In this document: positions 1-64,000 of the stretch, in pieces | Layout of the letters: every line of letters starts with the position of its first letter | Numbering within the stretch: position 1 is the first letter of the stretch | Origin: a phage | Reading direction: 5' to 3' (one strand) | DNA length: 64,000 nucleotides | Sequence record: PZ166176.1 | Notes under the pieces: generated by a model | Databases searched by the model: none | Told to the model about the DNA's origin: nothing | The model's input: only the letters and a program-made list of their open reading frames with translations | Made by a program: the position numbers and the translations under genes

Positions 1-189
1 ACCGACCACTGGAAGATCTGGAGATGTTCTAACACGATAACCTGCCTGGAAAGCTCCAATATCGCAGACCTCTTCTAAATCATATTCTTCCCATAAGGCA
101 CGACCACTATCGGTGTCTGTTCGGAATGTTCTAATCCCACTATCTGCACTTAAACCTGCACCGCTTACAAAAATCACTCGTCTTGGCAT
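1..189 (-). CDS. Sir2-family (sirtuin-like) NAD-dependent protein, N-terminal part only; gene runs off the window start
   Basis: Minus-strand frame from ATG at 189..187 translates MPRRVIFVSGAGLSADSGIRTFR...GRALWEEYD, resembling the sirtuin GAGIS..SGIPTFR / GLW motif; absent from ORF track because truncated. Confidence 0.45.
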   Translation of the reverse strand, partial: MPRRVIFVSGAGLSADSGIRTFRTDTDSGRALWEEYDLEEVCDIGAFQAGYRVRTSPDLPVVG

Positions 190-677
190 TCTTCCTCCTC
201 ATAATCATCATAATCTTCGTCATCCAAATCGTACACTTCGTCTTGAGAATAACTCACTTCAAAGTAAATATCAAACTCCGCAAACAAACGTAGAATGTTG
301 GACATGCTATAATAATTATCGTAGGCAGATTCAGCTTCATAGTAAACATAAAGCAAATGGTTAGCCTTATCATCTTCCAAATATTTCCCGTCTGCATACG
401 CATAGTCTGCATATGCTTTACCTGCATCTTCCACAAGAGAACGATCAAGCAGAGTAGGAAATGGTTTCTCTTTTTCTTTTAGTTTGCTCACCAACCAGTG
501 TGCAATATTATGCCAATCTGCATCCTCTCCGCTGAAGCAGCTTGCGACTTCGCCAAACTTGGCATCTCCTAAGTCCCCGCTGATAGTGATCATGGTTGAA
601 CTATTGTAACCACAAGTTTCGCAATTTGAACAACTGTTGTGCACATGAATTTCTACTTGAAACATATTTCCTCCCAT
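174..677 (-). CDS. hypothetical protein (CxxC-containing N-terminus, strongly acidic C-terminus)
   Basis: Track ORF, 167 aa, co-oriented with neighbours; no motif recognised. Confidence 0.45.
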   Translation of the reverse strand: MGGNMFQVEIHVHNSCSNCETCGYNSSTMITISGDLGDAKFGEVASCFSGEDADWHNIAHWLVSKLKEKEKPFPTLLDRSLVEDAGKAYADYAYADGKYLEDDKANHLLYVYYEAESAYDNYYSMSNILRLFAEFDIYFEVSYSQDEVYDLDDEDYDDYEEEECQDE

Positions 678-723
678 AAAAGAAAAGCCCCCTGAAACAG
701 GAGGCTTTGTTCAGATGCTGGCA

Positions 724-1377
724 CTATACCAGACTTTGTAGGTATTTGTCAAGGGCTTCTTGATCGCCTTGACAAACATAGCAACGGAAGTCTTGAGCCG
801 AAGGTTGTTTATTTTCATCCCAGTCCCAATAAACATTACCCTTATAACGTGAACCAGGAAACTCAAAAGAGGCTGTATGTGTAATGTATCCTGGGCCACC
901 AGTGAAATCACAGAATGAGAATTGGGGGTATGCCGCCTTTACTGCCTCAATAAACCAAGCTTTACGATCTAAAGCTTCATTGATGCTATACGCATGTCTC
1001 TCCATTTCTTCCCACGTTTTCCAGACACTTCTCTCATCAGGAGAAAAGACAAGCCATTCTGGAAGGTATAGAGTGTCATAGTAATCATCATATTCGATCT
1101 CGGAGGCGCACGAAGCTGACTCCTCCAGTTTTGAGTAATCAAAAGCAGAATATACCCACCAACCATCTTCCAGTAACGCTTTGATAGGGACGAAGCCTTT
1201 ATCAGCATATTGATCGAATTGTTTGACACGGTGGCTTGTGCAGTCTTCAAACTCACATTCTAAACGATATGCACCTTTTCGACGAGCCTCAAGACCGTGT
1301 GTACTGAAAATAACAACACTTCCTTCACCATCATTACGATCTACTTGATAAGCAACCACTGGTTTTGAATTTGACAT
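724..1377 (-). CDS. hypothetical protein
   Basis: Track ORF, 217 aa; stop/start abuts next gene. Confidence 0.5.
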   Translation of the reverse strand: MSNSKPVVAYQVDRNDGEGSVVIFSTHGLEARRKGAYRLECEFEDCTSHRVKQFDQYADKGFVPIKALLEDGWWVYSAFDYSKLEESASCASEIEYDDYYDTLYLPEWLVFSPDERSVWKTWEEMERHAYSINEALDRKAWFIEAVKAAYPQFSFCDFTGGPGYITHTASFEFPGSRYKGNVYWDWDENKQPSAQDFRCYVCQGDQEALDKYLQSLV

Positions 1378-2060
1378 TATTTCTCCTTATCTAGAAGATT
1401 GTTAGACAAAAACACTGCACGAGCAAAACCACGTGCGGTTAGTGATCTAAGTTGTTTTGTTTTTGCACTAGCTCCACCTAAGCTTTTCCAACCCCAGAAG
1501 CAGCCTATATGATCTACTGGTTTCTTCACTGGTTGAACAAAACCATTGCCGTGCCAAATACAAGTTTTCTTTGTATACCCATCACGGGTAGGCATTTTAG
1601 GATGAAAGCTTCCTTCCTCTTCAAACAAATACCCACCATACTCATAAGGATCAAAGTAAAAATCGGGTTTACGCCATAAGGTTGAAAGTTTACCTACTGG
1701 GTTCTCAATCATCCAAGGAACATTATATTTGTTACCCAAAGCTTCCACTACACGAATATTAGCTAAAGCTTCATCCAATTCCTCTGTGCTGCGTTCGTGT
1801 TTGCTACCACTACCTGCTAACATAGTGCAAGGTGGAAATCCAAAAATAATATCGGGTTTAGGTATCCCATGATCTTCAGGGTTGAATGTAGAATCTATCC
1901 AGGCATTCACATAGGTTATGTTTGGGTGCTCCATCCTAACCTCGTATTTACCGTGATCCCCTTCATCAGCGTTTACACAAAAACACTTGTGACCTGCTTC
2001 GGCATAACGTAACACCATGATCCCAGATCCGTCAAACATAGACAAAACTGTTTTACTCAT
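1377..2060 (-). CDS. putative SAM-dependent DNA cytosine-C5 methyltransferase-like protein
   Basis: FDGSG (motif I-like), GFPPCT (PC motif IV-like), ENPVG (motif VI-like); start moved to internal ATG (MSKTV) preceded by GGAGGGG; catalytic Gln of PCQ replaced by Thr so function uncertain. Confidence 0.35.
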   Translation of the reverse strand: MSKTVLSMFDGSGIMVLRYAEAGHKCFCVNADEGDHGKYEVRMEHPNITYVNAWIDSTFNPEDHGIPKPDIIFGFPPCTMLAGSGSKHERSTEELDEALANIRVVEALGNKYNVPWMIENPVGKLSTLWRKPDFYFDPYEYGGYLFEEEGSFHPKMPTRDGYTKKTCIWHGNGFVQPVKKPVDHIGCFWGWKSLGGASAKTKQLRSLTARGFARAVFLSNNLLDKEK

Positions 2061-2466
2061 TACCCCTCCATTCAAGACAAGCCATAACTTTACGCCAATC
2101 ACTTTCTGTAAGAAAAATCTCGTTTGCTTTCTTCCACAAATCTAAATCGTGAAGGGTTGGAATACGATATGTTAGTTCACAGAATCTATGCTCTTCTTCT
2201 GTAATATAACCAAAATGCAGAGCCACATCGTGAAACCAACACCAACCATGCATCTCTCGAACAACATGGTCATGTTGAGACATTATTTTATGCCGTAAAC
2301 CTAACCAACAAGGAACAGATACTTTAGTAGTCTTTAATCTGTGATCAACAGTATTAGAGTATTCAATAATAGCTGTCAGTTTCAATCGTGCTTTTTCTAA
2401 ATCCTCATGCGTCACTTTGAAATAACTTTCTGAAAGATATCCACACATATTAATAACCTCCTTCAA
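2053..2466 (-). CDS. hypothetical protein
   Basis: Track ORF, 137 aa. Confidence 0.45.
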   Translation of the reverse strand: MKEVINMCGYLSESYFKVTHEDLEKARLKLTAIIEYSNTVDHRLKTTKVSVPCWLGLRHKIMSQHDHVVREMHGWCWFHDVALHFGYITEEEHRFCELTYRIPTLHDLDLWKKANEIFLTESDWRKVMACLEWRGNE

Positions 2467-3391
2467 AAGGCTTTACTACATGTTGATTAGCTTTAAAACG
2501 TTCAACATAGTCGTTTTCGCCCATGTTTTCATATAGCTTAATAACAACATAAAAGTTTTCCCAAGCATATTCCCTAAACCAACCACTAGTGATGGACGTG
2601 CAGACTTTAGATAAAGCCATTATAAAACTTTGCTTAGGGGTTGGACCTCCGATCTCTCCACCGAAAGGAATTTGTGAACGTTCCAAAGCCAAAACACACG
2701 CTTCTTCATAAACACCTAACAGGCGCACATGTTTTGGTTGAGCAAAAAACTTTTCTTTGCTGGTCATAACTTCACTTCCATCTTTCATATAAGATTTATA
2801 TGCCGGAGCATCCATTACCGCGATTGCTTCATGGATAGAATCATGATCATAAACATACGGAACCTCATCACCTTTAAAAAAGTCTTTACTTTTTACGTTT
2901 AAGTTCGGATGAGAGTAAGTGTATGTTTCTTTCTCACGCAACTCATAAATACTCTTAAGATTTTCTGGGATCTTTGCGCCCAGTGACCGCATGAAATGAA
3001 TATCTTTCATAGTTTTAAAGAAGTGAGGACTATCCTTTTTAAAACGATGACTCATTTTAAGAAGGTAGAGCACATCTAAAGGAGCAACAACATGTCCAGC
3101 GTAAGTTCGACGAACATCATCAGAATCTTCACAATAACTAATCAAAGCTTCTGTGCTATCTCCTTGAGAAGCAATATCGTATTCCAAATGTGCACCAGCT
3201 ATCATTTTGACATGGCCTTTGTTTCCTTTACGTTCTACAAGTTCAACAAACTCATCTTGAGAGAACATTTTTGATAATTCTTCCCACTCTTGTTCTGTAC
3301 ACAGGTAATCTAAATCTACACAAGGGCGATACAAGTCTTTTCCCATATCCATAGCATGAATTTGTAATGCACGGCTACCAATTAACACCAT
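2450..3391 (-). CDS. hypothetical protein (weak nucleotidyltransferase-like GS...DxD pattern)
   Basis: Track ORF 313 aa; N-terminal LIGSRAL...VDLDYL vaguely resembles a pol-beta-type NTase motif but spacing is atypical. Confidence 0.45.
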   Translation of the reverse strand: MVLIGSRALQIHAMDMGKDLYRPCVDLDYLCTEQEWEELSKMFSQDEFVELVERKGNKGHVKMIAGAHLEYDIASQGDSTEALISYCEDSDDVRRTYAGHVVAPLDVLYLLKMSHRFKKDSPHFFKTMKDIHFMRSLGAKIPENLKSIYELREKETYTYSHPNLNVKSKDFFKGDEVPYVYDHDSIHEAIAVMDAPAYKSYMKDGSEVMTSKEKFFAQPKHVRLLGVYEEACVLALERSQIPFGGEIGGPTPKQSFIMALSKVCTSITSGWFREYAWENFYVVIKLYENMGENDYVERFKANQHVVKPFEGGY

Positions 3392-3421
3392 AATATTTCT
3401 CCTCTATTGGTTGATAGGTTA

Positions 3422-3450
3422 AGTTTATCAAGCTTCCAGATTCCTGTCAA
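3422..3450 (-). promoter_or_regulatory. sigma70-like promoter (TTGACA-17-TAAACT) for gene 2450..3391
   Basis: Reverse complement reads TTGACAggaatctggaagcttgaTAAACT immediately after terminator hairpin. Confidence 0.45.
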
Positions 3451-3473
3451 TAAAAAACCCGCCGAAGCGGGTT
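3451..3473 (-). terminator. rho-independent terminator
   Basis: Minus strand: AACCCGCTTCGGCGGGTT hairpin followed by TTTTT. Confidence 0.55.
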
Positions 3474-3481
3474 ATTATTTA

Positions 3482-3754
3482 CTAACACATTGAGGAAGAA
3501 GAGATCCAAACACCTCTTGTGGTTAAACCATTTTCATCCAACTCTACACCATAATCTTCACAAATGAAATCAATATAGTGATCTGCGGCTGGCGTTCCTG
3601 TAGGGTAATAAGTTTCTCCGTTACCGTAGTCACCTATCCAAGCTTGTTCCTGAAACTGTTCACAAAGTTCTTCAATCTCCTTACGAAACTTTCTTTGTGC
3701 TTGTTCCATCTCTTTAACTTTCTTTTTTATCAGCAGTTCGCCTTCAGACTCCAC
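3482..3754 (-). CDS. small protein, member of W-x-SSS-C C-terminal tail paralog family
   Basis: GTG start after AAGGAGAG; C-terminus ...GVWISSSSMC. Confidence 0.5.
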   Translation of the reverse strand: MESEGELLIKKKVKEMEQAQRKFRKEIEELCEQFQEQAWIGDYGNGETYYPTGTPAADHYIDFICEDYGVELDENGLTTRGVWISSSSMC

Positions 3755-3763
3755 AATCTCTCC

Positions 3764-3982
3764 TTAACAGCTACTACTGTGCCAAACGCCTTGAGAATTA
3801 ACGACGAAACCATCATCACCTTCACCATAACAAGAAGAGGATTGCCAATCTTCAAAACAGATTGCGTCATTTTCTAAACTAAGACCAAAACCAGCATCTT
3901 CAGCTTCTTTTGTAAGTTCGTCCACTAAAGCCATAATAGCTTGGGCTTTTTCAGTTAATTCTTCAACATTACGATCACTCAT
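3764..3982 (-). CDS. small protein, W-x-SSS-C tail paralog
   Basis: Start set at internal ATG (MSDRN) overlapping stop of upstream gene; C-terminus ...GVWHSSSC. Confidence 0.5.
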   Translation of the reverse strand: MSDRNVEELTEKAQAIMALVDELTKEAEDAGFGLSLENDAICFEDWQSSSCYGEGDDGFVVNSQGVWHSSSC

Positions 3983-4296
3983 TAGTATTTCTCCTCTGGT
4001 TGGAAAACTGAACGACAAGCCCACATACTAGCTTCTTTTAAATGTTTAATAGCACAACGGATTTGATCAATACGTTCGTATGTAAGATCTAATTCTTTTT
4101 CTGTGCCGTCAAAAGACCCATGATATGCTTCACAATACTCTTCCTCTAAAGCTTTGAAGATTAAACCTAAACGCTCTTCTGCATCTTTAATAGCGTTAAC
4201 CTTGCCAATCTTATCGTCAGTATGCGCCTTATAACCTTTGATATCTTCGATTCCCACTTTACCTCCTATTAACAACTTAAAGAAGATGGATGCCAA
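3982..4296 (-). CDS. hypothetical protein
   Basis: Track ORF 104 aa. Confidence 0.45.
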   Translation of the reverse strand: MASIFFKLLIGGKVGIEDIKGYKAHTDDKIGKVNAIKDAEERLGLIFKALEEEYCEAYHGSFDGTEKELDLTYERIDQIRCAIKHLKEASMWACRSVFQPEEKY

Positions 4297-4466
4297 TTTG
4301 TTCCAGTATTCTCATTTTCATCTTCTGGATCATAATAGCCACCCATCCCATATTCAGGGGAGAAACGGAAACCTTTACCAGTCTCATCTGCTAACTGCTC
4401 TGCTTCCGCTAAAGCCTCATAAGCTGCTTTTACGGCTTCTTCTACTGTTTTAAACTTGGTCGTCAT
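4269..4466 (-). CDS. small protein, W-x-SS-x-SC tail paralog
   Basis: C-terminus ...NWHPSSLSC. Confidence 0.45.
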   Translation of the reverse strand: MTTKFKTVEEAVKAAYEALAEAEQLADETGKGFRFSPEYGMGGYYDPEDENENTGTNWHPSSLSC

Positions 4467-4740
4467 AAAATTTCTCCTCTCCTAAAGACATGTTGACATG
4501 AAATGCACGATATGTAAATTCGTTGTCCGTTGTGTTTGAATAAAACTCAAATTGAACAACACCGTCTTGAGAAGACAGATACATGCCAATTTGAACTGTT
4601 CCTTCTGGTACCAGGTAAGCATACTCTGGACGTAGTGTTACATTGTAAAAATAAAGTTCCCCAACACCCATTTCATCCCAAGCTTCCCAAGCGGTAACGA
4701 AGTTACTTTCAAAACTTGTTACTGATCCGAACTCTGCCAT
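4450..4740 (-). CDS. hypothetical protein
   Basis: Track ORF 96 aa. Confidence 0.45.
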   Translation of the reverse strand: MAEFGSVTSFESNFVTAWEAWDEMGVGELYFYNVTLRPEYAYLVPEGTVQIGMYLSSQDGVVQFEFYSNTTDNEFTYRAFHVNMSLGEEKFYDDQV

Positions 4741-5231
4741 AAAACCTCCTCAATCTTGTAGTTTGACTCCATCTCCAACACATTTCCACGAACGTCTCTC
4801 CGAAGAAAGGCATAAGCTTTATTAGGTATTGTAGACTCATATTTAACCATATCTGGTACAGCAAAAGATACTACTACTCCTGCTGGGCTTCTGTCAAGAG
4901 CCTTATTAATATTTCTAAGGATATCGTTAGCCAAGATTTCTGCCAATTCTCCAAGAACGGTTTCGGTTATATCTTTATATCCCATTAAGTATTTGTTGAT
5001 ATCTTTCATCTCTGTATTGTTCAGAGTATAATCCAAAGGATAGAAATTCAAAGCGGAGTCACTTTTATGTGTCCACATGAAATGCACCCGATCCGAGCAG
5101 AATCGTAACCCTCTTTGAAGAATATCTTCTACAACAGGCAGAATTTCTTTTGTCACATCATTAACCATGTTGTAATCTAAGATTTCTGCCAAGTTTGTTC
5201 TTTGTTCACCACGTTTACGTTTAGGAATCAC
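4719..5231 (-). CDS. hypothetical protein
   Basis: Track ORF 170 aa. Confidence 0.45.
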   Translation of the reverse strand: MIPKRKRGEQRTNLAEILDYNMVNDVTKEILPVVEDILQRGLRFCSDRVHFMWTHKSDSALNFYPLDYTLNNTEMKDINKYLMGYKDITETVLGELAEILANDILRNINKALDRSPAGVVVSFAVPDMVKYESTIPNKAYAFLRRDVRGNVLEMESNYKIEEVLWQSSDQ

Positions 5232-5826
5232 TTGTTATTGCCCTCATTACCAAAGGTCGTAGAAAATCGTAAATCTCTTGTTTTGTTTTCCCACGAATGT
5301 TTAAACAAGGAACATTATTGGCTTTAGCTATCTTCCAAGCCGTAGCTGTTCCACCTTTTGCATCTCCATGTTTATCAGTATTAGCACAAGCCAACAAGAA
5401 ACATGATGGAGCAGGATTCTCCAAATCTCTACCTAACACTTGATGCACATTACGTTGGTGCAATTTTCTAGCACCCTGCTTAAGCTTTTCATAGGCTGGG
5501 TGAACATCTTTGATCCATTGCACAGAAATAGCATAGTTCATTGTATCTGGTTTTGCAAGAACAATAACATCCCCTGGAATCTGATTACCTTTGAAATTTT
5601 CCCAAGGAACATAAATCTCCTTGTTAGTAGGATTTTCAGACTCTTGGACACCTGTTTCAAAAGCAGAATCACTACCCTCTGCCTTCCCAGACCTTAATTT
5701 AAACCCAAGGTTTGAAAGCCATTTCCCTATGCCTACCATCAAAGCCCACTCTTCTTCGGATATGTCTCTACTTCCAACTCCCGTATAGAACAGTTCTGCC
5801 ATAATCACCTCAACAAGTAATTTCAA
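5221..5826 (-). CDS. DprA/Smf-like SLOG-domain (Rossmann-fold nucleotide-binding) protein
   Basis: TGVGSRD...RSGKAEGSDSAFETG matches the GSR...SGxAxGxDxxA signature of DprA/LOG-type SLOG domains. Confidence 0.45.
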   Translation of the reverse strand: MKLLVEVIMAELFYTGVGSRDISEEEWALMVGIGKWLSNLGFKLRSGKAEGSDSAFETGVQESENPTNKEIYVPWENFKGNQIPGDVIVLAKPDTMNYAISVQWIKDVHPAYEKLKQGARKLHQRNVHQVLGRDLENPAPSCFLLACANTDKHGDAKGGTATAWKIAKANNVPCLNIRGKTKQEIYDFLRPLVMRAITSDS

Positions 5827-6118
5827 AAGGTGTATAGGGTTCCGTATTTCTCATGATCCAAGGACTGCTAGGATTGCTCGGATCATAAGGGCCAAAAGGT
5901 TTTATGGTAGGTTGTGTTTCTTTCTTCTGAATCTCTTCAAAAATACGACGAAGTTCAGAATATTCTTGATCCACCATAAGATTCGGTGCATCTGATTCTA
6001 CAGCTTGCAGGTTATCTTCCTTAAGAACAATCTCACGAACAAGATTAACATCTTCTGTTTCTAAGATAACTTCTTTACGGATATTGCCTACACTTTGAAT
6101 AATTGTAATCTTATACAT
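5810..6118 (-). CDS. hypothetical protein
   Basis: Track ORF 102 aa. Confidence 0.45.
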   Translation of the reverse strand: MYKITIIQSVGNIRKEVILETEDVNLVREIVLKEDNLQAVESDAPNLMVDQEYSELRRIFEEIQKKETQPTIKPFGPYDPSNPSSPWIMRNTEPYTPFEITC

Positions 6119-6861
6119 TAATCCTCCTCAAGAGTTGAATAAAATTGAAGACCACCGTCCATATCGAAATAAGCAAATGTTAAGTTATTATTGAACACAG
6201 ATCCAGTATCCATATAAACACGATTCGCATTGATAATAGGTGTTTTTACATAAGAGTGTCCATGAAACACATAATCCACACCCATCACAACAGGAAGTTT
6301 CATTCCCTCTTTAGCACAATCCACCATATCTCTGTCCCACATAAGTGCTTCAGCAAAACGGTTTTCCTGTGTTTTTGTCATCTTCGAAGTGTATTCTGGA
6401 ATATCTGTTACAGGGAGATATTCCAAAGAAGACGGATACCCACCATGAATAAACGCAAGTTTCATGCCTCTGTAGTTAACAATGAGAACAACAGGTAAAT
6501 CTTCTGTCATCATTGCTAAGGCTGTAGCTCCTTCTTCACCACATTCTTCAAGGACCGTATATCCTCCATTTTGATACCAACACTCGAAGTAGCTACGATC
6601 TCCTTCCAGCATACCTTTAATCATCATGTCTTCATGATTTCCACGAATAGCGTAGCGATTGTGTTTACGAGTAAATTCTAAAACACAACGAAAGTTTTGC
6701 TTTCCACGGTCAGTAAGATCTCCTAGAGATACAACCACATCTGTATCTCGGATACCTAACTTTGCCTTTCCTTTTTCATACAAATTATAACAACCGTGTA
6801 GATCTCCAATTATAAAAAGATCTTGATCGCTTTTAACAGTAATTTCTCTGTGTATGATCAC
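6118..6861 (-). CDS. Ser/Thr protein phosphatase (calcineurin-like metallophosphoesterase)
   Basis: GDLHG, GDLTDRG, GNHE and HGH metal-binding motifs in canonical order. Confidence 0.75.
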   Translation of the reverse strand: MIIHREITVKSDQDLFIIGDLHGCYNLYEKGKAKLGIRDTDVVVSLGDLTDRGKQNFRCVLEFTRKHNRYAIRGNHEDMMIKGMLEGDRSYFECWYQNGGYTVLEECGEEGATALAMMTEDLPVVLIVNYRGMKLAFIHGGYPSSLEYLPVTDIPEYTSKMTKTQENRFAEALMWDRDMVDCAKEGMKLPVVMGVDYVFHGHSYVKTPIINANRVYMDTGSVFNNNLTFAYFDMDGGLQFYSTLEED

Positions 6862-7187
6862 TTATCCTCCTCAAAATCTAAGAAAATAAAAATATTCACC
6901 TTTCCTTCAATCTCTTGTTCTAAAACAAGATCGGCAAATTCTGCATAAGCTTTCTCTTCAACTTTTTCAATATGTTCTGCGGCATCTTTAAAAGGCGTAT
7001 CCCCATCCACCTTTACTAATAAGAAAAGAGATCGCATTTCGACGCTTTTACTGTTACGAGGAAGGAAATCTACAGCTTCAACAATTCTCCAACCCAAATA
7101 GCCAGGGGTTTTATGAATCTCCCCTAAATACTTTTCTAAGATTTTACGACCCTCGTCGATAAGGGCTTGTTCTGTAGTAATTTCCAT
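6858..7187 (-). CDS. hypothetical protein
   Basis: Track ORF 109 aa. Confidence 0.45.
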   Translation of the reverse strand: MEITTEQALIDEGRKILEKYLGEIHKTPGYLGWRIVEAVDFLPRNSKSVEMRSLFLLVKVDGDTPFKDAAEHIEKVEEKAYAEFADLVLEQEIEGKVNIFIFLDFEEDK

Positions 7188-7197
7188 TCCTTCCTCC

Positions 7198-7788
7198 TCA
7201 AATTATTAACGAAACCGCATGACTAAATCTTGGTTCAGATATAACCTCTGCTACAGTCACATATGTATCGTGCAGCCAAAAAGATTCTACTCTACAAACA
7301 CAAATACCGTTGATAATGAAATCTATACAGGCTTTATTATTTTCGCACACTTGTTGACTATAAACAACTCCTAAAGAGTCATAAAGTGATCTCACTGTTG
7401 CTACCATTTCATCTGTTTCGTCTTCCTGTGAAACAAAGAAAACGAATACAGACAAGTTATTAGCGAAAGTATTGCTATTCTCTACTTCAACCGACTTACA
7501 AGGTAAAAAGGAGTAATATTTACCGTTAGGTATCAATTTCGCCTCAACCTGGTTAAGTACGCTTTGAGATGGTTTTGTTACATAAAAAAGATTTTCTGTT
7601 GGGTTTTCAACATTACTCCTTACTATGCAACGAGTGGGGTTCGAAGGATCAAAAACATGATCGAAATCGACACACACAGGTAAGTTAACAACTTTAAACT
7701 TTTTGCTAAGAATGCTTACTGCTGTAAAAATCAAACCAGCATTTATTTTGCCAGTGAAAGTTGAACGCATAACTACTCCTCGGATCAT
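7198..7788 (-). CDS. hypothetical protein
   Basis: Track ORF 196 aa. Confidence 0.45.
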   Translation of the reverse strand: MIRGVVMRSTFTGKINAGLIFTAVSILSKKFKVVNLPVCVDFDHVFDPSNPTRCIVRSNVENPTENLFYVTKPSQSVLNQVEAKLIPNGKYYSFLPCKSVEVENSNTFANNLSVFVFFVSQEDETDEMVATVRSLYDSLGVVYSQQVCENNKACIDFIINGICVCRVESFWLHDTYVTVAEVISEPRFSHAVSLII

Positions 7789-7979
7789 TCTACCAAAGAG
7801 AATTCCGCCTCTTCCAGGTAGATTACAGACCTTGTTGCATGATATTTAACGCTCCAGAAATTACCTTCGCGCCGTAAAAGTATCTCATTCACATCAAGAT
7901 TGCTTAGAAAAACCATATAACTTAAAGCTTGTTGACGCGTTGAGAATTGTTTCTCTAAAAGTTCTTCTCCGCTCTGCAT
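7785..7979 (-). CDS. hypothetical small protein
   Basis: Track ORF 64 aa, 4-nt overlap with downstream gene. Confidence 0.4.
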   Translation of the reverse strand: MQSGEELLEKQFSTRQQALSYMVFLSNLDVNEILLRREGNFWSVKYHATRSVIYLEEAEFSLVE

Positions 7980-8024
7980 AATCCCTCCTTAAAATACTCC
8001 CTCCGAAAAGGGAGTATAAGTATA

Positions 8025-8228
8025 TCACGTAGTTGTTATGTTGTCTTCTTGGATACTAGAATCCACTTCTGCAAACATATCTTCTGCACTGTAATTATTT
8101 CCAGTCCAGCGTGATAAAAGGATAGCACCAATCTCTTTTGCATGAGATTCGGACTCTGCATAAACGTTAGTCCCAGTGTCACCTTTTTTCTTTTCATGTG
8201 CATAAATGCAGTAATAATTGTAAGCCAT
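8025..8228 (-). CDS. hypothetical small protein
   Basis: Track ORF 67 aa. Confidence 0.4.
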   Translation of the reverse strand: MAYNYYCIYAHEKKKGDTGTNVYAESESHAKEIGAILLSRWTGNNYSAEDMFAEVDSSIQEDNITTT

Positions 8229-8464
8229 TAATCTTCCCAGTCATTGCCCTCGGTAGAGTGAACTAAAGCTCGCACGATACCACCGTAATCTACTGCCTGA
8301 TTTGCAGCATGTTCGGCATAAACTTCAATGGCTTTTTTGAAGAAAAGAGCAGTAGCTGCTTCAATATTATCCATTTCGCCATCTACGTCAGTAGAAAGTG
8401 AAAGGTTGAGGCTTTCATCTACTTCATCAAAATCAATAGCCACTGTCATAATTAGTTTACCCAT
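8228..8464 (-). CDS. hypothetical small acidic protein
   Basis: Track ORF 78 aa. Confidence 0.4.
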   Translation of the reverse strand: MGKLIMTVAIDFDEVDESLNLSLSTDVDGEMDNIEAATALFFKKAIEVYAEHAANQAVDYGGIVRALVHSTEGNDWED

Positions 8465-8476
8465 AGTTCACACTCC

Positions 8477-8986
8477 TTAAACAAAATAAAATGGTTGAGA
8501 GAGGCCCAAACGATTCTTTGGGTCGTATACATACCAAGCGTATGCTGTCTTATCTGTTCCACCTGCAACAAACGAAGGCCGTTCTGAAAGGACTATAAGG
8601 TTTGTTGGTGGATTCTTTTGATGGAACTCTCGTCGTTTCTTTGACTCCAAGAAGCCCAACCGAAGAAGATAAATACAAACATCCGCCTCTTTTAAGCTCT
8701 TTTCCAAGAACTCCATTGCTAACTTAAATGGAGGATTTGTGATTATAATGTCGGGACGATTTTCCCATTCATGACTAAAATAATCTTTACCTTCTTCAAG
8801 TTCGCAATATTCTGAACCTTCAGGAAAATGGCGATAAATCGCTTCAGCTTCACCTCTGCAAGGTTCTGCAAAAACCCAACCTTCTTCCTTTAGATTTTTG
8901 AAATCTATAACACTAAACAAACTATTGATTGCTTTTTGCGGTGTCGGATAATAATCGCTCGTTGGGCGATCATAATCTAATGCCAT
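8477..8986 (-). CDS. DNA N6-adenine methyltransferase (small phage Dam-like type)
   Basis: YYPTPQ near N-terminus and NPPF catalytic motif (DPPY-family motif IV). Confidence 0.7.
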   Translation of the reverse strand: MALDYDRPTSDYYPTPQKAINSLFSVIDFKNLKEEGWVFAEPCRGEAEAIYRHFPEGSEYCELEEGKDYFSHEWENRPDIIITNPPFKLAMEFLEKSLKEADVCIYLLRLGFLESKKRREFHQKNPPTNLIVLSERPSFVAGGTDKTAYAWYVYDPKNRLGLSQPFYFV

Positions 8987-9404
8987 CTAAAATCTCCTCT
9001 TTTGTAATATTATCCAACTCTTTAAAGGATGAAATCTCGTTTAATAATCCTATTTGATCAGCTTCTAGAGGATAAGTGTTTTTATCTGTTTTTCTAGACA
9101 GAATATCTTCAACAAACTTATCAATAGCCAAAGAAGAATCATAAAATTTTAAAAGTTGGTAATCCATAGGAGATATTTTGTCATCTCTTAGAAATATTTC
9201 TAACATGTTTTCAGGAGTGTCATGGTTTAGTTTATGTTCACCAAAAATATTAACTTCATAAACATCTTTGCCAAACCAACGTTTCTTCTTTTCAACAGTA
9301 TAGGTTTTTGCCACCAGACCATCTAAACAGTTTCTTGCCCTCTTACATGTTTGACGGTAAGAGTGGATAGCGCCTTCAACAAACTTAGCAGGAACTTGTA
9401 ACAT
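8970..9404 (-). CDS. hypothetical protein
   Basis: Track ORF 144 aa. Confidence 0.45.
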   Translation of the reverse strand: MLQVPAKFVEGAIHSYRQTCKRARNCLDGLVAKTYTVEKKKRWFGKDVYEVNIFGEHKLNHDTPENMLEIFLRDDKISPMDYQLLKFYDSSLAIDKFVEDILSRKTDKNTYPLEADQIGLLNEISSFKELDNITKEEILDGIRL

Positions 9405-9449
9405 TATTAATCTCCTATGTTTAAGAAATGCCCCCGAAGGGGCAGTTTG

Positions 9450-10142
9450 TTAAATAGCGGTTCCTTCGAAATCCGCCACATTTACGAGATTAATATTTTC
9501 AGATTTAGAAGTCAAGTTGTTTTCTGCAACAGATTTTTCTTCAGTATCCGCCTCGTTACCTGCCACGTTACGAGGTTCTTCTTCACCGTAGGGATTACCG
9601 AATTTCAAAAGATTGATCAATTCTTCTTTGGAGAAGTTTTCTAAATCATCATCTGTTAATTCAATAATCTCGTCTTGTTCTTCAATAAATGTTTCACCAC
9701 CAGAAAAAGCATCTCGCTTTTTAGCTACTTCCATAGCCTGTTCTGGTGTTGCCCCTGCATCAAGAGCAGCTAAAGCAAAATCTGACCCACTCCCTACTGC
9801 ATAATATTCTTCATCAATCGGGTATGCACGTGTTGGGTTGTTACCTTCGTGCAGGAAAATACGTCCGTCTGGATGAACAACAAGTGCAATAAACTCTTCA
9901 TCTTCTTTATCTGGATCAGAGTGAATCATCAAACCAGGGACAGCATCACGTGCTGCTTCGCACTGTAGATTTTGTTCAAACCATTGAAAGAAAGAAAGCA
10001 CGGAGGTCAGACGACCAGCACCACCTACAAGGTAATCTCCAATTTTTCGGACCTTTTTGAAATTAATAGAATCTACACGCCCACCAAAAGTTACCTTACC
10101 GTCACTCAAAATCTTATTTTTGGTTGCAATAATTGTCGTCAC
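9450..10142 (-). CDS. hslV: HslV (ClpQ)-like N-terminal-nucleophile peptidase with acidic C-terminal extension
   Basis: MTTIIA N-terminus (Thr nucleophile after Met), KKVRK, GGAG, AVGSGSDFALAALDAG align with E. coli HslV landmarks. Confidence 0.6.
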   Translation of the reverse strand: MTTIIATKNKILSDGKVTFGGRVDSINFKKVRKIGDYLVGGAGRLTSVLSFFQWFEQNLQCEAARDAVPGLMIHSDPDKEDEEFIALVVHPDGRIFLHEGNNPTRAYPIDEEYYAVGSGSDFALAALDAGATPEQAMEVAKKRDAFSGGETFIEEQDEIIELTDDDLENFSKEELINLLKFGNPYGEEEPRNVAGNEADTEEKSVAENNLTSKSENINLVNVADFEGTAI

Positions 10143-10645
10143 TATTCTTCCTCCTCTGTTAATGTTTTAAGAACCGCTTTCCCGCCATTCACATATTTGC
10201 AGATGTATTCTATCGCACGTAGTGTCTCTTTGTCAACAAAAATTTGATCAGACGTTGCGAGCGGGTTATTAAGAAGATCACTGCAATCACGAACAAGCAG
10301 TGCTTTCTTATTAAACAAATTACTTAAGAACAGTAACTTCGCCTCTTCTTCTGTTATGTGCAGAAGGCTAGGATCGGAGCCAGCTATTCCTATTATACAA
10401 TCAAACAAGCTTTCTTTACTATCAGAAAGTTCTTGAAAATGGTTTAAAAGCCAATCTTCTCCTAGACACCAACATTTAAACATTTCCAGTTTATCTCGGA
10501 GGGTCATATTCTCTAAAGTAAGAGCAATCTCTTTTTCAATATGGTTTACACAAATTTGACGAAATTCGTTAGGTTTTACGAGTCCCGTTTGATAGCACTC
10601 ATCTATACCGCTTCTTCCGATAGCTATTGTTGCTACACCCATCAA
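10142..10645 (-). CDS. hypothetical protein
   Basis: Track ORF 167 aa. Confidence 0.45.
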   Translation of the reverse strand: MMGVATIAIGRSGIDECYQTGLVKPNEFRQICVNHIEKEIALTLENMTLRDKLEMFKCWCLGEDWLLNHFQELSDSKESLFDCIIGIAGSDPSLLHITEEEAKLLFLSNLFNKKALLVRDCSDLLNNPLATSDQIFVDKETLRAIEYICKYVNGGKAVLKTLTEEEE

Positions 10646-10677
10646 TCCTCCTTATAAATGGCTTCCCTGCCACATTA

Positions 10678-11436
10678 TTAAATAAACACTTCAGTAATCA
10701 GTTTAGACAAACGTCCACGTTTATTATCGTCCGTTGTCAGTTCAACATATCCAATAAAATCTACAATTGGCTCACGAACACCTTCTTCATTCTCTGGATA
10801 TAAAAGTTCCAAAATTTGATGCAGACCATTGCTACGTTTTTTAATTGCATATGTCTGGCGAACATCGCCTAATACAATAACATGCGTATTAATACCTGCA
10901 CGTTCAATAAGAAGTTTAAGTGTTTCTGTTGACATAAGTTGTGCTTCGTCAATAATGACGATTGTATTATCCAGGGTGGCCCCCAACAAATAGTTAGGAA
11001 TATTCAATTCGATCTTACCTGATCCAATATCGTTTTCCAATTTGTTGGCTGTCATGAATTGCTGGAAAATACGTTTTGTAGATTCATAGTGTGCTGCTAG
11101 TTTATCTGTTTTATCCCCAGACAAGAAACCAATCTGGTCATCTCCGACTTCAGTAGGGTTCTTGATAAAAAGTAGTTTACGGAAGTCTCCTGAACGAAGC
11201 ATCTGCAAAGCTTTCCATAAAGCAACAGAGGTTTTACCAGTCCCTGCCGGAGCATTTACAACAGTCAGATCATTCCAAATCATGCTTTGAACAATCTTAT
11301 TTTGGTCCCCTTCAGGCATAAATTCATCTAAACGGTAATCGTCATTACCTACCGCTTTTGCTGCATAACGGCTTTCAATCTTTGCTGAATTAGCCAGTTT
11401 CTGCCGTTGTGTTTTAGCTGCGGTTTTATTTCCCAT
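10678..11436 (-). CDS. phoH: PhoH-like ATPase
   Basis: Walker A GTGKTSVAL and PhoH-like downstream blocks; start moved to internal ATG (MGNKT) preceded by AAGGAG. Confidence 0.75.
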   Translation of the reverse strand: MGNKTAAKTQRQKLANSAKIESRYAAKAVGNDDYRLDEFMPEGDQNKIVQSMIWNDLTVVNAPAGTGKTSVALWKALQMLRSGDFRKLLFIKNPTEVGDDQIGFLSGDKTDKLAAHYESTKRIFQQFMTANKLENDIGSGKIELNIPNYLLGATLDNTIVIIDEAQLMSTETLKLLIERAGINTHVIVLGDVRQTYAIKKRSNGLHQILELLYPENEEGVREPIVDFIGYVELTTDDNKRGRLSKLITEVFI

Positions 11437-11473
11437 AGTAGCACTCCTTTTAGAAGGGGCCGAAGCCCCTTTA

Positions 11474-11974
11474 TTAGTTGTAAGCATCTAAAGTTCCAGA
11501 AGTCAGAACTTTAATTACTCGTTCAGCACGGTTTGGCGTCTGGCTATACCATCGGCTTTTACGCATGTTTTTACCTGCTTGAGTATAATATGCATTGCTG
11601 ATTAAAGTCAAGCTATTTTGAAACCCTTCAGCACCTTTTAACCCCAACTGGAAAACCATGTTAATTATTCCCAATTTACGAGTATCACTAACCTTATCAT
11701 AGATTGGTGATAAGATAGTACTGTTTTTTATGTCTCTCTTCACTTTTGCAACATCGTCAGCAAAGATTTGACGGGCTTCTTTTTCCGTGATAACTCCATT
11801 AGTCTTACGACCAAGAAGATTATCTAAGATTTGAATAGCCTTTGCTTTATCTTTTATTTTAGTCAGAAGGTGTCCTATGCCGACTGTCCAATAACCAAGA
11901 TGGTCTTGATAAACAGTAAGCTTCAGTCCTTCATCGACTCGTAGCATATCAAACTCATCTACTACTTTAGCCAT
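11474..11974 (-). CDS. T4-type lysozyme (endolysin)
   Basis: FDMLRVDEGLKLTVYQDHLGYWTVGIGHLL ... RWYSQTPNRAERVIKVLTSGTLDAY closely parallels T4 lysozyme. Confidence 0.85.
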   Translation of the reverse strand: MAKVVDEFDMLRVDEGLKLTVYQDHLGYWTVGIGHLLTKIKDKAKAIQILDNLLGRKTNGVITEKEARQIFADDVAKVKRDIKNSTILSPIYDKVSDTRKLGIINMVFQLGLKGAEGFQNSLTLISNAYYTQAGKNMRKSRWYSQTPNRAERVIKVLTSGTLDAYN

Positions 11975-11981
11975 TTACTTC

Positions 11982-12131
11982 CTATTCGTCGTCTCCTACT
12001 CCGTGATCCAACTCGTTAAACAACAGATGTTCTGGAGAAGTTTCACGTTTTGGTTTCGTTTTCTTTATGTTGGACTTCAGCTCATTTGCCAAAGCACGAG
12101 AAAAGATCTTACGTTTCTGTTTACTTTTCAT
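11982..12131 (-). CDS. small basic hypothetical protein (49 aa)
   Basis: ATG 5 nt after glutaredoxin stop; MKSKQKRKIFSR...; below track size cutoff. Confidence 0.3.
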   Translation of the reverse strand: MKSKQKRKIFSRALANELKSNIKKTKPKRETSPEHLLFNELDHGVGDDE

Positions 12132-12136
12132 AATTG

Positions 12137-12397
12137 TTACTCCGCAATTTGAGCCATGAGATCACGCAGTTCGGTAAAACCGCCTACGTATGTTACCTCC
12201 CCGTTCACTTCGGACAGAATTTGTGGAAATGTGCGTGGAGGAACTCCGGTAAGATCAACAACTGTTTTAGTCATTGATTCTAAATCATAGTCTTGATCAA
12301 GACTTAAATATTCAAACTGTTTATTGCGCATGGTTAATAGTTGTTTTGACATTTCACAAAATTGACAGTTAGGTTTACCAAAAATTACAAATTCCAT
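12137..12397 (-). CDS. glutaredoxin / NrdH-like redoxin
   Basis: CQFC active-site motif near N-terminus, 86 aa, next to RNR genes. Confidence 0.65.
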   Translation of the reverse strand: MEFVIFGKPNCQFCEMSKQLLTMRNKQFEYLSLDQDYDLESMTKTVVDLTGVPPRTFPQILSEVNGEVTYVGGFTELRDLMAQIAE

Positions 12398-13239
12398 TAC
12401 CTCTCCTTATTAAGTAATACTGCTAAAGACTGTTCAATACCTTTATTTAAATCTGATTTTGTAAGATAGTGACTGGTTACTAGTTGTGACTTCACCGGAC
12501 GTGCTGCTGGAGCATTATAGGTTGAAGCTGATACCGCCGATATCTTAACAGGTTCTGGCATCTGTGTCAAGATCTTTTCCGCAAACTCCGCCCAAGAAAT
12601 AAGATGGCTTCCTGCAAAATGGTAAGTCTTAACAGACCTTGACCAACCTGTTTTTAATACTTCAAAAATAGCTTCTGCTAAATCTGGAGCATATGTTGGA
12701 CAAGAGAACTGATCAGCAACAATAATAAAATCACGTTGTCCATCATTATAGCGAGACAACATGGTTTTTAGAAAGTTATTTCCAAATTCGCTATATACCG
12801 AGGCTGTTCGAATAATATATGCATTTGGGTTAACTCCTCGCACCATTTTTTCACCAAGTTCTTTCGTATACCCATAATTGTTTATTGGGTTAGGTGTAGT
12901 ATCTTCAAAAATAGGATGAGAATAATTAAAAATATAGTCTGTGGAAATATGCACAAAATCGATTTTAAGTTTGCTGCACACTGCCGCAATATTTGCAGGT
13001 CCATACGCATTAACAGCCAAAGCAGTAGCAAAATCATGTTCTGCTTTATCTACAGCCGTATAAGCGGCGCAATTAATAACCCCATCTACATAATCTTCAA
13101 CAATAGCGTTTCGCACAGCTTCAAAATTTGTAATATCTACACGTTCTTTAGGATAAATTAAAGATACATTTGAAGGAACCACTTTACGTAAAGCTTGTCC
13201 CAGTTGTCCATTACCACCCAATACCAGATATGTTAGCAT
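12397..13239 (-). CDS. rmlD: dTDP-4-dehydrorhamnose reductase-like (RmlD)
   Basis: N-terminal Rossmann LVLGGNGQLGQAL and YGYTKELGEK (YxxxK) as in RmlD. Confidence 0.65.
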   Translation of the reverse strand: MLTYLVLGGNGQLGQALRKVVPSNVSLIYPKERVDITNFEAVRNAIVEDYVDGVINCAAYTAVDKAEHDFATALAVNAYGPANIAAVCSKLKIDFVHISTDYIFNYSHPIFEDTTPNPINNYGYTKELGEKMVRGVNPNAYIIRTASVYSEFGNNFLKTMLSRYNDGQRDFIIVADQFSCPTYAPDLAEAIFEVLKTGWSRSVKTYHFAGSHLISWAEFAEKILTQMPEPVKISAVSASTYNAPAARPVKSQLVTSHYLTKSDLNKGIEQSLAVLLNKER

Positions 13240-13799
13240 ACACCCTCGCTACGTAACTGTTGAAAAGATTTAGCCATTGCATCTTTTGTTGATAAAATAG
13301 GTTTAAAACCTTCGTCAAAAATCATATCGAAGCCCCAATCAATCCCTATATCAGGATCATCCCAACGTAAACTTTGTTCACTAGAAGGGTCGTATGGAGT
13401 TGTGCATTTGTATTCAAAGATCGCATCCATACTCAAAACTATGAAACCATGTGCCAAACCAGGAGGAAGCCAAAACTGCGTATGGTGTCGTGCACGAAGA
13501 ACAACACCGTCCCAAGCACCGTAAGTTGGGCTATCTTTACGTAAATCTACAGCGAAATCCAATACTTCCCCACTTACACAACGAACAAGCTTACCTTGCG
13601 GATTATTTGTTTGAAAATGCATTCCTCGCAAAACACCGAAGTTTGATTTAGACATATTATCTTGAACGAAAGTTTGTTTACCAATGATATCTTCGTATTT
13701 TTGTTCATTGTATGTTTCTAAAAAGAAACCACGATCATCTTTATAAACGTCTGGTTTGATAATTACCGCACCTTCAATTTTTGTTTTTTCTACTTTCAT
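13233..13799 (-). CDS. rmlC: dTDP-4-dehydrorhamnose 3,5-epimerase (RmlC)
   Basis: DDRGFFLETYNEQ, VLRGMHFQ, GKLVRCVSGEV, PPGLAHGF, YDPSSEQSLRWDDPDIGIDW closely match RmlC. Confidence 0.8.
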   Translation of the reverse strand: MKVEKTKIEGAVIIKPDVYKDDRGFFLETYNEQKYEDIIGKQTFVQDNMSKSNFGVLRGMHFQTNNPQGKLVRCVSGEVLDFAVDLRKDSPTYGAWDGVVLRARHHTQFWLPPGLAHGFIVLSMDAIFEYKCTTPYDPSSEQSLRWDDPDIGIDWGFDMIFDEGFKPILSTKDAMAKSFQQLRSEGVC

Positions 13800-13808
13800 T
13801 TTCTCTCC

Positions 13809-14135
13809 TTACCAGACGTGTTGAGAAATAATAGTTTCCGTTTTAATATTATATTTTTCAAGTAGCTCTGCATAGGCTTCTTTTGCATTCTCATTCAATT
13901 GCTCAAGATCTACAGCTATGCTTCCTTCTCCGCCTTCTAAATCAAGGCCGTATATGCAATAAGACTCATCCGCATCGTAGAAAGGAGAGATGCGGCTTAA
14001 GTCCAGACCTTCTTGTAAGAACCAGTTAAAATCTCCATCAAATTCTTCTTCAATTCTAGGATCTTCTCCTACAGCCTCTTCCCACTTATTAAAAGGTGCA
14101 CCCTGTAACATACGCCATTCGATATCAATACCCAT
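13809..14135 (-). CDS. hypothetical acidic protein
   Basis: Track ORF 108 aa. Confidence 0.45.
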   Translation of the reverse strand: MGIDIEWRMLQGAPFNKWEEAVGEDPRIEEEFDGDFNWFLQEGLDLSRISPFYDADESYCIYGLDLEGGEGSIAVDLEQLNENAKEAYAELLEKYNIKTETIISQHVW

Positions 14136-14289
14136 TTTTCATCTCCTCCTCTTCTTGAGCAGCTTTAATAATTGCTTCATAAATATCGTAAGCAATGCCT
14201 CCACAACATCTAGCTTCGAAAGCTATTGCTTCTGCAATGTGATCTGTTAATTCTCGTGGAATGCGGACATACTCTTTTTCACTCTCCAT
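14125..14289 (-). CDS. small hypothetical protein (54 aa)
   Basis: ATG-initiated ORF overlapping neighbours by a few nt; below track cutoff. Confidence 0.3.
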   Translation of the reverse strand: MESEKEYVRIPRELTDHIAEAIAFEARCCGGIAYDIYEAIIKAAQEEEEMKNGY

Positions 14290-14431
14290 CTTCTACCTCC
14301 AACCCTTCTTTTTCAAAGACTACTACTCGTCCCTCACCATGACAATTCAGGCAAGGAAATGTTACCATAATTTCCACTTCCATCTGTCCAGTCCCACCGC
14401 ACACAGGACAAAAAATAAGTTTTTCAGCCAT
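14279..14431 (-). CDS. small zinc-ribbon protein (50 aa)
   Basis: MAEKLIFCPVCGGTGQ...FPCLNCHGEG: two CxxC pairs; start overlaps upstream stop (TAATG). Confidence 0.35.
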   Translation of the reverse strand: MAEKLIFCPVCGGTGQMEVEIMVTFPCLNCHGEGRVVVFEKEGLEVEDGE

Positions 14432-14640
14432 TATTCCTCCTTAATTATTTCAAACTTGGCAACACCATTTACAATAATATGACCACAAGACATAACTCCT
14501 AGCCAAGGATCGCCGTTTTTCTTCCGGCGTTTACCGAATACATCACAAAAACCATTCTTCATTTCGGAGGCTTCATAAGAAGCCCCTTTGTCAAAAACGT
14601 CTTTGAATGTGTCGATTATACCAACACATCTCAAAATCAT
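14431..14640 (-). CDS. hypothetical small protein
   Basis: Track ORF 69 aa directly downstream of nrdB. Confidence 0.4.
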   Translation of the reverse strand: MILRCVGIIDTFKDVFDKGASYEASEMKNGFCDVFGKRRKKNGDPWLGVMSCGHIIVNGVAKFEIIKEE

Positions 14641-15725
14641 TAGAAGTCAAGCTCCTCATCATCAGAGAGATCTTTGTTAGCTGAATTCAATTTGTAATTA
14701 GTTAACTGAATCTCTTGGGCTGCTGACTGAATCAAATCAGGATTCAACCATTTTTCCATCCAAGCTAAAGGACTATGTTTAGGTGCTTTAAACTTGGCTT
14801 TCATTTTCAATCGACGATAAATAGGAGCAGCATTGAAATAAACCCACTGTTTAGACAATTCGGCGTTAAGACCTACAATAAAACGACCTTCACTAAACAG
14901 GTAGTCACACCACTGTTCCTCTTGTTCAACAACAGTGTCGAGGATCAAAGTCAACTCTTCAATATTGTCTTCGTAAATTTTACGCCAAATTGGGTCATGC
15001 ATCAATGCATCAATTACAGCATAATCCATCTTAACATGCAAGATTTCATCTAGCATAATTTTCTGGATCAGTTTACAAGCCCCAACAAACAGTTGTTGTT
15101 CTGCCATAGCAAAAGTAGCAGAGAAGGAAGATATAAACTGAATACCTTCTAATCCAATCAGGGCTACCATCCCTTTAAGAATCAGCAATCGAAGTTCATC
15201 GTTAGCTTCAATCAATCCTAGAGCATACTTATGACCAGCTTCTTCCAACTGACCCATGATATCAGCAATGATACCCATACGATTGAAAATTTTATCATTA
15301 ATCATAATCTGATTGATGACTTCAATTGGATCTGGAGTACATTGACGGATTATTTCAGAATACGTTAACGCATGGAGAACTTCCATTTCACTCTGCTTCA
15401 TCATCATAGCACAGGCTTCATTGTTACTCAAGAATGGAGAGAACAAAGTGATGATTGATTTTGCAAGAGAATCATTTTCCCATTGGAACGATAAGTTTTT
15501 AATCATAACATCGTAGTTGTTTTTAGAACAAGCTACGAAATCTTTACGTGTCTGATCCAGATTAACTTCGTTTTCATCCCAATCTTGTGCTTTTTGAAGC
15601 TTGTAGAGTTTGTGCATTTCTGGGTAAGTTACGTTAACAGAATCAAAGATCCCTAATTGCTCCCCCAAAAATACTGGATATTTTCCTGTTTTGTAAACTT
15701 CATTGTGTAAATTAATTGCTGCCAT
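14640..15725 (-). CDS. nrdB: ribonucleotide reductase class Ia small subunit (R2)
   Basis: 361 aa, ferritin-like, adjacent to nrdA; C-terminal acidic tail DDEELDF. Confidence 0.8.
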   Translation of the reverse strand: MAAINLHNEVYKTGKYPVFLGEQLGIFDSVNVTYPEMHKLYKLQKAQDWDENEVNLDQTRKDFVACSKNNYDVMIKNLSFQWENDSLAKSIITLFSPFLSNNEACAMMMKQSEMEVLHALTYSEIIRQCTPDPIEVINQIMINDKIFNRMGIIADIMGQLEEAGHKYALGLIEANDELRLLILKGMVALIGLEGIQFISSFSATFAMAEQQLFVGACKLIQKIMLDEILHVKMDYAVIDALMHDPIWRKIYEDNIEELTLILDTVVEQEEQWCDYLFSEGRFIVGLNAELSKQWVYFNAAPIYRRLKMKAKFKAPKHSPLAWMEKWLNPDLIQSAAQEIQLTNYKLNSANKDLSDDEELDF

Positions 15726-16050
15726 TTAAATCCTCCACTATTTCACAAAAACCTCTTAAGCTTAAAATATCTTCTTCCTCAAAATCATTGCTCCGGTAGA
15801 AAGCTTCCAGTGCTTCCCATACGCTTCTACCAAGTATAACAGTCACTGTTTCTTCACTTCTTGCCCTTGTTATTGCGTAAGCCGTGGCTTCTGGATAAAA
15901 AGATTCCCAAATCTGCATGTTAGCTATTTCAAGACCGCCAAGATAATGGTGGCACCAAGTAGGGGTAAAATCTTCAGGGCGAATCAACAGAGGCTTAAAC
16001 CCAGGTCGGTAGATTGGGGTTACTCCAGGTAAAACTATAAGTGTGCTCAT
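15712..16050 (-). CDS. hypothetical protein
   Basis: Start moved to internal ATG (MSTLIV) preceded by GAGGAGG and downstream of the nrdA terminator. Confidence 0.45.
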   Translation of the reverse strand: MSTLIVLPGVTPIYRPGFKPLLIRPEDFTPTWCHHYLGGLEIANMQIWESFYPEATAYAITRARSEETVTVILGRSVWEALEAFYRSNDFEEEDILSLRGFCEIVEDLNGSN

Positions 16051-16063
16051 AATCCTCCTCAAT

Positions 16064-16082
16064 AAAAAGGGGCTGAAGCCCC
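16064..16082 (-). terminator. rho-independent terminator after nrdA
   Basis: Minus strand GGGGCTTCAGCCCC hairpin followed by TTTTT. Confidence 0.5.
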
Positions 16083-16090
16083 TAGTTTCA

Positions 16091-18331
16091 TCACATTTTG
16101 CAAGCTTCACAACCACCATCAGAATCTTCTTGTGCTAAAGAGTCTGCTGATTTTGTTCTACTATTAAGGTAATACAATGACTTGCCACCCAGTCTGGCAA
16201 AATTCAGAATAAACTGCATCTCAGCTTTCACTGATAAACGTCCACCTACCAATTTAGAATAATCTAGCCAAGAATCACAAGAAATTCCTTGGTCCGTGAA
16301 TTTGGTAAAGATACCATACATTTCTGCAAGATCTTTAGCCGGAGTATCCCAGGCGGATTGGTAGAACATTTTCAGTTTTTCGTAGTCTGGAACAATAAAT
16401 AATACACTACCTTTCTGACTTTGTTTATACATGATAGTATCACGAACAGGATACAGAGAGTTAGTAGTATTGCTTACCAAACTGCTGGACTCATTAGGTG
16501 CAATAGCAGCCAAGACACTGTTACGGATACCACCTTGTTCAATGATTTCAGCACGTAAGCCTTCCCAGTCCATTTTAAGATCAAAATTACCGATACTATC
16601 TACTGTTTTAGCATAAGTGTCAATTGGTAGCCAACCTTGAGGCCATTTGGTCTTATCGATCCACTCTGCATTACCTTTTTCCTTAGCCAGACGCAGAGAG
16701 GCTTTTGCCAACCAAAAGTAATGACGTTCTGCAAGTTCATGCATTAATTTTTTAGCATAAGCATCTGAATAATTTACAAAATTACTTGCCAAGTAATGCG
16801 CTAAGTTTGTAATGCCTACACCAATAGATCTACGTGCTTTAGCAGTTATTTCGTTATGTTTAAATGGATAATCCATTGTTTCAATAACGTTGTCAATTGT
16901 CAATACAGTGTAGTATGCAACATCCTCATATTCTTCAGGTAAGACACGACCAGCCACAATAGAAGATAAGAAGCATAAAGCCAATTCTTGATCTTCTGTA
17001 TTCTCACCAGTAAAGAGATCCGGCATACTGTGGAAAGCTTTAGTTGGTAAGAAGATCTCTTGACACAGGTTTGATTGATACACCGTATCCAGGAAAGGTG
17101 TATGGTTGTTAACGTTGTCAGCAAAGAACATGTAAATACGTCCTGTTTCTGCACGTTGAACAATAATCTCTGTCAGAAGATCACGAGCCTTAACAAATTT
17201 TTTCTTAATGCGACGACGGCTTACTTTGTCATAAACTGCATCAAACTCTTCTTCACTTTTATACAAAGCTTCATAAAGTTCAGGAGCATCATCACAACTA
17301 ACTAACATCCAATCTTCGTTTTTTGCTGCTCGACGCAAGAACGAACGGTTAACAACAATAGAATAATCCAGTTTGTCTACTCGTTTATCTATAGGTGTTG
17401 TTGGATTCTTCAGTCGAATCAGATCGTCGAAGTCTGGTTCAAGTATGGTAAAGGTAACTGTAGCACTACCTCCACGACTTGCTTGCTTCGAAGCTCCAAC
17501 ACTATCTTCCATCCATTTCAGATACGGAAGAAGACCACCATGAATAATACGATTATTCTTAACACCTTGACCTGTGGCACGAGTTTGAAGATTAACACCA
17601 ATACCTGCGTTATTCAACGTATACTCATGAGCTAAGTAATTAGCAATGGCTAAAGACTCTGCCGTATCGTCTGCACGGAATAAACAACAAGACGCACTTC
17701 CTTTGATTGGAGTTCGTAGAGTTGTCAGATACGGCGATGGCAGATTAATCTTAAGATCGCTAACATAAGTATAAAGTTTTTTAATATCTTCTATACGGCG
17801 TTCTTTTGGTTGGATCTCCATAACCTTCATTGCGATACCAATGAAAAGAAACTGTGGAGACTCATGCACCACATCGTTTACTGCATCTCGAATAAGATAT
17901 TTATCTACCATCTGGCGTAAAACAGAATAACCATAAGTTAGATTTTTATTATGCTTTACAATCTTACCGATTTCTTTGATCTCTTCATCAGTATAATCCA
18001 TTTTAGCCCAATGTCCACGTTCTACCATATCATGATAAAAGGTATTCAGTGAAGGGATACTGTGGTATCCCCCATGAGCCTGTTTGTAAATCATACCCAG
18101 AAGAAGTCTTCCTGCCATATCACTGTAAGCTTGTGTTTTCTTGTCAATACACGCTGCAATCATTGCTTTATGCAGATCACGTGTAGACACACCGTCATAA
18201 CACCGCTTCACAGCTTCTAATTCAATTTCAGACCAGTTTAGTTTACCTGCTGCAAATTCAGACCACTTGCGAAGTTTTTCTGGATTAAACTCCTCTGTCT
18301 TACCATTAGATTTAGTTACAAAACGAATCAA
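16091..18331 (-). CDS. nrdA: ribonucleotide reductase class Ia large subunit (R1)
   Basis: 746 aa; ATP-cone-like N-terminus, catalytic-core blocks, C-terminal redox cysteines ...GGCEACKM. Confidence 0.85.
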   Translation of the reverse strand: MIRFVTKSNGKTEEFNPEKLRKWSEFAAGKLNWSEIELEAVKRCYDGVSTRDLHKAMIAACIDKKTQAYSDMAGRLLLGMIYKQAHGGYHSIPSLNTFYHDMVERGHWAKMDYTDEEIKEIGKIVKHNKNLTYGYSVLRQMVDKYLIRDAVNDVVHESPQFLFIGIAMKVMEIQPKERRIEDIKKLYTYVSDLKINLPSPYLTTLRTPIKGSASCCLFRADDTAESLAIANYLAHEYTLNNAGIGVNLQTRATGQGVKNNRIIHGGLLPYLKWMEDSVGASKQASRGGSATVTFTILEPDFDDLIRLKNPTTPIDKRVDKLDYSIVVNRSFLRRAAKNEDWMLVSCDDAPELYEALYKSEEEFDAVYDKVSRRRIKKKFVKARDLLTEIIVQRAETGRIYMFFADNVNNHTPFLDTVYQSNLCQEIFLPTKAFHSMPDLFTGENTEDQELALCFLSSIVAGRVLPEEYEDVAYYTVLTIDNVIETMDYPFKHNEITAKARRSIGVGITNLAHYLASNFVNYSDAYAKKLMHELAERHYFWLAKASLRLAKEKGNAEWIDKTKWPQGWLPIDTYAKTVDSIGNFDLKMDWEGLRAEIIEQGGIRNSVLAAIAPNESSSLVSNTTNSLYPVRDTIMYKQSQKGSVLFIVPDYEKLKMFYQSAWDTPAKDLAEMYGIFTKFTDQGISCDSWLDYSKLVGGRLSVKAEMQFILNFARLGGKSLYYLNSRTKSADSLAQEDSDGGCEACKM

Positions 18332-18347
18332 CTTCTCCTCCCTATTA

Positions 18348-18602
18348 TTAATGCATATTCAAAACATCTACATCATAACCGAACTTCATTTCATTAAAAA
18401 GTCCATTAGCATATAGAAAACCTTCAAAATGAGTTATGTCATCAAACCCTTTTGCTTTTGCTCGACGGTCTGCTTCTTGTCTTTTAGGAGATAAACGTTT
18501 TGAAGTGTCTAGAATTACAGTTACATTACAACCAACAGTTTCATCAAAATAGACTTCGATTTCACAGCCTTCATATTTATTATCAGTCATTGTCCCTCTC
18601 AT
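18348..18602 (-). CDS. hypothetical small protein
   Basis: Track ORF 84 aa. Confidence 0.4.
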   Translation of the reverse strand: MRGTMTDNKYEGCEIEVYFDETVGCNVTVILDTSKRLSPKRQEADRRAKAKGFDDITHFEGFLYANGLFNEMKFGYDVDVLNMH

Positions 18603-19009
18603 TGATTAGTATCATCTGCTTTCGCAGGATCATAAGAGTTACCGAAATCATCCATCTTAATATGTGACGCACCCCAACCTGTAAATTCTTCATCACCAAA
18701 ATGAAAAATATCATTTTCTTGATAGATTCGTTTAAAACCACAATTAGGTGAAACAGGGAAAGTGAAAAGTGTTGTATTTGCAAACACTACTCGCTTACCG
18801 TTATTGCTTCGGATATTCACATTACGCTCAACAGAATAGTGTGAATCTTCAGCCATACCCAGCATTACAAGCGACGCTCTAATAACAGCACTTTGTTTCT
18901 CGTGTGGGATATTGCCATTGTGTTTATTTGATTCTAGTTTCCAGATAGGGGTAGACATTACAGTAGACATGCTTACGGTAGCCCAAGTTGTAGTATTTAC
19001 TAATGACAT
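18599..19009 (-). CDS. hypothetical protein
   Basis: Start moved to ATG (MSLVN) 5 nt after AAGGAG. Confidence 0.45.
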   Translation of the reverse strand: MSLVNTTTWATVSMSTVMSTPIWKLESNKHNGNIPHEKQSAVIRASLVMLGMAEDSHYSVERNVNIRSNNGKRVVFANTTLFTFPVSPNCGFKRIYQENDIFHFGDEEFTGWGASHIKMDDFGNSYDPAKADDTNQ

Positions 19010-19063
19010 ATTTTCTCCTTCATTTTGAATGGGAGGACTCACCTCCTCCCAGTATTGTGCTAT

Positions 19064-19091
19064 ATTATACTAAAACTAATACTAAAGTCAA
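19064..19091 (-). promoter_or_regulatory. sigma70-like promoter (TTGACT-16-TATAAT)
   Basis: Reverse complement reads TTGACTttagtattagttttagTATAAT upstream of gene 18599..19009. Confidence 0.5.
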
Positions 19092-19107
19092 TAACTATTT
19101 AAACAGA

Positions 19108-20106
19108 TCACCATTTAGTATGATTTGTTAAAAGTTGACGATGTTGAATCCAGCCTTTGAAATTGCCAGACCAAAACTTACCATTACGATCTACATGGGT
19201 AATACCTGGTTCCCAAGAGTTAAAATCCCAAGGAGCATTGATAAACAAATCTTCAAAACAGTTCTCTCCATATTGTTCGTATGTTTCTTGAATTGGAGTG
19301 GCCTGATGTTCAAACGGAGAAGCATGAACCTTGCGCCCAGTCAGCAAGCGACCATAAATATCTAAAGCTTTATCTTTAGTTGCATTTAAACGACGATAGC
19401 TAACCTGTGCACAACATGAAGCTGAAATAGCTTTGGCTTCTTCCAAAGTAAGCACAACAACTTCTCCAGATTCATCTTGAACGTAGTATCCACCAAAAAC
19501 AAAATGATCGTCACCTTCTGTGCCAATATTATCGTAGAAATGGTCTACATAAGGTGTGTGCCATTGCCCTGGTTTCAGCACTTCTGGTGTAGATCCTTCA
19601 TACTCTTTGTGCATCTCTTTAGCCAAAGCTTCGATAGTAGGATCGGCTTCTTTGTCATCACGTAGCCACCAGAAATTTTCATATTCTGTTGCTGTCAGAA
19701 CTGTTTTAATTCGTTGGAAAGGTTCCAGAAGACGGTTTGCAACTTGTTTGTGGTACCCTGCCAAAGAGAATTCTTCTGCAAAACGTGCTGCACTAAGCGC
19801 GGCAAGATCCCACCACTCTTGAGCAGTATAACCTGCATCAATAAGAGCGTCATGATCAACACCTTTATCCTGCATACCAGGTTGGTTAGCCCCAAAACGA
19901 TAAGGACGAGCAGGTTGATTTCGCACCATTTCAATCAGTGTTTTAACAGGTATAGCACGGCTAGAAGCAGCATTACGACTAAACAGGCGGTGAGTCATCA
20001 ATTCTGAATGAATAATACGTGGATATTCTAGTTCAAAAGTTACAATCTCTTTTCCGTCTTCAGTGATGGAATGCGCAATAATACTAGCCGAAATCTGTTT
20101 TGTCAT
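19108..20106 (-). CDS. thyX: ThyX-family (flavin-dependent thymidylate synthase-like) protein with C-terminal extension
   Basis: ELMTHRLFSRNAASSRA parallels the ThyX LMRHRxFSxxxxSQRY signature, but first Arg of RHR is Thr. Confidence 0.55.
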   Translation of the reverse strand: MTKQISASIIAHSITEDGKEIVTFELEYPRIIHSELMTHRLFSRNAASSRAIPVKTLIEMVRNQPARPYRFGANQPGMQDKGVDHDALIDAGYTAQEWWDLAALSAARFAEEFSLAGYHKQVANRLLEPFQRIKTVLTATEYENFWWLRDDKEADPTIEALAKEMHKEYEGSTPEVLKPGQWHTPYVDHFYDNIGTEGDDHFVFGGYYVQDESGEVVVLTLEEAKAISASCCAQVSYRRLNATKDKALDIYGRLLTGRKVHASPFEHQATPIQETYEQYGENCFEDLFINAPWDFNSWEPGITHVDRNGKFWSGNFKGWIQHRQLLTNHTKW

Positions 20107-20115
20107 TTTTTCTCC

Positions 20116-20724
20116 TTAGTTTTTAAAATTGTTCAAAGTGTTAAAAACATCCAAACATGTTAGCCACTGATCTTCTAAACCTGTGATCACAACATTTGGT
20201 TTTTTCTTTAGTTCTTCTAGATGGTTATCTTTATAAGGCGTATTAAAATATATTTTAACCACTTCATCTGGAAAATATAGTAGGTTATCAGCCCTGTCAT
20301 CTATTGCTATATCACAAGGCAATAAGTATTTTTCTTTCGTAGCAAAAAAGCCGTTACCAGATCCTTTGCTAAAATCAATCGTATCTAACGTTCTTAAAAC
20401 ATGCTTATGTTTAGAACTTAAGTGACCACCTTTTGTCACACTTGCGATCAAAAGATTGCTACCTTTCCTTGAAACATACTTTAAGAAATCTGGCATACCT
20501 GGAACAAAACCCATTGTATCATAGAGATGAGGATTATCCAGAAATCCGTAAGGATCTATATTGAACTCCTCCCTGAAACCAGGAAAGTAGTTGGTAAGAT
20601 CATAGTCTGCATTTTTTGTGAATGTGTCTATCTTAACACCAAGTCCACTAATCTTATTCAACCATTCTAACCAAGCAACATCTAATGGAGCCACAACTAA
20701 ATCCCAATCACATACTATCTGCAT
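20116..20724 (-). CDS. 5'(3')-deoxyribonucleotidase-like HAD-family hydrolase
   Basis: N-terminal DWD HAD motif I (MQIVCDWDLVV) and overall size/pattern of NT5C-type phage nucleotidases. Confidence 0.55.
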   Translation of the reverse strand: MQIVCDWDLVVAPLDVAWLEWLNKISGLGVKIDTFTKNADYDLTNYFPGFREEFNIDPYGFLDNPHLYDTMGFVPGMPDFLKYVSRKGSNLLIASVTKGGHLSSKHKHVLRTLDTIDFSKGSGNGFFATKEKYLLPCDIAIDDRADNLLYFPDEVVKIYFNTPYKDNHLEELKKKPNVVITGLEDQWLTCLDVFNTLNNFKN

Positions 20725-20760
20725 AAAACCTCCTCTCTCTTTTAGTATAGTTATCTTATA

Positions 20761-21315
20761 CTAACTTTCAATTTCCTGCAATAGGATTTTGACTATTTGT
20801 TTACGGCGTTTTGCTACTGTGCTTTCAGGTTCTATTTTACGCTTCTTCAGCCACGCTTTATCTTTCTTAGCTCTACACAAAGCTATCGCTTCTTTTTCAG
20901 CTTTTGCTTCTTCAAAAGATATGCCTTGCTTGTCTGCATAAGCAAGAATAGAGTTGCACAATTTACAAACCATTCGCAAATCTTCTTCTTTCACATAGAT
21001 CAAACGGAAAACAAAAAGGGGAATATCCTCAAAACATTGAAGTTGTTTTGCTGCGTGAATATGATCCACTTGGAAGTCTTTCATTCCTCCTCTGTGTCCA
21101 CATATTTCGCACTCACAATTCCAAACTTGTTTTGGTTTTCCAGTTTTCTTGTCTATCATTACATTGCCGTCTTTATCTACACGATCAACTTTAAAACGCC
21201 TTGCATTGATAACCTTAATTTTATTAGGGTGTCTCATCCATGCTTTTCTAAAACATCCCCTAAGATAAGTATAAAATTCAGCTTGTGTTTTCCAGGGTGT
21301 TCCTTCACCCCACAT
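20761..21315 (-). CDS. HNH endonuclease-like zinc-binding protein
   Basis: CECEICGH ... DHIH ... CKLCN arrangement typical of HNH nucleases; start set at internal ATG (MWGEG). Confidence 0.4.
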   Translation of the reverse strand: MWGEGTPWKTQAEFYTYLRGCFRKAWMRHPNKIKVINARRFKVDRVDKDGNVMIDKKTGKPKQVWNCECEICGHRGGMKDFQVDHIHAAKQLQCFEDIPLFVFRLIYVKEEDLRMVCKLCNSILAYADKQGISFEEAKAEKEAIALCRAKKDKAWLKKRKIEPESTVAKRRKQIVKILLQEIES

Positions 21316-21384
21316 TATTTTTGGTTCACCTGCCAATATTGCTCACCTTTTTAGCTGTATATTCCCCTGGTGGGATATTATGTT

Positions 21385-21415
21385 TAAAAAACAAAAGGCG
21401 GTCTAACCCCGCCTT
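21385..21415 (-). terminator. rho-independent terminator
   Basis: Minus strand AAGGCGGGGTTAGACCGCCTT hairpin followed by TTGTTTTTT. Confidence 0.55.
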
Positions 21416-21503
21416 GCACATTGTTTCTGGAATAGTCAAAGTTAGTAAAAGTTTATCACCTTTTCGGTTGAATATTTTATAAACTTCTCCTGCTCCATAT
21501 TGT

Positions 21504-21905
21504 TTAGTATTGCTCGCCACTAATACGTTCCTTAAGTTGTTTAATAGCTTCGATTGCATCTACATAAGAAGAGTTATACATGTGTTTCAGTGCTACTCGT
21601 ATTAAAGGATCTTTTGTGAAGAAATCAATAAGAAGCATAGCTTGATCATGTTTAGCTGCATTTGTCATAGATGGATAATTTTCACGAACCATATACGTGT
21701 TATTTTGCATAAGGGTTCTTTCTAGTTCAATACAATGAATAGCTTTATCTAGGTTAATCTGACGTTCACCTTTAATACGTGTTGCGTATTTTGCCAATTT
21801 GCAAAAACAAGGTGTGCCACCAACCAAATAAGCTAGTTCAATAGGTTGCATTGCCATTTTTGTGTAGTGATCACCGTCAACCTGATTATCAAAAGCATTA
21901 GACAT
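21504..21905 (-). CDS. conserved phage protein (possibly DUF3310-like, GDHY motif)
   Basis: VDGDHYTKMAMQPIE pattern recalled from a widespread phage family; assignment tentative. Confidence 0.3.
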   Translation of the reverse strand: MSNAFDNQVDGDHYTKMAMQPIELAYLVGGTPCFCKLAKYATRIKGERQINLDKAIHCIELERTLMQNNTYMVRENYPSMTNAAKHDQAMLLIDFFTKDPLIRVALKHMYNSSYVDAIEAIKQLKERISGEQY

Positions 21906-22170
21906 AATTTTCCTCCTGAATTCCTACTGCACCTTCTTCTGGGTAGTCTGCATAATAAGCTACCCTACCTTGATAGATAATATCACCATCGTCATTATAA
22001 ATTGCTGTATCTTCTTGGATTGTTATTTCAACGTCAAGAAGATCTGGATCTTTATTGATGGTATAGTTCAAACCTAACATTTCAAACAGTTCGAAAATTT
22101 CGTTACCTGTTAATGTAATGCTCATATTTCCTCCTTTTATTGTGGTTAGCAGAGTATACACTAATATCAA
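21898..22170 (-). CDS. hypothetical protein
   Basis: Track ORF 90 aa downstream of promoter at 22153..22182. Confidence 0.45.
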   Translation of the reverse strand: MILVYTLLTTIKGGNMSITLTGNEIFELFEMLGLNYTINKDPDLLDVEITIQEDTAIYNDDGDIIYQGRVAYYADYPEEGAVGIQEENYV

Positions 22171-22182
22171 ATTTTTGTCAAT
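22153..22182 (-). promoter_or_regulatory. sigma70-like promoter (TTGACA-18-TATACT)
   Basis: Reverse complement TTGACAaaaatttgatattagtgTATACT. Confidence 0.5.
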
Positions 22183-22205
22183 AAAAAAGGGAGCAATAAG
22201 CTCCC
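22183..22205 (-). terminator. rho-independent terminator
   Basis: Minus strand GGGAGCttattGCTCCC hairpin followed by TTTTTT. Confidence 0.6.
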
Positions 22206-22211
22206 TGATTA

Positions 22212-23171
22212 TTAGATTCCAATGATAGTTGCTGCTCGTTTATCCTTGGATCTGGTGTTTGCTCTACTACGTGACAAACCTCCGCAAGATTCACAACGAA
22301 TGATATCGAAAGAACTTACCGCAGTGTGGTATTGTTTACCAGTAACAACGTGAACGTGATCACTGCCACAACGAGAACAACGGACCTTCTCATCTGGGTA
22401 ATAAGCGGATAAGTTAGGATGCTGTGGAATCCACGGAAGGATTTTCATATATAAATCACGGAGTGAAACAACATCACCATCATTGTAAATCTGCATACGT
22501 TCAAAAGCATCACGATCACCTTCACAACATGCTTTCCATAAAGGGAACCCCTCGTTATCCAGTTTTTCACTTTCTGTTTCGAAATATGCTCCCATTTCTT
22601 TAAGGGAGTTGGAAGGAAGTGCAAATTGTTTCTTAGCTGCCTTCAATGTATCAACAACTACATAATTAGAAGGAGGAGCCATATCGTGATATGCAAATCG
22701 TTGGTTAATGTATGCACGGTCAAACTTATATCCGTTGTGTGCCACAACTACATCTGCCTCATTCAGAAGGTTCCAAAGATCTTGGCAAAGCTCCCAATCA
22801 TCTGTATGATCAATATCAAAAAGAGGATAAGAAGACAAGTTCTTACCTTCCACTTCACCAGTATACAGGTCAGCAGAAGAGTAAGATAACAAATAACCCC
22901 TACGAATTACTTGATCTGGAGAAATGAAGGCTTTGAATCGACGGAAAGTATATGCAATCTCTGGTGCAGTTTCAACATCAATAATTTTAATAACTGGTTG
23001 TTTCTTTTTAACTGGCTCTTGTTTACTTGCTCCAAATCGTGCAAGGAAATCGTTCACTGTGCTTTTTCTTGTTGGACTACCTAAAACAATTGCTGCAATA
23101 TTACGAGAAGACATACCCTCTGCACTCATACTAAGGATATCTGCTTTCTGCTCTTCTGTTAATCTGCTCAC
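22212..23171 (-). CDS. DnaQ-like 3'-5' exonuclease with N-terminal HTH and C-terminal zinc ribbon
   Basis: Exo motifs IIDVET, AHNGYKFD, YNDGDVVSLRDLY; C-terminal CSRCG...CESCGG. Confidence 0.5.
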   Translation of the reverse strand: MSRLTEEQKADILSMSAEGMSSRNIAAIVLGSPTRKSTVNDFLARFGASKQEPVKKKQPVIKIIDVETAPEIAYTFRRFKAFISPDQVIRRGYLLSYSSADLYTGEVEGKNLSSYPLFDIDHTDDWELCQDLWNLLNEADVVVAHNGYKFDRAYINQRFAYHDMAPPSNYVVVDTLKAAKKQFALPSNSLKEMGAYFETESEKLDNEGFPLWKACCEGDRDAFERMQIYNDGDVVSLRDLYMKILPWIPQHPNLSAYYPDEKVRCSRCGSDHVHVVTGKQYHTAVSSFDIIRCESCGGLSRSRANTRSKDKRAATIIGI

Positions 23172-24286
23172 TCTGCCTCCTGTTGTGAGATGTATGATTG
23201 AAGCATACTCTCAAATGTTGTATCGTCATTATCCCAGCGTTTCATGTATACCAACTGGAAAATTGTTTCTATCCATTCATCTGTTGTCATATGGACTTCT
23301 TCTCCATCCCAAGAAGTAAAATTAACACCATCTGGGAACCACGAGTAGTAAGTATCTTTAACTGTTTGGAAAAGTTCTGCTTGAGTTTTACAAGCTGAAA
23401 GAAGATTAAAACAAGTAATATCTCCGAACTTAATATCAAAATCTTGATAAGGTCGGATACTATCTGTTTTATCTCCCATTAGCATCTGATATGCTAACCA
23501 GTAACTGCCCCAACCTTTAACTTCTTTCTTTTTACCTTTATCTACAATCCATATATCGCCAATAGACTCGTCAATAAGAATTATATCTGGATTTTTAAAT
23601 ACTCCATCCTCTTTGTAGAAATTAAAAAGGATACTAGGAGTATGTAAACTATCTTTATCTATAGACACTACGATATAAGAAAATTTACCCGTCCTTTTAT
23701 AATCTTTATAACCTTGGAAACCATACTTCTCTAACTCATCGTCAGCCTCTATTACAGTAACAACATCACCATTGTGGAACTCCACAAGATAATCTTTGGT
23801 TTCTGAAAGCTGAAGTGGTTTGATATCTAATCGTTCAGATTTATATTCTACAGGCATTTTGAAGGCGTGTCTGAAAGTTTTTCCTACGCCAATAACTCCG
23901 CAATATTTTTCTAAACGTAGATGTTTTAGAATACCTAAGACTTTTGTTTTAGCTGCTTGGAAGGTGTGTCCGATATCTTCTGGCGGGTATTGCTTATCAA
24001 TGATTTCGAACTCTTCCTTTGTGAAGGGACGTTTGTTTTTGGAGGCTCTTTCTGCATTTGTATCTCCTAGCCAACCTCCAATTTTAGTCTTGCTTTTACC
24101 CCAAAACTCTGTCTTATTTTTAAATTCCTTTTGAGCACCTGAAGGGATGTGCTTCGCAATGATTGTTCTTTTCTCTAATGCAGACGCTGCTTGGAAAGCG
24201 ATCTGATCATAATCAATTGCAGCTATTGTTTCTTCGTTGACATATAAATGAAGATCTTCAGGTTTAATTAAAATATAACCGCTAAT
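23168..24286 (-). CDS. T4 RNase H-like 5'-3' exonuclease / flap endonuclease; start non-canonical and uncertain
   Basis: IAAIDYDQIAFQAASAL (cf. T4 RNase H ICLIDFSQIALSTAL) lies upstream of the first ATG (23857) in a stop-free frame; LMGDKTDSIRP matches the FEN GDxSDNIPG block. Confidence 0.55.
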   Translation of the reverse strand: MSGYILIKPEDLHLYVNEETIAAIDYDQIAFQAASALEKRTIIAKHIPSGAQKEFKNKTEFWGKSKTKIGGWLGDTNAERASKNKRPFTKEEFEIIDKQYPPEDIGHTFQAAKTKVLGILKHLRLEKYCGVIGVGKTFRHAFKMPVEYKSERLDIKPLQLSETKDYLVEFHNGDVVTVIEADDELEKYGFQGYKDYKRTGKFSYIVVSIDKDSLHTPSILFNFYKEDGVFKNPDIILIDESIGDIWIVDKGKKKEVKGWGSYWLAYQMLMGDKTDSIRPYQDFDIKFGDITCFNLLSACKTQAELFQTVKDTYYSWFPDGVNFTSWDGEEVHMTTDEWIETIFQLVYMKRWDNDDTTFESMLQSYISQQEAE

Positions 24287-24298
24287 ATTTCCCCCTAA

Positions 24299-24508
24299 TT
24301 ATTCATCGTCATCCTCTGTTGAGAATGTTTTAGTATACGGACATTGACGACTTTTCGGGATTGCTATAACTTCATCTTGGTTAGCGTTAGAATAGTAGCA
24401 ATATTTTGTGTTGCCATTAACTTCAGAATCAGACAAGATTAAAGTAATTTGACCTGCTGCTACTGTGAAACTAAAAGCTAAAAGAACGACTGTCAGAATC
24501 TTTTTCAT
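24299..24508 (-). CDS. small secreted protein (signal peptide)
   Basis: MKKILTVVLLAFSFTVAAG hydrophobic leader followed by a Cys-containing mature region. Confidence 0.5.
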   Translation of the reverse strand: MKKILTVVLLAFSFTVAAGQITLILSDSEVNGNTKYCYYSNANQDEVIAIPKSRQCPYTKTFSTEDDDE

Positions 24509-24580
24509 AACGCCTCCTAAAAAGCCTACCTCATTAAGTAGGTAGGCATAATATCATAACTAATCCCGCAAGTCAAGAAC

Positions 24581-25459
24581 TTATTTAAGGATTGTTGCTT
24601 TGGTTAAATCTTCCATCAGACCTCGAATCTCATTGAAGCACAGAAGGACTGAAGCTTCAATACTACCTTCTTCGTCTGCAAAATATTTCGGAAAACGTAG
24701 TTTAGAAAGTTTAAACTCTTTATCCACTACAAAATCTACAACACCATCATATTCAAGACCGATTGCAACCACATCTTTACCATCTTCTTTTAGTTCGACA
24801 GCTTTAGACTCGTATAGGGATTCTTTACTCCAAACAACAACGCCCTCGCTATCCTCCATTTTGATATAATTTCCGAGAGTAATACGATCTGCTTCGTGAT
24901 TCTCCAGCAATTCACCAAAACCTTTTACAATAGCTTCTTCGTGCACACTAAAACCTACCGAAGGGAAAGTCCCCAGAACGGAACGGAGGAAAGAAGTAAT
25001 CTCTTCTGCAACCTTTTTACTTCCATTAAGAACATAAAGAAGATTCGTAGTTTTATCTAAGACAACATAGTTAAAGAAATCTTCAGGTTCTGTTTCAGGC
25101 AATAGTGCAAATTCAATATCTTCCTTCATTGCTTTGACTACTTCTTTATCGACATAAAACTCTTTACCTTCGCTCTCCATGTCCTGACGCATTTCTTCTA
25201 GACGTTCATTCAGAATACGTTTAACTTTCTTTTTATCTACCTTCTTCACAGATTGACCTACATTAAGTAGTTCAAGATCTGAAAACTCTTTTACAAATTT
25301 AGAGTCATCTTCGAAACGAACAAGACCGATAGTATGTGACTGGGAGCCTTCTGCTGTTACAAATTCCAGAGGAATATCTGTAATGCTGTTAAGGGATGCT
25401 ACAGAAGCATTGTCACCAACAACCATAGGCAGAGCGGATTTAAAAGATTTTACAAACAT
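24581..25459 (-). CDS. RdgC-like recombination-associated protein
   Basis: NLLYVLNGSKKVAEEITSFLRSVLGTFPSV parallels RdgC [31 protein letters not shown]; similar length. Confidence 0.45.
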   Translation of the reverse strand: MFVKSFKSALPMVVGDNASVASLNSITDIPLEFVTAEGSQSHTIGLVRFEDDSKFVKEFSDLELLNVGQSVKKVDKKKVKRILNERLEEMRQDMESEGKEFYVDKEVVKAMKEDIEFALLPETEPEDFFNYVVLDKTTNLLYVLNGSKKVAEEITSFLRSVLGTFPSVGFSVHEEAIVKGFGELLENHEADRITLGNYIKMEDSEGVVVWSKESLYESKAVELKEDGKDVVAIGLEYDGVVDFVVDKEFKLSKLRFPKYFADEEGSIEASVLLCFNEIRGLMEDLTKATILK

Positions 25460-25515
25460 GTTTCCTCCTATTTAATACATCTCACATTACCGCCCGTAAA
25501 GGGCGGCTTACAACA

Positions 25516-26241
25516 TTACTTATTAATAATACCTGCAATATTAGGTTTGACAAAGGTCGATGGTTTCATGATCTTACCTTTATCATCAAAGAACACATAC
25601 ACTTTCTGTTTTTCATTATAAACAGCATGAACACCAGTGTATGCCCCTTCTGGACGATTGGCATTTCGTTCTTCAATTGCAGCGCATTCTTGTGCAATGG
25701 CTGAATCGATATCTGAAGTTTTCCAAGTTTTCAGCAACTGTTGTTTAGTTGGATACTTGGAATCATTACTTTTCAATACCTCTTTAATAACTTTCTTTTC
25801 TGGATATTTTGAACGGATTAGAGTGTCACGAGACATACGCATAATACCAGCAGCCATTAGTGCCATTTGAACTGGCTCTGTAAATGTTTGTTCCAAAGCA
25901 TCAAAATCAGTATATACAGTTGGAGTAAAAACATCGCCTACAGCATAGTCCAAGAAATTCATCGTATGTTCTTCACCAAAGAACATGTAAGTAAGATAAC
26001 TGGATACTACAAAAATATCCGCTGCTGCATCCAAGAGTTCTACATGATCGTTTACTTTCGCGGCTGTTTCATACTCTTTAAGCTCTTCACGAACGAACCC
26101 GATTTGGGACATAAATAGCTCTTGAGTGAATTCAGGTTGTTCACCACCTCGTGCTTTGGCATTCCAATCAATCACGTGCTTTGCTGCATTTTTGAAAAAT
26201 TCAGTATCGAATTTAATATCTTTAAAAAAATTCTCGATCAT
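25516..26241 (-). CDS. MazG-like nucleotide pyrophosphohydrolase (tentative)
   Basis: EQPEFTQELFMSQIGFVREELKEYE...DHVELLDAAADIFVV resembles the all-alpha NTP-PPase EExxE...D metal-binding pattern. Confidence 0.4.
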   Translation of the reverse strand: MIENFFKDIKFDTEFFKNAAKHVIDWNAKARGGEQPEFTQELFMSQIGFVREELKEYETAAKVNDHVELLDAAADIFVVSSYLTYMFFGEEHTMNFLDYAVGDVFTPTVYTDFDALEQTFTEPVQMALMAAGIMRMSRDTLIRSKYPEKKVIKEVLKSNDSKYPTKQQLLKTWKTSDIDSAIAQECAAIEERNANRPEGAYTGVHAVYNEKQKVYVFFDDKGKIMKPSTFVKPNIAGIINK

Positions 26242-26250
26242 TATAACTCC

Positions 26251-26433
26251 TTATTTAAAATAGCTTTCTAGAAAGTTGCTAATATTTACTACAGTCTCAC
26301 CCATGTAAATTCCTGCGAAACCGAAAACAAGCATACGTGGAATATTGAAATACCATTTATCCGCCGGAAAAGATGCCAGAATTACAATAGCAATGGCTAT
26401 CAACATCATAAGAATTGTTGCTAAAATTATCAT
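26251..26433 (-). CDS. small membrane protein (2 predicted TM helices)
   Basis: Start at internal ATG (MIILATIL) after GGAGG; hydrophobic stretches IILATILMMLIAIAIVILA and MLVFGFAGIYMG. Confidence 0.4.
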   Translation of the reverse strand: MIILATILMMLIAIAIVILASFPADKWYFNIPRMLVFGFAGIYMGETVVNISNFLESYFK

Positions 26434-26624
26434 AAAAATGCCTCCAGGTATTTTGCACAATGATAAGCTAAGAAACAAGAAACTACCGCATACCCAACTC
26501 CAGACATACATGAATCAATCGCAATACATACGGTTCTTTTCTTTGAATTCTTAGGAAAGCTTTCCGAAGCATTCATACAATAAAAAGAAAGCACACTGAA
26601 AACGATTAAAATGGCTAAGAACAT
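26430..26624 (-). CDS. small membrane protein (2 predicted TM helices)
   Basis: FLAILIVFSVLSFY and VGYAVVSCFLAY hydrophobic segments; stop overlaps next start. Confidence 0.4.
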   Translation of the reverse strand: MFLAILIVFSVLSFYCMNASESFPKNSKKRTVCIAIDSCMSGVGYAVVSCFLAYHCAKYLEAFL

Positions 26625-26633
26625 TTTTCCTCC

Positions 26634-27761
26634 TTATTCTGCTGGTTCCCAAGTGCCTGGGATCATTTCTCGAATACGAACACCAACAGGTTTTGTTGGA
26701 ATACCTTCATCTGAAAATTCTTCATACTCTATTTCAACAAACTGGTTAATCAAGGTAGAAGCATTCTCTGCTTTACGATAATTGATAGTCTCATGAGCAT
26801 CTTTACGCATTAAGAATTCGACTACTTTACCATTTTCCATCTCACCTGTCAACACTCCATCGCCATTTTTATCACTTTTTGAATTTGTTACTTTAACTTC
26901 AAGGGTATGGCGAGGCTTACGTTTAATAACGTCATAAGAACGTTTATCAAATTCGTAAACTCCGTGAGCATTACGATATACTACACCTTCAGCTTTCTCA
27001 AGTAAAGCTTTTTCATAGAAAGCATCAAACTGTTCTTGGTTTTCAATAAACTCTGTATGAACTACACAAATAAGCTCGTCAAGACCATAATCTTCAACTA
27101 CTGCCTTAAGAGCAGCAAGAACATCAACACGTTTTTCAAACGGTAGATCTGGAACTGGAATATCGTATACGTAATAGTTCAGCAAAGGTGTATTTGCATT
27201 ATGCTTCTTCCAGGCACTGTTAATTTGTTGTAGACTAAGGACACCTAACCCAGCAAACACTTCACCATCAAGAGGATGACCAACAACTTCACTAATAAAG
27301 TTTGGAATACCTTTCCAATGAGGTGGCAGGTTGTACACTTCCCCAGCTTTTGATAAACACTCCCCTTTCATGTTAATCATAGAACGCAACCCGTTCAGTT
27401 TGTACTGTGCATAACCAGGGAACACAACCCTTTCAGGATAATCTTTATAATCCTGGCATTTCATTGGTGTGGAAGGAACATGGTTTTCAGCTTCTTCTTT
27501 TGTTTTATAATAGCCATTCTTTAACTGTTTTGTCCATTTGGCAAAAGCTTCAAGTTCAGCTTGTTCTTCCGGTGTTGTTTCATTGGAACGACCAATGTTT
27601 TTTGCTTCTGCTGTATAAGATTTTTCTGTGATTTTTCCACCTACTCTTCCATGAGCTACAGTAACAACTGCACCATCTGTATACACTGTCCACTGTTTAA
27701 GTTTTCCTTTTGAATCTTTACCATACAGCGTTTGATTTGTTTGTTGCATTAGTCCTCCCAT
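26634..27761 (-). CDS. ATP-dependent polynucleotide ligase (DNA ligase-like)
   Basis: Motif I KLNGLR (KxDGxR-like with Asn), motif IV EGVVYR, motif V DVIKRK; size similar to T7-type ligases. Confidence 0.55.
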   Translation of the reverse strand: MGGLMQQTNQTLYGKDSKGKLKQWTVYTDGAVVTVAHGRVGGKITEKSYTAEAKNIGRSNETTPEEQAELEAFAKWTKQLKNGYYKTKEEAENHVPSTPMKCQDYKDYPERVVFPGYAQYKLNGLRSMINMKGECLSKAGEVYNLPPHWKGIPNFISEVVGHPLDGEVFAGLGVLSLQQINSAWKKHNANTPLLNYYVYDIPVPDLPFEKRVDVLAALKAVVEDYGLDELICVVHTEFIENQEQFDAFYEKALLEKAEGVVYRNAHGVYEFDKRSYDVIKRKPRHTLEVKVTNSKSDKNGDGVLTGEMENGKVVEFLMRKDAHETINYRKAENASTLINQFVEIEYEEFSDEGIPTKPVGVRIREMIPGTWEPAE

Positions 27762-27970
27762 TTAAAAACTGAAATTTTCAATCTGTTACACACTTCATCC
27801 AAATCTGCGTCGAGTAACGTTGTAGATGTTGCCAACATGTAATCAATGCTTGTGAAACCTTGCCCTTTGGCATAGTCAAACATATCTTCATACATATCTT
27901 CAAGATCACCGTCATCAAAAGTAGCTAGAAAATCCTCGTCTCCGCTACGAACATAAAATGCAGTACTCAT
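27749..27970 (-). CDS. hypothetical acidic protein
   Basis: Track ORF 73 aa. Confidence 0.4.
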   Translation of the reverse strand: MSTAFYVRSGDEDFLATFDDGDLEDMYEDMFDYAKGQGFTSIDYMLATSTTLLDADLDEVCNRLKISVFKWED

Positions 27971-28155
27971 TCTTCTTCATCCCAAGATTCAAAAGCACAA
28001 CAATCATCGGTTTCTATAATACCAACACGTCCGCAGGTATTGCAAGTGATTTTATCCCCGTAGAATAAATAATTTTTATCACCCTCTGTGTTTACAGTTA
28101 TGTCATTACTACCACAAGGGCAAGTCAGCCAACCAACAACGATATCTTTTTTCAT
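27967..28155 (-). CDS. small zinc-ribbon protein
   Basis: CPCG ... CNTCG cysteine pairs. Confidence 0.4.
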   Translation of the reverse strand: MKKDIVVGWLTCPCGSNDITVNTEGDKNYLFYGDKITCNTCGRVGIIETDDCCAFESWDEEE

Positions 28156-28164
28156 AATCCCTCC

Positions 28165-28491
28165 TTAAGCGTTAAGTTCGTTGTTGAGTTCGTAAATCTC
28201 TTCTTGAAGAGCATCAATCTCTTCCTCCAAACGGGAGATCTCTTCTTTTAGATATACCATTTCGGATTCTTTCTCTTCTAATTCATTTTCAAATTTTACT
28301 TTATTAGCCTCATTTTCATAATTCAGTTCAGCGTAATCATCACGCATTTGTTCAATAAGATGAATCAGAGACAAGATGTAATTGTCTCCCGTTTCATCAC
28401 GCCACTCTTCACCGTGACGGAGAACGGTAATTCGTCCAGTATCTTCATCTAAAATTGTCTCATATTTACGATCATCTGTATAAATCTGCAT
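28165..28491 (-). CDS. hypothetical coiled-coil protein
   Basis: Glu/Leu-rich heptad-like C-terminal half. Confidence 0.4.
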   Translation of the reverse strand: MQIYTDDRKYETILDEDTGRITVLRHGEEWRDETGDNYILSLIHLIEQMRDDYAELNYENEANKVKFENELEEKESEMVYLKEEISRLEEEIDALQEEIYELNNELNA

Positions 28492-28500
28492 TATTTCTCC

Positions 28501-28905
28501 TTATTGAAGTTTAAGTGAACCACGAAGACGTTTCTCTTGCTGATCACGGATATATTGTGGAACCTCGTGAATTGAATCATTACCGTGCCTATTTTCAACA
28601 ACTAAAGAGATAACTTGATAACCAAACTCTTCAGCAAGAGCTAAATAAGGTTTAAGTTCTTTCTCTGTGGTTGAAGTATTAGAAACAATAATCTTGTTAA
28701 GATTAGATGCCATAGCATCACGAACAATACCCTGACACCATGCGTGTGCTTTACCTACATTTTCTGGCTTCCAATCGTAAACACCACTCTCTGTGTAATG
28801 ATATTGATCTGCCTCACAGATAGGCCAATAACCTTCAGAAATAATTTCTGCTACTGTAGATTTACCAGCACCTGAAACGCCACGTAAAATGATAAGTTGT
28901 TTCAT
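28501..28905 (-). CDS. P-loop polynucleotide 5'-kinase (T4 Pnk kinase-domain-like)
   Basis: Walker A GVSGAGKST; overall pattern parallels the T4 Pnk kinase domain (P-loop, then IIVSNTS.. block). Confidence 0.55.
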   Translation of the reverse strand: MKQLIILRGVSGAGKSTVAEIISEGYWPICEADQYHYTESGVYDWKPENVGKAHAWCQGIVRDAMASNLNKIIVSNTSTTEKELKPYLALAEEFGYQVISLVVENRHGNDSIHEVPQYIRDQQEKRLRGSLKLQ

Positions 28906-29838
28906 TTATCCTCCAAAAAAGTTTTCGATTTTTTCACGTCGTTCTTGCTGATTTAAAGCAGCCCATTGAATCTTCGTAAAATTATTTTGAATCCATTCTA
29001 ACAAAGCGTAATATTCTTCGTCAACCATTTGTTTGGCATTTTTTGGATTATCCCAAATCAGATCCCACTTTTTATCTCCACCGCGCATAAGAAACTTCTT
29101 AGTAAGATAGTGTGGTGATTTAATTTTTAAAAGTAAGTTGAACGGATAGTTTGTTTCACGAACTACAAACCCTTCGTGTTTACAATGTTTAGACATTTCA
29201 ACAACATCTGAAAACTTAACCATTGGATGAACTTCAGGACGCTTAAATTTGGTGACAGAAGCAATTCCATCAAGAGCACCTTCAGGTAACATAAAACTTG
29301 TCCCATCAGGATTTTGAATTCTGGCACCAATTAAGTATGCACCTGGTTCTTCTTCGACAATATGCGGATCAGAAGGATCACAGATTTCAAAAAGGAAAGT
29401 TGCTTTTGCACTCTCTGTCCATTTGATGAAATGTTCTATGTCATCACACTCTGAAACAATATGATTCTTTGCAATACTTGCAAAATCTGATTCAAGGCTT
29501 CCTGTTGTCGATACAATAAGTTGACCTTTATATACACCTACAGAGGCCATAAAACCATTTATTTTACGAACCACATCTACAAGTTCATCCGCTGGTAGAT
29601 CTGTGCCATTCTCAAAACGATTAAAAATCTTAGTGAAAGGCCAAATAACAACATTGTCATCAGCATCAACAACGATTCCGCGACATTCTAGAAGACGAGA
29701 ATCAATGCTCCATAAGTTATCCCAGAAAACTTTGTTCTTATACTTAAGAACAGATAGACCAGAATACTCTCCTTCTTTATATGTTTTCTTATGAACTAAA
29801 CCTTTTTCAACCAAATCGTCGCAATTAAATTTAGCCAC
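28906..29838 (-). CDS. RNA ligase-like nucleotidyltransferase
   Basis: Motif I KINGFMAS (KxNG as in Rnl1/tRNA-ligase type), motif IV EGFVVRE, motif V LLLKIK; abuts the kinase and phosphoesterase genes. Confidence 0.5.
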   Translation of the reverse strand: MAKFNCDDLVEKGLVHKKTYKEGEYSGLSVLKYKNKVFWDNLWSIDSRLLECRGIVVDADDNVVIWPFTKIFNRFENGTDLPADELVDVVRKINGFMASVGVYKGQLIVSTTGSLESDFASIAKNHIVSECDDIEHFIKWTESAKATFLFEICDPSDPHIVEEEPGAYLIGARIQNPDGTSFMLPEGALDGIASVTKFKRPEVHPMVKFSDVVEMSKHCKHEGFVVRETNYPFNLLLKIKSPHYLTKKFLMRGGDKKWDLIWDNPKNAKQMVDEEYYALLEWIQNNFTKIQWAALNQQERREKIENFFGG

Positions 29839-29839
29839 A

Positions 29840-30391
29840 TTATTCTCCTTTGATTATTTTGTGATGGTCTACAGTCACGATATCTCGTTTACTCATCATA
29901 GAAATTATCTCATCAAAATGCAAGATTTTTCCGTGTGCATCCCAACCCACATCTAACATTTTACCATAAGCTTCATCAGGGAAAGATCCGTGGGAATGCC
30001 CGTGTAGCATGATTGATCCACGACCTTGTTTATTCCAGGAGGCCATAGGGTAATGGCTTAAGACGAAGAACAGCTTCTGATATTTCACTTCGTCATAATA
30101 CACCACTTCTCCATACTCTGCAAGCACTTCTCGGTGTTTGCTGTAGTCATGGTTCCCAACACAGTAGGTGATATCTCCTTGAAGACGGGAAGCAATTTTA
30201 CGGGTATCTTCTTCAGTTCCGAAACAGAAGTCGCCCAAATGCCACATCTTAACACCAGGAGTAGTAGCACATTTGTTCCATGCTTCGATCAAGGCTTCTG
30301 TCATGTGGTCCATATCTTCCCACGGACGATATTCAGGAGCAAACTCTCGAATACGTTTATGCATAAAATGCAAATCGCTTGTAATAAACAT
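29840..30391 (-). CDS. calcineurin-like metallophosphoesterase (RNA-end-healing phosphatase candidate)
   Basis: DLHF, GDFCFG, GNHD, HGHSH metal-binding motifs. Confidence 0.6.
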   Translation of the reverse strand: MFITSDLHFMHKRIREFAPEYRPWEDMDHMTEALIEAWNKCATTPGVKMWHLGDFCFGTEEDTRKIASRLQGDITYCVGNHDYSKHREVLAEYGEVVYYDEVKYQKLFFVLSHYPMASWNKQGRGSIMLHGHSHGSFPDEAYGKMLDVGWDAHGKILHFDEIISMMSKRDIVTVDHHKIIKGE

Positions 30392-30747
30392 TAGTATAAT
30401 CCCTCGCTAAATAATTCATGGTCGTGACCATTACGCTCATGGTCGATCTGGTCAGCATTTTCCGCGATGATGTAAGCATCCGCACGACTCCACCAATTGT
30501 AATACTGATCGATAAAGCCTTGATTATCTGGTGTGCACAAAGTTTTGTTGATTACACCTGCTTCTTTCAACACGTTTAACTGTGCATATAGTACAGGATT
30601 TGCATGTCGAACACAAGGAATAATTAATTCTTCACCATTATTCAAAATATACTTATTTGCAGCACAGACGATAACACGTTGCGCATAATGACCCTCACCC
30701 ATCCAGGTAAGAGGTTGGTAACAAATGTTGTTTTCAATACCACTCAT
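30391..30747 (-). CDS. hypothetical protein
   Basis: Track ORF 118 aa; start overlaps upstream stop. Confidence 0.45.
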   Translation of the reverse strand: MSGIENNICYQPLTWMGEGHYAQRVIVCAANKYILNNGEELIIPCVRHANPVLYAQLNVLKEAGVINKTLCTPDNQGFIDQYYNWWSRADAYIIAENADQIDHERNGHDHELFSEGLY

Positions 30748-30906
30748 TGTTTCCTAATCCTCCTCTCTTAAATTATCCTCGAAAAAACTAGTATCTGGAA
30801 GTAAAAGATCATTGCTTGTGTCGGGCCAATCCTCTTCTTCTCTGTAGATAAAGTAACCTTCGTCCTCTTCTTGTTCCGACCAAACCGAATGATGCATGTT
30901 CTCTCC

Positions 30907-31251
30907 TTAGTAGTGCACACGAATCATTTTAATACCATAACGCTGCATGAATTCTTTTGCAAGCATGAATTTATCCCCAGCGGCGGGATTAGAAGTATGC
31001 ACGAAAATGGTAGGTGAACCAAAGCAAGGTTTACCAAACGCCAGAAGTTCTTCCAGGTGCAGGAAAACATCATACCCATCTTGGTCTGACTCCATACCTA
31101 AATCATTGTCAAAAGACCACTCGGTTACTCTTCGATACAGTTTAGCAGGATCATTGAGAAAGGCCATAGCTTCTTGTGACGTTTTAAACCAAATTGCATC
31201 TTCCTGTCCATAGTCGGCTGGGTTCCGCATATCATCTATCCAAACTTTCAT
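30907..31251 (-). CDS. hypothetical protein
   Basis: Track ORF 114 aa. Confidence 0.45.
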   Translation of the reverse strand: MKVWIDDMRNPADYGQEDAIWFKTSQEAMAFLNDPAKLYRRVTEWSFDNDLGMESDQDGYDVFLHLEELLAFGKPCFGSPTIFVHTSNPAAGDKFMLAKEFMQRYGIKMIRVHY

Positions 31252-31261
31252 ATAACCTCCT

Positions 31262-31732
31262 TTAAGCTGGCATGATCAAAAAAGAACTTTCCACTTCAAA
31301 ATGCCAATCATCAACAAGTCCTGATTCCCAATCCTTCTCTTCATGGAAAGAGCAAATCCAACGGTACATACCTGGCGGTGTATTCTCAACATCTTCTGGC
31401 AACCCATAATCCAAAGCTGTCTTACCGTTCTCTGTAAAACCAGGGTGGAGATTAGGAGCTTTCAGTACAGAAACCATACCTCCAACATCCACAGCTACGA
31501 TCCACTCTGTCATGTATGGACTGTCATATTGAGGCTCATCATAACCTACCTCAACAGCCTCTGTGCGTAAGATGATAATAGGCTGCTCTGTGATTGGGGC
31601 TTTGACAATATACCCGTGGTCCTCAAAAAGATCGATAACCTCGAACTCATCACCGTTTTCGATACCATAGCTCTTATTCAAAGAGATAAACTTCGGGTTA
31701 TCATCGTAAGCTTTAGTTACTTTAATTTTCAT
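31262..31732 (-). CDS. hypothetical protein
   Basis: Track ORF 156 aa. Confidence 0.45.
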   Translation of the reverse strand: MKIKVTKAYDDNPKFISLNKSYGIENGDEFEVIDLFEDHGYIVKAPITEQPIIILRTEAVEVGYDEPQYDSPYMTEWIVAVDVGGMVSVLKAPNLHPGFTENGKTALDYGLPEDVENTPPGMYRWICSFHEEKDWESGLVDDWHFEVESSFLIMPA

Positions 31733-31953
31733 TTTTCCTCCTTCACTTTAACCTCAAATTCTACAGGCTTGCCCTCAATGTAAAAACACTGATACTCTGA
31801 CTTATCATCCTCATCACGAGGCCAAGTTACCAAGGAGTTATAGCAATCTTCTGGTGCTTTGAAGATGGTTTTAGTCTCCACAGTAACATTCCCATTAAGT
31901 GTTGCCAATACCACCCACCCAGCTATAGGGATCATAGTGCCTCCACTTTCCAC
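31729..31953 (-). CDS. hypothetical small protein
   Basis: Track ORF 74 aa. Confidence 0.4.
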   Translation of the reverse strand: MESGGTMIPIAGWVVLATLNGNVTVETKTIFKAPEDCYNSLVTWPRDEDDKSEYQCFYIEGKPVEFEVKVKEEK

Positions 31954-32114
31954 GTTTTACCCTTATCAACCAAGGTCTTTGCTACAGCATACTCCTTCCC
32001 ATTAACAAGGAAATAATAAACGATAAAAGATTTCCCGATTGTTACTGTCTTAGTAACCTCTACACGTTTAACACCTTGCATGTATTTTGCCTTACCGGAA
32101 TAGAGTAAAATCAT
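31932..32114 (-). CDS. hypothetical small protein
   Basis: Track ORF 60 aa. Confidence 0.35.
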   Translation of the reverse strand: MILLYSGKAKYMQGVKRVEVTKTVTIGKSFIVYYFLVNGKEYAVAKTLVDKGKTWKVEAL

Positions 32115-32392
32115 TTTGCATTCCTCTTGTTGTTGATAACATCCATAGCAGTATATGGTTTATTAGTGCCATGATACTCCAGAATCATTGGAGAGCCTTC
32201 TTGCACTACTTCAAAGATACCATAAACAGAACTTTCAGCAAATACCATTTGCTTCGTGCCTTCATCGTTTACAACGAGAGAAAACTTCTTGCCTGTCCCG
32301 TTGAGGATCTCGTATTTCTTGCCAGCAGTGAATAATCCAGAGTACCACTCATTATCTGTTGCTTTTACACACTTCAGAAAAGTCTTTATCAT
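32111..32392 (-). CDS. hypothetical protein
   Basis: Track ORF 93 aa. Confidence 0.4.
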   Translation of the reverse strand: MIKTFLKCVKATDNEWYSGLFTAGKKYEILNGTGKKFSLVVNDEGTKQMVFAESSVYGIFEVVQEGSPMILEYHGTNKPYTAMDVINNKRNAK

Positions 32393-32742
32393 TTCTTTTT
32401 GCTCCTCTTTTTAGATTTCTCATACAAACCTAACACAGCCGCTTCTTTTGCACAAGTAGGAACTGAAGTCATTCCTCTTCTTTTTGCTTCTGGAAGATTG
32501 AGTGTCCACCATCCGAACCAATAAATTTGGTCTGCCGTGAGTGGTTCAGCCATTGGATCTGCCTCCTGCTCCTCAAGACGTTGCAACGCTTCTTCAATCT
32601 TCTCGATTGGTGTGTCAAAGACGAATGCCTCCGTATCAAATTTATCTTTCTTAGGAACTGATTTAGCTACTTTGAGAACCTCGTTTTTCGGTTTCTTAGT
32701 AACGTTCTTTGGCTTTGATAACTTCTTCGGTGTTTTCGCCAC
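32389..32742 (-). CDS. lysine-rich basic protein (possible nucleic-acid binding)
   Basis: N- and C-terminal K-rich tails (MAKTPKKLSKPKNVTKKPK ... KSKKRSKKK). Confidence 0.4.
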   Translation of the reverse strand: MAKTPKKLSKPKNVTKKPKNEVLKVAKSVPKKDKFDTEAFVFDTPIEKIEEALQRLEEQEADPMAEPLTADQIYWFGWWTLNLPEAKRRGMTSVPTCAKEAAVLGLYEKSKKRSKKK

Positions 32743-32935
32743 TTACTACCTCCATACGATCTAAAAAGTCATTCACAAATCTCCAGTAACGTTGACCTGT
32801 TCTAAGATCTTCATAGATAACCACAGGATCAAACACTTTAGATATTCCGGCAGGTTTTGGAAATTCCACTACCGTATATAAACCACCTTTTGCTACACAA
32901 GAATAGGTTACGCCTGTAATTGGATAGTTGCTCAT
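32696..32935 (-). CDS. hypothetical small protein
   Basis: Track ORF 79 aa. Confidence 0.4.
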   Translation of the reverse strand: MSNYPITGVTYSCVAKGGLYTVVEFPKPAGISKVFDPVVIYEDLRTGQRYWRFVNDFLDRMEVVSGENTEEVIKAKERY

Positions 32936-33126
32936 TTCTTTACGTACTCCATGATTGGGGTGTGGTCGCCAGTAAGCGTAACACGGCTGTAGGACACATC
33001 TTGTGTCTTCAGTGTATCAATCCACTCTAAGAAGTGTTCTTTCGCTTCTGTGTAGTTCTGTGTGCCTTTAACAACGTGTATACCATCTAGAGTTACACGG
33101 AATACCATTTGAATAACGTCTTTCAT
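32932..33126 (-). CDS. hypothetical small protein
   Basis: Track ORF 64 aa. Confidence 0.4.
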   Translation of the reverse strand: MKDVIQMVFRVTLDGIHVVKGTQNYTEAKEHFLEWIDTLKTQDVSYSRVTLTGDHTPIMEYVKK

Positions 33127-33222
33127 TTCTTACCTCCTTTATTGTCAAAATAGCTTACCAGAATATCGTGAACCACACATAAGGCAAAAATCAGAACAAT
33201 TGTTGCCAGGACTGGATTCTCA

Positions 33223-33546
33223 CTAATCAGTGCTATCATCTTTAACCACCTCCAATTGTCTTTCGAGTTTGACCTTGTTTGAGAACTGATAATGACACAA
33301 CTTACATTGCATGTCAACAATCTGATAGTGATTTAACCCTACAATTTTAACTTCCTTTGCACCATCCCACTCCAAATACTCAAAGCCATCCAAATGATTA
33401 CTCTTGTCCAACAGGAATGCTATCTGCTGCCATTCAATCTGAATGTCATTTAAATGATATGCTGCACAGAAGATATCCTCATAGTAAAAGACGATCATTG
33501 TCATTGCTTCGTCCAGCACAACTACCTCTTGTCTTGTAAATCTCAT
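33223..33546 (-). CDS. hypothetical protein (first leftward gene after the divergent control region)
   Basis: Track ORF 107 aa. Confidence 0.45.
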   Translation of the reverse strand: MRFTRQEVVVLDEAMTMIVFYYEDIFCAAYHLNDIQIEWQQIAFLLDKSNHLDGFEYLEWDGAKEVKIVGLNHYQIVDMQCKLCHYQFSNKVKLERQLEVVKDDSTD

Positions 33547-33599
33547 TCTAGCCTCCTAAACGCGTCTCTGATGCACTTTTTATATATAAGATGATAAAT

Positions 33600-34027
33600 C
33601 ACCTTACCTAGTAAGTAAACTTGCTCTACGAGCCTCTTATGAAGCTTATGTTATAGGCTATACTATTGCTACCTGTTTAAGCAAGGTTTTTGCACACAGA
33701 AAATAATTTTTAATAAAACTCTTGACTTTTGTGTTCGAAGTATGCTACCCTAGAAATCTATTAACGAGCGCAGCGAGTTAAGGTTTTAGGTTGTTGATGT
33801 AGTACTCTGTACTCAAGTACTGTACTCCGTACTAGATTAATAATTATTAAATATTAATAATAAATAATTATTAGATCTAACAAACAGGTACAGTGTATCA
33901 GAACTGGTACGTACAGATCAACTTCTATCAATTAAAAATAAAATAATAAATTATTATAAATAATACTTGATCTATAGATCAGTATGAAGTACAGTACGGA
34001 ACATCTTAACAAGAATGGAGGTGTGCA
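33600..34027. promoter_or_regulatory. divergent intergenic control region / candidate replication origin
   Basis: No ORF; five GTACT repeats at about 33802..33833, AT-rich near-palindrome about 33838..33873, further GTAC motifs and four GATC sites (about 33874, 33916, 33969, 33977), AT-rich tract 33932..33966. Confidence 0.45.
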
Positions 34028-34213
34028 ATGATTAGCGAGAATCCGTGCAAATGGCATCATGTGCCTATTAAAGATTGTATGTCTTGTAATCCACGTTCTA
34101 TTTATAACATTGCATCTTATGATGATGACAATGTGTTAGACGATGATGAAGGCTGGGAGGATTTAGATTGGACTGGTTATGAAACCAAAAAGGATAAAAT
34201 TATTCCTAGTTGA
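34028..34213 (+). CDS. hypothetical small protein
   Basis: Track ORF 61 aa, first rightward gene. Confidence 0.4.
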   Translation: MISENPCKWHHVPIKDCMSCNPRSIYNIASYDDDNVLDDDEGWEDLDWTGYETKKDKIIPS

Positions 34214-34250
34214 CTTAAGATATCCTTCGTGCTAAACTAGAAGTGAGGAG

Positions 34251-34502
34251 ATGCCGATCACTCCCCATTTGGGGTTCGAAGGATATATGCAAAATAGCTT
34301 TTATTTTAGGTGCCGTGCTTGTAATAGGCATTTGACAAACCACTCCAGACGTGATAAAAATGGAGTCATCAAGGAATCAGACCTCTGTTCTATTTGCACA
34401 GGTTTGGCTTTTGATGATAGTCCCGAAAGGGTTTATCAGCATCAATGTATAACAGACGTTCTCGTGTCAAACTTGGTAGAGGACGAACAACTAACAGATT
34501 AG
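34251..34502 (+). CDS. small zinc-finger protein
   Basis: CRACNRH ... CSICTG cysteine pairs. Confidence 0.4.
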   Translation: MPITPHLGFEGYMQNSFYFRCRACNRHLTNHSRRDKNGVIKESDLCSICTGLAFDDSPERVYQHQCITDVLVSNLVEDEQLTD

Positions 34503-34510
34503 GAGGAACA

Positions 34511-34759
34511 ATGTCTCTATTAGAAAAACACGTGTTTGAAGATGGTAACGGCAATGCAGTTTTTCTTTTCCATCCAGAAAAATACACATCTGAAAACAAT
34601 GGTACAACTTCTATTGTAATCACTAAAGATGTTAAAGTTATTGATTTCTTGGCTCTGATGCGAGAGATGGATCTTGAAATTAATACTTTTAACGCAGAAG
34701 CTTTGGTTGTTGCTCTTCTGGAAAAGAAAGATAGTGAAGAAGTAGCAGAATATGCTTAA
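34511..34759 (+). CDS. hypothetical small protein
   Basis: Start at internal ATG (MSLLEK) after TTAGGAGGAACA. Confidence 0.4.
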   Translation: MSLLEKHVFEDGNGNAVFLFHPEKYTSENNGTTSIVITKDVKVIDFLALMREMDLEINTFNAEALVVALLEKKDSEEVAEYA

Positions 34760-34766
34760 ATAACTA

Positions 34767-34797
34767 TTGACAAACGTATCCTTCATATGTTAGGATA
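34767..34797 (+). promoter_or_regulatory. sigma70-like promoter (ctaTTGACAa ... TGtTAGGAT)
   Basis: TTGACA then extended -10-like TGtTAGGAT; same motif recurs at 35354 and 36103. Confidence 0.45.
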
Positions 34798-34807
34798 CGT
34801 TCATCAA

Positions 34808-35001
34808 GTGTGGTAACAGGGTCGTTGACTTTTGTTAAGAGGGGCTTGCACTGCGGTAGTGTTAGAGACTACTTCTTCAGAGGTTAGCTACCAAAGAGGA
34901 AAAGGAATAGTCTCGGCTCAAGAACTTTTACGCTGAAAGTTGGGCTTGGTCTTAGAGAATGTAGCGGTTCTCTACAATCGTCAGCGTCTCTGTTACCACA
35001 T
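34808..35001 (+). ncRNA. structured RNA of about 190 nt preceding the first tRNA
   Basis: 5' GTGGTAACAG (34810..34819) pairs perfectly with 3' CTGTTACCAC (34990..34999); no ORF; sits between promoter and tRNA. Confidence 0.35.
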
Positions 35002-35005
35002 TTAT

Positions 35006-35080
35006 GGCCCTGTAGCTCAATGGGAGAGCTGTCGGCTCATAACCGATAGGTAGCTGGATCGAAACCAGCCAGGGCCACCA
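35006..35080 (+). tRNA. tRNA with CAT anticodon (resembles tRNA-Ile2 / elongator Met)
   Basis: Hand-folded cloverleaf: acceptor GGCCCTG/CAGGGCC, anticodon loop CTCATAA, T-loop ATCGAAA, encoded CCA. Confidence 0.7.
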
Positions 35081-35082
35081 AC

Positions 35083-35157
35083 GTCTTTATGGTGTAATGG
35101 ATAGCACAGGAGTCTTCTAAACTCTTAGTCAAGGTTCGATTCCTTGTAAAGACACCA
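35083..35157 (+). tRNA. tRNA-Arg (TCT)
   Basis: Acceptor GTCTTTA/TAAAGAC, anticodon loop CTTCTAA, T-arm CAAGG-TTCGATT-CCTTG, CCA. Confidence 0.7.
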
Positions 35158-35158
35158 G

Positions 35159-35342
35159 AACATTTTAACATGAATTAGCTCAAGTGATTTGAACCCACTA
35201 CTGATCATGGTGGCAGAGAATGAGGCAAGTATGTCAGACATTATAAACAAAGGCCACGGTTATATTAGAAGACATAAATGCTCGAAGAGCACCGTTCGTT
35301 GAGAACGGGGGTTGGTGGAGTCACCATTCATGGTAAAATGTT
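35159..35342 (+). ncRNA. structured RNA of about 185 nt following tRNA-Arg
   Basis: 5' AACATTTTAACATGAAT pairs with 3' ATTCATGGTAAAATGTT (one mismatch); no ORF. Confidence 0.35.
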
Positions 35343-35353
35343 TTAAAAAACTA

Positions 35354-35384
35354 TTGACAACTAACATTATTTTATGTTAGATTA
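35354..35384 (+). promoter_or_regulatory. sigma70-like promoter (ctaTTGACAa ... TGtTAGATT)
   Basis: TTGACA and extended -10-like element upstream of tRNA-Ser. Confidence 0.45.
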
Positions 35385-35391
35385 TAAGTAT

Positions 35392-35482
35392 GGAAGGGCA
35401 AATCGACGTGGCGACGAAAACGGTCTTGAAAACCGCCGAGCTTGAAAGAGCCTTGGGAGTTCGACTCTCCCTCCTTCCGCCA
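35392..35482 (+). tRNA. tRNA-Ser (TGA), long variable arm
   Basis: Acceptor GGAAGGG/TCCTTCC, anticodon loop CTTGAAA, long variable arm, T-arm GGGAG-TTCGACT-CTCCC, G73-CCA; D-arm atypical. Confidence 0.55.
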
Positions 35483-35486
35483 GATT

Positions 35487-35572
35487 GGTAGATTGGTGAA
35501 ATGGTAGCCACGACAGTTTGCTAAACTGTAGTCGGAAACGGCGTGTAGGTTCGAGTCCTACATCTACCGCCA
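35487..35572 (+). tRNA. tRNA-Ser (GCT), long variable arm
   Basis: Acceptor GGTAGAT/ATCTACC, anticodon stem ACAGT/ACTGT loop TTGCTAA, variable arm AGTCGGAAACGGCGT, G73-CCA. Confidence 0.7.
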
Positions 35573-35578
35573 AATTAA

Positions 35579-35664
35579 GATGAGTTGGCTGAATGGTTTA
35601 AGCGGCGGACTGTTAATCCGTGTTCGAAAGAACGATATAGGTTCAAATCCTATACTCATCGCCA
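35579..35664 (+). tRNA. class II (long variable arm) tRNA with GTT (Asn) anticodon; identity ambiguous
   Basis: Acceptor GATGAGT/ACTCATC (7 bp), anticodon stem GCGGA/TCCGT loop CTGTTAA, variable arm GTTCGAAAGAACGAT with GTTC/GAAC stem, T-arm ATAGG-TTCAAAT-CCTAT, G73-CCA. Confidence 0.55.
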
Positions 35665-35671
35665 GAATTAT

Positions 35672-44085: not shown

Positions 44086-45087
44086 ATGCCAGCAGTAATT
44101 TTAGATCAGGTTGTAGATTTCAGCCCTATGATCGAACTTCAGGATTCCCCTGATACACTGATTGCCAGCCTGAATCTGTTCAGTGTTGACTATCATTCAA
44201 CTACCGCTATTGAAATCGGTAAAGAAAAAGCTGAAGATGCTCTGATCTCCGCTCGTGAGCGTGGTGGTGAGCGTAACTTCCTGAGCATGAAAAATCCAGA
44301 ACTGAAAGCGTTCCGCATTCCGTTCTTCCCTCTGGATAAAAACATCAAAGCTCAAGATATCCAATCTTTCCGTAGCTTTGCAATGGCAGGAATCAATGAC
44401 TCTCTGCGCACAGACGCTGAAGTTGTTAACCGCTATATGTCCCAGATTCTACGTGACGTAGCAAAAACCAAAGAGAAAATCTTTGCAGAAGCAGTTATGG
44501 GTCGTGCCTATAACGGCGTAGGTGGTGCAGCTAACTCTGCATACAACTGGTATACCGAATGGGGTGCTACCCAGAAATCTGTTGCTGTAGACTTTGCTTC
44601 TACCACTATTTCTCCAGCAGCCACTATCGAGAAAGAAGCTCGTGCTTACATCATCGATACTAAACAAGATGGCTCTACCGCTACTCGTATCGTAGCTCTG
44701 TGTTCTCGTGAATTTTTCGCATCTCTGGTTAACTCTCCATTTGTTCGCCAGGCGTATCAGTATTTCCAGGGAACTCCTAACCTTCTGCGTGACCGCCTTA
44801 GCGGTAACATGGATGTTCAGGTGTTCGAATGGAACGGTGTAACTTACATTGAAGATATCCACGGTAACATCCCTGCTGGTGAAGCATATGTTCTGCCTAT
44901 GGGTATCGAAGGTATGTTCCAGGCGCACTACGCTCCTGCGGATACTCCAGAACTGGCTAACACCCAGGCTCGTGAACTGTATACCTTCATGATCAGCCAG
45001 CACCGCACTATTCAGCTTCAGTCTGAATTCTCGCTGCTCGCAGTTAACACCCGTCCAGAACTGGTAGTTAAACTGACTACGGCTTAA
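44086..45087 (+). CDS. major capsid protein (lambda gpE-like family)
   Basis: 333 aa; C-terminal LANTQARELYTF parallels lambda gpE LGNTQARGLRTY; followed by strong terminator. Confidence 0.75.
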   Translation: MPAVILDQVVDFSPMIELQDSPDTLIASLNLFSVDYHSTTAIEIGKEKAEDALISARERGGERNFLSMKNPELKAFRIPFFPLDKNIKAQDIQSFRSFAMAGINDSLRTDAEVVNRYMSQILRDVAKTKEKIFAEAVMGRAYNGVGGAANSAYNWYTEWGATQKSVAVDFASTTISPAATIEKEARAYIIDTKQDGSTATRIVALCSREFFASLVNSPFVRQAYQYFQGTPNLLRDRLSGNMDVQVFEWNGVTYIEDIHGNIPAGEAYVLPMGIEGMFQAHYAPADTPELANTQARELYTFMISQHRTIQLQSEFSLLAVNTRPELVVKLTTA

Positions 45088-45108
45088 TAGAACTCTGTTA
45101 AGATTAGA

Positions 45109-45140
45109 GGCTCGTCCGTGATGGGCGAGCCTTTTCTGTT
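45109..45140 (+). terminator. rho-independent terminator after major capsid gene
   Basis: GGCTCGTCC-gtgat-GGGCGAGCC hairpin followed by TTTTCTGTTT. Confidence 0.65.
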
Positions 45141-45171
45141 TACAATAAGAGTTTACAACGAGGAGATTGAT

Positions 45172-45516
45172 ATGTCAAACCCAGAATTGAAACGTTACTT
45201 TAGTTATCACGAAATGATTCGTGATTTCGAATCGCTTTCACCACTGATCGATGCTGATAAAACATTAGTATCTGCGCCACCAATGTCTTTCTATCTGAAA
45301 GATGGTCGTATTGCATTAGGTGGAAACTTCATCCACTTCCTCACACGTTTGAGAGAAGAAACAGGTATTCTTGTGCATCCTTTTGCAAGTGAAGAACACA
45401 TGGGTTACTATCTTGTAAGTTACGAAGACTATGCACCTGTAAAAATCAAAGAAGAAGTTTTAAAAGTAGAAGCGGTAGACACTCCAGCTAAAAAACGTTC
45501 CCTTCGTAAAAAATAA
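45172..45516 (+). CDS. hypothetical head-associated protein
   Basis: ATG (MSNPEL) after GAGGAG, downstream of terminator. Confidence 0.45.
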   Translation: MSNPELKRYFSYHEMIRDFESLSPLIDADKTLVSAPPMSFYLKDGRIALGGNFIHFLTRLREETGILVHPFASEEHMGYYLVSYEDYAPVKIKEEVLKVEAVDTPAKKRSLRKK

Positions 45517-45525
45517 GGTGGGCTT

Positions 45526-46074
45526 ATGCTGAATGCGGTAGAGTTGGCACCACTGATCCGAATTCTTGTTTATAACCCTTCTCAAGAAGTATTGCCAGAT
45601 GCAATGCTGATTCAGATCATCCAAACTTGGATTGATATTATAGGGAATGAAGATAAGGATAAGTGTGCAGTATTGTGGAACAGCTTGATTTCTGTTTTAG
45701 AGTATCTATGGAACAACGATGTTCTTAACAACAGTACTCAAACAGGAGGAGCTATGTCCCGCAGAGAAAAGATGGGTGAAGTCGAAGTTGAAGTTAAATT
45801 TAACAACGGTCAAGTAACTTATAAGTCTCCGTGGGAAGATATCTATCATAACTATTTAAACGGTCTTATGGTCATTCCTGGGTGCACGGCAGGACGAGGA
45901 GCAACCAGTAAAGTTCTTATTGGCGGTGTGGATGCTCGTGAGATTGATCGAGTAAACAGCGATCCTAACTCTGTGAATGGTCTTGGTAATGTTGCAAGTG
46001 TTGATCGTAATACACGTAACGTTAATTATTTGCGAAATTACGGACCTGTTTCTTTTTATCGTAGGGACAAATAA
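45526..46074 (+). CDS. putative head-tail connector / neck protein
   Basis: Position between capsid and tail genes. Confidence 0.35.
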   Translation: MLNAVELAPLIRILVYNPSQEVLPDAMLIQIIQTWIDIIGNEDKDKCAVLWNSLISVLEYLWNNDVLNNSTQTGGAMSRREKMGEVEVEVKFNNGQVTYKSPWEDIYHNYLNGLMVIPGCTAGRGATSKVLIGGVDAREIDRVNSDPNSVNGLGNVASVDRNTRNVNYLRNYGPVSFYRRDK

Positions 46075-46562
46075 TGGAAAGTGAGATCTTACCAGGTGAC
46101 GATACAGATTGGGAAACCATTATCAAAAAGATGATGGATCTTGAACAAGTTCAAATCGAAGCTGGTTTTTTAACAAACAAAAGGCATCCTGAATCAGATC
46201 TCACTATTCCTGCAATAGCAGCTATTCAACAATATGGTAATGAAACAAACAACATACCTGCTCGCCCTTTTATAACAGATGGTGCTGTTATCTCACAGAA
46301 CAATATCGCTAAAAAGATGAAGCAGGTGTTTGCAAATTACTTACTGAATAATGTCGGGTTAGCTGTTTTTGAGCCTATAGCGAGAGCCTCTAGAGAAGGA
46401 ATAGCTCAAGCGATTGCAATGCAACGTTATCGTCCTTTATCTCCTGTGACAATTAAGATACGACAAGATAAAGGCAACTATTCTAATCATATCTTAATAG
46501 ATACGGCACACATGATAAATGCAATCGAAACAAAAATCACAAAAAGCAAGTCTAAAAAATAA
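46074..46562 (+). CDS. putative neck / head completion protein
   Basis: Track ORF 162 aa, start overlaps upstream stop. Confidence 0.35.
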   Translation: MESEILPGDDTDWETIIKKMMDLEQVQIEAGFLTNKRHPESDLTIPAIAAIQQYGNETNNIPARPFITDGAVISQNNIAKKMKQVFANYLLNNVGLAVFEPIARASREGIAQAIAMQRYRPLSPVTIKIRQDKGNYSNHILIDTAHMINAIETKITKSKSKK

Positions 46563-46563
46563 C

Positions 46564-46592
46564 TTGCATAAACTTTGTTTTTGATGTATACT
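46564..46592 (+). promoter_or_regulatory. sigma70-like promoter (TTGCAT-17-TATACT)
   Basis: TTGCATaaactttgtttttgatgTATACT. Confidence 0.45.
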
Positions 46593-46607
46593 AAAAAGGA
46601 GATACAA

Positions 46608-47024
46608 GTGTTACTAGATCAATTTACTCTCCTTGATCTAACTGAATACCAAGGTCGTAGACGAGTCTACAAAGAGGCCGTTGGTTCAGTTATTGCTAAC
46701 TTAGAAAGTAGTGTAGAATATGAACAATTTACTATTGAAGCGGCAAGCTTACAACCGATATCTGGTAAAACACTGAATGCACTACCTGAAGGTTACAGAT
46801 CTAAGGCTCAATATAGTTTCTGGACTAAAACAGAAATGAAGGGGTTACAACAAGGAACAGAACAGTTATCAGATCAGATATTGATAGATGGTAAATGGTA
46901 TTCTGTTTATTCCCTTAAAGATTGGACCAGAACATCTTTCTTAGTCCATCATCACTGTGTTGCGATATTAGACGATCAAAACAACTCCTGGTCTTATGGA
47001 ACAGAAGGAGGAAACTTTGGCTAA
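46608..47024 (+). CDS. putative tail completion / neck protein
   Basis: GTG start after AAAGGAG; track start 46575 lies inside the promoter. Confidence 0.4.
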   Translation: MLLDQFTLLDLTEYQGRRRVYKEAVGSVIANLESSVEYEQFTIEAASLQPISGKTLNALPEGYRSKAQYSFWTKTEMKGLQQGTEQLSDQILIDGKWYSVYSLKDWTRTSFLVHHHCVAILDDQNNSWSYGTEGGNFG

Positions 47025-47655
47025 TATTTACCAACAAATAGAAGCATACGAAAATGCCATCTACTTAAATATAGGTGGCTTCCTTCAAGAATTAGTGGGG
47101 TTGCCAGTCTATGTTATGGATAAGCCATTCATTAAACCGGATACTCCTTACCTAGCACTACGTATTATCACTTCCAGCGATTCTGGAGGTTGGTCTTACC
47201 GAAGCTCTATTCAAAATGATATGTATTCCTACGAGATGGATAATACCTACGAGATTGAACTTGTAGCCTATCGTGGAAGACCTACCACTTTGATGAGCTA
47301 TGTTCTGGCTGCTCTCCGTGGTGCAGAGGAATTAAAATACAAACATCTCTATTCTAAAGGTCTTGGTTTTTTAGGAGCCTCCAATATAGCTCAAGCCAAT
47401 ACAATTGTAGACGGAGATAAGACTGAATTAAGAGCGCGTATGGTTATGACGTTCAACACTCGTATGAGTATTGAAGATATTGCTACTACACCAATAGAAG
47501 CAATCAACATGCACATCCGTTCATTCAGAGATAGTTACAATGATCCTATCCCTTTAGATTTAATTCTAAACAGGATTTATGCAATTACTTTGGTTCCAGG
47601 CGAATACTCGTCAGTCAATCAAAATGGATCATTATTTAACAACCCTACCGAATAA
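46996..47655 (+). CDS. putative tail sheath stabiliser / tail terminator
   Basis: 219 aa immediately upstream of sheath gene. Confidence 0.35.
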   Translation: MEQKEETLANIYQQIEAYENAIYLNIGGFLQELVGLPVYVMDKPFIKPDTPYLALRIITSSDSGGWSYRSSIQNDMYSYEMDNTYEIELVAYRGRPTTLMSYVLAALRGAEELKYKHLYSKGLGFLGASNIAQANTIVDGDKTELRARMVMTFNTRMSIEDIATTPIEAINMHIRSFRDSYNDPIPLDLILNRIYAITLVPGEYSSVNQNGSLFNNPTE

Positions 47656-47689
47656 ACTCATTGGAATTAAGTTTCTAACAGGAGCATAA

Positions 47690-49063
47690 ATGGCAACTTT
47701 TCGTGAAAAGGTAGCAACCGTAACTTTACTGTATGGTGCTACATCAATTCGTGAAACCCAGTTCGATATTCCCCTGATCCTTACAGGTCAGAACGTAACT
47801 GGCGAAGCGATTCAATATTACTCTTCTTCCGATGCACTTTTGGAAGCAGGTTATGGATTAAATGATCCAGCGTATATTATGGCAGTCAAACTGTTTAACG
47901 GTTTGTTCCCACCAGATCAAGTTATGGTTGGTAAGCGTGAAGTTACAAACTTTACTCTAACTCCAATCGTAGAAGATAGTGCAACTTACACAATTACCAT
48001 CAAAAATGGTACCAAGAAAAAAGAATTTAAATTCATTGCTGATGACACTGCAACTGCACAAGAGATTGTAGTTGGTCTGACTGAAATGATCAATGCAGAT
48101 CTCGTTTATGGCCCACTGTTTACAGTAGCTAACAACGGCGCCGCAATGACTTTCACTCCAGTAGAAGGTAAGTTTGGTTCTATTGACAGCACAGGTTTCA
48201 CTCAAGAAACTGTCTATGCTAATGCTATTACGGAAGATATTGCTGCTCTGCATGATATTGATAGTAGCTGGTTCTGGACCCTTTCAGATTCCCATGAAAC
48301 AGAAGATGTTCTAGCTTTGGCTGCATGGGTAGAAGAGAATGATAAAGTTTACTTCTTCTCTAGCTCTGAACCTGGAATTAAAACGAAAGCAGAAGATAAC
48401 GTTCTGGAACGACTGAATGACCTCGGTTATAATAACACTTGCTTTGCTTTGTGGATGACCGATGCAGATTCTGTATTCCCAGAAGCAGCAGTTGTTGGTG
48501 CAATCTGTTCTCGTCAACCTGGTTTAACTACTCTTCACGGTAAAACACTGGTAGGCGTAGAGATCGAGAAACTGGATCAGACTTCGGAAAATAATATTGT
48601 TCAACAGAACGGTAACATCTATCGTAAAGAGCATGGAACTCTGTTCTATCGTGATGGATTGATGGTTAGCGGTTTCTTTGTTGATTATGTTGTTCATGCT
48701 TTGTGGTTTAAAGCTCGCACAGAAGAATCACTGTTTACACTGTTTAAACAACAGTCTATGCTGGGTGGCGGTGTTCGTGCTACTTCAAACGGTCTGGCTT
48801 TGATTCGACAAGCTGTTCTGGCTAACCCGATCCAAGTAGGTATCCTCAACGGTTCCATCGCTAATGAAGTTGTTACTTCTGAAGAGACTGGTTTGCGTGT
48901 CGATCTGAAACCTATTGTTTATATTCCTTCTCGTGCCGATATGACTGATGCGCAAATCAATGCTCGTCTGGTCGATGGGATGAAGATTGAATATGTTTAC
49001 GCTGGCTTCTTCCATTACGTTAAAGTTCAGGTCAACGTCCTGACTAACCGTACTGCAAACTAA
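47690..49063 (+). CDS. tail sheath protein
   Basis: 457 aa, immediately upstream of tube gene; sheath-tube-chaperone-tape-measure order. Confidence 0.6.
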   Translation: MATFREKVATVTLLYGATSIRETQFDIPLILTGQNVTGEAIQYYSSSDALLEAGYGLNDPAYIMAVKLFNGLFPPDQVMVGKREVTNFTLTPIVEDSATYTITIKNGTKKKEFKFIADDTATAQEIVVGLTEMINADLVYGPLFTVANNGAAMTFTPVEGKFGSIDSTGFTQETVYANAITEDIAALHDIDSSWFWTLSDSHETEDVLALAAWVEENDKVYFFSSSEPGIKTKAEDNVLERLNDLGYNNTCFALWMTDADSVFPEAAVVGAICSRQPGLTTLHGKTLVGVEIEKLDQTSENNIVQQNGNIYRKEHGTLFYRDGLMVSGFFVDYVVHALWFKARTEESLFTLFKQQSMLGGGVRATSNGLALIRQAVLANPIQVGILNGSIANEVVTSEETGLRVDLKPIVYIPSRADMTDAQINARLVDGMKIEYVYAGFFHYVKVQVNVLTNRTAN

Positions 49064-49068
49064 TACGG

Positions 49069-49095
49069 CGGGGGTTAAGCCCCCGTTATCAAAAT
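49069..49095 (+). terminator. terminator-like hairpin after sheath gene
   Basis: CGGGGG-ttaag-CCCCCG hairpin followed by TTATC; weak U tract. Confidence 0.4.
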
Positions 49096-49109
49096 AAAGA
49101 GGATCTATA

Positions 49110-49589
49110 ATGGATAAAATGCTTACTGGCGTAATGGCCTACGACCCATCTCAAGTTATCCTTTCATTAGGTGGTTGGGAACCGTGGGGTTTTGCGGCTG
49201 ATACTAAAATCGTTATTGCTAAATCTAACGATATTATCAACCCTTATTCAGGGACTGATGGCGACGTTTCTCTAGCTTTGAGTCGTAACCGTTTGGGAAC
49301 ACTCACAATGTCTTTGCAACGCACATCTCCAGCTAACGAAGTACTTGCAACATATGCACAAACAATGTATTCTACTCGTCAAGTAGCGTTCAGTGTTTAC
49401 TTGGAAGACCCACGTGGCTATTACATTAGCACGATTGGATGGATTCAAAGTCAGCCTGAAGATACTATTGGTGAAATGATTACAGAGAACCAATGGGTTA
49501 TTGGTCTTAAAGATGCAAGCCTTCTGCGTAATGAAGTTGGTGTAGGTTTGAGCACCCTTAACTCAATCTCTGCTCTGACAATTCAATAA
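49110..49589 (+). CDS. tail tube protein
   Basis: 159 aa between sheath and chaperone genes. Confidence 0.6.
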   Translation: MDKMLTGVMAYDPSQVILSLGGWEPWGFAADTKIVIAKSNDIINPYSGTDGDVSLALSRNRLGTLTMSLQRTSPANEVLATYAQTMYSTRQVAFSVYLEDPRGYYISTIGWIQSQPEDTIGEMITENQWVIGLKDASLLRNEVGVGLSTLNSISALTIQ

Positions 49590-49595
49590 TAAATA

Positions 49596-49618
49596 AAGGG
49601 CAGAAATGCCCTTTTTAT
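49596..49618 (+). terminator. rho-independent terminator after tube gene
   Basis: GGGCA-gaaa-TGCCC hairpin followed by TTTTT. Confidence 0.6.
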
Positions 49619-49634
49619 CATTAGAGAGGAAAAT

Positions 49635-50117
49635 ATGTCACAAGAACAAGATAACACAATTCAAAAATATGCTCGACCAGAAGAAGTAGTTGAGATTCCG
49701 TTAGATGGAAACAGATCTGTTACTTTCCGTATTATGAAGTGGAGTCCATCTAAAGTGTTTGACAGGATTCCAGAATTGGGTAGTGTTCTGGTTGTTCCTA
49801 TGACTATGTATAGCACAGCAACAATGTCCGCAGACGAAGACCTTGAGTCACGTATTGCTATGGCACTGATCCAACTTTTTTCAGGTTTGGAAGAAAAGAA
49901 TTTAACTGTCTTTTTGCGTAAAATTTTAGATGAGGTTTATACCCAAGACGGTTATAACGTTGCAGAAAATTTTGATGAATTATTTATGGCTCACCCAGAA
50001 CTAGTGTTAGATCTTACTGCTAAAGTTCTGGAGGTAAACTACGGCCCTTTTTTCAAACGAGGTTTCGGAAAACTGTTCACACAGCTTCAGGCGATGACGA
50101 GTTTAGCAGCAAATTAA
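49635..50117 (+). CDS. tail assembly chaperone (G-like, zero-frame product)
   Basis: 160 aa directly upstream of tape measure gene; contains slippery site. Confidence 0.6.
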   Translation: MSQEQDNTIQKYARPEEVVEIPLDGNRSVTFRIMKWSPSKVFDRIPELGSVLVVPMTMYSTATMSADEDLESRIAMALIQLFSGLEEKNLTVFLRKILDEVYTQDGYNVAENFDELFMAHPELVLDLTAKVLEVNYGPFFKRGFGKLFTQLQAMTSLAAN

Positions 50118-50383
50118 CACCTGCGATTGAACATGCTATCGACACAGCAACGAAAACCCTTACTTTGAAGTGGTATGAGGTTATTCTTTGCAAAGTCGTT
50201 AAAGATACCTCGGAAACACTGAAAACATTAGATAACTACGGTGTAGATTATCTTTTAAAACTATATGAGTATTTAACATACGAAGAGTATGTTGAAGCCA
50301 TGTATGTTAAAGACACTTCAATAAAGAGAAAACATCAAAACCAGACAAATAAAATGTCAGATTTGTTTAAGAAACTTGTTTAA
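49635..50383 (+). CDS. tail assembly chaperone -1 frameshift fusion product (GT-like)
   Basis: Slippery heptamer T_TTT_TTC at 50048..50054; -1 frame open from 50024 to 50383. Confidence 0.55.
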
Positions 50384-50403
50384 TCCAACACGAGGAACAT
50401 ACT

Positions 50404-52392
50404 TTGTTAGAAATTAACGCCTCCAAAATTAGTAACGTGGTTACGTTTAAGGTGGACAAGAACAGTCTCAAGGAAGCAAAAGATGCCGTGTTGAGTGTTC
50501 AGAAGTTTGCAAATAAAATGCAACCCACTATGAACATGACCAAGTTTAGACAACAAATGAAAGAGATTGAGCGTGAACTTAAGAAAGCTCAAACTCAAAG
50601 TCAAAAGCCTATGCGAGCACCTACTCCCGCTGGAGCGGGTGCTCCTGTAGGTGGTTCTGGTAGACCTAGAACTCCTAAAACGCCGCAAGGAAGAGAAGAA
50701 GAAAAAGCTCGTAAAGCTGCTGAACGCGAAGCTAAAGCAGCAGCACGTAGGGAAGACTTAGGTAATCTTCGTTTGCAGAACTTTAACTACCGAGCAAGAG
50801 CATTTAGTAAAGCAAGCCCTGGTGCTATGCAAGAAGCTAGAGACGTTATGGGTAAAGCCGTAGAGCAATACAAAAAGGGTGAAATAACTCTTCAACGTAT
50901 GAACCAAGCTCTTGCTCACCAGTTAGATGCTTTACGCAGATCTCATCGTGAAAAGAATGCTGAAATAGAAGACGAGGTTCGAGGTCGTCGCCGTATTCGT
51001 AGAGAGCTAGAAGCAGAAGCTAAAATGCGTATACGTATGCGAAATCGTGAACTTAGAGATATAGAACGCAACCGTAAGCGTGAATTAGCTCAACAGAAAC
51101 GTGATCGTGATCGTCGATATGGACAATTAAAAGAAGGTGCAGCAGGTCTTAATCCACGCATGATTGCATCCTCTTTGATTGGTGCTGGGCTGTTTGCAGG
51201 TGGTTCTGTAGTTGGTAACACGTTGATGAATACTAACGAAAGAATTAAACTTGTAAGCCGTGGTGCTGAAAACGTTCAGACAAACGCCAACGCTATTTTG
51301 GCAATGACAGCTTGGGGTGAACAGAACGGTGTAGACTCTGCAAATATTATTAAATCAATAGATAATATTAAAGACGTTCGTGAACGTCTTGGTAATACAG
51401 TTTTAGCTGCAAAGTGGAATGAGAAAGAAGGGAAGTGGAAAGGCGGTGATAATGGCATAACTGACATTATGAACTTGTTTGGATGGAATCCAGAACAGCT
51501 TAAACCTTTACAGAACGATCCTTTAGCTTTTATTCAGGCTACTGTTAATGAAGGTGAGCGTCGAGGTATGAACTCTGCTCAAATCGGGCGACTTCTTGAA
51601 AACCTTGGTGATGACCTTATGCACTACCAACGTATGTTTAGTAAAAACGGCGAAGGGTATAATGAAGTATTGAAGATGCTTCAAAGAACAGGTGCAACAT
51701 TAACTCAAGAACAAATAGATGCTTCTAAAGAGTTTACTCGTTTTGCTGCAACAGTTCAGCTTGTAGGTCAAGGTATGCAGAACCATTTCTTAGAAGGTTT
51801 TGTAAAAGCTTTACCTAAAGATGATTCTTGGTTGGATAACGTTAAAGTGCTAGATCAGTTCGCCAAAGATTTAGGTGAAGAACTCGGTAAGACAACAGTT
51901 CAATTAGGAGGTTTTGCTAAAGAATTGGGAGATGGTTTCGGATCTTTTACCAATTGGCTTAAAGAAACATTCCCAGATACATTCGGAGACAACACAGATC
52001 CTAATAAATCTATAGCACAAAAAGCATACGAGGCAACGCAAAGTGGAGACAGCAATCCTGTAGCAGATTGGTTGTACAATTTAACAGGTATTGATACACA
52101 AGATATTGGTCGTATGTGGAGAGGAGAACAAACAAGAACACGTGCTTTTGGATTTGGTAATCCTCTTGAAGATTTACGTGAATCAGCCTATACACCTAAC
52201 GTAAGTTTGGCTCGTAATCAACCTGTTGTTGAGAATACGGTAGCAATACCAAGTGATCTTATCAAAGTTACGATCAGCCCTTCTTCAGAGTTTGGAAATA
52301 TTCTTGATGCAAGAATTCAAAATAGCGGAAATAGCATTTTCCAACGTTTGTCTCTTTCAACTCTAAGTGGACAATCTAACACTGGTGGTTAA
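50404..52392 (+). CDS. tail tape measure protein
   Basis: 662 aa, coiled-coil Arg/Glu-rich centre, directly after the frameshifted chaperone pair; start codon uncertain (track uses TTG). Confidence 0.65.
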   Translation: MLEINASKISNVVTFKVDKNSLKEAKDAVLSVQKFANKMQPTMNMTKFRQQMKEIERELKKAQTQSQKPMRAPTPAGAGAPVGGSGRPRTPKTPQGREEEKARKAAEREAKAAARREDLGNLRLQNFNYRARAFSKASPGAMQEARDVMGKAVEQYKKGEITLQRMNQALAHQLDALRRSHREKNAEIEDEVRGRRRIRRELEAEAKMRIRMRNRELRDIERNRKRELAQQKRDRDRRYGQLKEGAAGLNPRMIASSLIGAGLFAGGSVVGNTLMNTNERIKLVSRGAENVQTNANAILAMTAWGEQNGVDSANIIKSIDNIKDVRERLGNTVLAAKWNEKEGKWKGGDNGITDIMNLFGWNPEQLKPLQNDPLAFIQATVNEGERRGMNSAQIGRLLENLGDDLMHYQRMFSKNGEGYNEVLKMLQRTGATLTQEQIDASKEFTRFAATVQLVGQGMQNHFLEGFVKALPKDDSWLDNVKVLDQFAKDLGEELGKTTVQLGGFAKELGDGFGSFTNWLKETFPDTFGDNTDPNKSIAQKAYEATQSGDSNPVADWLYNLTGIDTQDIGRMWRGEQTRTRAFGFGNPLEDLRESAYTPNVSLARNQPVVENTVAIPSDLIKVTISPSSEFGNILDARIQNSGNSIFQRLSLSTLSGQSNTGG

Positions 52393-52399
52393 TAAAATA

Positions 52400-52426
52400 C
52401 CTCGCTTCGGCGGGGTTTTTTCGTTT
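52400..52426 (+). terminator. rho-independent terminator after tape measure gene
   Basis: CCTCGC-ttcg-GCGGGG hairpin followed by TTTTTT. Confidence 0.6.
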
Positions 52427-52429
52427 CCC

Positions 52430-52459
52430 TTGACACGAAGTTTCTATATGTGTTACAAT
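52430..52459 (+). promoter_or_regulatory. sigma70-like promoter (TTGACA-18-TACAAT)
   Basis: cccTTGACAcgaagtttctatatgtgtTACAAT. Confidence 0.5.
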
Positions 52460-52518
52460 AATCAATATGGGAAGATCTTGCATCTTCCTTTTGGCATTAT
52501 CATTACTACGAGGTTATC

Positions 52519-53220
52519 ATGGCAGCAATGACTCCACAACAGTCGGTGAGAGCCGTCTATAAGGCAGAACAGGAAATCAACTCTACCGAGAATAAAAATA
52601 CCTCGGCATCTACTGTAAAAGGTGATAATGGTTTCTGCATTTTAGCAAGTGTTTATAATAGTTCAAGTGATCAATACATTCAAAACTTTAAAGCAATTAC
52701 TTTCGATTCAGTCCCTGAAATAGGTGTAACTCGTGAGGCAGATGTTACAAGTTTTCCAGTAGAATCAGGATCAGATGTAAGTGACCACGTTCAAATAAAA
52801 AACAACAGATTTAAACTTTCAGGTATAATTACCGAAACACCAATTCGGCTTATGCGAGATCAATTATACAGTGCAGGTGTAAATGGAGCAAGGATTTCTC
52901 AAGCAATAGAATACCTAGATCAAATATTTGAGTCAAGACAACCAATAGTTCTTTTGACAGAACATAGAACTTTTGAAAATGTTATTCTCAAAGGTTATTC
53001 CTATGATTATAAATCTGAATTTGCTATGCAATTTGATTTAGAGTTTGAACAAATCCGTCTTGTTTCTAAGGCCACTACTAACGCTATTGCTGTAAAAACA
53101 GCACCAAATAAGTCAACTGGTGGTGATGTGAAAGGTCAAGTTGCTTCGAATGGTCCTAAGTCAGATATTACAGTAAGAACTGCTGAAGCTACTAATACCC
53201 CAACAAACAACGGAGGTTAA
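52519..53220 (+). CDS. baseplate / tail assembly protein
   Basis: 233 aa, first gene after tape measure. Confidence 0.35.
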   Translation: MAAMTPQQSVRAVYKAEQEINSTENKNTSASTVKGDNGFCILASVYNSSSDQYIQNFKAITFDSVPEIGVTREADVTSFPVESGSDVSDHVQIKNNRFKLSGIITETPIRLMRDQLYSAGVNGARISQAIEYLDQIFESRQPIVLLTEHRTFENVILKGYSYDYKSEFAMQFDLEFEQIRLVSKATTNAIAVKTAPNKSTGGDVKGQVASNGPKSDITVRTAEATNTPTNNGG

Positions 53221-53222
53221 TA

Positions 53223-53636
53223 GTGACAACTTATTCTAAAACAACAAGGTCTACAAGTAATACAGGCTACAGTGCAGTTTATCTGGAGGACCATTCTACT
53301 TATTTTGCATGGTATCTGAAAACTGAAGAGTACCCTGATCAAACATATACAGTTACATTGGATGGAGTTGATTATGACATTCGTTTAAGGTGGAACACTA
53401 GGGACGAGTCTTGGCAATGTCAGATGGGATTATCTGGAGATGATCCAAGTATAAGTTTCAAAGTTACAAATGGTTTAGATCTTCTTAAACCTTATAAATA
53501 TCTTGAAAGTGTTCCAGATGGTCAATTGTATATAGTAGATACAGTTAAGATTAATGGTCGTCCTGGGTATACAACTACAGGTCGAGATAAACGTTTTGTA
53601 TTGGTTTATATTGATAACAAACCTAATCAGGCGTAA
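53223..53636 (+). CDS. baseplate assembly protein
   Basis: 137 aa, GTG start. Confidence 0.35.
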   Translation: MTTYSKTTRSTSNTGYSAVYLEDHSTYFAWYLKTEEYPDQTYTVTLDGVDYDIRLRWNTRDESWQCQMGLSGDDPSISFKVTNGLDLLKPYKYLESVPDGQLYIVDTVKINGRPGYTTTGRDKRFVLVYIDNKPNQA

Positions 53637-53645
53637 GGAGATAAT

Positions 53646-54656
53646 ATGGCAGAAAGAGAGTATACAAAAGCTCCTGCCCCTAATTTAAACAGGGCATACA
53701 AATTATTAATTGGTTCTGCCACAAACACAATACAGAAGAGAACTAAGAACTCGGCATTTAAATCTACAGTAGATTTGGATACCAAGTTAGGGACAACAGA
53801 AAAATCCTCTTCTAATTTGTATTTGTTGCAAGACCATCAAATAACCTTCAGCATTAAGAAAGATAATAACAAAGATCCTAACCAAGCAGAGATTGTAGTT
53901 TATAACCTTTCGGATGATACTGTTAATTATATAAACCGTGGTATCCGAAATAACTTGGCTGTTGCTTTAGCGGTAGGATACGAAGGTGAAGAGTTGGTTA
54001 TGATCTTCAAAGGAACTATCCAATGGGTTAGTGATACTTTTGACTCGGTAGACAGGAAAACCACTTTACACTGTTTGGATGGCGGTATTAACATTGCAGA
54101 AGCAAGAACAAGCCGCAGTTATCCAAAAGGAACTAAAATCAAACGTGTTGTGACAGATTTGGTAAAGGATTTAGGAACTACAGAAGGTAATATACACGTA
54201 GATAATGATCAAACCTTATCTTCAGCAACAGCTATGTGTGGAAACACTTCACATTACCTAGAACATATTTGTAAAAGTATTGATCACAATGTGTCAATAC
54301 AAGATGGATCTGTTTATGTTACTCCTCGTTCACAAATGTCTAGTGCACGTAGCGCCTATATTAGCCCTGAAACTGGTCTGATAGGAAGTCCAGAACCATT
54401 CCACAACGATATAAAACCTACTAAAAAAGTTACCAAGTCCTCTAAGAAGGCAAAGAAACCTACAGATGGTGTTAAATTCAAATGCCAAATGAATGGTGCA
54501 ATATTACCAGAAAAAACAATCTGGTTAAAAAGCCGAGATTATGACGGTCCATTTAAAGTTGTTTCTGTTTCTCACAATGGTGATAAAGAGGGTAAAGAGT
54601 GGGTTACTGAAGTGGAGTGTGTATCCGTGTCTGAAATAATGACTAAGGAGAAATAA
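53646..54656 (+). CDS. baseplate hub-like protein
   Basis: 336 aa directly upstream of spike gene. Confidence 0.4.
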   Translation: MAEREYTKAPAPNLNRAYKLLIGSATNTIQKRTKNSAFKSTVDLDTKLGTTEKSSSNLYLLQDHQITFSIKKDNNKDPNQAEIVVYNLSDDTVNYINRGIRNNLAVALAVGYEGEELVMIFKGTIQWVSDTFDSVDRKTTLHCLDGGINIAEARTSRSYPKGTKIKRVVTDLVKDLGTTEGNIHVDNDQTLSSATAMCGNTSHYLEHICKSIDHNVSIQDGSVYVTPRSQMSSARSAYISPETGLIGSPEPFHNDIKPTKKVTKSSKKAKKPTDGVKFKCQMNGAILPEKTIWLKSRDYDGPFKVVSVSHNGDKEGKEWVTEVECVSVSEIMTKEK

Positions 54657-55390
54657 TGGATGCATTGAATTTTGTCACAGCAATGCGTGGCTTAATGACA
54701 GAACAATTAGCAGAAGTCCATACAGCCTTGCCAGTCCGTGTGACTGGTGTTAATTATGGTGCTAAAACTGTCACTTTAGAATCTATTGTTAAAAACACAC
54801 GATCTAGTGAAGATGAAATAGATTATCCAACTTTCGAAGATGTTCCTTTCATGGTTAATGGTGGTGGGACAGGAAGAATCTCATTCCCTATTAAAGCTGG
54901 CGATTTAGGAACTGTTATATTTTCTGAAAGAGATCCTTCTAATGCACTGCAAACTAGTGGGGAAACCTCTTCATCATCCACTTTTATGCAGCCTTGTGGA
55001 TTATACCCTATTTGTTTTATTCCCAAAATAGCTACAGGAACAGATTCAACAGAAGCTGTAGATTCTGAAAAGGTAGTTATTTCTAATAACAAAAACACGT
55101 ACGCTTCTTTCGACCCTACAGGTAATATTTCAATATGGAATAGTCAAGGGATGAAAATAGATATTACTACCTCCGGTATTACTATTACAGATGGCACAGG
55201 AACTTTGGATCTAAAAGGTGGTAATTTAACTTTCAAAGGCGGCGTGGCAGATATCAATGGTCTTAAAATAGACCAGAACGGTTTGATGACAGATGGTAAT
55301 GGCATCGGATTCCATACTCACACGCACACGGTTCGTAACATTCAGAGCGGTAACTCAAGTGCCGAGTCCTTAAAACCAACAGGAGCCTAA
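54656..55390 (+). CDS. baseplate central spike protein (gpV-like)
   Basis: Gly/Thr-rich beta-helical C-terminus ending in His-rich apex GFHTHTHTV. Confidence 0.5.
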   Translation: MDALNFVTAMRGLMTEQLAEVHTALPVRVTGVNYGAKTVTLESIVKNTRSSEDEIDYPTFEDVPFMVNGGGTGRISFPIKAGDLGTVIFSERDPSNALQTSGETSSSSTFMQPCGLYPICFIPKIATGTDSTEAVDSEKVVISNNKNTYASFDPTGNISIWNSQGMKIDITTSGITITDGTGTLDLKGGNLTFKGGVADINGLKIDQNGLMTDGNGIGFHTHTHTVRNIQSGNSSAESLKPTGA

Positions 55391-55391
55391 C

Positions 55392-56015
55392 ATGGGAATC
55401 CCTTTTGACTTAAAGCTTGGACCAAACAACGACCTCATCATGGACGATGGGGATTTGGTCCTCACCACAACCAGAACAGAAATTGCAGCACAAACTCTTG
55501 GGATAACTCTGAACACGTATCGTGGAGAGTGGTTTTTAAATACTAACTTCGGTGTTCCTTACTTACAAGAGATTATTGGTGTTGCTAGAAAGAAAGATAT
55601 TGTAGACAGAATATTTTTAGCGGAGATTGCCAAAAACGTTTACATAGATACAATAAACAGTTATAAATCTGCTTACGACATGGACCAACGTTATTACTCA
55701 ATGACAGTTATGGTGACAGTTGGAGCAGATACAGTAACATCCATATTCAATACTCAACCTTCTGAAGAGTTTATTTACCCTGAAGCTGGTGAAGACAATG
55801 CAGCGATCATTTGTGAAGCTTACAGTATTGTTGAGAATTCGAATAGACTTTATCGCTTTATCAACTTTGTTGGTTTGCCACGTGATACCTACTCTACTTG
55901 GTGGAATGAATGGTCTACAGAGTCAGCAGGGGAAAGAATCATGGTTAACGAAAAAGGTGATGCATTAGCTACAAACAATAATTTCGGTATAACAGCTATG
56001 ACAGGAGTAGAATAA
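55392..56015 (+). CDS. baseplate wedge protein (gp25 / GPW-like)
   Basis: N-terminal DLKLGPNNDLIMDDGDLVL...TYRGEWF pattern of the GPW/gp25 family. Confidence 0.5.
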   Translation: MGIPFDLKLGPNNDLIMDDGDLVLTTTRTEIAAQTLGITLNTYRGEWFLNTNFGVPYLQEIIGVARKKDIVDRIFLAEIAKNVYIDTINSYKSAYDMDQRYYSMTVMVTVGADTVTSIFNTQPSEEFIYPEAGEDNAAIICEAYSIVENSNRLYRFINFVGLPRDTYSTWWNEWSTESAGERIMVNEKGDALATNNNFGITAMTGVE

Positions 56016-56488
56016 TGGCAGATTTAACTACGATCAAAGTTTCTGATCTTACACAAACAACCTCTGTATCTGATACAGATTTCTTTGTAACAGATCAGGC
56101 TGGAATAACAAAGAAGACTTCTTTGAAAGTGCTGTTGAGTGGTGCAGGGGTAACTAGAAACCGTTTAAATGCACGTGGAACAGTAACTAGCACCTTGGCA
56201 TTAGATATTAGTTCAGCAGAATATTTTTCGGCAACTTTATCTTCTGCAACATGCACAATTAGTTTTACTAATATTCCAGTAGCAACGAATGCAGTTTTAA
56301 ACTTTACTTTAGCTTTGCGTCAAGGAAGTGGCGCAAATAAAGTCGTATGGCCTTCTTCTGTAAAATGGAGTTTTGGTCGTTCCCCAGTTTTGAGTTATCG
56401 TCAAGGTGCAACAGACACTTTTGAGTTTATCAGTTATGATAATGGTGCAACTTGGACAGGTAGCTTAGTTTTAGCAGGAGTTATTTAA
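56015..56488 (+). CDS. baseplate / tail fibre associated protein
   Basis: 157 aa, overlaps neighbours by 1 nt. Confidence 0.35.
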   Translation: MADLTTIKVSDLTQTTSVSDTDFFVTDQAGITKKTSLKVLLSGAGVTRNRLNARGTVTSTLALDISSAEYFSATLSSATCTISFTNIPVATNAVLNFTLALRQGSGANKVVWPSSVKWSFGRSPVLSYRQGATDTFEFISYDNGATWTGSLVLAGVI

Positions 56489-59364
56489 TGTCAAGAGTTA
56501 AGCACAATATTGACAACACGTTTCAGTTGATTGAAGGGTTGGTTCAGTTTTTGGAAAGAAATACTGGGCTTACCATAGATCCTACGGTTCAGCATTACAT
56601 TATCAACCCACAAAACGTATTGGCGAACAACAGACACTTTATTAACTGGACAGCGCAGGAAGGGCAACCAAACGGTGACGCTACTACCGAAGGTCAATCT
56701 GTGCTTATCACTGGTTTTGCTTATGCATATTTGGCTACAGGGGATAAAAAATATCTTGAATCTGCCGAGAAGTATTGGCAAGCCTATATAGATCACTTCT
56801 TCGGGGGCCAACCTATTCCTGATCCTCCGGCTAAGTATCGTCCCAACTGGATCATCAATGGTAAAGAACCACGTTTAGCACATTACCCTCTCACAGATGA
56901 TGGGTATCCTACGCACGGTGGGTTCAAAGGTAGCATGATGACTTGGATTAACGGAAGGACTGTTATTCCTAAAGGTGCACCGCATTGGGGGGAATACTTA
57001 GATAAAGCTTGGTTTGCTTTCAATGGCAATCTTGGTTGGAACTCCGTTAACGCAACAGTTTATGCAACTAATCCAGATGGTTCAACCAACTGGAAAGAAT
57101 ATGGAGATCAGTGGGACGTTGAATGGATTATAGATCGTCTAGGACGTAAAGTTGATTGGGATGGTAACATTTTATCTACAGATCACAGCTTCGCAGAATA
57201 TGGAACAGTGCAACTTAAAAATGCTTCTGTGAACGGTGATTATAAATTCAACTACGCTACATGCAACCCTGTAGAACACGGTGGATATCTGCTTAAGCGT
57301 AATGAGATGTGGCATAACCGTCCTGTAAACGTTCCGGTAGAGTTAGGTTATCAAGATAATGCTTCCGATGCTGAAACGTGGTGGTGTGATGCAAACTACT
57401 TGATGTATCAGATCACAGGAGAGAGAAAATACTGGCTTTGCTGGCAATCTTCTTTATTGTTGTGTCAAGACTACTCAAACATCGATATGTTTGATAAATT
57501 CTTCCGTAGATCTACGACAGCAATAATTCCTTTTACAGATGGTATCTCGTATGATTACTCATACCCATCTACAGCAATACCTAAATATTCTCGTGACGAA
57601 TTAGGATACACAGTAATTCGCCAAGATGTTTCAGCACAAACAACTCTAGAACAACAGGCAGTTTGGTTCAGAGTAGATCAGAATTCAAAACTGCGTATTG
57701 AGTTTCAAGGTGTAGATGATGCAGGGGAAGGTGTTCTTTTCCGTCCAGAGCTAGAATTAAGCAAAACTAAGAGTGAAACAGACACAGTGACATATCGTTG
57801 TGGCTTACCTCTTGGTGCAGCTAATATGACTAAGATGGATATACCTTTATCTAGTTTTATGCGCACCGAACCTCCTGGAGGTGGTGTATATATTATTGCT
57901 GAACCCAGAATTATTGTTGACTGGGGAAGCAATACTGTGATACAATATAAATATGCAACTGGTATTGCTGGGACAAATAGTGATCAGATAGTTTCTGCTA
58001 ATATGGATTCAGATGGTGGTTTTACTGTTGGGTTTTGGTTAACACCAACTAAAACAGCCAATTTAAAATCTATTACATATCGTTCATACGCAGATGATTT
58101 TAACATCACTATTACGGATTCCGCAGGTTGGAGATGGTGGGCCATGTTAGAAAAAACAAATTCTGCATGGGTTACTAAAGCTTTAAGTCCTGCTGATTTC
58201 AAATTAAGCACTTGGCAACCCAATCATAACGACACAGAGACAAAACCTTCGTCAATAAACCTGACTGCTGTTGATCAGATCAACATTGCATTGGATTCTG
58301 AACCTGCAAATGGCTTGACAGGGGCAATCGATTTTTATTGTGTTAACGATATCCCATCTTTGTATTCTTCAGCCGCTGGTGATGATTACACAATGTATTT
58401 CAGGGTTACAGTTTCATCTGAAAATCCTTATACAGCAAAACTTGGAGATTGTACAATACTGGACTATAAACTTGACAGTTTGAATTATACTCCAGGAATC
58501 ATTCCATTTTCCAATATTAGTGATCCTAACACAGCATTATATGACGGTTGGCGTGGTATTCCTTACCCAGGTTATCAATACCCATCCTTATATTGTTTTA
58601 AAGGGAGAGATATTGACTGGGTTCGTATGAACAACAGTATAGACTTTTTATATGATTCACAAATGTGGTTTTATAATAAGTTTGCCCCTGTAATGCCTGG
58701 GCCAATGGCACAAGCTTATGTTTGGGATCGTTGGGATGCTCATAAATATGGAAACAAAAATGAGTTCACAATGTATCATTGGAACGATAAAGCTTGGGAT
58801 GGTTATGAAGCACGAGCATTCTTCTGTGCGTGTCATACGGTATACGAACTAAAGCGACGAGGAGCCGAAGTTCCTGAAAAACTTTTAACAGTTTGTAAAA
58901 ACTGGATCAACTACCTGAAGTGGTTCCAAGATAACAACGAAGGAAGAACACCAACAATATTTTATCCCAACGGAGAAGTGGCTGCGCCTGTAGATGACTT
59001 TACAAGTCACATGTCTGCGCTCTTTATGGCGGGATGTGCTATAATGGGGATGGCTGGATATGATTCAGAAATTCCTAACATTAAAATAGTAGCAGACCGC
59101 TGTTTTGAACTTATTCAGGAAAACTATATTGTTCTTGGTCCTAATCACGTTATGAATGGTTGTTGGAGTGCTGCTCCTAGACCAGACAGTGATAACGGAG
59201 TCTTCTTTGGCTTCCACGCTGGAGAGTTGTTACGTGGTTTTGGGTTGTATGCTTTATACAAAAAACTTAATCCCCAAAATGCATTACCTGTTTTGGATTC
59301 GAGCAATATTCCTGCACTTACTGTTTTGACAATGGCAAACATTAGTGTGGACGTTACCGAGTAA
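56488..59364 (+). CDS. large baseplate / tail fibre structural protein
   Basis: 958 aa in the distal tail block. Confidence 0.4.
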   Translation: MSRVKHNIDNTFQLIEGLVQFLERNTGLTIDPTVQHYIINPQNVLANNRHFINWTAQEGQPNGDATTEGQSVLITGFAYAYLATGDKKYLESAEKYWQAYIDHFFGGQPIPDPPAKYRPNWIINGKEPRLAHYPLTDDGYPTHGGFKGSMMTWINGRTVIPKGAPHWGEYLDKAWFAFNGNLGWNSVNATVYATNPDGSTNWKEYGDQWDVEWIIDRLGRKVDWDGNILSTDHSFAEYGTVQLKNASVNGDYKFNYATCNPVEHGGYLLKRNEMWHNRPVNVPVELGYQDNASDAETWWCDANYLMYQITGERKYWLCWQSSLLLCQDYSNIDMFDKFFRRSTTAIIPFTDGISYDYSYPSTAIPKYSRDELGYTVIRQDVSAQTTLEQQAVWFRVDQNSKLRIEFQGVDDAGEGVLFRPELELSKTKSETDTVTYRCGLPLGAANMTKMDIPLSSFMRTEPPGGGVYIIAEPRIIVDWGSNTVIQYKYATGIAGTNSDQIVSANMDSDGGFTVGFWLTPTKTANLKSITYRSYADDFNITITDSAGWRWWAMLEKTNSAWVTKALSPADFKLSTWQPNHNDTETKPSSINLTAVDQINIALDSEPANGLTGAIDFYCVNDIPSLYSSAAGDDYTMYFRVTVSSENPYTAKLGDCTILDYKLDSLNYTPGIIPFSNISDPNTALYDGWRGIPYPGYQYPSLYCFKGRDIDWVRMNNSIDFLYDSQMWFYNKFAPVMPGPMAQAYVWDRWDAHKYGNKNEFTMYHWNDKAWDGYEARAFFCACHTVYELKRRGAEVPEKLLTVCKNWINYLKWFQDNNEGRTPTIFYPNGEVAAPVDDFTSHMSALFMAGCAIMGMAGYDSEIPNIKIVADRCFELIQENYIVLGPNHVMNGCWSAAPRPDSDNGVFFGFHAGELLRGFGLYALYKKLNPQNALPVLDSSNIPALTVLTMANISVDVTE

Positions 59365-59372
59365 GGGGTAAA

Positions 59373-61526
59373 ATGAAACAAGCTATATTTACTGTCACGC
59401 GAGACAAGAGAGTAAATGCGAGTTCATTTAACTACACGACTGTTGACGGAACAGCAGTCGCTGGTAGAGATTATATTGCAAAATCGGGAACACTTGTGTT
59501 CCCTGATGATGCGGATTCTGCTACTATTGTGGTTGAAGTATTTGAACGACCAAAGAACTCAATAGATCTTAACTTCTCCCTCCAAGTTTCAGGGATTAGT
59601 CAAAATAACATGATGGTTGAAACGACCATTAATTGTATTATAACTACTATCCAAGAAAATACTACTCCAATAACTTGGACTACAAAAGACGTTAAAATGT
59701 TCTCTCCTATGTATTGGACAATAGATTCTCAAGCAACGGAAAGTTGTTCTATTGTATCTCATGGAGACTCTTTTACTGCAAGATTTGTAAACAGAACAAC
59801 AGCAGGTTTGGCAGGGGTTATCTGGAGCACAGTTGACAAATATGACCATAAAGGTGTTGGGTATTTGCCTCACACAGATTTAAGTTCAGAGAAACTTTGG
59901 TTTAAAATGGAAATTAGTCAAAACATGCCAGGTTTTAAAGAAGAACCTTTGGTGCCGACTTTGACTGTAACTCTCCTGGATAAAAGTGTTCATTATGTCA
60001 GTTTAGGATTCTACGCTTCAGATATTTCAGAAGATGGTAAAACAGCCACAATAAAGTTAGATTTTGGTAATATCTTTTCTGGCCCTAATAATGATATTCC
60101 TTTGGATATGAGTGCTGTAGATAATATTTTCTTCTCTTTGATTACAGCAAGGTATGAAGAAATAGAAGAGATTATACCTATTGCCAGTCAAGAGGCTTGG
60201 TTTACTTTCACTCTTCTTGAACCTACTTCTGGTTACAGTATGATGAAAGTCAGCAACCTTGTCCAGCCTGAACATGATATTCGCATGTGCACATCTTATG
60301 ATGATATGTATAACCTGACTCCAGAGAGAGTTATTTATAATACATATGCACTAGGTTATCGTGGAATGATTAACCATTACAACGGAATGTCTCACTATTA
60401 TGAGTTCTCATGGAACGGAACATCTTGGGCTTTAAATAGATCTGTTTTCCTGAATCCGGCTACAGAAGCTTGGCTTAACAGTTTCCATTCTATAGCTAAT
60501 GAAAATGGCTACACAATAATGAACTCTTTGAGTTTTGAGTTGATGAGCACAGTTTGTCCTGTTGAATGGGTCCAGCATGATTGGAACGATGCTCTTGCAG
60601 CAACAGGGTATAAGCCTCCTAGTTACGTGTTGTCTCCAACTATTGACGAAGGCATGGAATATTTGCAAAATGTTATTAACAAAATAGCATCTATTTCTCA
60701 AGCTAATAACATTCCAGTCGTAATTCAAATTGGTGAACCTTGGTGGTGGTATAATACAGCAAGTAAAATGCCTTGTATATATGATTACACTACCAAACTG
60801 GCATTCAATACAGAAACAGGCTTATTTGCACAAGACGCAGGAACAATAGATAATTATAAAACAGGAACACCATTTGACGAATACTATGCATTTTTGTCTC
60901 GTAAACTAGGGTTAAGAGTTACAAAGTTTGCAACAGACACCAGAGCAACTTATCCTGGAGCTAAAGTAACATTGCTTCCGTTCTTACCGTCAATTATTGG
61001 CAACGGTTTGATGGAGAAAGTTAACTTCCCGTCTGATTACTACATTCCTGAAGCTTTTGATTTTTACTGTTCAGAGTGTTACGACTGGCTTCTGGAAGGT
61101 AAAATGATGAAAGCATTCGATGCAATTACCATACCACATGAAAAATTAGGTTTTGAATATTCTGATATTCACTATCTTTCGGGTTTTGTTCCAGATGCTA
61201 CTCTTGCACCTTTGTATGGCTTCGATCCTGAATCAAACTACCGCACGTATCTTTGGAAAATGATTATAGGTAATATAGTGTTGAACGCCAATAAGTTCAA
61301 TGGGCTTACACAATATATATGGGCCTATCCTCAAATAATGCATGATTCCATCACGGTAGTTAATTCTCAATCCCAAGTTTTCTATATGGGTAATGTGCCT
61401 TTGAATTGTTATTTGCAAGATATCACTCTTAAACAAGCAAATGTTGAGATTGCTACCATAAGTGGAATTACATTAGCTACTAAATCTGGAGAAGATTTAG
61501 TAACAACACAAAAATTTTATATATAG
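59373..61526 (+). CDS. tail fibre / baseplate protein with N-terminal Calx-beta-like domain
   Basis: N-terminus ...TTVDGTAVAGRDYIAKSGTLVFPDDADSATIVVEVFE resembles the Calx-beta motif. Confidence 0.45.
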   Translation: MKQAIFTVTRDKRVNASSFNYTTVDGTAVAGRDYIAKSGTLVFPDDADSATIVVEVFERPKNSIDLNFSLQVSGISQNNMMVETTINCIITTIQENTTPITWTTKDVKMFSPMYWTIDSQATESCSIVSHGDSFTARFVNRTTAGLAGVIWSTVDKYDHKGVGYLPHTDLSSEKLWFKMEISQNMPGFKEEPLVPTLTVTLLDKSVHYVSLGFYASDISEDGKTATIKLDFGNIFSGPNNDIPLDMSAVDNIFFSLITARYEEIEEIIPIASQEAWFTFTLLEPTSGYSMMKVSNLVQPEHDIRMCTSYDDMYNLTPERVIYNTYALGYRGMINHYNGMSHYYEFSWNGTSWALNRSVFLNPATEAWLNSFHSIANENGYTIMNSLSFELMSTVCPVEWVQHDWNDALAATGYKPPSYVLSPTIDEGMEYLQNVINKIASISQANNIPVVIQIGEPWWWYNTASKMPCIYDYTTKLAFNTETGLFAQDAGTIDNYKTGTPFDEYYAFLSRKLGLRVTKFATDTRATYPGAKVTLLPFLPSIIGNGLMEKVNFPSDYYIPEAFDFYCSECYDWLLEGKMMKAFDAITIPHEKLGFEYSDIHYLSGFVPDATLAPLYGFDPESNYRTYLWKMIIGNIVLNANKFNGLTQYIWAYPQIMHDSITVVNSQSQVFYMGNVPLNCYLQDITLKQANVEIATISGITLATKSGEDLVTTQKFYI

Positions 61527-61534
61527 GAGTAAAA

Positions 61535-63481
61535 ATGTCAACTACAATTACTAATTTACCCGAAACATCAAAAGTTAATGGTTCTGATTACCTAGTTTTA
61601 GACCAATCTGATAAGACCGTTAAAAGCACAGTTTCTAACTTTCTTGCTGACACTGGGGTGGTTTTAGCCACCCAGTTGAAAGATACAAATGGAGCAGATT
61701 TAATACAATCCTCAAATGGTAATACTGTTCAGGAAGAGTTGAATAACAATCTTCTTAATGATCGTGAACAGTGGTGTCGTAGTCTTGCTGAGGCAGGGTT
61801 AACCCTTGTCAACGGTAGCTTTGAAGAAGGCGCTACATTAAATAATAAGACCGATGCTGTTTGGTATATTGCAGGCGGTCAGTGTTATTCATGGGATGGT
61901 GCACTACCTAAAGAAGTTCCAAATGGCTCAACTCCAGAAACATCTGGTGGTGTTGGTCTGGGTGCGTGGGTTAGTGTTGGTGATGCATCGTTGCGCACTG
62001 AACTTTCCTCTTTATCAGGGGCTAATCTTGTTGGGTATAGCGTTTCCATGAGATATAATGAAGAGACTGTTGGGTGGATGTTAGAAAATCTCACCGACAG
62101 AGCTTTATCATCAAGTGATTTCCCTGGAGACGATGCCGGAGAACAAATAAATAACGGTCTTGATTTTTTACGCTCCCAGAATGAGAAATATAGACAAGGG
62201 GGAACATTAAACCTACCCAGAGAAACACTGAATGTATCGACACCGATTACACTCGACAGAACTCCAAGCGGTGCGCCAGATGAAAATGATGAATATACAA
62301 TATCTGGCTCTGGAAAAGGAGGGACAGTACTGATAGCGGGTAATAGCTTCCCACCAGATAAAGCGGTTTTAACAACTAACTCTGCTAATGGTAATGCGGT
62401 TCAAGGTTTTAAATTAAAAGACTTTTCCATCAGGGGTGGCAAAAACGGACTTCGTATTGAAACCGCATCAAGAAGTATAATAGACAGCATCAAAGTTTCG
62501 GGATCAGGTTCGGACGGTATTTATGTAGGTAATAGCTGGGTCAATCTTTATAGTCAGGTGCTTGTAGATTCAAGCGGTGGTAATGGAATTACGTTCGATA
62601 ATAGTCTACAAAAAACAAGCACAACAGTACTTTCAGGATACCAGTTAAAAAACAAGGGGTCAGGTTGGGATTTTGGTTTTATGAACTATTCAGTGGCAAT
62701 TGCCACTGCTTCAGATCAGAACTCACAACATGGCTATAAAATATCAAGGTCGGAAGGATTTGTTCTTATATCTCCGGGAGCGGAAAGCAACGGGGGTGCT
62801 GGTATATTAGCTGAGGCATCAACATCTTTAGGGGAAAACAAGAGCGTCCTAATTCAAGGAGCTTTTTGCCACAATAATAATAAGATAGGTACTTACGCGA
62901 ATCTTTTATATGCGGTGAGTACTGCTAACACAATAAACCGTGTAAAAATAACAGATAGCACAGCACATTCCAGCCCTGTAGGTTCTCCAGATGTTGTTGC
63001 TGATGGGAACGAATGCGTTGTCACAATAGATAACTGCGTACTACCTAACGGCTGGGAATCCAGAAATGGTGGATATATTGACTGGGTTCATCATACCCTA
63101 TATGTACAGAAACCAGGAATCACAGGGGCAACAGCCATATGCAACTTAAGAGGAACTCAGGGGCACGGTAGAAATGAAGCTTCTGCTTCTGATAGTTTTG
63201 CTGGGGAAGTAACCATAGTAGCAAGTCCATTAGCGCCTTCAACAGCGACAAGACGACTTGCTATCTATAAACTTTTTATTTGCGTAGCAGCGGATACCGG
63301 CGTTCAATGCGAAGTGATAAAACAATTGGGTTACGTATCTGGAAATGTTCCAGGTTCGCCAAGTTTCACATGGAGCATCGGTTCATCTCATGAATTGATA
63401 GCAACCCCAATAGGGTCTACAGCCGGAACGTTCTATTTTGAAATCACAACGGATTCGCAAGTTGTAGCCCTCAAAAGATAA
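61535..63481 (+). CDS. tail fibre / tailspike with parallel beta-helix-like repeats
   Basis: Repetitive Gly/Ser/Asn-rich rungs (GSGSDGIYVGNS, GGNGITFDNS). Confidence 0.45.
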   Translation: MSTTITNLPETSKVNGSDYLVLDQSDKTVKSTVSNFLADTGVVLATQLKDTNGADLIQSSNGNTVQEELNNNLLNDREQWCRSLAEAGLTLVNGSFEEGATLNNKTDAVWYIAGGQCYSWDGALPKEVPNGSTPETSGGVGLGAWVSVGDASLRTELSSLSGANLVGYSVSMRYNEETVGWMLENLTDRALSSSDFPGDDAGEQINNGLDFLRSQNEKYRQGGTLNLPRETLNVSTPITLDRTPSGAPDENDEYTISGSGKGGTVLIAGNSFPPDKAVLTTNSANGNAVQGFKLKDFSIRGGKNGLRIETASRSIIDSIKVSGSGSDGIYVGNSWVNLYSQVLVDSSGGNGITFDNSLQKTSTTVLSGYQLKNKGSGWDFGFMNYSVAIATASDQNSQHGYKISRSEGFVLISPGAESNGGAGILAEASTSLGENKSVLIQGAFCHNNNKIGTYANLLYAVSTANTINRVKITDSTAHSSPVGSPDVVADGNECVVTIDNCVLPNGWESRNGGYIDWVHHTLYVQKPGITGATAICNLRGTQGHGRNEASASDSFAGEVTIVASPLAPSTATRRLAIYKLFICVAADTGVQCEVIKQLGYVSGNVPGSPSFTWSIGSSHELIATPIGSTAGTFYFEITTDSQVVALKR

Positions 63482-63487
63482 AAACAA

Positions 63488-63510
63488 CCCCGCTTCGGCG
63501 GGGGGTTCTT
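63488..63510 (+). terminator. terminator-like hairpin after tail fibre gene
   Basis: CCCCGC-ttcg-GCGGGG hairpin followed by GGTTCTT. Confidence 0.45.
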
Positions 63511-63530
63511 AGAAAAACAAAGAGGTACTT

Positions 63531-63842
63531 ATGAACGAGATGTTCTCACAAGGTGGTAAAGGTTCAACTGGAATCTTAACCAATAAACAAGCAGTAGCCC
63601 GTCACTTTGGAGTTAAACAATCTGAGGTTGTTTACTTCTCAGTTGGTGCACTGCTTGATGGGTACAAAGTTATCTATGATAAGGAGACGCAAAGGGCGTA
63701 TTCCCTACCTGCTGATATTGCCCCAGGTACTATTGCCATTAGTCTTAGTGCTGCCGGAGTATTAGTTCACTCTGCGGGTAATGTGGACCTTGGGGAATTA
63801 GCTGTATCTCGTGATTTAAAAAGTAATGAGAACGCACTATGA
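63531..63842 (+). CDS. hypothetical protein
   Basis: Track ORF 103 aa. Confidence 0.4.
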   Translation: MNEMFSQGGKGSTGILTNKQAVARHFGVKQSEVVYFSVGALLDGYKVIYDKETQRAYSLPADIAPGTIAISLSAAGVLVHSAGNVDLGELAVSRDLKSNENAL

Positions 63843-64000
63843 GAAAATTTTTAATAGGTATGTTCTGTACATATCCTGATAATAAAGTCAGTTCTACGAA
63901 AGTCTGGAACGCTGTAGGCATGTCGGTTATGACAGGCATGTTTATCTTTTTAGGAATAGAAAAAGAAATTCCTGAATGGATGGGTTGGGCTTTTGTTTTC
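63839..64000 (+). CDS. small membrane protein, 5' part (runs off window end)
   Basis: ATG overlapping upstream stop (ATGA); MRKFLIGMFC...VGMSVMTGMFIFLGI hydrophobic segment. Confidence 0.3.
   Translation, partial: MRKFLIGMFCTYPDNKVSSTKVWNAVGMSVMTGMFIFLGIEKEIPEWMGWAFVF

Follow-up and report, generated by a model that had tools for sequence, protein, structure and literature searches.

A putative RNA end-healing and sealing cassette, split among three genes, in a phAPEC8-like coliphage

Gene organization

The window analysed here, a stretch of 64,000 nucleotides (sequence record PZ166176.1), comes from a Phapecoctavirus, a phAPEC8-like E. coli phage, and is 99.5% identical to Escherichia phage ECO340P1. 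In its early/middle, non-structural arm, with the late structural genes lying opposite, three open reading frames abut on the minus strand, at 28501-28905, 28906-29838 and 29840-30391, exactly where a first-pass annotation, made from the sequence alone, had placed a P-loop kinase, an RNA-ligase-like enzyme and a metallophosphoesterase. The junctions are very tight. The start of the phosphoesterase gene overlaps the end of an upstream gene of 118 codons as TAATG; its TAA stop is followed by a single base and then by the GTG of the ligase, with AAGGAG upstream; and the TAA of the ligase runs into the ATG of the kinase with no gap, the last ligase codons containing GGAGGA. All three proteins match their families far above chance, in Pfam (kinase AAA_33, 2.7e-10; ligase RNA_lig_T4_1, 2.7e-15; phosphoesterase Metallophos, 3.1e-5) as well as in PHROGs (2e-56, 9.3e-70 and 6.5e-56, respectively). 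A promoter/terminator scan of the region from 25 to 35 kb gave counts at the level of shuffled sequence (33 vs. 30.0 expected and 8 vs. 6.3 expected), so that no transcription unit boundaries can be drawn.

An ATP-dependent DNA ligase has a gene of its own 1.1 kb downstream of the cassette. The tRNA array that had been pointed out alongside comprises 10 genes at 35006-36710, on the opposite strand and 4.6 kb away.

The three enzymes

The central gene (28906-29838, minus strand, GTG start) encodes a 310-amino-acid protein of the Rnl1/Trl1 clade of ATP-dependent RNA ligases, with Lys92 as its predicted adenylylation site. Lys92 lies in the motif RKINGF, and motifs IV and V are apparent as EGFVV (residues 222-226) and LKIKS (237-241). 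The residues K92-x-N94-G95, E151, E222-G223 and K238/K240 are invariant over 18-47 homologues and align, as motifs I, III, IV and V, with K99, E159, E227-G228 and K240/K242 of T4 Rnl1. Upstream of motif I, R53 and K70 (both invariant) and F72 (at least 90% conserved) align with Arg54, Lys75 and Phe77 of the T4 enzyme, which we take from the mutagenesis literature to be essential N-terminal residues; Lys119 of T4 Rnl1 is replaced by Thr112. The protein scores 57.3 bits against Pfam RNA_lig_T4_1 (PF09511; gathering score 28.3) and only 23.9 bits against the NCBIfam T4 RnlA equivalog (cut-off 242.25), and is thus a member of the family rather than an equivalog of T4 RnlA.

Searches of the PDB with single sequences were uninformative, finding nothing for the ligase and, for the kinase, no more than the P-loop, so profile searches were needed for both. 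The ligase family profile matches T4 Rnl1 at 4.4e-17, with no Trl1 structure at E <= 1. In structure comparison T4 Rnl1 and the fungal tRNA ligase come out as the nearest solved structures, the ligase domain of Trl1 being as near as Rnl1, and all of the nearest relatives are RNA ligases. The first-pass assignment to the RNA-ligase type therefore holds, and with a separate DNA ligase nearby we reject the readings of this protein as a DNA ligase or a capping enzyme. Together, these comparisons support an Rnl1-clade RNA ligase, predicted to seal 3'-OH and 5'-phosphate ends at the expense of ATP. It is shorter than T4 Rnl1 (310 vs. 374 amino acids) and has a shorter helical C-terminal region, which in the predicted model covers residues 242-307, about 68 amino acids or about half the T4 length. 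The all-helical C-terminal domain of T4 Rnl1 (residues about 255-374) is said to confer its specificity for tRNA; with a candidate counterpart only about half as long, tRNA is a tentative substrate for the ligase described here. The family is large: it is matched 726 times in 50,697 phage records, and 2142 database representatives are related to it. Its members include proteins from therapeutically relevant phages of E. coli, Klebsiella, Pseudomonas, Acinetobacter and Vibrio.

The gene at 28501-28905 (minus strand) encodes an apparent stand-alone 5'-OH polynucleotide kinase of 134 amino acids, which consists of the P-loop domain only and lacks the HAD phosphatase domain of T4 Pnk. The P-loop, GVSGAGKST, occupies residues 9-17, and G12, G14, K15, D33 and R106 are invariant in 38 homologues. 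In the profile alignment D33 pairs with Asp35 of T4 Pnk. Two other residues of T4 Pnk, Arg38 and Arg126, we take from the literature to be essential; His36 (at least 90% conserved) sits opposite the former, and the pairing of the latter with the invariant R106, which lies in an aligned KRNSKRG segment, is ambiguous. Among solved structures the kinase profile finds bacterial Pnkp1 (4xrp) as its best relative, at 6.9e-7 and near full length, followed, also near full length, by Trl1-type kinase domains (6e-5), T4 Pnk (about 7e-5 to 1e-4) and CthPnkp (3e-4). With gluconate, adenylate and NR kinases the similarity is limited to the surroundings of the P-loop, and the match to a dNMP-kinase PHROG is confined to residues 1-35. 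The Pnk-like label given at first is thus borne out and the dNMP kinase reading rejected, and the relationships support placing this protein, by predicted activity, with the RNA-repair 5'-kinases of the T4 Pnk/Pnkp/Trl1-KIN clade.

The third gene (29840-30391, minus strand) encodes a binuclear metallophosphoesterase of 183 amino acids, of the aq_1665/COG4186 subfamily, with the motifs SDLHF, LGDF, GNHD and HGHSH; every motif quoted in the first-pass annotation for the three proteins is present. Its Metallophos score exceeds the Pfam gathering score. The metal site is complete (D6, H8, D54, N80, H81, H113, H132 and H134), and these residues, together with the glycines G53, G79 and G131 of the motifs GD, GNH[DE] and GHxH, are invariant in 45 homologues. 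Its structure model (pLDDT 95) has a sole close solved relative, 1xm7 (aq_1665, function unassigned), at 1.9e-22; lambda phosphatase is reached only at a Foldseek E of 1.2e-2, and in both sequence and structure comparison the protein falls outside the lambda-PP/PrpE/Pnkp phosphatase subfamily. A weak NCBIfam match to the ligase-associated PdeM family (E 0.0034) was also seen. The initial comparison with T4 Pnk plus Rnl1, or with bacterial Pnkp, as systems that heal and seal RNA breaks therefore stands for the families of the kinase and the ligase and fails for the phosphoesterase, which is neither of HAD nor of lambda-phosphatase-like type. A phosphoesterase that is of the lambda-phosphatase/PrpE-like type does occur in the window, at 6118-6861.

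Conservation of the gene cluster

Linkage was counted over 87 phage loci carrying the ligase, which are phylogenetically non-independent. Kinase and ligase are no more than 3 kb apart in 79/87 of these non-independent loci, 12 of them being kinase-ligase fusions, and phosphoesterase and ligase in 69/87; both partners are that close in 63/87. Anywhere in the ligase flanks, the kinase is found in 83 loci and the phosphoesterase in 73. Gene order varies: phosphoesterase-ligase-kinase in 39 loci, kinase-ligase-phosphoesterase in 16, ligase-kinase-phosphoesterase in 5, and other arrangements. In seven GenBank phages of different genera the three genes fall within about 4 kb in every case, again in varying order. 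Among database representatives, relatives of the kinase occur both before and after the ligase in one chain, and the fused proteins found (kinase-ligase, ligase-kinase, phosphoesterase-ligase and kinase-phosphoesterase-ligase) are 700-812 amino acids long. The functional link among the three genes is strong. As first proposed, the predicted activities here reside on separate polypeptides, in three reading frames whose counterparts are fused in relatives and travel together in many phage lineages.

The single-chain kinase-phosphoesterase-ligase relatives have a Pnkp-like N-terminal half (partial TIGR04075 match). In these bacterial fusions the phosphoesterase domain joined to the ligase is lambda-phosphatase/PrpE-like, unlike that of the cassette, which shows no similarity to the corresponding domain of one such protein, P0209; the idea that the two are of the same type was accordingly rejected.

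Other neighbours are less constant. There are tRNA genes within 8 kb of the cassette in 30/60 loci, a DNA ligase gene is present in the flanks of 32 of the 87, and NAD-salvage counter-defence genes adjoin the cassette in several lineages (Pakpuna-, Otago-, Thalassa- and Saclay-viruses).

Neighbouring and accessory genes

The 118-amino-acid protein encoded just upstream (30391-30747, minus strand), whose gene is translationally coupled to that of the phosphoesterase, belongs to the T4 Arn.3 family (phrog_839, 4.1e-47), with homologues in 1526 phage records, T-even arn.3 among them, and no match in Pfam or the PDB. Some records call it an anti-restriction nuclease. We reject it as a defined component of RNA repair, the T4 Arn.3 family having no assigned function; its gene lies beside the ligase in only 3/87 loci, and its membership of the cassette is uncertain.

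Next comes a gene for a cREC (cyclic-phosphate-processing receiver-like) protein of 114 amino acids (30907-31251, minus strand; Pfam cREC_REC, 7.3e-17), in which the REC-type acidic residues (WxDD, FDNDLG), an SNP motif and a lysine are invariant. It is found beside the ligase in 11/87 loci, these being of Entero- and Klebsiella-phages, and probably belongs to the cassette as an accessory with a predicted role. On the other side, at 25516-26241 (minus strand), lies a gene for a MazG-like NTP pyrophosphohydrolase (Pfam PRA-PH, 2.7e-6), homologous to a gene that adjoins the sirtuin of phage navn and accompanying the ligase in 14/87 loci; it may be an accessory, like its counterpart in the rV5-type neighbourhood discussed below. 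The ligase, cREC, kinase, MazG-like and phosphoesterase genes together span about 6 kb.

The sole Sir2 homologue in the window lies at its very edge, at 1-186 on the minus strand, where only the N-terminus is present and the gene continues beyond the window; no sirtuin was seen among the reading frames scanned between 18 and 33 kb. The 61-amino-acid fragment, whose translation contains GAGLSADSGIRTFR, matches Pfam SIR2 at 8.7e-5, and the Sir2-like protein of navn aligns with it in tblastn at 51% identity over 49 amino acids (183 to 37). The gene is thus about 28 kb from the ligase in this phage, while in related phages the two are adjacent. With Sir2 accompanying the ligase in 12/87 loci and cREC in 11/87, as against 83/87 for the kinase and 73/87 for the phosphoesterase, Sir2 and cREC are to be regarded as accessories rather than as part of the core.

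Discussion

Our reading of the cassette is not new. The names are already found in GenBank records of sister phages, and a gene neighbourhood of rV5 type consisting of ligase, cREC, kinase, MazG, a calcineurin-like enzyme and a sirtuin was described, as a prediction only, by Iyer et al. (Viruses 2022, 14:1977). The present phage has in common with the rV5 and Mydo neighbourhoods the T4-like tRNA ligase, cREC, nucleotide kinase, MazG and calcineurin-like phosphoesterase, and its orthologues in rV5-like phages are 36-57% identical; it differs in having the sirtuin outside the neighbourhood, about 28 kb distant, at the edge of the window. The phosphoesterase, termed occasional by Iyer et al., was a constant neighbour in the loci examined here. 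In the literature searchable here, we found no biochemistry for members of the ligase, kinase or phosphoesterase subfamilies, and nothing useful on a Phapecoctavirus RNA ligase or on COG4186.

We consider it fairly likely that the three genes form a co-translated module for the healing and sealing of RNA ends. The proposal builds on what is seen directly: the family identity of all three proteins, their intact catalytic residues, the tight operon coupling, and the conserved linkage and fusion of kinase and ligase. A ribonuclease of the host or of a competitor would cut an RNA, most plausibly in a tRNA anticodon loop, so that one end carries a 2',3'-cyclic phosphate and the other a 5'-OH. The metallophosphoesterase would open and then remove the 3'-terminal phosphate, possibly assisted by the nearby cREC protein, and the 134-amino-acid kinase would phosphorylate the 5'-OH from ATP; the Rnl1-type ligase would then adenylylate itself on Lys92, transfer the AMP to the 5'-phosphate and seal the break. 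The action of the phosphoesterase on RNA 3' ends is suggested by its context, the substrate would presumably be tRNA, and the purpose of the whole may be to defeat host anticodon nucleases, as in T4, where Pnk (pseT) and Rnl1 (rnlA) repair tRNA and so counter the anticodon nuclease PrrC. In T4 the healing of the 3' end falls to a HAD enzyme, whereas the candidate here is a metallophosphoesterase. The combination of kinase, metallophosphoesterase and ligase is shared with the RNA-repair systems Clostridium thermocellum Pnkp/Hen1 and Capnocytophaga Pnkp1-Rnl-Hen1; by annotation names only, no gene called Hen1 appears in the RefSeq annotation of the ESCO13 region matching the window. The fungal and plant Trl1 enzymes (LIG-KIN-CPD) carry a 2H cyclic phosphodiesterase domain that is missing here, and are not matched at the sequence level at E <= 1.

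Phage Bas54 has orthologues of all three enzymes, and on E. coli K-12 transposon insertions in their genes are tolerated, unlike insertions in the catalytic domain of T4 rnlA; nor were these orthologues conditionally required in the comparison shown. Such tolerance fits an accessory, conditionally useful function.

Of the other explanations, the one that survives best, though we think it unlikely, is the NAD-dependent variant of Trl1/Tpt1-like repair put forward by Iyer, Burroughs, Anantharaman and Aravind in 2022, in which the cyclic phosphate is opened by cREC or the phosphoesterase so as to leave a 2'-phosphate. Once the ligase has sealed the break, the sirtuin would strip off that 2'-phosphate with NAD+ as the ADP-ribosyl donor, and the resulting ADP-ribose by-products would be disposed of by MazG, cREC or the phosphoesterase. 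Exactly this gene set was described for rV5 and Mydo, with cREC and MazG-like genes near the cassette here too, and rV5-like and Klebsiella-phage loci place Sir2 beside ligase, cREC and kinase; the flanking NAD-salvage genes of the four lineages named above point the same way, as does a Trl1 ligase domain structurally no farther than T4 Rnl1. Against it stand the distance of the Sir2 gene in this phage, the rarity of Sir2 and cREC beside the near-constant kinase and phosphoesterase, a sequence match that singles out T4 Rnl1, and the fact that the 2'-phosphotransferase activity of the sirtuin is itself a prediction.

The processing of DNA ends seems to us less probable still. Here the kinase and phosphoesterase would heal 5'-OH and 3'-phosphate DNA ends for the neighbouring DNA ligase, in the manner of mammalian PNKP or the bacterial HD-Pnk/LigB-type clusters, with the Rnl1-like enzyme acting on DNA or RNA-DNA junctions. 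T4 Pnk does act on DNA too, and the nearby DNA ligase gene, its recurrence in 32/87 flanks and the PdeM match would suit such a role; but the kinase is fused to an Rnl1-type ligase rather than a DNA ligase, the closest relatives of ligase and kinase are RNA ligases and RNA-repair kinases, and the three-gene set persists in the majority of loci, which have no DNA ligase.

Least probable is a housekeeping role, whether in processing or repairing the phage's own tRNA-array transcripts or RNAs cut by phage nucleases, consistent with the frequent proximity of tRNA arrays, or in a non-catalytic attachment of tail fibres like that of T4 gp63, whose label of tail fiber attachment catalyst persists in the PHROG name: the insertions tolerated in Bas54, unlike in T4 rnlA, make an essential part in morphogenesis or tRNA maturation unlikely, and with the cassette also lying in the non-structural arm we reject the tail-fibre reading of the ligase.

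To return to the RNA end-healing module, we suggest tentatively, at somewhat less than even chances, that phosphoesterases of the aq_1665/COG4186 type heal RNA 3' ends, as 2',3'-cyclic phosphodiesterases and/or 3'-phosphatases, and make up a class of such enzymes not characterised before. If so, T4 Pnk with its HAD domain and Pnkp with its lambda-phosphatase-like one would be joined by a third structural solution, and the minimal trio of kinase, Rnl1-like ligase and phosphoesterase, which is present in more than 700 sequenced phages from many genera, would be a widespread, modular counter-defence against a growing number of tRNA-cleaving immune systems. Such systems include PrrC, RloC, PARIS, retron-associated nucleases and Cas13a. 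Cleavage of tRNA has come to be seen as a major branch of antiviral defence in bacteria, and the answers of the phages, in the form of their own tRNAs and of RNA repair, help decide host range. As a candidate for the second of these answers, the cassette is compact and widely distributed. Its reconstitution would not overturn current thinking; it would give a function to the aq_1665/COG4186 family, whose structure is solved, and test a prediction of comparative genomics.

Gene layout and existing annotation

The window comes from a phAPEC8-like myophage of the genus Phapecoctavirus (Stephanstirmvirinae). Over the 3.3 kb around the cassette it shares 99.5% identity with Escherichia phage ECO340P1 and 98.8-99.2% with ESCO37, Schickermooser and ESCO13. 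The three minus-strand ORFs, encoding a kinase (28501-28905, 134 aa), a ligase (28906-29838, 310 aa, GTG start) and a phosphoesterase (29840-30391, 183 aa), lie exactly where the first-pass annotation had placed them, and every motif quoted there is present. The genes are translationally coupled, with junctions reading ...AAA GGA GAA TAA T GTG between phosphoesterase and ligase and ...GGA GGA TAA ATG between ligase and kinase; a 118-aa gene of the T4 Arn.3 family (30391-30747, minus strand; 1526 phage records) lies 5' of the phosphoesterase and is coupled to it by the overlap TAATG. The "anti-restriction nuclease" label that this gene bears in some records looks like a name carried over from the adjacent T4 arn. 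The cassette belongs to a long same-strand block of non-structural genes, including ribonucleotide reductase, exonucleases, RdgC, a MazG-like enzyme and an ATP-dependent DNA ligase. Facing away from this block, on the plus strand, are an array of 10 tRNA genes (35006-36710) and the late structural genes. Scans for promoter and terminator consensus sequences gave counts at background.

The observation is correct and its interpretation as an RNA end-healing and sealing set stands, yet the reading is already public: the Schickermooser GenBank record names a "putative polynucleotide kinase", "putative RNA ligase" and "putative phosphoesterase or phosphohydrolase", BASEL-derived annotations use equivalent names, and this type of neighbourhood has been described in comparative genomics (Iyer et al., Viruses 2022, 14:1977).

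Several local differences and labels deserve mention. The tRNA-Ser/tRNA-Asn gap at 35572-35579 is 6 nt, as against about 224 nt in Schickermooser and ESCO13, which is explained by a small deletion inside the array. The +36 offset from ESCO13 found around the cassette is lost in the first ~7 kb (ORFs of 1-6900), where a NinI-like phosphatase lies at 6118-6861 rather than the expected ~4230-4975, indicating an insertion of ~1.9 kb relative to ESCO13. Immediately downstream of the kinase is a 108-aa coiled-coil protein (28165-28491, minus strand), for which the labels "DNA polymerase I" (ESCO5) and "hol-like chemotaxis" (PHROGs) found no support in our analysis. Four "Campylobacter phage" records (B15, C3, C12 and C11; collection hits H11, H31, H42 and H48) are almost identical to E. 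coli Phapecocta-, Justusliebig- and Vequintaviruses, and their host labels are doubtful.

The three enzymes

The ligase matches Pfam RNA_lig_T4_1 (2.7e-15; 57.3 bits, gathering score 28.3), and a profile built from 18 diverse homologues aligns with T4 Rnl1 (2c5u) at 4.4e-17 over the entire nucleotidyltransferase domain. Its R53, K70, F72, K92 (motif I), E151, E222-G223 and K238/K240, invariant or almost so among homologues, align with T4 R54, K75, F77, K99, E159, E227-G228 and K240/K242, whereas T4 Lys119 is replaced by Thr112, itself invariant. In structural comparison the AlphaFold model (confident, pLDDT 91.9) stands nearest to T4 Rnl1 (21.9) and the fungal Trl1 ligase domains (19.7-21.0), followed by archaeal Rnl3 (about 16), Rnl2 and Rnl5 (about 12), DNA ligases (at most 9.1), the Pnkp ligase domain (8.2) and capping enzymes (at most 7.4). 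Foldseek gives the identical order, and the modelled fold thus assigns the protein to the Rnl1 clade of RNA ligases; the values for DNA ligases and capping enzymes exclude both identities. It scores just 23.9 bits against the T4 RnlA equivalog model (cut-off 242), so it belongs to a separate subfamily and is no RnlA equivalog; it is shorter than T4 Rnl1, with a helical C-terminal domain of ~68 residues.

The kinase consists of a P-loop domain alone (Pfam AAA_33, 2.7e-10). The best solved relatives of its profile (38 homologues) are RNA-repair 5'-kinases: Capnocytophaga Pnkp1 (6.9e-7), two Trl1-type fungal kinase domains, T4 Pnk (~1e-4), the CthPnkp kinase domain (3e-4) and seryl-tRNA(Sec) kinase, whereas similarity to nucleotide and small-molecule kinases is restricted to the surroundings of the P-loop. 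Its invariant D33 aligns with the catalytic Asp35 of T4 Pnk, and His36 occupies the position of T4 Arg38. In Pseudomonas phage phiPsa381 the kinase homologue (locus L007, 6905-7436; tblastn 7041-7415) straddles two short annotated ORFs, suggesting a frameshift or a mis-called gene.

The phosphoesterase is likewise a metallophosphoesterase as proposed, with all binuclear-metal ligands invariant in 45 homologues and a very confident model (pLDDT 95.2). Its sole close solved relative is a structural-genomics protein, Aquifex aq_1665 (1xm7; profile 1.9e-22, Foldseek 2.4e-8), and the next matches (MJ0936, LpxH, and lambda phosphatase at E 1.2e-2) are remote; its designation as a putative RNA 3'-end healing enzyme therefore comes entirely from context. 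The NinI/lambda-phosphatase-like protein at 6118-6861 (minus strand, 247 aa) is an alternative candidate for this activity, being related (BLASTP 3e-5) to the kinase-MPE-ligase fusion protein P0209 and sharing the subtype of the domain found in such bacterial proteins of this ligase family.

Linkage across phages

The ligase family occurs in 726 of 50,697 phage records, with hosts including Escherichia, Pseudomonas, Streptomyces, Vibrio, Klebsiella and Acinetobacter, and 2142 relatives were found in a set of 1.84 billion representative proteins. In seven of seven GenBank phages of different genera (a Vequintavirus, Pakpunavirus, Ackermannviridae member, Otagovirus, Thalassavirus, Shenzhenvirus and Saclayvirus) the three genes stay together within ~4 kb, in varying orders and orientations. 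Among 87 loci, comprising these seven and 80 from IMG/VR and not independent samples, the kinase is within 3 kb of the ligase in 79 (fused with it in a single ORF in 12 of these), the phosphoesterase in 69 and both in 63. The order phosphoesterase-ligase-kinase is seen in 39 loci, the reverse in 16 and ligase-kinase-phosphoesterase in 5, with several rarer orders in the remainder; it is this shuffling between lineages that gives the linkage its evidential weight.

Among database representatives, close kinase relatives (1e-28 to 1e-30) are fused with the ligase in both orders, and there are MPE-ligase fusions and kinase-MPE-ligase proteins of 700-812 aa, one in a Thiomonas genome. These fusions support some metallophosphoesterase as partner of this ligase and kinase; since the phosphoesterase domain of the single-chain proteins is of the lambda-phosphatase/PrpE type, unlike the cassette's, the cassette's own subfamily is tied to the other two by synteny only. 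The Thiomonas protein (WP_461592865.1, 757 aa; L091/L092, 6001-8274) is Pnkp-like in its N-terminal half and carries an Rnl1-like ligase domain of non-Pnkp type. Beside its gene lie those for a further metallophosphoesterase and an RNA ligase of PF09414; Hen1 was not seen among the called genes of the locus.

Accessory genes

A cREC gene (30907-31251, minus strand; Pfam cREC_REC, 7.3e-17; receiver-type acidic residues invariant) lies 0.5 kb upstream, beyond the region first annotated. The family was predicted by the Aravind group to open cyclic phosphates; the ESCO5 label of the orthologue, "putative RNA ligase and tail attachment protein", finds no support in the Pfam match. The MazG-like gene (25516-26241, minus strand) is homologous to navn_52 of phage navn (L004, 8047-8760), whose annotation as a "putative Sir2-like protein" appears wrong, the true Sir2 being navn_51. 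In the window, the N-terminus of a Sir2-family gene (1-186, minus strand; GAGLSADSGIRTFR; Pfam SIR2, 8.7e-5) runs past the left edge; RefSeq names the ESCO13 orthologue "DNA methyltransferase". Sir2 adjoins the RNA ligase in rV5-like phages and in those of Klebsiella. With the kinase accompanying the ligase in 83 of the 87 loci and the phosphoesterase in 73, as against 11 for cREC, 12 for Sir2 and 14 for MazG, we treat the three genes as the core and the others as lineage-specific accessories. Several other lineages have PRPP synthetase and nicotinamide phosphoribosyltransferase genes beside the cassette, and at times a second RNA ligase, an arrangement that fits a counter-defence region. Suggestively, tRNA genes occur, as a raw count, within 8 kb in 30 of 60 loci scanned.

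Proposed pathway and dispensability

The enzyme families, intact active sites and genetic coupling of the cassette are best explained by a heal-and-seal pathway like those of T4 and Pnkp, divided among three polypeptides. The phosphoesterase, presumably specific for RNA ends and perhaps assisted by cREC, would turn the 2',3'-cyclic-phosphate end into a 3'-OH, the kinase would phosphorylate the 5'-OH and the ligase would seal the break via Lys92-AMP; the substrate would presumably be tRNA and the purpose counter-defence. An NAD-dependent variant resembling Trl1/Tpt1 is possible but less likely for this phage, since Sir2 is unlinked to the cassette and the ligase sequence matches T4 Rnl1 and no Trl1 structure. 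For a role in DNA-end repair alongside the neighbouring DNA ligase there are weak hints: such a ligase lies nearby in 32 of 87 loci, and there is a marginal PdeM match. Against it stands the fusion of the kinase to RNA ligase in relatives.

A transposon-sequencing preprint on rV5-like Bas54 bears on the cassette, indirectly, since the orthologues are 36-47% identical to the window proteins. There bas54_0207 (sirtuin), 0208 (hypothetical; positionally equivalent to the navn cREC homologue), 0209 (RNA ligase), 0210 (polynucleotide kinase) and 0211 (putative phosphoesterase) all accept insertions (mean 140-260 reads per TA site), unlike the T4 rnlA catalytic domain, and show no depletion in the tabulated comparison (log2FC +0.3 to +0.4, adjusted p 0.75-1.0). 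On E. coli K-12, then, Bas54 does not need its cassette, and by analogy this would argue against an essential morphogenetic role and would fit an accessory, host-dependent function.

Follow-up and report, generated by a model that had tools for sequence, protein, structure and literature searches.

In the phAPEC8-like E. coli phage analysed here (genus Phapecoctavirus, subfamily Stephanstirmvirinae), a gene-free interval is probably a conserved region of divergent early promoters and their leader, from which transcription of the early and the tRNA gene blocks would begin. The parts conserved throughout the subfamily are a leftward promoter-like site (P_L), a rightward one (P1) followed by an invariant hairpin, boxes containing GATC, and an AT tract upstream of a second rightward candidate promoter (P2). 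Coordinates refer to the window, that is, the whole 64,000-nucleotide stretch of DNA that was analysed (sequence record PZ166176.1). A first-pass annotation of the window, made from the letters alone, had proposed a divergent control region that might act as an early switch or as a replication origin with GTACT iterons. The control region and the switch are borne out by a change of coding strand flanked by promoter-like elements in both directions, conserved across the subfamily, whereas the iterons of an origin are not. Phages resembling phAPEC8 and phi92 have been isolated widely and proposed as therapy against pathogenic E. coli and Klebsiella, and the interval supplies concrete elements for them: three candidate promoters, boxes with GATC and an invariant hairpin cassette of which each genome has two copies. 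Were the interval no more than a promoter hub, this would be ordinary, yet useful for annotating and engineering these phages. A literature search found no paper on transcription, promoters or origins of this phage group.

According to the mechanism that we propose, the sigma-70 RNA polymerase of the host would initiate at P_L and move leftward into the block of nucleotide-metabolism and replication genes, and would initiate rightward at the two tandem promoters P1 and P2. P1 would be an extended -10 promoter (TTGACT-N18-TGcTACCCT) whose transcribed bases 10-30 form the invariant small hairpin. Its transcripts would cross a leader of roughly 270 nt, in which the consensus scan found no terminator-like site between P1 and the 61-aa ORF, and continue into that ORF toward the tRNA array. 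P2, about 245 bp downstream of P1, would combine an UP-element-like AT tract upstream with GATC sites inside its core. Finally, a run of GTACT copies and an AT palindrome would represent an insertion of roughly 70 bp, gained by core Phapecoctavirus inside the P1 leader.

Gene layout and candidate promoters

The interval had been described as starting at 33600. That it is gene-free was confirmed, no CDS being annotated in the corresponding interval of ESCO13, but its true bounds are the flanking start codons, which leave 481 bp between them. It is 95-99% identical across about 65 Phapecoctavirus records. As annotated, it divides a leftward block (nucleotide metabolism, replication) from a rightward block (small ORFs, tRNA, structural genes): all ORFs of at least 150 aa lie on the minus strand to its left and on the plus strand to its right, except for three (20797-21354, 43077-43643 and 44449-45003) that are shadow ORFs overlapping longer ORFs of the opposite strand. 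The flanking proteins of 107 and 61 aa matched solely PHROGs of unknown function, and the AlphaFold2 model of the former was unusable (pLDDT 42). An Rfam scan of 33000-37200 returned tRNAs and weak matches outside the interval, and none in 33547-34027 at E <= 1.

Table 1. Features of the divergent interval (window coordinates)
Feature	Position	Strand	Remarks
Whole gene-free divergent interval	33547-34027		From the 107-aa ORF (33223-33546, -) to the 61-aa ORF (34028-34213, +); ORF list
Leftward promoter-like site P_L, TTTACT-17-TATCAT	33591-33619	-	Precedes an AGGAGG ribosome-binding site and the 107-aa gene
Putative relic of a second leftward -10, TATAGC	33657-33662	-	Sequence comparison with phiWec179/190
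DnaA-box consensus, single exact match TTTTGCACA	33688-33696	+	
Candidate rightward promoter P1	33722-33751	+	-35 TTGACT 33722-33727, 18-nt spacer, TG 33743-33744, -10 TACCCT 33746-33751
Conserved hairpin, stem TTAAC/GTTAA, invariant core CGAGCGCAGCGAG (33765-33777)	33761-33781	+	About 10-30 nt downstream of P1
Five direct GTACT copies	33802-33833	+	Part of the lineage-specific insertion of roughly 70 bp
Left arm of imperfect inverted repeat, GTACTGTACTCCGTACTAGAT	33817-33838		Partner 33977-33998
38-bp pure A/T near-palindrome, distal AT tract	33836-33873		Inside the lineage-specific insertion
Box 1, GATCTAACAAACAG	33874-33887	+	Conserved GATCTAACAGAC-type box
Three GTAC sites (33888, 33907, 33911) and box 2, TACAGATCAAC	33888-33922		
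36-bp pure A/T tract, UP-element position	33930-33965		Directly upstream of the P2 -35
Candidate rightward promoter P2	33967-33995	+	-35 TTGATC 33967-33972, 17-nt spacer, -10 TACAGT 33990-33995
Right arm of inverted repeat, GATCAGTATGAAGTACAGTAC	33977-33998		Overlaps P2 spacer and -10; two minus-strand GTACT
GGAGG ribosome-binding site and first rightward gene (61 aa)	34017-34213	+	phrog_26411, a PHROG of unknown function

Promoter-like hexamers at 16-18 bp spacing were found on both strands, and alignments showed that they are conserved while the surrounding sequence diverges. P_L, with 9 of 12 matches, was flagged by the sigma-70 consensus scan, and reading by eye located its -10 block GGTGATTTATCATC in phiWec, phi92, Tr1 and FKP3 as well; it may thus direct leftward transcription. 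On the same strand, the hexamer TATAGC appears to be what remains of a second leftward -10, as its counterpart in phiWec179/190 reads TGcTATAGT and stands ahead of an extra 70-aa gene that the source phage lacks.

The two rightward candidates fell below the threshold of the simple scan, a point against regarding the interval as a promoter hub. P1 failed because its -10 matches the consensus at only 3 of 6 positions, and P2 because its matches total 8 of 12; both are nevertheless conserved. The form TTGAC(A/T)-N17/18-TG(C)TACCCTA was present in every Stephanstirmvirinae lineage examined, and the pattern TTGAC..TGCTANNCT occurs twice in the window, compared with 0.05 occurrences expected. As for P2, the TTGA of its -35 was invariant in a six-sequence alignment, and its equivalents in phi92 and phiWec read TTGACT-17/18-TAGAGT. 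GATC sites lie in its -35 and in its spacer, the latter shared by 4 of 5 lineages, and two inverted GTACT copies overlap its -10. The other lineages also carry, in both the sequences and the alignment, a pure-AT run of 16-35 nt directly upstream. P2 is thus far a putative promoter with a candidate UP element. The scan further reported TTGACA-type promoters at 34210, 34332, 34767 and 35354.

A gene-free, AT-rich interval located at a strand switch and holding several tandem promoters resembles the T7 A1-A3, T5 early and lambda pL/pR regions, and it shares with coliphage sigma-70 early promoter regions in general hexamers spaced by 17-18 bp, the TG of an extended -10 and an AT tract in the UP position. 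Unlike the T7, T5 and lambda early promoters, P1 has an unusual, invariant -10 (TACCCTA) and an invariant hairpin, in a cassette that occurs only twice per genome.

The P1-hairpin cassette and a possible role in transcription-primed replication

P1 and the hairpin are kept together in the window, in phiWec, phi92, FKP3 and Tr1 and in IMG/VR relatives, while their flanks diverge. The hairpin core is built as C-GA-GC-GNA-GC-GA-G, that is, a C:G pair, tandem G.A/A.G, GC/GC and a GNA loop. Among 13 distinct sequences this 13-mer was invariant except for the loop base or bases (A, C or AT). The stem around it covaries: pair 9-24 is CG in 6 sequences and AU in 5, and pair 7-26 is UA in 5, CG in 4 and UG in 4. 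Overall, 83.5% of the alignment cells were paired, compared with 32-50% when the partners were slid. The nearest-neighbour energy of the hairpin was unremarkable (z = 0).

The cassette was found exactly two times per genome in 135 Stephanstirmvirinae records. Its second copy leads into a 5′ UTR with predicted structure and then a small gene, as a promoter cassette would. However, the conservation of TACCCTA and of the 13-nt core goes beyond what a sigma-70 promoter needs, so that the cassette would do more than start RNA, which counts against a promoter hub as the complete explanation. In Citrobacter and Buttiauxella, satellite-like islands that carry integrase and primase genes have a related cassette downstream of an integrase gene.

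The core conforms to the mini-hairpin DNA motif GCGNAGC/GCGNNAGC (PMC13037366): G-C-G-N(N)-A-G-C is represented by GCGCAGC at 33768-33774. As in the mini-hairpins of Hirao and co-workers (PMC13037366), the loop N or NN comprises the only variable positions, with GCGCAGC here, GCGAAGC in relatives and GCGATAGC at the Phapecoctavirus second site. Unlike these mini-hairpins, the phage core is embedded in C-GA...GA-G within a covarying outer stem and lies downstream of a sigma-70-type promoter, and standard energy models give it no special stability. By analogy, the cassette may also be compared with lambda nutL/nutR, which likewise are two per genome and present a short conserved hairpin with variable stem flanks past an early promoter; in contrast to nut sites, it has no sequence similarity to boxA or boxB, and no N-like protein was identified. 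Outside the subfamily, pattern matches in IMG/VR and GTDB were mostly unrelated and are not evidence of homology. They included a levivirus (L020), a bacterial REP-like repeat and multi-copy repeats in a Planctomycetaceae MAG and in Desulfovibrio cuneatus. In the bacterial loci, the core hairpin belongs to no Rfam family.

P1 is oriented toward exceptionally AT-rich DNA. The near-palindromic AT tract and the AT-rich tract that had been listed were both found in the sequence, and 33818-33894 and 33910-33991 are the window's two most AT-rich 40-mers (39/40). The near-palindrome at 33838-33873 has 18-nt arms that are 89% complementary and, as single-stranded DNA, gave a fold of -6.2 kcal/mol (z = -2.6). 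The 'repeat_region' features of the nepoznato, anhysbys and tuntematon records are merely 55-bp automatic calls on AT tracts.

This arrangement raises the possibility, a minority reading that we consider unlikely, of a transcription-primed origin of the T4 oriF/oriG, T7 primary origin or ColE1 type. P1 transcription would invade the duplex, the displaced non-template strand would carry the GCGNAGC mini-hairpin, which would resist SSB and mark the entry of primase or helicase, the AT tracts would unwind, and the second cassette would be a second origin. Indeed, the AT tracts at 33836-33873 and 33930-33965 lie in the path of the putative P1 (33722-33751), so that the window's most AT-rich DNA comes within 80-200 bp after a promoter, and the mini-hairpin motif, as read from the sequence, forms only on the top, non-template strand. 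T4 oriF and oriG share a promoter module, and the occurrence of two cassettes per phage genome resembles this pair of related modules; as in T4, T7 and ColE1, the promoter precedes unwinding-prone DNA. The presence of the cassette in integrase- and primase-bearing islands also speaks for priming. Moreover, the mini-hairpin is known from primase-dependent initiation sites, having been reported at those of G4, St-1 and alpha3, at RSF1010 ssiA and in N4 promoters (PMC13037366).

The cumulative GC-skew, which the first-pass annotation had put forward as a check, has its minimum at the interval, and the skew flips there. Although this fits an origin, the flip coincides exactly with the switch of transcription direction and therefore says nothing on replication; the window contains no gene-orientation island that could separate the two effects, and the same confounding has been reported for rV5 (PMC3606486). 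Two further observations weigh against priming. The second cassette leads to a structured leader and a small gene instead of an AT-rich unwinding tract, in which it differs from the T4, T7 and ColE1 modules. In addition, bacterial REP-like repeats commonly contain this core hairpin, which is hence not diagnostic of origins.

More speculatively, and with low confidence, P1 plus the mini-hairpin (TTGAC-N17/18-TGcTACCCTA-N10-14-CGAGCG-N-AGCGAG) may be an undescribed phage control cassette that has been copied by the Citrobacter and Buttiauxella satellite-like islands. It would be either a transcription-primed replication start with a priming signal on the displaced strand, or the target of a phage factor that the satellite uses to sense its helper, the GTAC cluster being a lineage-specific regulatory layer made from a motif that is otherwise purged from the genome. 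Should it prove to be an origin or a switch for sensing the helper, the cassette would define how replication begins in this subfamily or how the subfamily is parasitised by satellites.

The GTACT cluster in a genome that avoids GTAC

The five GTACT copies within 32 bp that had been listed are present as described, starting at 33802, 33809, 33817, 33822 and 33829 (spacings 7, 8, 5 and 7). The additional GTAC motifs, inverted ones included, were likewise recovered, at 33888, 33907, 33911, 33989 and 33994, the last two being GTACT on the minus strand. GTAC is avoided 4.4-fold in the 64-kb window (51 sites observed, about 224 expected), and 10 of these 51 sites fall in 33802-33998 (P about 1e-15). 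Their density is 20.8 per kb in the interval compared with 0.65 per kb elsewhere, and the Poisson probability of at least 10 sites in 200 bp is about 3e-16.

Comparison of lineages showed that the insertion of roughly 70 bp, which holds both the GTACT cluster and the AT palindrome, occurs only in core Phapecoctavirus. The block is a gap in every other lineage of the alignment, being absent from phiWec179/190, phi92, FKP3 and Tr1, which keep the flanking genes and the remaining architecture; the phiWec intergenic region has zero GTAC. Besides the block, a P2 -10 that bears GTAC is also confined to core Phapecoctavirus. Within the genus the cluster is kept in most members with a variable copy number (dw-ec has a 13-nt deletion and phAPEC8 one GCACT), and in the BI-EHEC record 1 of the 10 GTAC sites is left, the other 9 having been lost. 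GTAC sites differed between records in about 5% of comparisons inside the cluster and in roughly 23% outside it, these percentages being based on small numbers.

Keeping 10 GTAC sites in a genome that purges them argues for some function, and for one further than that of a promoter hub. Most likely, the insertion and the two inverted GTACT copies at the P2 -10 act together as an additional regulatory layer for P2 and the leader that is peculiar to this lineage. The elements could be operator-like sites for a factor recognising GTAC(T), or could form a long stem in the P1 transcript. Regarding the stem, an imperfect inverted repeat connects the GTACT block with the P2 core, and the predicted fold of the P1-leader RNA pairs 33817-33838 with 33977-33998 (MFE -60.3 kcal/mol, z = -3.6; none of 200 shuffled sequences did as well). 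The idea is weakened by phAPEC8, which has a non-compensated change in the stem. As to a known factor, the TrpR operator consensus is an 18-bp palindrome, GTACT-N8-AGTAC, with GTACT and AGTAC as half-sites. TrpR operators were rejected: the GTACT...AGTAC pairs 33802/33816 and 33809/33816 span 19 bp (N9) and 12 bp, respectively, and GTACTAG at 33829 has no right half for such a palindrome.

Alternatively, the GTACT block and AT palindrome might be a neutral product of slippage or insertion in a tolerant leader where only the conserved promoters matter, which we regard as improbable. The block is lineage-specific, repeat copy number varies, also in an adjacent AAGGTTT(T) repeat, and BI-EHEC is recorded as a plaque-forming phage despite its mutated GTAC sites. 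On the other hand, the emergence and persistence of 10 GTAC sites by drift would be surprising given the 4.4-fold avoidance and the fast turnover of GTAC, and the P2 -10 gained its GTACT copies in the same lineage. The BI-EHEC assembly is nanopore-only, and its GTAC changes may thus partly be base-calling errors. Nanopore misreading of a modified motif would explain its GTAC-to-ATAC/GTAT changes at most in part, since five of them recur in EF1-1 and DIJ07P1; the turnover of GTAC in the genus is therefore largely real. The cluster offers a clean natural test of what can hold restriction-type sites in a genome actively losing them.

The GTACT elements are not replication iterons, and an origin of this kind is not supported. 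An iteron origin would have the repeats bound by a phage initiator beside an AT unwinding element and timing GATC sites, as in lambda ori, P1 oriR and oriC, and we hold it to be very improbable here. The likeness consists of clustered direct repeats adjacent to pure-AT runs of 38 and 36 bp, nearby GATC sites with a modest twofold enrichment, and retention of the cluster in most of the genus. Known iterons, however, are helix-phased direct repeats of 17-22 bp, while the units here have 5 bp and irregular spacings of 5-8 bp. Repeats missing from phiWec179/190, phi92, FKP3 and Tr1 despite shared flanking genes are not conserved origin iterons, and BI-EHEC retains 1 of 10 GTAC sites. Nor was a recognisable initiator gene found alongside. 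The interval contains neither a DnaA-box cluster nor an IHF site; its single DnaA box is not evidence of a DnaA-dependent origin, because about 1.5 matches with at most 1 mismatch are expected by chance in 481 bp. GATC density in oriC is about 45 per kb, far from the 8 per kb observed here.

GATC sites, the candidate methyltransferase and packaging

The four GATC sites that had been reported as a cluster are present (33874, 33916, 33969 and 33977) but as a cluster they are not significant alone: about 0.8 segments of this density would be expected in 64 kb, and 6717-6819 is one just as dense. GATC is not depleted window-wide (274 observed, 224 expected), and its density in the interval is 8.3 per kb compared with a background of 4.3 per kb, which, together with the lone DnaA box, does not amount to the over-representation and DnaA-box cluster of an oriC-like Dam/SeqA system. 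Two of the sites lie in boxes with counterparts in other lineages and may have a regulatory role. Equivalents of box 1 are GATCTAACAGAC in phi92, L017 and Tr1, and GATCT(A/T)AAAGAC, present twice, in phiWec; box 2, TACAGATCAAC, is related to TAACAGATCTGCTCTATA of phiWec and Tr1. The N6-adenine methyltransferase mentioned in the first-pass annotation is probably the product of ORF 8477-8986(-), which has an NPPF motif and a phrog_799 match; Pfam, NCBIfam and PDB gave no match for this ORF that would point to a sequence specificity, nor any other match.

We also considered whether the interval is a packaging signal or genome terminus, either a Dam-controlled pac site like that of phage P1 or a short terminal repeat, and judge this highly unlikely. 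The GATC cluster lies about 4.5 kb upstream of the terminase gene. The pac site of phage P1 consists of clustered TGATC(A/G) hexamers flanking the cleavage site, and 0 of the 4 GATC sites fit this hexamer, their contexts being AGATCT, AGATCA, TGATCT and AGATCA. The nieznany assembly breaks inside the interval, but as a sign of a genome terminus this contig break is uninformative, and the start points of the relatives' records follow annotation conventions, not this site. A terminal repeat is known from a phi92-like relative, BME3, for which 342 bp were reported (PMC12210895); it lies, however, in a different, non-homologous non-coding region. Lastly, the number of GATC sites varies from 1 to 6 between lineages.

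Conserved anatomy of the divergent region

A sequence search showed that the 2.5 kb around the interval under study, a gene-free stretch between a 107-aa ORF on the minus strand and a 61-aa ORF on the plus strand, are 95-99.8% identical to ∼65 phAPEC8-like phages of the genus Phapecoctavirus (subfamily Stephanstirmvirinae), whose genomes measure ∼150 kb. In annotated relatives, the interval separates a long run of leftward genes (DNA ligase, exonucleases, ribonucleotide reductase, thymidylate synthase, methyltransferases and RNA ligase) from a rightward block comprising three small ORFs, ten tRNA genes, spanin, terminase and structural genes. All window ORFs of at least 150 aa lie on the minus strand to the left of 33.5 kb and on the plus strand to its right, except for three shadow ORFs that each overlap a longer ORF of the opposite strand. 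The first-pass annotation had described 33600-34027 as ORF-free; this holds, but the interval begins at 33547. Database matching revealed no recognisable function for the flanking proteins, and the structure predicted for the 107-aa protein (pLDDT 42) was too poor to be used. Inside the tRNA array, a tRNA-like sequence (35392-35478, plus strand) matched the Rfam tRNA-Sec model with 37 bits, below the gathering score, and was not called by ARAGORN; it may represent a tRNA of degenerate or unusual form. Just 3′ of the last tRNA, a weak RyhB-like Rfam match (36797-36851, plus strand; 29 bits, gathering score 55) is probably due to chance.

We then compared the junction across diverging relatives, namely phiWec179/190, an IMG/VR contig, phi92, Klebsiella phage FKP3 and Citrobacter phage Tr1; phi92, FKP3 and Tr1 were located via the flanking 107-aa protein (33-48% identity). 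One architecture was common to all lineages: a leftward -10, the putative rightward promoter P1, a 13-mer, GATC boxes, and an AT tract with a second putative rightward promoter, P2. Only two P1-type sites were found in the window by pattern scan. The P2 equivalent in phi92 and phiWec reads TTGACT-17/18-TAGAGT, and a GATC lies within the P2 spacer in four of the five lineages. Scanning for terminators identified no terminator-like site between P1 and the 61-aa ORF, and more TTGACA-type promoter matches occur downstream (34210, 34332, 34767 and 35354). Judged by its placement, the proximal AT tract is situated as an UP element would be, not as an unwinding element standing on its own. This two-way promoter-like anatomy, conserved across the subfamily, agrees with the divergent control region or early switch previously proposed, and the sequence comparison indicates that the interval is most likely the divergent early control region of the subfamily.

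Features of the divergent region and of related cassettes (window coordinates unless another sequence is named)
Feature	Position	Strand	Remarks
Gene-free interval	33547-34027		
Leftward promoter-like site with -10 block GGTGATTTATCATC	33619 to 33591	-	TTTACT-17-TATCAT, flagged by scan; -10 block conserved
P1, TTGAC(A/T)-N17/18-TG(C)TACCCTA	33722-33751	+	putative promoter; conserved across lineages
13-mer CGAGCG-N-AGCGAG	33765-33777	+	10-14 nt after the P1 -10 across lineages
GATC-bearing boxes			types GATCTAACAGAC and TAACAGATCT; conserved across lineages
GTACT block	33802-33833		five direct GTACT
GTAC cluster	33802-33998		ten sites
Imperfect inverted repeat	33817-33838 and 33977-33998		
P2, TTGATC-17-TACAGT	33967-33995	+	putative promoter; -35 abutted by pure-AT tract
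Second cassette, ESCO13	16317-16377		∼6 kb past the left edge of the window
Island cassette, Citrobacter sp. OP27	3950-4160		coordinates of retrieved segment
Island cassette, IMG/VR contig	4700-4870		coordinates of retrieved segment

Two other arrangements were seen nearby. A second promoter-like site of the TGCTAnnCT type, TTGACT-17-TGcTAAACT, lies within 34210-34286, where a perfect 10-bp inverted repeat (ATATCCTTCG at 34220-34229 and CGAAGGATAT at 34277-34286) extends over its spacer and the beginning of the following ORF. Also, phiWec179/190 carry in the intergenic region an extra 70-aa leftward gene with its own putative TGcTATAGT promoter; this gene is missing from the window, where a decayed -10, TATAGC, persists at 33657-33662.

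A putative promoter-hairpin cassette

What is of most interest in the interval had gone unmentioned in the first-pass annotation, namely the cassette formed by P1 and the mini-hairpin downstream, which is conserved, present twice per genome and common to satellite-like islands. The 13-mer was invariant in 13 distinct sequences except at its centre, where the sequences compared from phages and islands have A or C and the second Phapecoctavirus site has AT. The stem flanking the 13-mer covaries (83.5% of cells paired vs 32-50% with partners slid), and two of its pairs switch between CG and AU or UA. The hairpin core corresponds to the ‘mini-hairpin DNA’ motif GCGNAGC/GCGNNAGC, reported in a 2026 review (PMC13037366) from the complementary-strand origins of G4, St-1 and alpha3 (primase sites), from RSF1010 ssiA and from N4 early promoters. 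Nearest-neighbour energies gave the hairpin no special stability (z = 0); likewise, standard energies do not single out the motif in general (PMC13037366). Directly 3′ of the hairpin (33778-33792), the copy number of an AAGGTTT(T) unit varies within the genus, with three copies in anhysbys and one extra in UP17 and Ro121lw.

Counting the cassette in 135 subfamily records gave exactly two per genome. In phi92-like and Klebsiella phages, additional hairpins and a small membrane-protein gene lie downstream of the second cassette, which is predicted to drive this gene via a structured 5′ UTR. In Phapecoctavirus, the second cassette points antisense into the gene of a 69-aa hydrophobic (small membrane) protein.

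In three further sequences, namely the chromosome of Citrobacter sp. OP27, a Buttiauxella MAG and an IMG/VR contig, a closely related cassette immediately follows a tyrosine-integrase gene, and the TTTCATGTTAGTCATGAAAG hairpin is also common to these island cassettes. An endonuclease-VII-like protein is encoded in both the Citrobacter island and this IMG/VR contig, and the latter also encodes a P4-type primase. Such a gene set resembles a phage-satellite layout, and the islands may be satellites of Stephanstirmvirinae phages. On its own, the core hairpin also belongs to a REP-like repeat widespread in bacteria, GTCATTCCGAGCGNAGCGAGGAATC, copies of which often form inverted pairs; the hairpin alone is therefore not diagnostic of one function. 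In a family of environmental viral contigs (IMG/VR), two inverted copies of the core precede the terminase gene, and no Rfam family covered the core when the interval and the bacterial loci were scanned.

The interval had also been put forward as a candidate replication origin, with cumulative GC skew as a check. The minimum does fall at ∼34 kb, yet it coincides exactly with the gene-orientation switch; since replication and orientation effects are inseparable in the window, the skew is uninformative on the origin, a confounding also reported for rV5 (PMC3606486). A transcription-primed origin, in which P1, the mini-hairpin of the displaced strand as priming signal and the AT tracts as unwinding element would act together, is coherent, but the second cassette has no AT tract and behaves as an ordinary promoter with a 5′ UTR, and we regard such an origin as rather improbable; this analysis does not demonstrate one in the interval. 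A pac site of the kind known from phage P1 is also unlikely here, as is a terminal repeat. In the assembly of phage nieznany (MN850598), both record ends fall inside the homologous intergenic region, which could reflect low coverage or mis-assembly in AT-rich repeats and not a true terminus.

The GTACT block and GTAC turnover

All the motifs listed by the first-pass annotation were present at the coordinates it reported, so that its observation was confirmed while its interpretation was half right. The GTAC signal is very strong, as 10 of the 51 sites in the window fall within the cluster (Poisson P ∼3e-16), and the window's two most AT-rich 40-mers lie inside the interval. The near-palindromic AT tract exceeds chance expectation to a moderate degree (18-nt arms 89% complementary; DNA fold z = -2.6). 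The four clustered GATC sites exist but are not significant alone, ∼0.8 such windows being expected and another occurring at 6717-6819. This other cluster, of equal density, is near a methyltransferase-like ORF of 169 aa (8477-8986, minus strand) with an NPPF motif and a phrog_799 match, for which no Pfam, NCBIfam or PDB match was found.

Multi-lineage alignment showed that the GTACT run, together with the AT palindrome next to it, lies in an insertion of roughly 70 bp confined to the window's lineage. The phiWec intergenic region contains no GTAC; in those of phi92, FKP3 and Tr1 the motif occurs one to three times, scattered. The block is also variable among phages of the genus: a 13-nt deletion in dw-ec removes two units, one unit reads GCACT in phAPEC8, and anhysbys has lost one middle site. 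In BI-EHEC, nine of the ten cluster sites read ATAC or GTAT, although some of these changes may be errors because the assembly is nanopore-only. The proposed origin iterons do not fit this picture, since the units are of 5 bp, their spacings are 7, 8, 5 and 7, and they are absent from sister lineages sharing the flanking genes; the interval contains a single DnaA-box match. The alignment thus identifies the GTACT repeats as a lineage-specific addition and not as conserved iterons.

Several features led us to infer that the block is functional. Part of it forms one arm of the imperfect inverted repeat, and the predicted fold of the P1 leader RNA pairs both arms (-60.3 kcal/mol, z = -3.6, 0 of 200 shuffles as good). 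The GTAC sites at 33989 and 33994, which are GTACT on the minus strand, overlap the P2 -10, and only the lineage that has the block carries a GTAC-bearing P2 -10. In addition, cluster sites differ in ∼5% of comparisons vs ∼23% for other GTAC sites in the genus, albeit with small numbers. The block would most likely modulate P2 or the leader, either through operator-like sites or through a long stem in the P1 transcript; one non-compensated change in the phAPEC8 stem argues against a strict RNA stem.

The cluster persists while the genome is otherwise losing GTAC. The window contains 51 GTAC in 64 kb vs ∼224 expected, a 4.4-fold avoidance, and GGCC, CCGG and CTAG are also low. Between close relatives, 33-49% of GTAC and GGCC sites differ vs 3-11% for other tetramers, mostly by single transitions. 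Turnover of GTAC across the genus is real, because five of the changes that BI-EHEC shows at non-cluster sites are found again in EF1-1 or DIJ07P1, and EF1-1 itself departs from the window sequence at 5 of 15 GTAC sites. This pattern looks like ongoing purging of restriction sites. Unlike the rest of the window, 62327-63867 holds ten GTAC in 1.5 kb, near the unbiased expectation, and may be a recently acquired or exchanged gene segment.

What the first reader, a model, noticed from the sequence alone, without database searches (positions are those of the whole stretch)
34808..35001. Structured RNA of about 190 nt between the array promoter and the first tRNA
No ORF; the ends form a perfect 10-bp helix (GTGGTAACAG / CTGTTACCAC) that extends with wobble pairs, enclosing about 170 nt; it sits immediately upstream of the first tRNA, so RNase P processing would release it. 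T4 and T5 tRNA clusters are known to contain stable small RNAs of unknown function; this may be an analogue.
Basis: partly seen in the sequence, partly recalled or inferred. Interest (0 to 1): 0.45.

Follow-up and report, generated by a model that had tools for sequence, protein, structure and literature searches.

The report
Structured leader RNA in phage tRNA array
A roughly 200-base stretch between a promoter and the first tRNA gene of an E. coli phage (phAPEC8 group) encodes a conserved, elaborately folded non-coding RNA of unknown function. It matches no described RNA family and resembles in kind the unexplained small RNAs of the phage T4 tRNA cluster.

Summary
GTGGTAACAG (34810-34819) pairs with CTGTTACCAC (34990-34999) inside a 26-pair closing helix (34806-34835 with 34974-35003). 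This is the longest inverted repeat in the 64-kb window. The + strand folds at -76 kcal/mol (z = -5.3).

The window is a Phapecoctavirus (phAPEC8-like E. coli myophage). Three sequence variants of the element were found. Seventy predicted pairs are kept in 99.4% of cases, and 10 pairs in 6 of 10 helices change on both sides. The closing helix itself never varies.

The short ORFs inside show no coding signature. No Rfam family, tRNA model, E. coli genome or GTDB genome matches it.

The element fills the whole space between a sigma-70-type promoter (34767-34796) and tRNA-Met (35006). The likeliest reading is a discrete stable RNA. Its 5' end would be the transcription start and its 3' end would be cut by RNase P. 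Expression, processing and function are not shown.

It occurs in 71 phage records, the same number that carry the Phapecoctavirus-type upstream gene. It was not found in the tRNA regions of relatives outside the genus that were checked. A second, more widespread structured RNA lies at 35158-35343.

The parts
34767..34796 (+). Sigma-70-type promoter: -35 TTGACA (34767-34772), TG (34788-34789), -10 TAGGAT (34791-34796). It belongs to a TATTGACAA promoter-like family.
   Evidence: 10 of 12 matches, TG present. The -35 and the extended -10 are kept in the divergent variants (TAAGAT). TATTGACAA occurs 8 times in the window against 1.4 expected, on the strand of the local genes.
34803..35005 (+). 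The whole predicted RNA, about 200 nt. The 5' end is the predicted transcription start (A34803 to A34806). The 3' end is the base before tRNA-Met.
   Evidence: The start is inferred from promoter spacing and the 3' end from the tRNA-Met start. The RNA folds as an independent domain inside the longer precursor. The covariance model scores 214.6 bits on 34805-35003.
34806..34835 (+). P1, 5' arm of the 26-bp closing helix.
   Evidence: It is 97% identical between variants while the interior is 75% identical. Twenty-three of its 26 pairs never vary.
34974..35003 (+). P1, 3' arm. It contains CTGTTACCAC (34990-34999).
34836..34840 (+). Invariant junction UAAGA between P1 and P2.
   Evidence: Invariant columns in the alignment.
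34841..34845 (+). P2, 5' strand. It pairs with 34949-34953 and closes a four-way junction holding hairpins Ha, Hb and Hc.
   Evidence: One pair changes on both sides and three on one side, and all stay paired (helix 2).
34949..34953 (+). P2, 3' strand.
34848..34862 (+). Hairpin Ha: 5 bp with a loop whose sequence varies.
   Evidence: Two of its five pairs change on both sides (CACUG/UAGUG, CAUCG/GAUG, CACA/UGUG, helix 3).
34865..34914 (+). Long hairpin Hb with an invariant tip GGUUAGCUACC (34882-34892).
   Evidence: Helices 4-7, with three pairs changed on both sides. The tip is invariant.
34915..34946 (+). Hairpin Hc (GGCUCA, AGA bulge, ACWUUUACGCUGAAWGU, UGGGCU). It is invariant apart from one covarying pair.
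   Evidence: Helices 8-9. The pair at columns 122/134 switches between A-U and U-A.
34954..34973 (+). Hairpin P3. Its stem covaries. Its loop holds an invariant GUAGC (34961-34965) that is complementary to GCUAC (34887-34891) in the Hb tip.
   Evidence: Helix 10, with 3 of 5 pairs changed on both sides. The loop-loop pairing is 5 of 5 in all sequences but invariant, so it is neither supported nor refuted.
35006..35080 (+). tRNA-Met (CAU). Its 5' end would be the RNase P site that defines the 3' end of the RNA.
   Evidence: ARAGORN. Rfam tRNA model, 64.5 bits.
35083..35157 (+). tRNA-Arg (UCU), the next gene of the same predicted transcript.
   Evidence: No terminator-like site lies between 34800 and 36826 outside tRNA genes.

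Best explanation
This is a gene for a structured non-coding RNA of about 200 nt, specific to the genus Phapecoctavirus. Shown: the fold is real and under selection. A 26-bp closing helix carries a four-way junction (P2 with hairpins Ha, Hb, Hc) plus one further hairpin (P3). Stems change by compensatory substitutions. The closing helix, one junction, the Hb tip, hairpin Hc and a GUAGC loop are invariant. The element is on the tRNA strand, is not protein-coding, is single-copy and matches no described RNA family. Inferred from layout: host sigma-70 RNA polymerase starts at about 34803-34806, within 0-3 nt of the base of the helix. The RNA is made as the first product of a precursor that continues into tRNA-Met, tRNA-Arg and beyond. 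RNase P cutting at 35005/35006 frees it with a 2-nt 3' overhang. With both ends locked in a long helix it should resist 5'-end-dependent RNase E and 3' exonucleases and accumulate as a stable RNA. Inferred more weakly: it acts in trans. The invariant loops and the sequence-invariant helix would serve as contact surfaces for a protein or RNA partner, as a scaffold or decoy. The partner is unknown.
For: Structure: z = -5.3. It is the longest inverted repeat in the window. In five distinct sequences (three variants), 70 pairs are 99.4% paired, 10 pairs change on both sides in 6 of 10 helices, 0 of 500 shuffles reach this, and slid controls give 0-3 such pairs and 37-45% pairing. Strand: the + strand folds at -76 kcal/mol against -53.7 for the - strand, because of G-U pairs. 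Not coding: differences fall 6/9/6 on codon positions 1/2/3 of the 34-aa ORF, with many radical replacements. Layout: the promoter is at 34767-34796 and belongs to a promoter-word family enriched 6-fold. The other two promoters of the array (35354-35383 and 36103-36132) begin 2-5 nt before a tRNA, so the space after this promoter is filled by an RNA gene in the same way. The RNA and the two tRNAs fold as separate domains in the precursor. Retention: the element occurs in 71 records, the same number that carry the Phapecoctavirus-type upstream ORF. Precedent: T4 RNAC and RNAD lie in the T4 tRNA cluster, are stable, and have unknown function (PMC3014915; PMC9697503). A second RNA with the same layout at 35158-35343 has a closing helix that does covary across phage subfamilies.
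Against: No transcript, end-mapping or stability data exist for this phage group in the searched literature. The closing helix shows no covariation, so its formation as RNA rests on thermodynamics and on analogy with the neighbouring RNA. Its sequence invariance could reflect a function other than end protection, such as RNase III processing or a DNA-level role. A helix of about 23-26 bp is long enough to be an RNase III substrate (general knowledge), which would change the ends proposed here. Only three variants exist, so the covariation statistics rest on few independent events. No partner or target was found: matches of 11 nt or more elsewhere in the window are at chance level.
Confidence: 0.62

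Rival explanations
1. It is a cis-acting 5' leader or processing stalk of the tRNA operon with no job of its own. The long helix would be an RNase III site, like the stems that flank rRNAs and the RNase III step in T4 tRNA precursor processing. It would set the timing or efficiency of tRNA-Met/tRNA-Arg maturation, or shield the untranslated leader from Rho and RNase E, and the excised piece would be degraded.
For: The helix is about 26 bp and sequence-invariant while the interior drifts. That fits recognition of the duplex itself. The element is physically joined to the tRNA precursor.
Against: A stalk does not need a 140-nt interior with a four-way junction, invariant loops and compensatory changes in five interior helices. 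The other two promoters of the same array manage with leaders of 2-5 nt. Sister genera place the promoter directly before the first tRNA with no such leader.
Confidence: 0.2
2. It is a DNA-level element: terminal inverted repeats of a small mobile cassette (MITE-like), an operator pair, or part of a replication origin near the GC-skew switch at about 34 kb.
For: The inverted-repeat arms are invariant and flank a variable interior. phiWec179 and an IMG/VR contig have 100% identical flanks but 24 differences inside, which looks like a swapped cassette. The cumulative GC-skew minimum lies about 0.8 kb upstream.
Against: Pairing depends on G-U pairs that exist only on the + strand, and the two strands differ by 22 kcal/mol. 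Compensatory changes occur in interior hairpins, which a DNA repeat would not need. There is a single copy per genome and no copy in E. coli or GTDB genomes.
Confidence: 0.04
3. It encodes a small protein: the 34-aa TTG ORF at 34832-34936, which several GenBank records annotate as a hypothetical protein.
For: The ORF stays open with the same stop codon in the divergent variant. Some records annotate it.
Against: There is no Shine-Dalgarno sequence upstream. Differences are spread 6/9/6 over codon positions, and about a third of residues are replaced, many radically. The same substitutions are explained as compensatory base-pair changes.
Confidence: 0.02
4. It is a decayed relic of one or two tRNA genes, or of a tRNA-like RNA such as T4 rnaC, with no present function.
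For: It sits in a tRNA array, and the core is a cloverleaf-like four-way junction.
Against: ARAGORN and the Rfam tRNA models give nothing, even at E <= 10 on the isolated element. It has no T-loop motif. A relic would not keep 99.4% pairing through 17-25% divergence.
Confidence: 0.03
5. It is the template or guide RNA of a protein machine: a retron-like or UG27-type RT template, an omega or bridge RNA, or an anti-CRISPR repeat mimic.
For: The size (150-200 nt) and the closing helix recall retron and UG27 units. Phage ncRNA arrays that template cDNA exist (bioRxiv 10.64898/2026.09.22.753630).
Against: No reverse transcriptase, TnpB/IscB or recombinase is annotated next to it, nor in the parts of Phapecoctavirus records that were read: the first 50 kb of PsgM04F, a 45-kb stretch of ECO340P1 in which nearly every gene is annotated only as hypothetical, and the flanks of the tRNA array. 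I did not find the UG27 motif AUCN7UANAG when reading the sequence. No Rfam CRISPR repeat model hits the element.
Confidence: 0.02

Closest known systems
Phage T4 RNAC (species 1, 139 nt) and RNAD (species 2, 119 nt)
   Same: Both are small non-coding RNAs encoded inside a phage tRNA gene cluster, on the tRNA strand, a few bases from a tRNA (T4: tRNA-Arg, rnaD, rnaC). The T4 RNAs are stable and of unknown function (PMC3014915; Northern blot in PMC9697503).
   Different: There is no homology: the covariance model finds nothing in the T4 tRNA region. T4 rnaC ends in a tRNA-like T arm (CCGGGUUCGAAUCCCGG) and acceptor-like stem, which this RNA lacks. This RNA is longer, sits first after a promoter instead of after the last tRNA, and is closed by a 26-bp helix.
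The neighbouring RNA at 35158-35343 and 'RNA-X' of Salmonella phage PVP-SE1 (both undescribed, found here)
   Same: All are about 185-195 nt with a 17-26-bp closing helix around a multi-branched core. All are packed 0-6 nt from tRNAs or from each other in the tRNA arrays of rV5-like phages. All fold far better than shuffles.
   Different: They are three unrelated sequence families. The model of this RNA does not hit the other two, and blastn does not link them. Their distributions differ: 71, 98 and 16 phage records.
ROOL and GOLLD RNAs
   Same: They are structured RNAs of unknown function encoded by phages and prophages, often next to tRNA islands. They use kissing loops (bioRxiv 10.1101/2024.12.08.627333). 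This RNA has an invariant self-complementary loop word (UAGCUA) and a complementary loop pair.
   Different: ROOL and GOLLD are three to four times larger. Their Rfam models do not match here even at E <= 10. Nothing shows that this RNA forms multimers.
Spacer-derived RNAs of host tRNA operons (E. coli RtT RNA of the tyrT operon; the 3'ETS-leuZ sponge). Cited from my own knowledge.
   Same: Functional or stable RNAs released from tRNA precursors by the tRNA-processing nucleases.
   Different: Those are short or repeat-derived. The sponge acts through single-stranded seed pairing with Hfq, whereas this RNA is almost fully base-paired. No Rfam match and no E. coli homolog.
Bacterial Y RNA-like RNAs (YrlA)
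   Same: A stem formed by the 5' and 3' ends carries a cloverleaf-like module. Some are phage-encoded near tRNAs (my own knowledge).
   Different: The YrlA model (RF02553) does not hit the element. It has no T-loop or D-loop mimicry.

Membership tests
Stable small RNAs of phage tRNA clusters (T4 RNAC/RNAD kind) | Encoded inside a phage tRNA gene cluster, on the tRNA strand, non-coding | tested here: met
   It lies between the array promoter and tRNA-Met, on the + strand, with no coding signature.
Stable small RNAs of phage tRNA clusters (T4 RNAC/RNAD kind) | Co-transcribed with tRNAs and released as a discrete, stable RNA | not testable with these tools
   Only the layout could be read: the promoter ends at 34796, the helix spans 34806-35003 and the tRNA starts at 35006. 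No transcript data were found.
Stable small RNAs of phage tRNA clusters (T4 RNAC/RNAD kind) | Sequence or structure homology to T4 rnaC or rnaD | tested here: not met
   Model R1 finds nothing in the T4 tRNA region at E <= 10. rnaC is tRNA-like.
tRNA or tRNA-like RNA | Match to tRNA covariance models or ARAGORN; T-loop and acceptor features | tested here: not met
   no hit on 34800-35006.
Any Rfam 15 family (including 6S, YrlA, GOLLD, ROOL, RtT, self-cleaving ribozymes, riboswitches, CRISPR repeats) | cmscan match at or near the family threshold | tested here: not met
   Nothing at gathering score. At E <= 10 on the isolated element, the only hit is an 11-nt chance match.
Conserved structured RNA (general criterion) | Base pairs kept through compensatory substitutions in homologs | tested here: met
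   Ten pairs change on both sides, 99.4% of cells are paired, and 0 of 500 shuffles reach this. The closing helix alone is uninformative because it is invariant.
MITE / small mobile inverted-repeat element | Multiple copies per genome or spread among genomes | tested here: not met
   One place per record in 71 phage records. No other copy in the window, none in E. coli genomes, and no pattern match in GTDB genomes.
Retron / UG27-type RT-templating ncRNA | Adjacent reverse transcriptase gene | tested here: not met
   No RT is annotated within several kb in four records, nor in 50 kb of PsgM04F. The whole genome was not scanned protein by protein.
Small-protein gene | Codon-position bias of substitutions and a ribosome-binding site | tested here: not met
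   (6/9/6). No Shine-Dalgarno sequence before the TTG at 34832.

The most novel reading that the evidence does not exclude
This RNA, the neighbouring RNA at 35158-35343 and PVP-SE1 'RNA-X' together form an unrecognised class. They are long-stem RNAs of about 190 nt that large enterobacterial myophages excise from tRNA-array transcripts using the host tRNA-processing enzymes, and that act in trans as effectors. They might act as decoys or scaffolds for a host nuclease or defence sensor, or as self-assembling RNA particles built through the invariant complementary loops (GCUAC with GUAGC, and the palindrome UAGCUA). The swapped, fast-changing interior between otherwise identical genomes would then reflect an arms race.
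Probability: 0.2. Interest if true: 0.75.

Novelty: new member of a known kind. Interest (0 to 1): 0.5.

Why it matters
Small stable RNAs in phage tRNA clusters have been known in T4 since the 1970s (my own knowledge), and a 2010 review still lists their roles as unknown (PMC3014915). This element is a well-delimited new example in phages that grow on laboratory E. coli and are used in phage-therapy work. It has a secondary structure backed by covariation, clear invariant surfaces to mutate, and natural variants to swap. Two further unrelated RNAs of the same build turned up in related phages. That suggests tRNA arrays are a general production line for phage non-coding RNAs, and that genome annotations which call these stretches 'hypothetical protein' or leave them blank are missing genes. 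If one of these RNAs proved to bind a host nuclease or immune sensor, it would open a new type of phage counter-measure.

Tried and rejected
- Rfam at gathering score and at E <= 10, on the array and on the isolated element: nothing.
- blastn against 5,426 E. coli genomes: no match.
- Two-block pattern against GTDB genomes: no match.
- IMG/VR scan with the loop 15-mer: 53 loci, all chance matches in coding genes. One lay beside a tRNA in an unrelated 155-kb contig (L035) and also proved unrelated.
- IMG/VR scan with the two-arm pattern: one true homolog (L065) and three chance hits.
- Metagenome scan with a 19-mer: two true homologs that add no new variant and three chance hits.
- Covariance model against the tRNA regions of phi92, Citrobacter Tr1, PVP-SE1, GAP31, 4MG and T4, and against the first 50 kb of PsgM04F: nothing.
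- Search for a paralogous link to the neighbouring RNA or to PVP-SE1 RNA-X: none.
- Search for complementary targets in the window: matches at chance level.
- Neighbouring small ORFs: only PHROG families of unknown function.
- Ideas rejected on reading the sequence: CsrA sponge (the GGA motifs are not conserved between variants), boxA antitermination site, anticodon-loop mimic and the UG27 motif.
- Literature searches for phAPEC8 or Phapecoctavirus transcriptomes or ncRNAs found nothing relevant.

Full report
**Origin of the window.** The 800 bases around the finding are 100% identical to Escherichia phage SKA64 and 99.8% identical to phAPEC8. The window therefore comes from a Phapecoctavirus (subfamily Stephanstirmvirinae), a myophage of E. 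coli of about 150 kb. The finding lies at the head of a tRNA array of ten detected tRNA genes at 35006-36710, all on the + strand. The array begins about 0.8 kb after the point where gene direction and GC skew switch.

**The observation.**
- The two 10-mers are at 34810-34819 and 34990-34999, as stated.
- They are the core of a much longer helix, 34806-34835 with 34974-35003. It has 26 pairs, interrupted by one bulge and one small internal loop.
- This is the longest inverted repeat within 300 nt anywhere in the window.
- The 198-nt segment folds at -76 kcal/mol, 5.3 standard deviations better than dinucleotide shuffles.
- The opposite strand folds 22 kcal/mol worse, because many pairs are G-U. 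The structure therefore belongs to an RNA read in the direction of the tRNAs.

**Conservation and covariation.**
- blastn finds the element in 71 phage records, once in each. The same number of records carry the Phapecoctavirus-type version of the upstream ORF.
- Most copies are at least 99% identical. Six records of the phiWec179 type are about 80% identical.
- An IMG/VR contig (L065) carries a third variant. Metagenome hits add no new variant.
- On five distinct sequences, RNAalifold predicts 70 pairs. Of all sequence-by-pair cells, 99.4% form a standard pair.
- Ten pairs in six of ten helices changed on both sides. No shuffle out of 500 reaches these values. Sliding the partners by 1-3 columns drops pairing to 37-45% and double changes to 0-3.
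- The closing helix is different: 23 of its 26 pairs never vary. Its 5' arm is 97% identical between variants, while the interior is 75% identical and the upstream ORF 59%.
- The interior helices are thus proven by covariation. The closing helix is supported only by thermodynamics and appears to be constrained in sequence as well.
- phiWec179 and L065 are 100% identical over the upstream ORF, the promoter, both helix arms, tRNA-Arg and the next RNA. Yet they differ at 24 of 139 interior positions. The interior has either been exchanged as a cassette or evolves unusually fast.

**What it is not.**
- The internal ORFs (25 and 34 aa, GTG/TTG starts) have no ribosome-binding site. The longer one has substitutions spread 6/9/6 over codon positions, with many radical replacements.
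- No Rfam family matches, even at E <= 10 on the isolated element. ARAGORN sees no tRNA.
- There is no homolog in E. coli genomes. A two-block pattern has no match in 185,579 GTDB genomes.
- There is no second copy in the window.
- No reverse transcriptase or transposon-type nuclease is annotated nearby.

**Layout and proposed biogenesis.**
- A promoter match lies at 34767-34796: TTGACA, 18 nt, TAGGAT, with TG upstream. Its -35 and extended -10 are kept in the divergent variants.
- The promoter carries the word TATTGACAA. This word occurs eight times in the window against 1.4 expected, always on the strand of the local genes.
- Normal spacing puts the transcription start at about 34803-34806. 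The helix begins at 34806 and ends at 35003, and tRNA-Met begins at 35006. The RNA therefore fills the whole space from start site to tRNA.
- The other two promoters of the array (35354-35383 and 36103-36132) are followed within 2-5 nt by a tRNA or tRNA-like gene. In this array, promoters abut RNA genes directly.
- In the predicted precursor, the element and the two tRNAs fold as separate domains.
- The inference follows that RNase P cleavage at the 5' end of tRNA-Met releases an RNA of about 200 nt. Both of its ends would be buried in a long helix, a form expected to resist RNase E and 3' exonucleases. None of this is shown experimentally. A helix of this length could also be cut by RNase III, which is my own inference.

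**Anatomy.**
- Inside P1 lies an invariant junction UAAGA (34836-34840).
- P2 (34841-34845 with 34949-34953) closes a four-way junction holding three hairpins.
  - Ha (34848-34862) has a variable loop.
  - Hb (34865-34914) has an invariant tip GGUUAGCUACC (34882-34892).
  - Hc (34915-34946) is almost invariant.
- P3 (34954-34973) follows. Its stem covaries and its loop keeps GUAGC (34961-34965).
- GUAGC is complementary to GCUAC (34887-34891) in the Hb tip in all sequences. Both are invariant, so the contact is only a proposal.
- Variable stems combined with invariant loops and junctions are typical of RNAs whose loops make tertiary or intermolecular contacts. This is the basis for preferring a trans-acting, partner-binding role, and it is inference only.

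**Distribution outside the genus.**
- In phi92 (Justusliebigvirus), the ortholog of the upstream ORF is followed at once by tRNAs.
- In Citrobacter phage Tr1, it is followed by a 92-nt gap and then tRNAs.
- The covariance model finds nothing in those tRNA regions, nor in those of PVP-SE1, GAP31, 4MG and T4.
- As far as the data reach, the RNA is a genus-specific gain.

**Related finds.**
- Directly after tRNA-Arg lies a second structured element at 35158-35343. It has a 17-bp closing helix and folds with z = -4.4.
- This second element is found in 98 records, including Seunavirus phages of Salmonella, Cronobacter and E. coli at about 70% identity. Fifteen of its pairs change on both sides, including pairs of the closing helix.
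- In PVP-SE1, the homolog of the second element is preceded by a tRNA-like RNA with insertions and by a third, unrelated long-stem RNA of 188 nt. They are strung together with 3-6-nt spacers.
- None of these is in Rfam.
- The three RNAs share build and context but not sequence.

**Comparison with known systems.**
- The nearest known kind is the pair of T4 small RNAs, RNAC and RNAD. They are encoded next to tRNA-Arg in the T4 tRNA cluster, are stable, and have unknown function (PMC3014915, PMC9697503). Membership by homology fails, so the likeness is of kind only.
- ROOL and GOLLD share the phage and tRNA-island context and unknown function (bioRxiv 10.1101/2024.12.08.627333), but they are far larger and do not match.

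**Verdict.** The element is a real, conserved, structured non-coding RNA gene and a new family of a known kind. Its biogenesis is plausible but untested, and its function is unknown.

Noticed in passing
window 35158-35343 (+): A second unannotated structured RNA lies directly after tRNA-Arg. It has a 17-bp closing helix (AACATTTTAACATGAAT / ATTCATGGTAAAATGTT), folds at -53.9 kcal/mol with z = -4.4, and has no Rfam match. It is found in 98 phage records, including Seunavirus (PVP-SE1, GAP31, 4MG) at about 70% identity. Fifteen pairs change on both sides. Some records annotate it as a 37-aa hypothetical protein. It is more widespread than the RNA under study.
   Followed up: partly
L059 (Salmonella phage PVP-SE1) 3700-3804 and 3808-3995: A tRNA-like RNA with inserted hairpins (T arm and CCA end; tRNA-Sec model 27 bits) is followed 3 nt later by a 188-nt RNA closed by a helix of about 20 bp. 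The homolog of the second RNA above comes next. The 188-nt RNA occurs in 16 Salmonella, Klebsiella and Enterobacter phage records and is unrelated in sequence to the others.
   Followed up: partly
window 35392-35483 (+): A tRNA-like gene that ARAGORN misses. It has an acceptor stem, a T arm, an encoded CCA, a long variable arm and the anticodon loop CUUGAAA (UGA, Ser). The Rfam tRNA-Sec model gives 37.4 bits, below threshold. Other records annotate it as tRNA-Ser or as a pseudo-tRNA. It starts 2 nt after the predicted start of the second promoter.
   Followed up: partly
window 34767-34782 / 34792-34807: A 16-nt inverted repeat spans the promoter of the RNA, from the -35 to the start site. In the phiWec179 variant, both arms change in step (AACGTATCCT/AGGATACGTT becomes AGCGTGTCTT/AAGATACGCT). 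It could be an operator, or a hairpin at the end of the upstream mRNA.
   Followed up: no
window 16897, 18141, 22175 (-); 34765, 35352, 36101, 41982, 56508 (+): The word TATTGACAA (a -35 with upstream TAT) occurs 8 times against 1.4 expected, always on the strand of the local genes. It is probably a family of host-polymerase promoters. Three of the eight drive the tRNA array.
   Followed up: partly
L001 (phiWec179) versus L065 (IMG/VR contig), aligned to window 34400-35343: The two genomes are 100% identical across the upstream ORF, promoter, helix arms, tRNA-Arg and the second RNA. They differ at 24 of 139 positions inside the RNA and at 3 positions in tRNA-Met. This is local mosaicism or fast evolution confined to the RNA interior.
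   Followed up: partly
window 33600-34030, including the palindrome at 33838-33873: An AT-rich intergenic region lies where gene direction switches and the cumulative GC skew reaches its minimum (about 34 kb). It contains an 18-nt AT palindrome. It may be a replication origin or a divergent early-promoter region.
   Followed up: no
window 35828-35915 (+): A long imperfect hairpin of about 88 nt lies directly after tRNA-Thr. It is identical in the window and phiWec179 and different in PsgM04F. Covariation is inconclusive.
   Followed up: partly
window 36826-36844 (+): The only convincing intrinsic terminator of the array (AGCCTCC TTATT GGAGGCT followed by TTTTGC) lies after the last tRNA. It causes weak sub-threshold RyhB and MicA hits at 36781-36851.
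   Followed up: no
phage records: Records named as Pseudomonas, Campylobacter, Acinetobacter and Klebsiella phages (PsgM04F, B15, ABPW7, ZCKP1) are 80-99.5% identical to E. coli Phapecoctavirus over this region. Host labels for these records may be unreliable.
   Followed up: no

Follow-up and report, generated by a model that had tools for sequence, protein, structure and literature searches.

A conserved structured RNA derived from a tRNA, with a large D-loop insertion, in the tRNA clusters of Phapecoctavirus and Seunavirus phages

The tRNA cluster of phage T4 encodes two further stable RNAs, RNAC and RNAD (139 and 119 nt), which have no assigned function (PMC3014915, PMC9697503). YrlA-type Y RNAs (RF02553), some of which occur in phages, combine a long helix of both ends with a tRNA-mimicking domain, and this tRNA module has been proposed to protect the RNA or to recruit partners (PMC4201824). 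ROOL and GOLLD are phage and prophage RNAs that are often encoded beside tRNA islands and self-assemble by kissing loops and A-minor contacts (PMC12286853). Oligomers and cages can also arise from RNAs of less than 200 nt, such as manA and EGFOA (bioRxiv 10.64898/2026.07.01.735769).

The element analysed here (35159–35342, 184 nt, plus strand) is located within the tRNA cluster of a phAPEC8-like E. coli phage (Phapecoctavirus). The window, i.e. the whole stretch of DNA analysed, comprises 64,000 nt. All tRNAs and promoters in the region are on the plus strand, the phage has 10 tRNA genes, and the same cluster also holds a normal tRNA-Pro(UGG). Degenerate tRNAs were likewise seen in the cluster, e.g. 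at 35392–35478 and 35665–35754. As stated in the original prediction, the element is situated between tRNA-Arg(tct) and the next promoter: it starts 2 nt after the tRNA CCA end, with one intervening base, and ends 11 bases before the promoter-like site (Table 1). In Phapecoctavirus, it forms the end of the transcription unit, with no tRNA behind it. In Seunavirus and Klebsiella phage 05F01 (Kp05F01), tRNA-Leu(UAA) takes the place of the promoter-like site, 3–4 nt past the element. In the relatives, the CCA of the upstream tRNA is followed by a gap of 1–3 nt and then by the element, every time on the tRNA strand. An Rnl1-type RNA ligase, a kinase-like P-loop protein and a phosphoesterase are encoded 5 kb away; by the precedent of T4 Pnkp/Rnl1, we take this trio to be a candidate tRNA-repair set.

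Like T4 RNAC and RNAD, the element is encoded on the tRNA strand of a phage tRNA cluster, right after tRNA-Arg(UCU), and T4 rnaD starts at the same distance of 2 nt from its tRNA-Arg. T4 rnaC is weakly tRNA-like, with an acceptor/T-arm remnant as in the element. However, the T loop of rnaC is canonical (GGUUCGAAUCC) and rnaD has a CCA end. In the element, by contrast, the T loop is truncated, CCA is missing, a 17-bp helix closes the RNA and 100 nt are inserted in the D loop. A search for homology to rnaC and rnaD with the covariance model of the element, filters switched off, gave only noise on the T4 region. With YrlA, the element shares the modular build of a long helix of both ends and a tRNA-like domain. 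YrlA RNAs are encoded near Ro60/Rsr and bind it, and their D and T arms are intact and make the tertiary contacts of a tRNA, whereas in the element the T loop has 4 nt and the D loop is replaced. RF02553 gave no match on the element and only weak YrlA matches on real tRNAs elsewhere, and no TROVE (Ro60/Rsr) gene was found among the annotated neighbours. E. coli is not known to have Rsr. Like ROOL and GOLLD, the element belongs to a tRNA island; two of its loops are self-complementary, and from these loop sequences it may assemble as well. ROOL and GOLLD are 500–800 nt long and have no tRNA-derived body, whereas the element, at 184 nt, is unrelated to them in sequence and has no Rfam match.

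Table 1. Coordinates of the element, its parts and its immediate neighbours in the window.
Feature	Position	Strand	Remarks
tRNA-Arg(UCU)	35083–35157	+	5′ neighbour of the element; CCA end at 35157
P1 lower helix, 5′ strand (AACAUUUUA)	35159–35167	+	pairs with 35334–35342
P1 upper helix, 5′ strand (CAUGAAU)	35169–35175	+	acceptor-stem equivalent, 7 bp with 35326–35332
UA and GCUC	35176–35181	+	equivalents of tRNA positions 8–9 and of the D-stem 5′ strand; invariant columns
Insertion of about 100 nt at the D-loop position	35182–35286	+	contains the P3 arm, an invariant junction and the long P4 arm
P3 hairpin	35195–35213	+	6-bp stem; 7-nt loop CUGAUCA (35201–35207), invariant
Junction (CAGAGAAUGA)	35214–35223	+	mostly invariant, unpaired in the consensus; GAAUGAG invariant
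P4 irregular hairpin arm, 59 nt	35224–35282	+	same architecture folded in all four clades
P4 basal 4 bp	35224–35227/35279–35282	+	3 of 4 pairs changed on both sides
P4 inner stem	35242–35248/35258–35264	+	4 of 7 pairs changed on both sides
P4 terminal loop (AAAGGCCAC)	35249–35257	+	within the P4 arm
CGAA	35283–35286	+	corresponds to the D-loop end
GAGC and A	35287–35291	+	equivalents of the D-stem 3′ strand and of position 26
P5, anticodon-arm equivalent	35292–35308	+	5-bp stem CCGUU/AACGG, 7-nt loop CGUUGAG
GGGUU, variable-loop equivalent	35309–35313	+	aligned to AGGUU/UGGUC of real tRNAs
P6, T-arm equivalent (GGUG-GAGU-CACC)	35314–35325	+	invariant in 17 of 17 sequences
P1 3′ strands	35326–35342	+	upper AUUCAUG 35326–35332; lower UAAAAUGUU 35334–35342; without CCA
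Promoter-like site of the next tRNA unit	35354–35383	+	sigma-70-like, TTGACA-18-TAGATT

The closing helix was found as originally described: AACATTTTAACATGAAT (35159–35175) and ATTCATGGTAAAATGTT (35326–35342), each of 17 nt and 150 nt apart, are 94% complementary, and the single mismatch is A·G at 35168/35333, where it separates P1 upper from P1 lower. With 61 pairs of inverted repeats of at least 14 nt within the window, one of this size is not rare by itself, and the fold of the single sequence is moderately unusual (z = -3.69). The helix is placed beyond chance by its conservation, since compensatory changes keep it in relatives that are about 70% identical. A likeness to another element of the window, at 34808–35001, had also been claimed. 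It holds in outline only (size and closing helix), and the covariance model found no second copy in the window. The element at 34808–35001 is limited to Phapecoctavirus (71 records), whereas the one at 35159–35342 also occurs in Seunavirus and Klebsiella phage 05F01. Homology between the two was rejected because of the missing covariance-model match and the different distribution.

For covariation analysis, 17 distinct sequences were used, with slid pairing partners and 500 shuffles as controls. Salmonella phage 19 (UNVERIFIED record, many indels) was left out of the alignments. In the 17 sequences, 93.1% of the structure cells pair, compared to 36–47% with slid partners, and 22 pairs (5 in the control) carry changes on both sides. 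The covariation score was reached by none of the 500 shuffles, and the tRNA-like variant of the structure gave the same result. There are 77 G·U cells compared to 14 A·C cells, which favours an RNA of the plus strand; a minus-strand RNA folds too, but was rejected on this asymmetry and on gene orientation. The segment is thus a conserved structured RNA of the plus strand. The core of the original prediction, a structured RNA of about 185 nt, is thereby supported: this discrete unit of the tRNA operon has a fold conserved through compensatory changes, and the covariance and conservation check proposed along with it came out positive among related phages. Three parts, i.e. D stem, T arm and P3 loop, show no variation and are hence beyond the reach of covariation; for the long-range D stem, there is also a competing local pairing. 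Three alternative helices (UUAUUU/GAAUGA; a local GCUC-GAA-GAGC hairpin; P4 loop with P3 3′ strand) were discarded as confined to a single clade or in conflict with the covariation of P4a. A kink-turn reading of CGAAGA with UGA is doubtful, as its register clashes with the covarying P4a.

P1 lower is a leader/trailer extension beneath a tRNA-like acceptor stem. All 9 of its pairs form in 17 of 17 sequences, with 3 of them changed on both sides (A-U/C-G etc.); in the whole of P1, 6 pairs are changed on both sides among the 17 distinct sequences. In Seunavirus, a 2 x 2 internal loop replaces the two lowest pairs of P1 upper, and pair 15–174 is changed from A-U to C-G. It appears unlikely that the element is a cis-acting processing or spacer element, i.e. 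an RNase III or RNase E entry site or a folding insulator, whose excised piece has no role of its own. In such a case, correct cutting of the neighbouring tRNAs would depend on the closing helix, which is long, rich in A/U and has an internal loop. The element is indeed wedged between tRNA genes with junctions of 1–4 nt, and its lower helix is invariant both in sequence (UUUU/AAAA) and in pairing, as a nuclease site would be. Species 1 RNA of T4 was reportedly cut by RNase III in vitro (1970s literature), which also counts for a processing role. A stalk of this kind needs P1 alone, yet about 80 interior positions are invariant, unpaired loops and junctions included, and four internal helices are kept by compensatory changes. 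Moreover, most tRNA junctions of the same clusters are without such an element, and the Phapecoctavirus copy has no tRNA after it.

Within P1, the parts of a cloverleaf follow each other. GCUC pairs with GAGC (35287–35290) in 17 of 17 sequences, and GAGC with the following A was aligned by the covariance model to GGUAGAGC and GUAGAGC of real tRNA-Ile and tRNA-Pro. P5, alternatively folded as 6 bp with a 5-nt loop, has 4 of 5 pairs changed on both sides and aligns to the anticodon arm of tRNA-Pro(UGG). Its loop reads C-G-N-N-G-A-G, with G at position 33 and UUG, UGG, CGG or CUG as the "anticodon". The variable-loop equivalent is AGGUC in Seunavirus. P6 aligns to GAGUG-UUCGAGU-CACU of tRNA-Pro, with a loop of 4 nt instead of 7 (UUC absent). 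Among the 17 distinct sequences, 5 of 7 P3 pairs are changed on both sides. P3 is a look-alike of the anticodon arm of tRNA-Ile(GAU), the loop of which is CUGAUAA, and a 22-nt stretch of it is identical in 19 of 22 positions to the window's own tRNA-Ile(gat) at 36499–36520. The P3 loop contains the 6-nt palindrome UGAUCA, and AUGA of the junction may form 4 bp with its UCAU. The P4 loop contains GGCC in the window and in Seunavirus, UGUACA in phiWec181 and UGCGCA in Kp05F01.

For detection of tRNAs, ARAGORN and RF00005 were applied, and neither gave a call on the unmodified segment 35159–35342, even at E<=10. The original prediction that the region holds no tRNA is therefore correct as far as detectors (ARAGORN, Rfam) are concerned, but the element is itself a remodelled tRNA with a large insertion. 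When the insertion was deleted and TTC restored in the T loop, ARAGORN at default settings called tRNA-Pro(tgg/cgg) or tRNA-Gln(ttg) in 4 of 4 clades, with acceptor, D, anticodon and T stems in cloverleaf order and with the GCUC/GAGC pairing as D stem. Shuffled controls were called in 2 of 2000 cases. In other phages, the only matches of the covariance model, all weak, were real tRNA-Pro and tRNA-Ile. Among 119 phage tRNAs, the best match of the 3′ part was tRNA-Pro(UGG), with a score of 41 compared to 24.9 +/- 2.5 for shuffles; this similarity is significant for the Seunavirus version only (window z ~2.9, Kp05F01 none). The element thus derives from a tRNA, as a cloverleaf with a Pro-like 3′ part and an insertion in the D loop.

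The canonical tRNA-Pro(UGG) of the same phage group can be aligned to the element in D stem, anticodon stem, variable loop, T stem and acceptor. Compared to it, four alterations are present in every clade: an acceptor stem that is extended and lacks CCA, the D-loop insertion of about 100 nt, a GAGU T loop, and G33 next to a variable "anticodon". The acceptor stem is lengthened by a leader/trailer helix of 9–10 bp. In place of the single-stranded 3′ end with CCA of a tRNA, the element has a trailer paired with the leader in P1 lower. In place of the 7-nt T loop UUCRANN, GAGU was found in 17 of 17 sequences, and U33 with a fixed anticodon is replaced by G33 and variable anticodon positions. Lacking CCA, with a 4-nt T loop and with G33, the element would be unable to be charged or to decode. 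An intron-containing tRNA-Pro, from which the 100-nt insert is spliced out to give a working tRNA, would explain why the cloverleaf is restored on removal of the insert. This is very improbable, as the ARAGORN call also needs TTC to be put back, G33 and the paired 3′ trailer without CCA would remain, and the base of the acceptor stem is mismatched in Seunavirus. In addition, the insert has no match to a group I intron or any other Rfam family, and the cluster already holds a normal tRNA-Pro(UGG).

About 100 phage records (Phapecoctavirus, Klebsiella phage 05F01 and Seunavirus) hold the element, as a single copy per genome and in every carrier inside the tRNA cluster. Across the two virus subfamilies, the element is 63–71% identical, true tRNAs 65–88% and unrelated spacers 46–52%. 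A dead tRNA, disrupted by an insertion and kept similar through gene conversion from live tRNAs, seems distinctly improbable on these figures, since the identity equals that of working tRNAs. Degenerate tRNAs do occur in phage tRNA clusters, and the 19 of 22 positions shared by P3 and the resident tRNA-Ile could result from conversion. However, compensatory changes are found in P1 and in P4, which is not a tRNA arm, and the defects themselves (GAGU T loop, G33) are invariant, where decay would give lineage-specific lesions.

Coding was considered as well, because several GenBank records carry a "hypothetical protein" here (CDSs annotated over the element in WPEC1, Kp05F01, KE22, NINP13076 and PsgM04F). 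The region had originally been described as free of ORFs. In fact, ORFs of 20–42 aa are present, but none is conserved: the open frame differs among relatives, in which it is broken and shifted by 1-nt indels, and substitutions track base-pairing and not codon structure. We regard the probability of a small protein as practically negligible.

Searches beyond the carriers were performed at several levels. Rfam, at gathering threshold and at E<=10, reported for the window and four homologues only the nearby tRNAs and sub-threshold noise resembling C/D snoRNAs; the C/D box RNA (kink-turn) models reached 12–21 bits (E 2–8), below their thresholds of 37–55 bits. In 5,426 E. coli genomes, searched for host mimicry, no similarity to the element was found. 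Pattern scans of IMG/VR, JGI metagenomes and GTDB genomes yielded near-identical phage copies and chance hits rejected by the covariance model; a 22-base pattern match in a prophage sequence was unrelated to the element. No more distant homologue was found in the syntenic tRNA-Thr...tRNA-Leu gap of Mydovirus, Henunavirus and Vequintavirus. It was through this gap search that the tRNA likeness came to light. Candidate antisense targets within the window amount to a few 12–13-mers, which is near chance (about 1.3 12-mers expected, a rough estimate).

On balance, the element is probably the gene of a stable, tRNA-derived non-coding RNA that is processed with the tRNAs and acts in trans. It would be co-transcribed with the tRNAs and released by host tRNA-processing enzymes, i.e. 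RNase P at the downstream tRNA and 3′-end trimming at the upstream one; as the CCA of tRNA-Arg ends 2 nt before the element, tRNA 3′ processing would make the 5′ end of the RNA. The paired ends and the tRNA-like body would protect it from exonucleases, and its action would most likely be in trans, via the insertion domain. By analogy to the phage RNAs encoded near tRNA islands, the preferred mechanism is that self-complementary loops of different copies kiss, which would give dimers or larger assemblies. The P3 loop (UGAUCA, invariant) and the P4 loop (GGCC, UGUACA or UGCGCA, depending on the clade) are both self-complementary. The joint chance of this is about 5e-5 to 1e-4, a post hoc figure from only three independent loop sequences. 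The loops have self-duplex energies of -5 to -10 kcal/mol. Against this mechanism, the thermodynamic ensemble of the window clade prefers a competing pairing, between the P4 loop and the 3′ strand of P3, and the P3 and P4 loops are unpaired with probabilities of 0.21 and 0.27, respectively.

The tRNA-like body and the anticodon-like arms could also enable the RNA to tie up a tRNA-recognising host factor. That ACUGAUCAU is totally invariant points to a fixed recognition partner rather than to self-pairing alone, since self-pairing alone would tolerate co-variation, as the P4 loop does. A tRNA decoy against host defence, soaking up an anticodon nuclease or a retron, PARIS or HEPN effector, overlaps with the favoured explanation but assigns the active role to mimicry instead of self-association; we give it a small share of the probability. 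In favour of a decoy are the tRNA-derived body and the P3 loop, which differs from that of tRNA-Ile(GAU) by one A-to-C change; the total invariance of this loop also fits a fixed external partner. The 10 tRNA genes and the Rnl1 ligase/kinase/phosphoesterase set suggest a conflict over tRNA, which would suit a decoy as well. Against this, the elbow read by most tRNA-binding proteins, i.e. the contact of T loop and D loop, is destroyed. We know of no defence system that targets tRNA-Ile(GAU) or tRNA-Pro, which also counts against a decoy.

A more far-reaching form of the trans-acting RNA would be a tRNA chassis turned into a self-assembling RNA (dimers, rings or cages) that is active in infection, e.g. 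as a sink for a host nuclease or sensor directed at tRNA. This is speculative and, in our estimate, rather doubtful. UGAUCA would then be an anticodon loop in which a single base change created the palindrome, and the P4 loop, palindromic and co-varying, would act as second contact.

With T4 RNAC and RNAD, stable non-tRNA RNAs of phage tRNA clusters became known in the 1970s, and their roles are still unassigned, as are those of ROOL and GOLLD. At 184 nt, the element is compact, its evolutionary origin is clear, and it exemplifies how a tRNA gene can be rebuilt into a different RNA; its well-defined features (two loops, truncated T loop, closing helix) can be mutated. The phages that carry it are lytic, infect E. 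coli, Salmonella, Cronobacter and Klebsiella, and are easily grown and engineered; several of them are used in phage-therapy and biocontrol work. The role of such RNAs should thus be accessible to study with this element. In practical terms, the protein annotated over the element in several GenBank records is spurious. If self-assembly were true, it would be a 184-nt, tRNA-derived counterpart of ROOL and GOLLD that is genetically testable in well-studied phages of E. coli and Salmonella.

The structured RNA at 35159-35342 on the + strand (184 nt; hereafter the element) is real, and it is more than the original prediction described. The 17-bp terminal helix with one mismatch was found exactly as claimed, with arms of 17 nt each, a single A.G mismatch and 150 nt between them. 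Since the window contains 61 pairs of inverted repeats of at least 14 nt, this repeat is unexceptional by itself. The single-sequence folding energy is likewise only moderately low (z = -3.69), so that the decision fell to a comparison of relatives.

Structure statistics were derived from an alignment of 17 distinct element sequences, 80 columns of which are invariant. Standard pairs occupied 93.1% of the consensus-structure cells, compared with 36-47% when partners were slid by 1-3 columns. A covariance check across related phage genomes, as suggested with the original prediction, bore out the fold: 22 of 52 pairs had changes on both sides (5 in the control), and the covariation score was reached by 0 of 500 shuffles. 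G.U cells exceeded A.C cells (77 vs 14), which assigns the pairing to the + strand transcript. Identity across subfamilies was 63-71%, compared with 65-88% for genuine tRNAs of the same clusters and 46-52% for unrelated spacers. A protein-coding reading was rejected: no frame is conserved and one-base indels between close relatives shift it, so the "hypothetical protein" annotations over the element in several records are spurious. The region had been described as free of ORFs and tRNAs; the former part holds in the sense that no ORF is conserved, and the latter gives way to an element that is itself tRNA-derived, as ARAGORN indicated on edited sequence. The comparison shows a conserved, tRNA-derived + strand fold embedded in a tRNA operon.

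Coordinates of the element's parts and of features around it (window positions unless a locus is named)
Feature	Position	tRNA equivalent or description	Pairs changed on both sides
P1 (closing helix)	35159-35175 / 35326-35342	arms AACATTTTAACATGAAT / ATTCATGGTAAAATGTT	6
Lower P1	35159-35167 / 35334-35342	leader-trailer extension
Upper P1	35169-35175 / 35326-35332	acceptor stem
UA	35176-35177	positions 8-9
GCUC with GAGC	35178-35181 / 35287-35290	D stem; paired in 17/17 sequences, zero variation
Insertion	35182-35286	no tRNA equivalent
P3 (arm in insertion)			5/7
P4 base (arm in insertion)			3/4
P4 inner stem			4/7
P5	35292-35308	anticodon arm	4/5
GGGUU	35309-35313	variable loop
GGUG-GAGU-CACC	35314-35325	T arm, 4-nt loop
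Element A, closing-helix arms	34806-34840 / 34969-35003	long closing helix
tRNA gene cluster	35006-36710	ten genes, all + strand
tRNA-like gene	35392-35478	no ARAGORN call; tRNA-Sec model 37.4 bits, below threshold; homologous position annotated tRNA-Ser(TGA) in relatives ASO2A and PsgM04F
tRNA-Ser(GCT)/tRNA-Asn junction	35572-35579	tRNAs 6 nt apart; lacks ~220 bp with tRNA-Tyr(GTA) carried here by phAPEC8, Mt1B1_P17 and others
tRNA-Asn/tRNA-Thr spacer	35665-35754	90 nt; degenerate-tRNA look by eye, no call by any detector; acceptor-like ends GGACUUG...CGAGUCC, T-arm-like GCAGGUAUCGAAUCCUGC
Hairpin right after tRNA-Thr	35828-35913	23-nt arms, 87% complementary, 40-nt loop
Match to tRNA-Ile(GAU)	36499-36520	19/22 identity to P3 hairpin stretch
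RyhB-like match at cluster end	36797-36851	weak (29.4 bits, E = 0.008, threshold 55 bits); overlaps next feature
Terminator-like hairpin	36826-36844	T run behind
ATP-dependent DNA ligase	26634-27761
Extra segment, SSE121	L007 516-1010	annotated HNH endonuclease gene
Extra segment, PVP-SE1	L005 1682-2171	~490 bp, unannotated
Long tRNA-like gene, Seunavirus	L006 1386-1494; L069 164-270	~108 nt, directly upstream of the element; canonical T arm, CCA end; no ARAGORN call; L069 copy 31 bits on tRNA-Sec model

The tRNA likeness first showed in more distant Vequintavirinae, where the sole weak covariance-model matches were real tRNAs: tRNA-Pro(UGG) aligned with model positions 127-168 (tRNA GUAGAGCGCCUGGUUUGGGACCAGGAGGUUGAGUGUUCGAGUCACU; element CGUAGAGCGCCGUUCGCGGAGAACGGAGGUCGGUG, three gaps, GAGUCACC) and a tRNA-Ile with the full model. 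Three follow-up tests at the sequence level support descent of the element from a tRNA. In a comparison with 119 distinct phage tRNAs, the 3' part again had its best local match in tRNA-Pro(UGG), with scores of 41 for Seunavirus (shuffles 24.9 +/- 2.5) and 33 for the window (25.2 +/- 2.7); for Klebsiella phage 05F01 the match was non-significant in local alignment against shuffles. For in silico editing, ~100 nt between GCUCA... and ...CGAAGAGC were deleted and TTC was put back into the T loop. At default thresholds, ARAGORN then called a tRNA in 4/4 clades; phAPEC8 and 05F01 were read as Pro(tgg), PVP-SE1 as Pro(cgg) and the window as Gln(ttg). Deletion of the insertion with the T loop left unrepaired yielded zero calls, and 2000 control sequences, shuffled everywhere except in the repaired T arm, yielded 2 calls. 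The 22-nt stretch of the P3 hairpin resembles tRNA-Ile(GAU) of the window, and the P3 loop CUGAUCA differs by a single base from the anticodon loop CUGAUAA.

Judged by its sequence, the element cannot work as a tRNA, because CCA is missing and its 3' trailer is paired, UUC is absent from the T loop, the equivalent of position 33 is G instead of U, and the "anticodon" varies from clade to clade. That the defects themselves do not vary speaks against simple decay. A reading as an intron-containing tRNA fails at three points, namely the T loop, the base at position 33 and the missing CCA.

Within the insertion, the junction with GAAUGAG and the P3 loop, which includes the six-base palindrome UGAUCA, are invariant. 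P4 is a 59-nt irregular hairpin with a common fold architecture in 4/4 clades. Phapecoctavirus and Seunavirus have AAAGGCCAC as its terminal loop, phiWec181 has GUGUACAA and 05F01 has GAUUGCGCAUAA; despite this sequence change, each loop has a self-complementary core (GGCC, UGUACA or UGCGCA); the alignment of GGCC with GUAC (MAFFT) amounts to a double change with self-complementarity kept. The chance of such loop palindromes, calculated post hoc with three independent P4 loops, is ~1.5e-3 for P4 alone and ~5e-5 to 1e-4 with P3. Predicted energies of the loop self-duplexes are -5 to -10 kcal/mol. Kissing-loop dimers are classically built on self-complementary loops. ACUGAUCAU never varies, which points to a fixed partner and not to self-pairing alone. 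A competing fold in the window clade, with the P4 loop paired to the P3 3' strand, reduces the predicted accessibility of both loops; this pairing is unconserved in Seunavirus and contradicted by covariation.

BLAST against 50,697 records found the element in ~100 phage records, as a single copy per genome, with no other matches. It is carried by the Phapecoctavirus group (identity of 97% or more), the phiWec/PsgM04F group (~82%), Klebsiella phage 05F01 (71%) and, in a different subfamily, Seunavirus (PVP-SE1, GAP31, SSE121, 4MG and others; ~70%). Pattern scans returned near-identical phage copies only and no new variants, whether run on IMG/VR, on JGI metagenomes or on a set with one genome per bacterial species, and no element-like sequence was found across 5,426 E. 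coli genomes. The covariance model, run with filters off, found no homologue in the syntenic gaps of the Vequintavirinae KB57, FV3 and pEa_SNUABM_55. No Rfam 15 family matched even with E <= 10, and no published description was found in the literature searched. The element is an undescribed family of tRNA-derived RNA, predicted to be stable, with an unusual architecture and carried by ~100 enterobacterial phages only.

The likeness to element A (34808-35001), the other structured segment, stands for size and closing helix, but the two are not homologous. Element A (194 nt, between the first promoter-like site and tRNA-Met) has a strongly stable fold (z = -5.71) and is restricted to Phapecoctavirus (71 records). 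Nearest in kind to the element are T4 RNAC/RNAD, likewise sited after tRNA-Arg(UCU), with a tRNA-like remnant present in rnaC; no homology to them was found, and their function is still unknown (PMC3014915, PMC9697503). YrlA-type Y RNAs have the same design of terminal helix plus tRNA-like module (PMC4201824) but depend on a Ro60 partner and on D and T arms that are intact; the YrlA model had no match on the element. The phage RNAs ROOL and GOLLD often lie near tRNA islands and assemble into cages partly by kissing loops (PMC12286853), and RNAs <200 nt are capable of similar assembly (bioRxiv 10.64898/2026.07.01.735769). The element has the tRNA-island setting in common with them and possibly self-assembly, whereas size and sequence differ.

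Over positions 34700-36200, identity to the phAPEC8-like phages of E. coli is 99% (Phapecoctavirus, a genus in the subfamily Stephanstirmvirinae). Three promoter-like sites with the pattern TTGACA-18-TAnnnT split the tRNA cluster into units. The element starts two bases past the CCA of tRNA-Arg(UCU) and ends 11 bases upstream of the -35 hexamer of the next such site. Across carriers, a tRNA or tRNA-like gene always lies 1-3 nt upstream. Downstream, tRNA-Leu(UAA) starts after 3-4 nt in Seunavirus and 05F01, whereas a promoter-like site follows in Phapecoctavirus. Some Seunavirus genomes have an additional ~490 bp before tRNA-Leu(UAA), compared with only 3-4 nt in GAP31, 4MG, KE22 and FENT2; the extra segment may be a homing insertion at this junction. 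The layout within a tRNA operon implies, without proving, that the tRNA-processing machinery releases the RNA, whose two ends would be sealed in P1.

Further along the cluster, the hairpin after tRNA-Thr is followed by ~180 nt without assignment, up to 36095 and before the next promoter-like site; together they may form a third non-tRNA RNA. The terminator-like hairpin with its T run is probably the terminator of the cluster. The WPEC1 record (PV659873) is not collinear with the window: major head protein, portal and terminase genes separate two parts of the tRNA cluster, part of which recurs 16 kb downstream. This order may reflect misassembly or rearrangement.

In the mechanism we propose, the element would be co-transcribed with the tRNAs. 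RNase P together with 3'-end processing would cut it out, and the freed RNA would owe its stability to P1 and the tRNA-like body. Engineered "tRNA scaffolds" follow the same stabilising logic. The RNA would then act via its insertion domain. Loop-loop contacts from copy to copy are the likeliest mode of action; it could also, or instead, occupy a host factor that recognises tRNA. Self-association and decoy are both hypotheses. On the - strand at 28501-30391, adjacent genes encode a kinase-like P-loop protein (AAA_33), an RNA ligase of the T4 Rnl1 type (PF09511) and a metallophosphoesterase. They are likely a cassette for RNA (tRNA) repair and lie 5 kb away from the tRNA cluster. The trio resembles the T4 Pnkp/Rnl1 set, which repairs tRNA cut by anticodon nucleases. 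Together with the ten tRNA genes, it makes the phage context consistent with conflict over tRNA, and the mechanisms proposed for the element are directly checkable in tractable phages.
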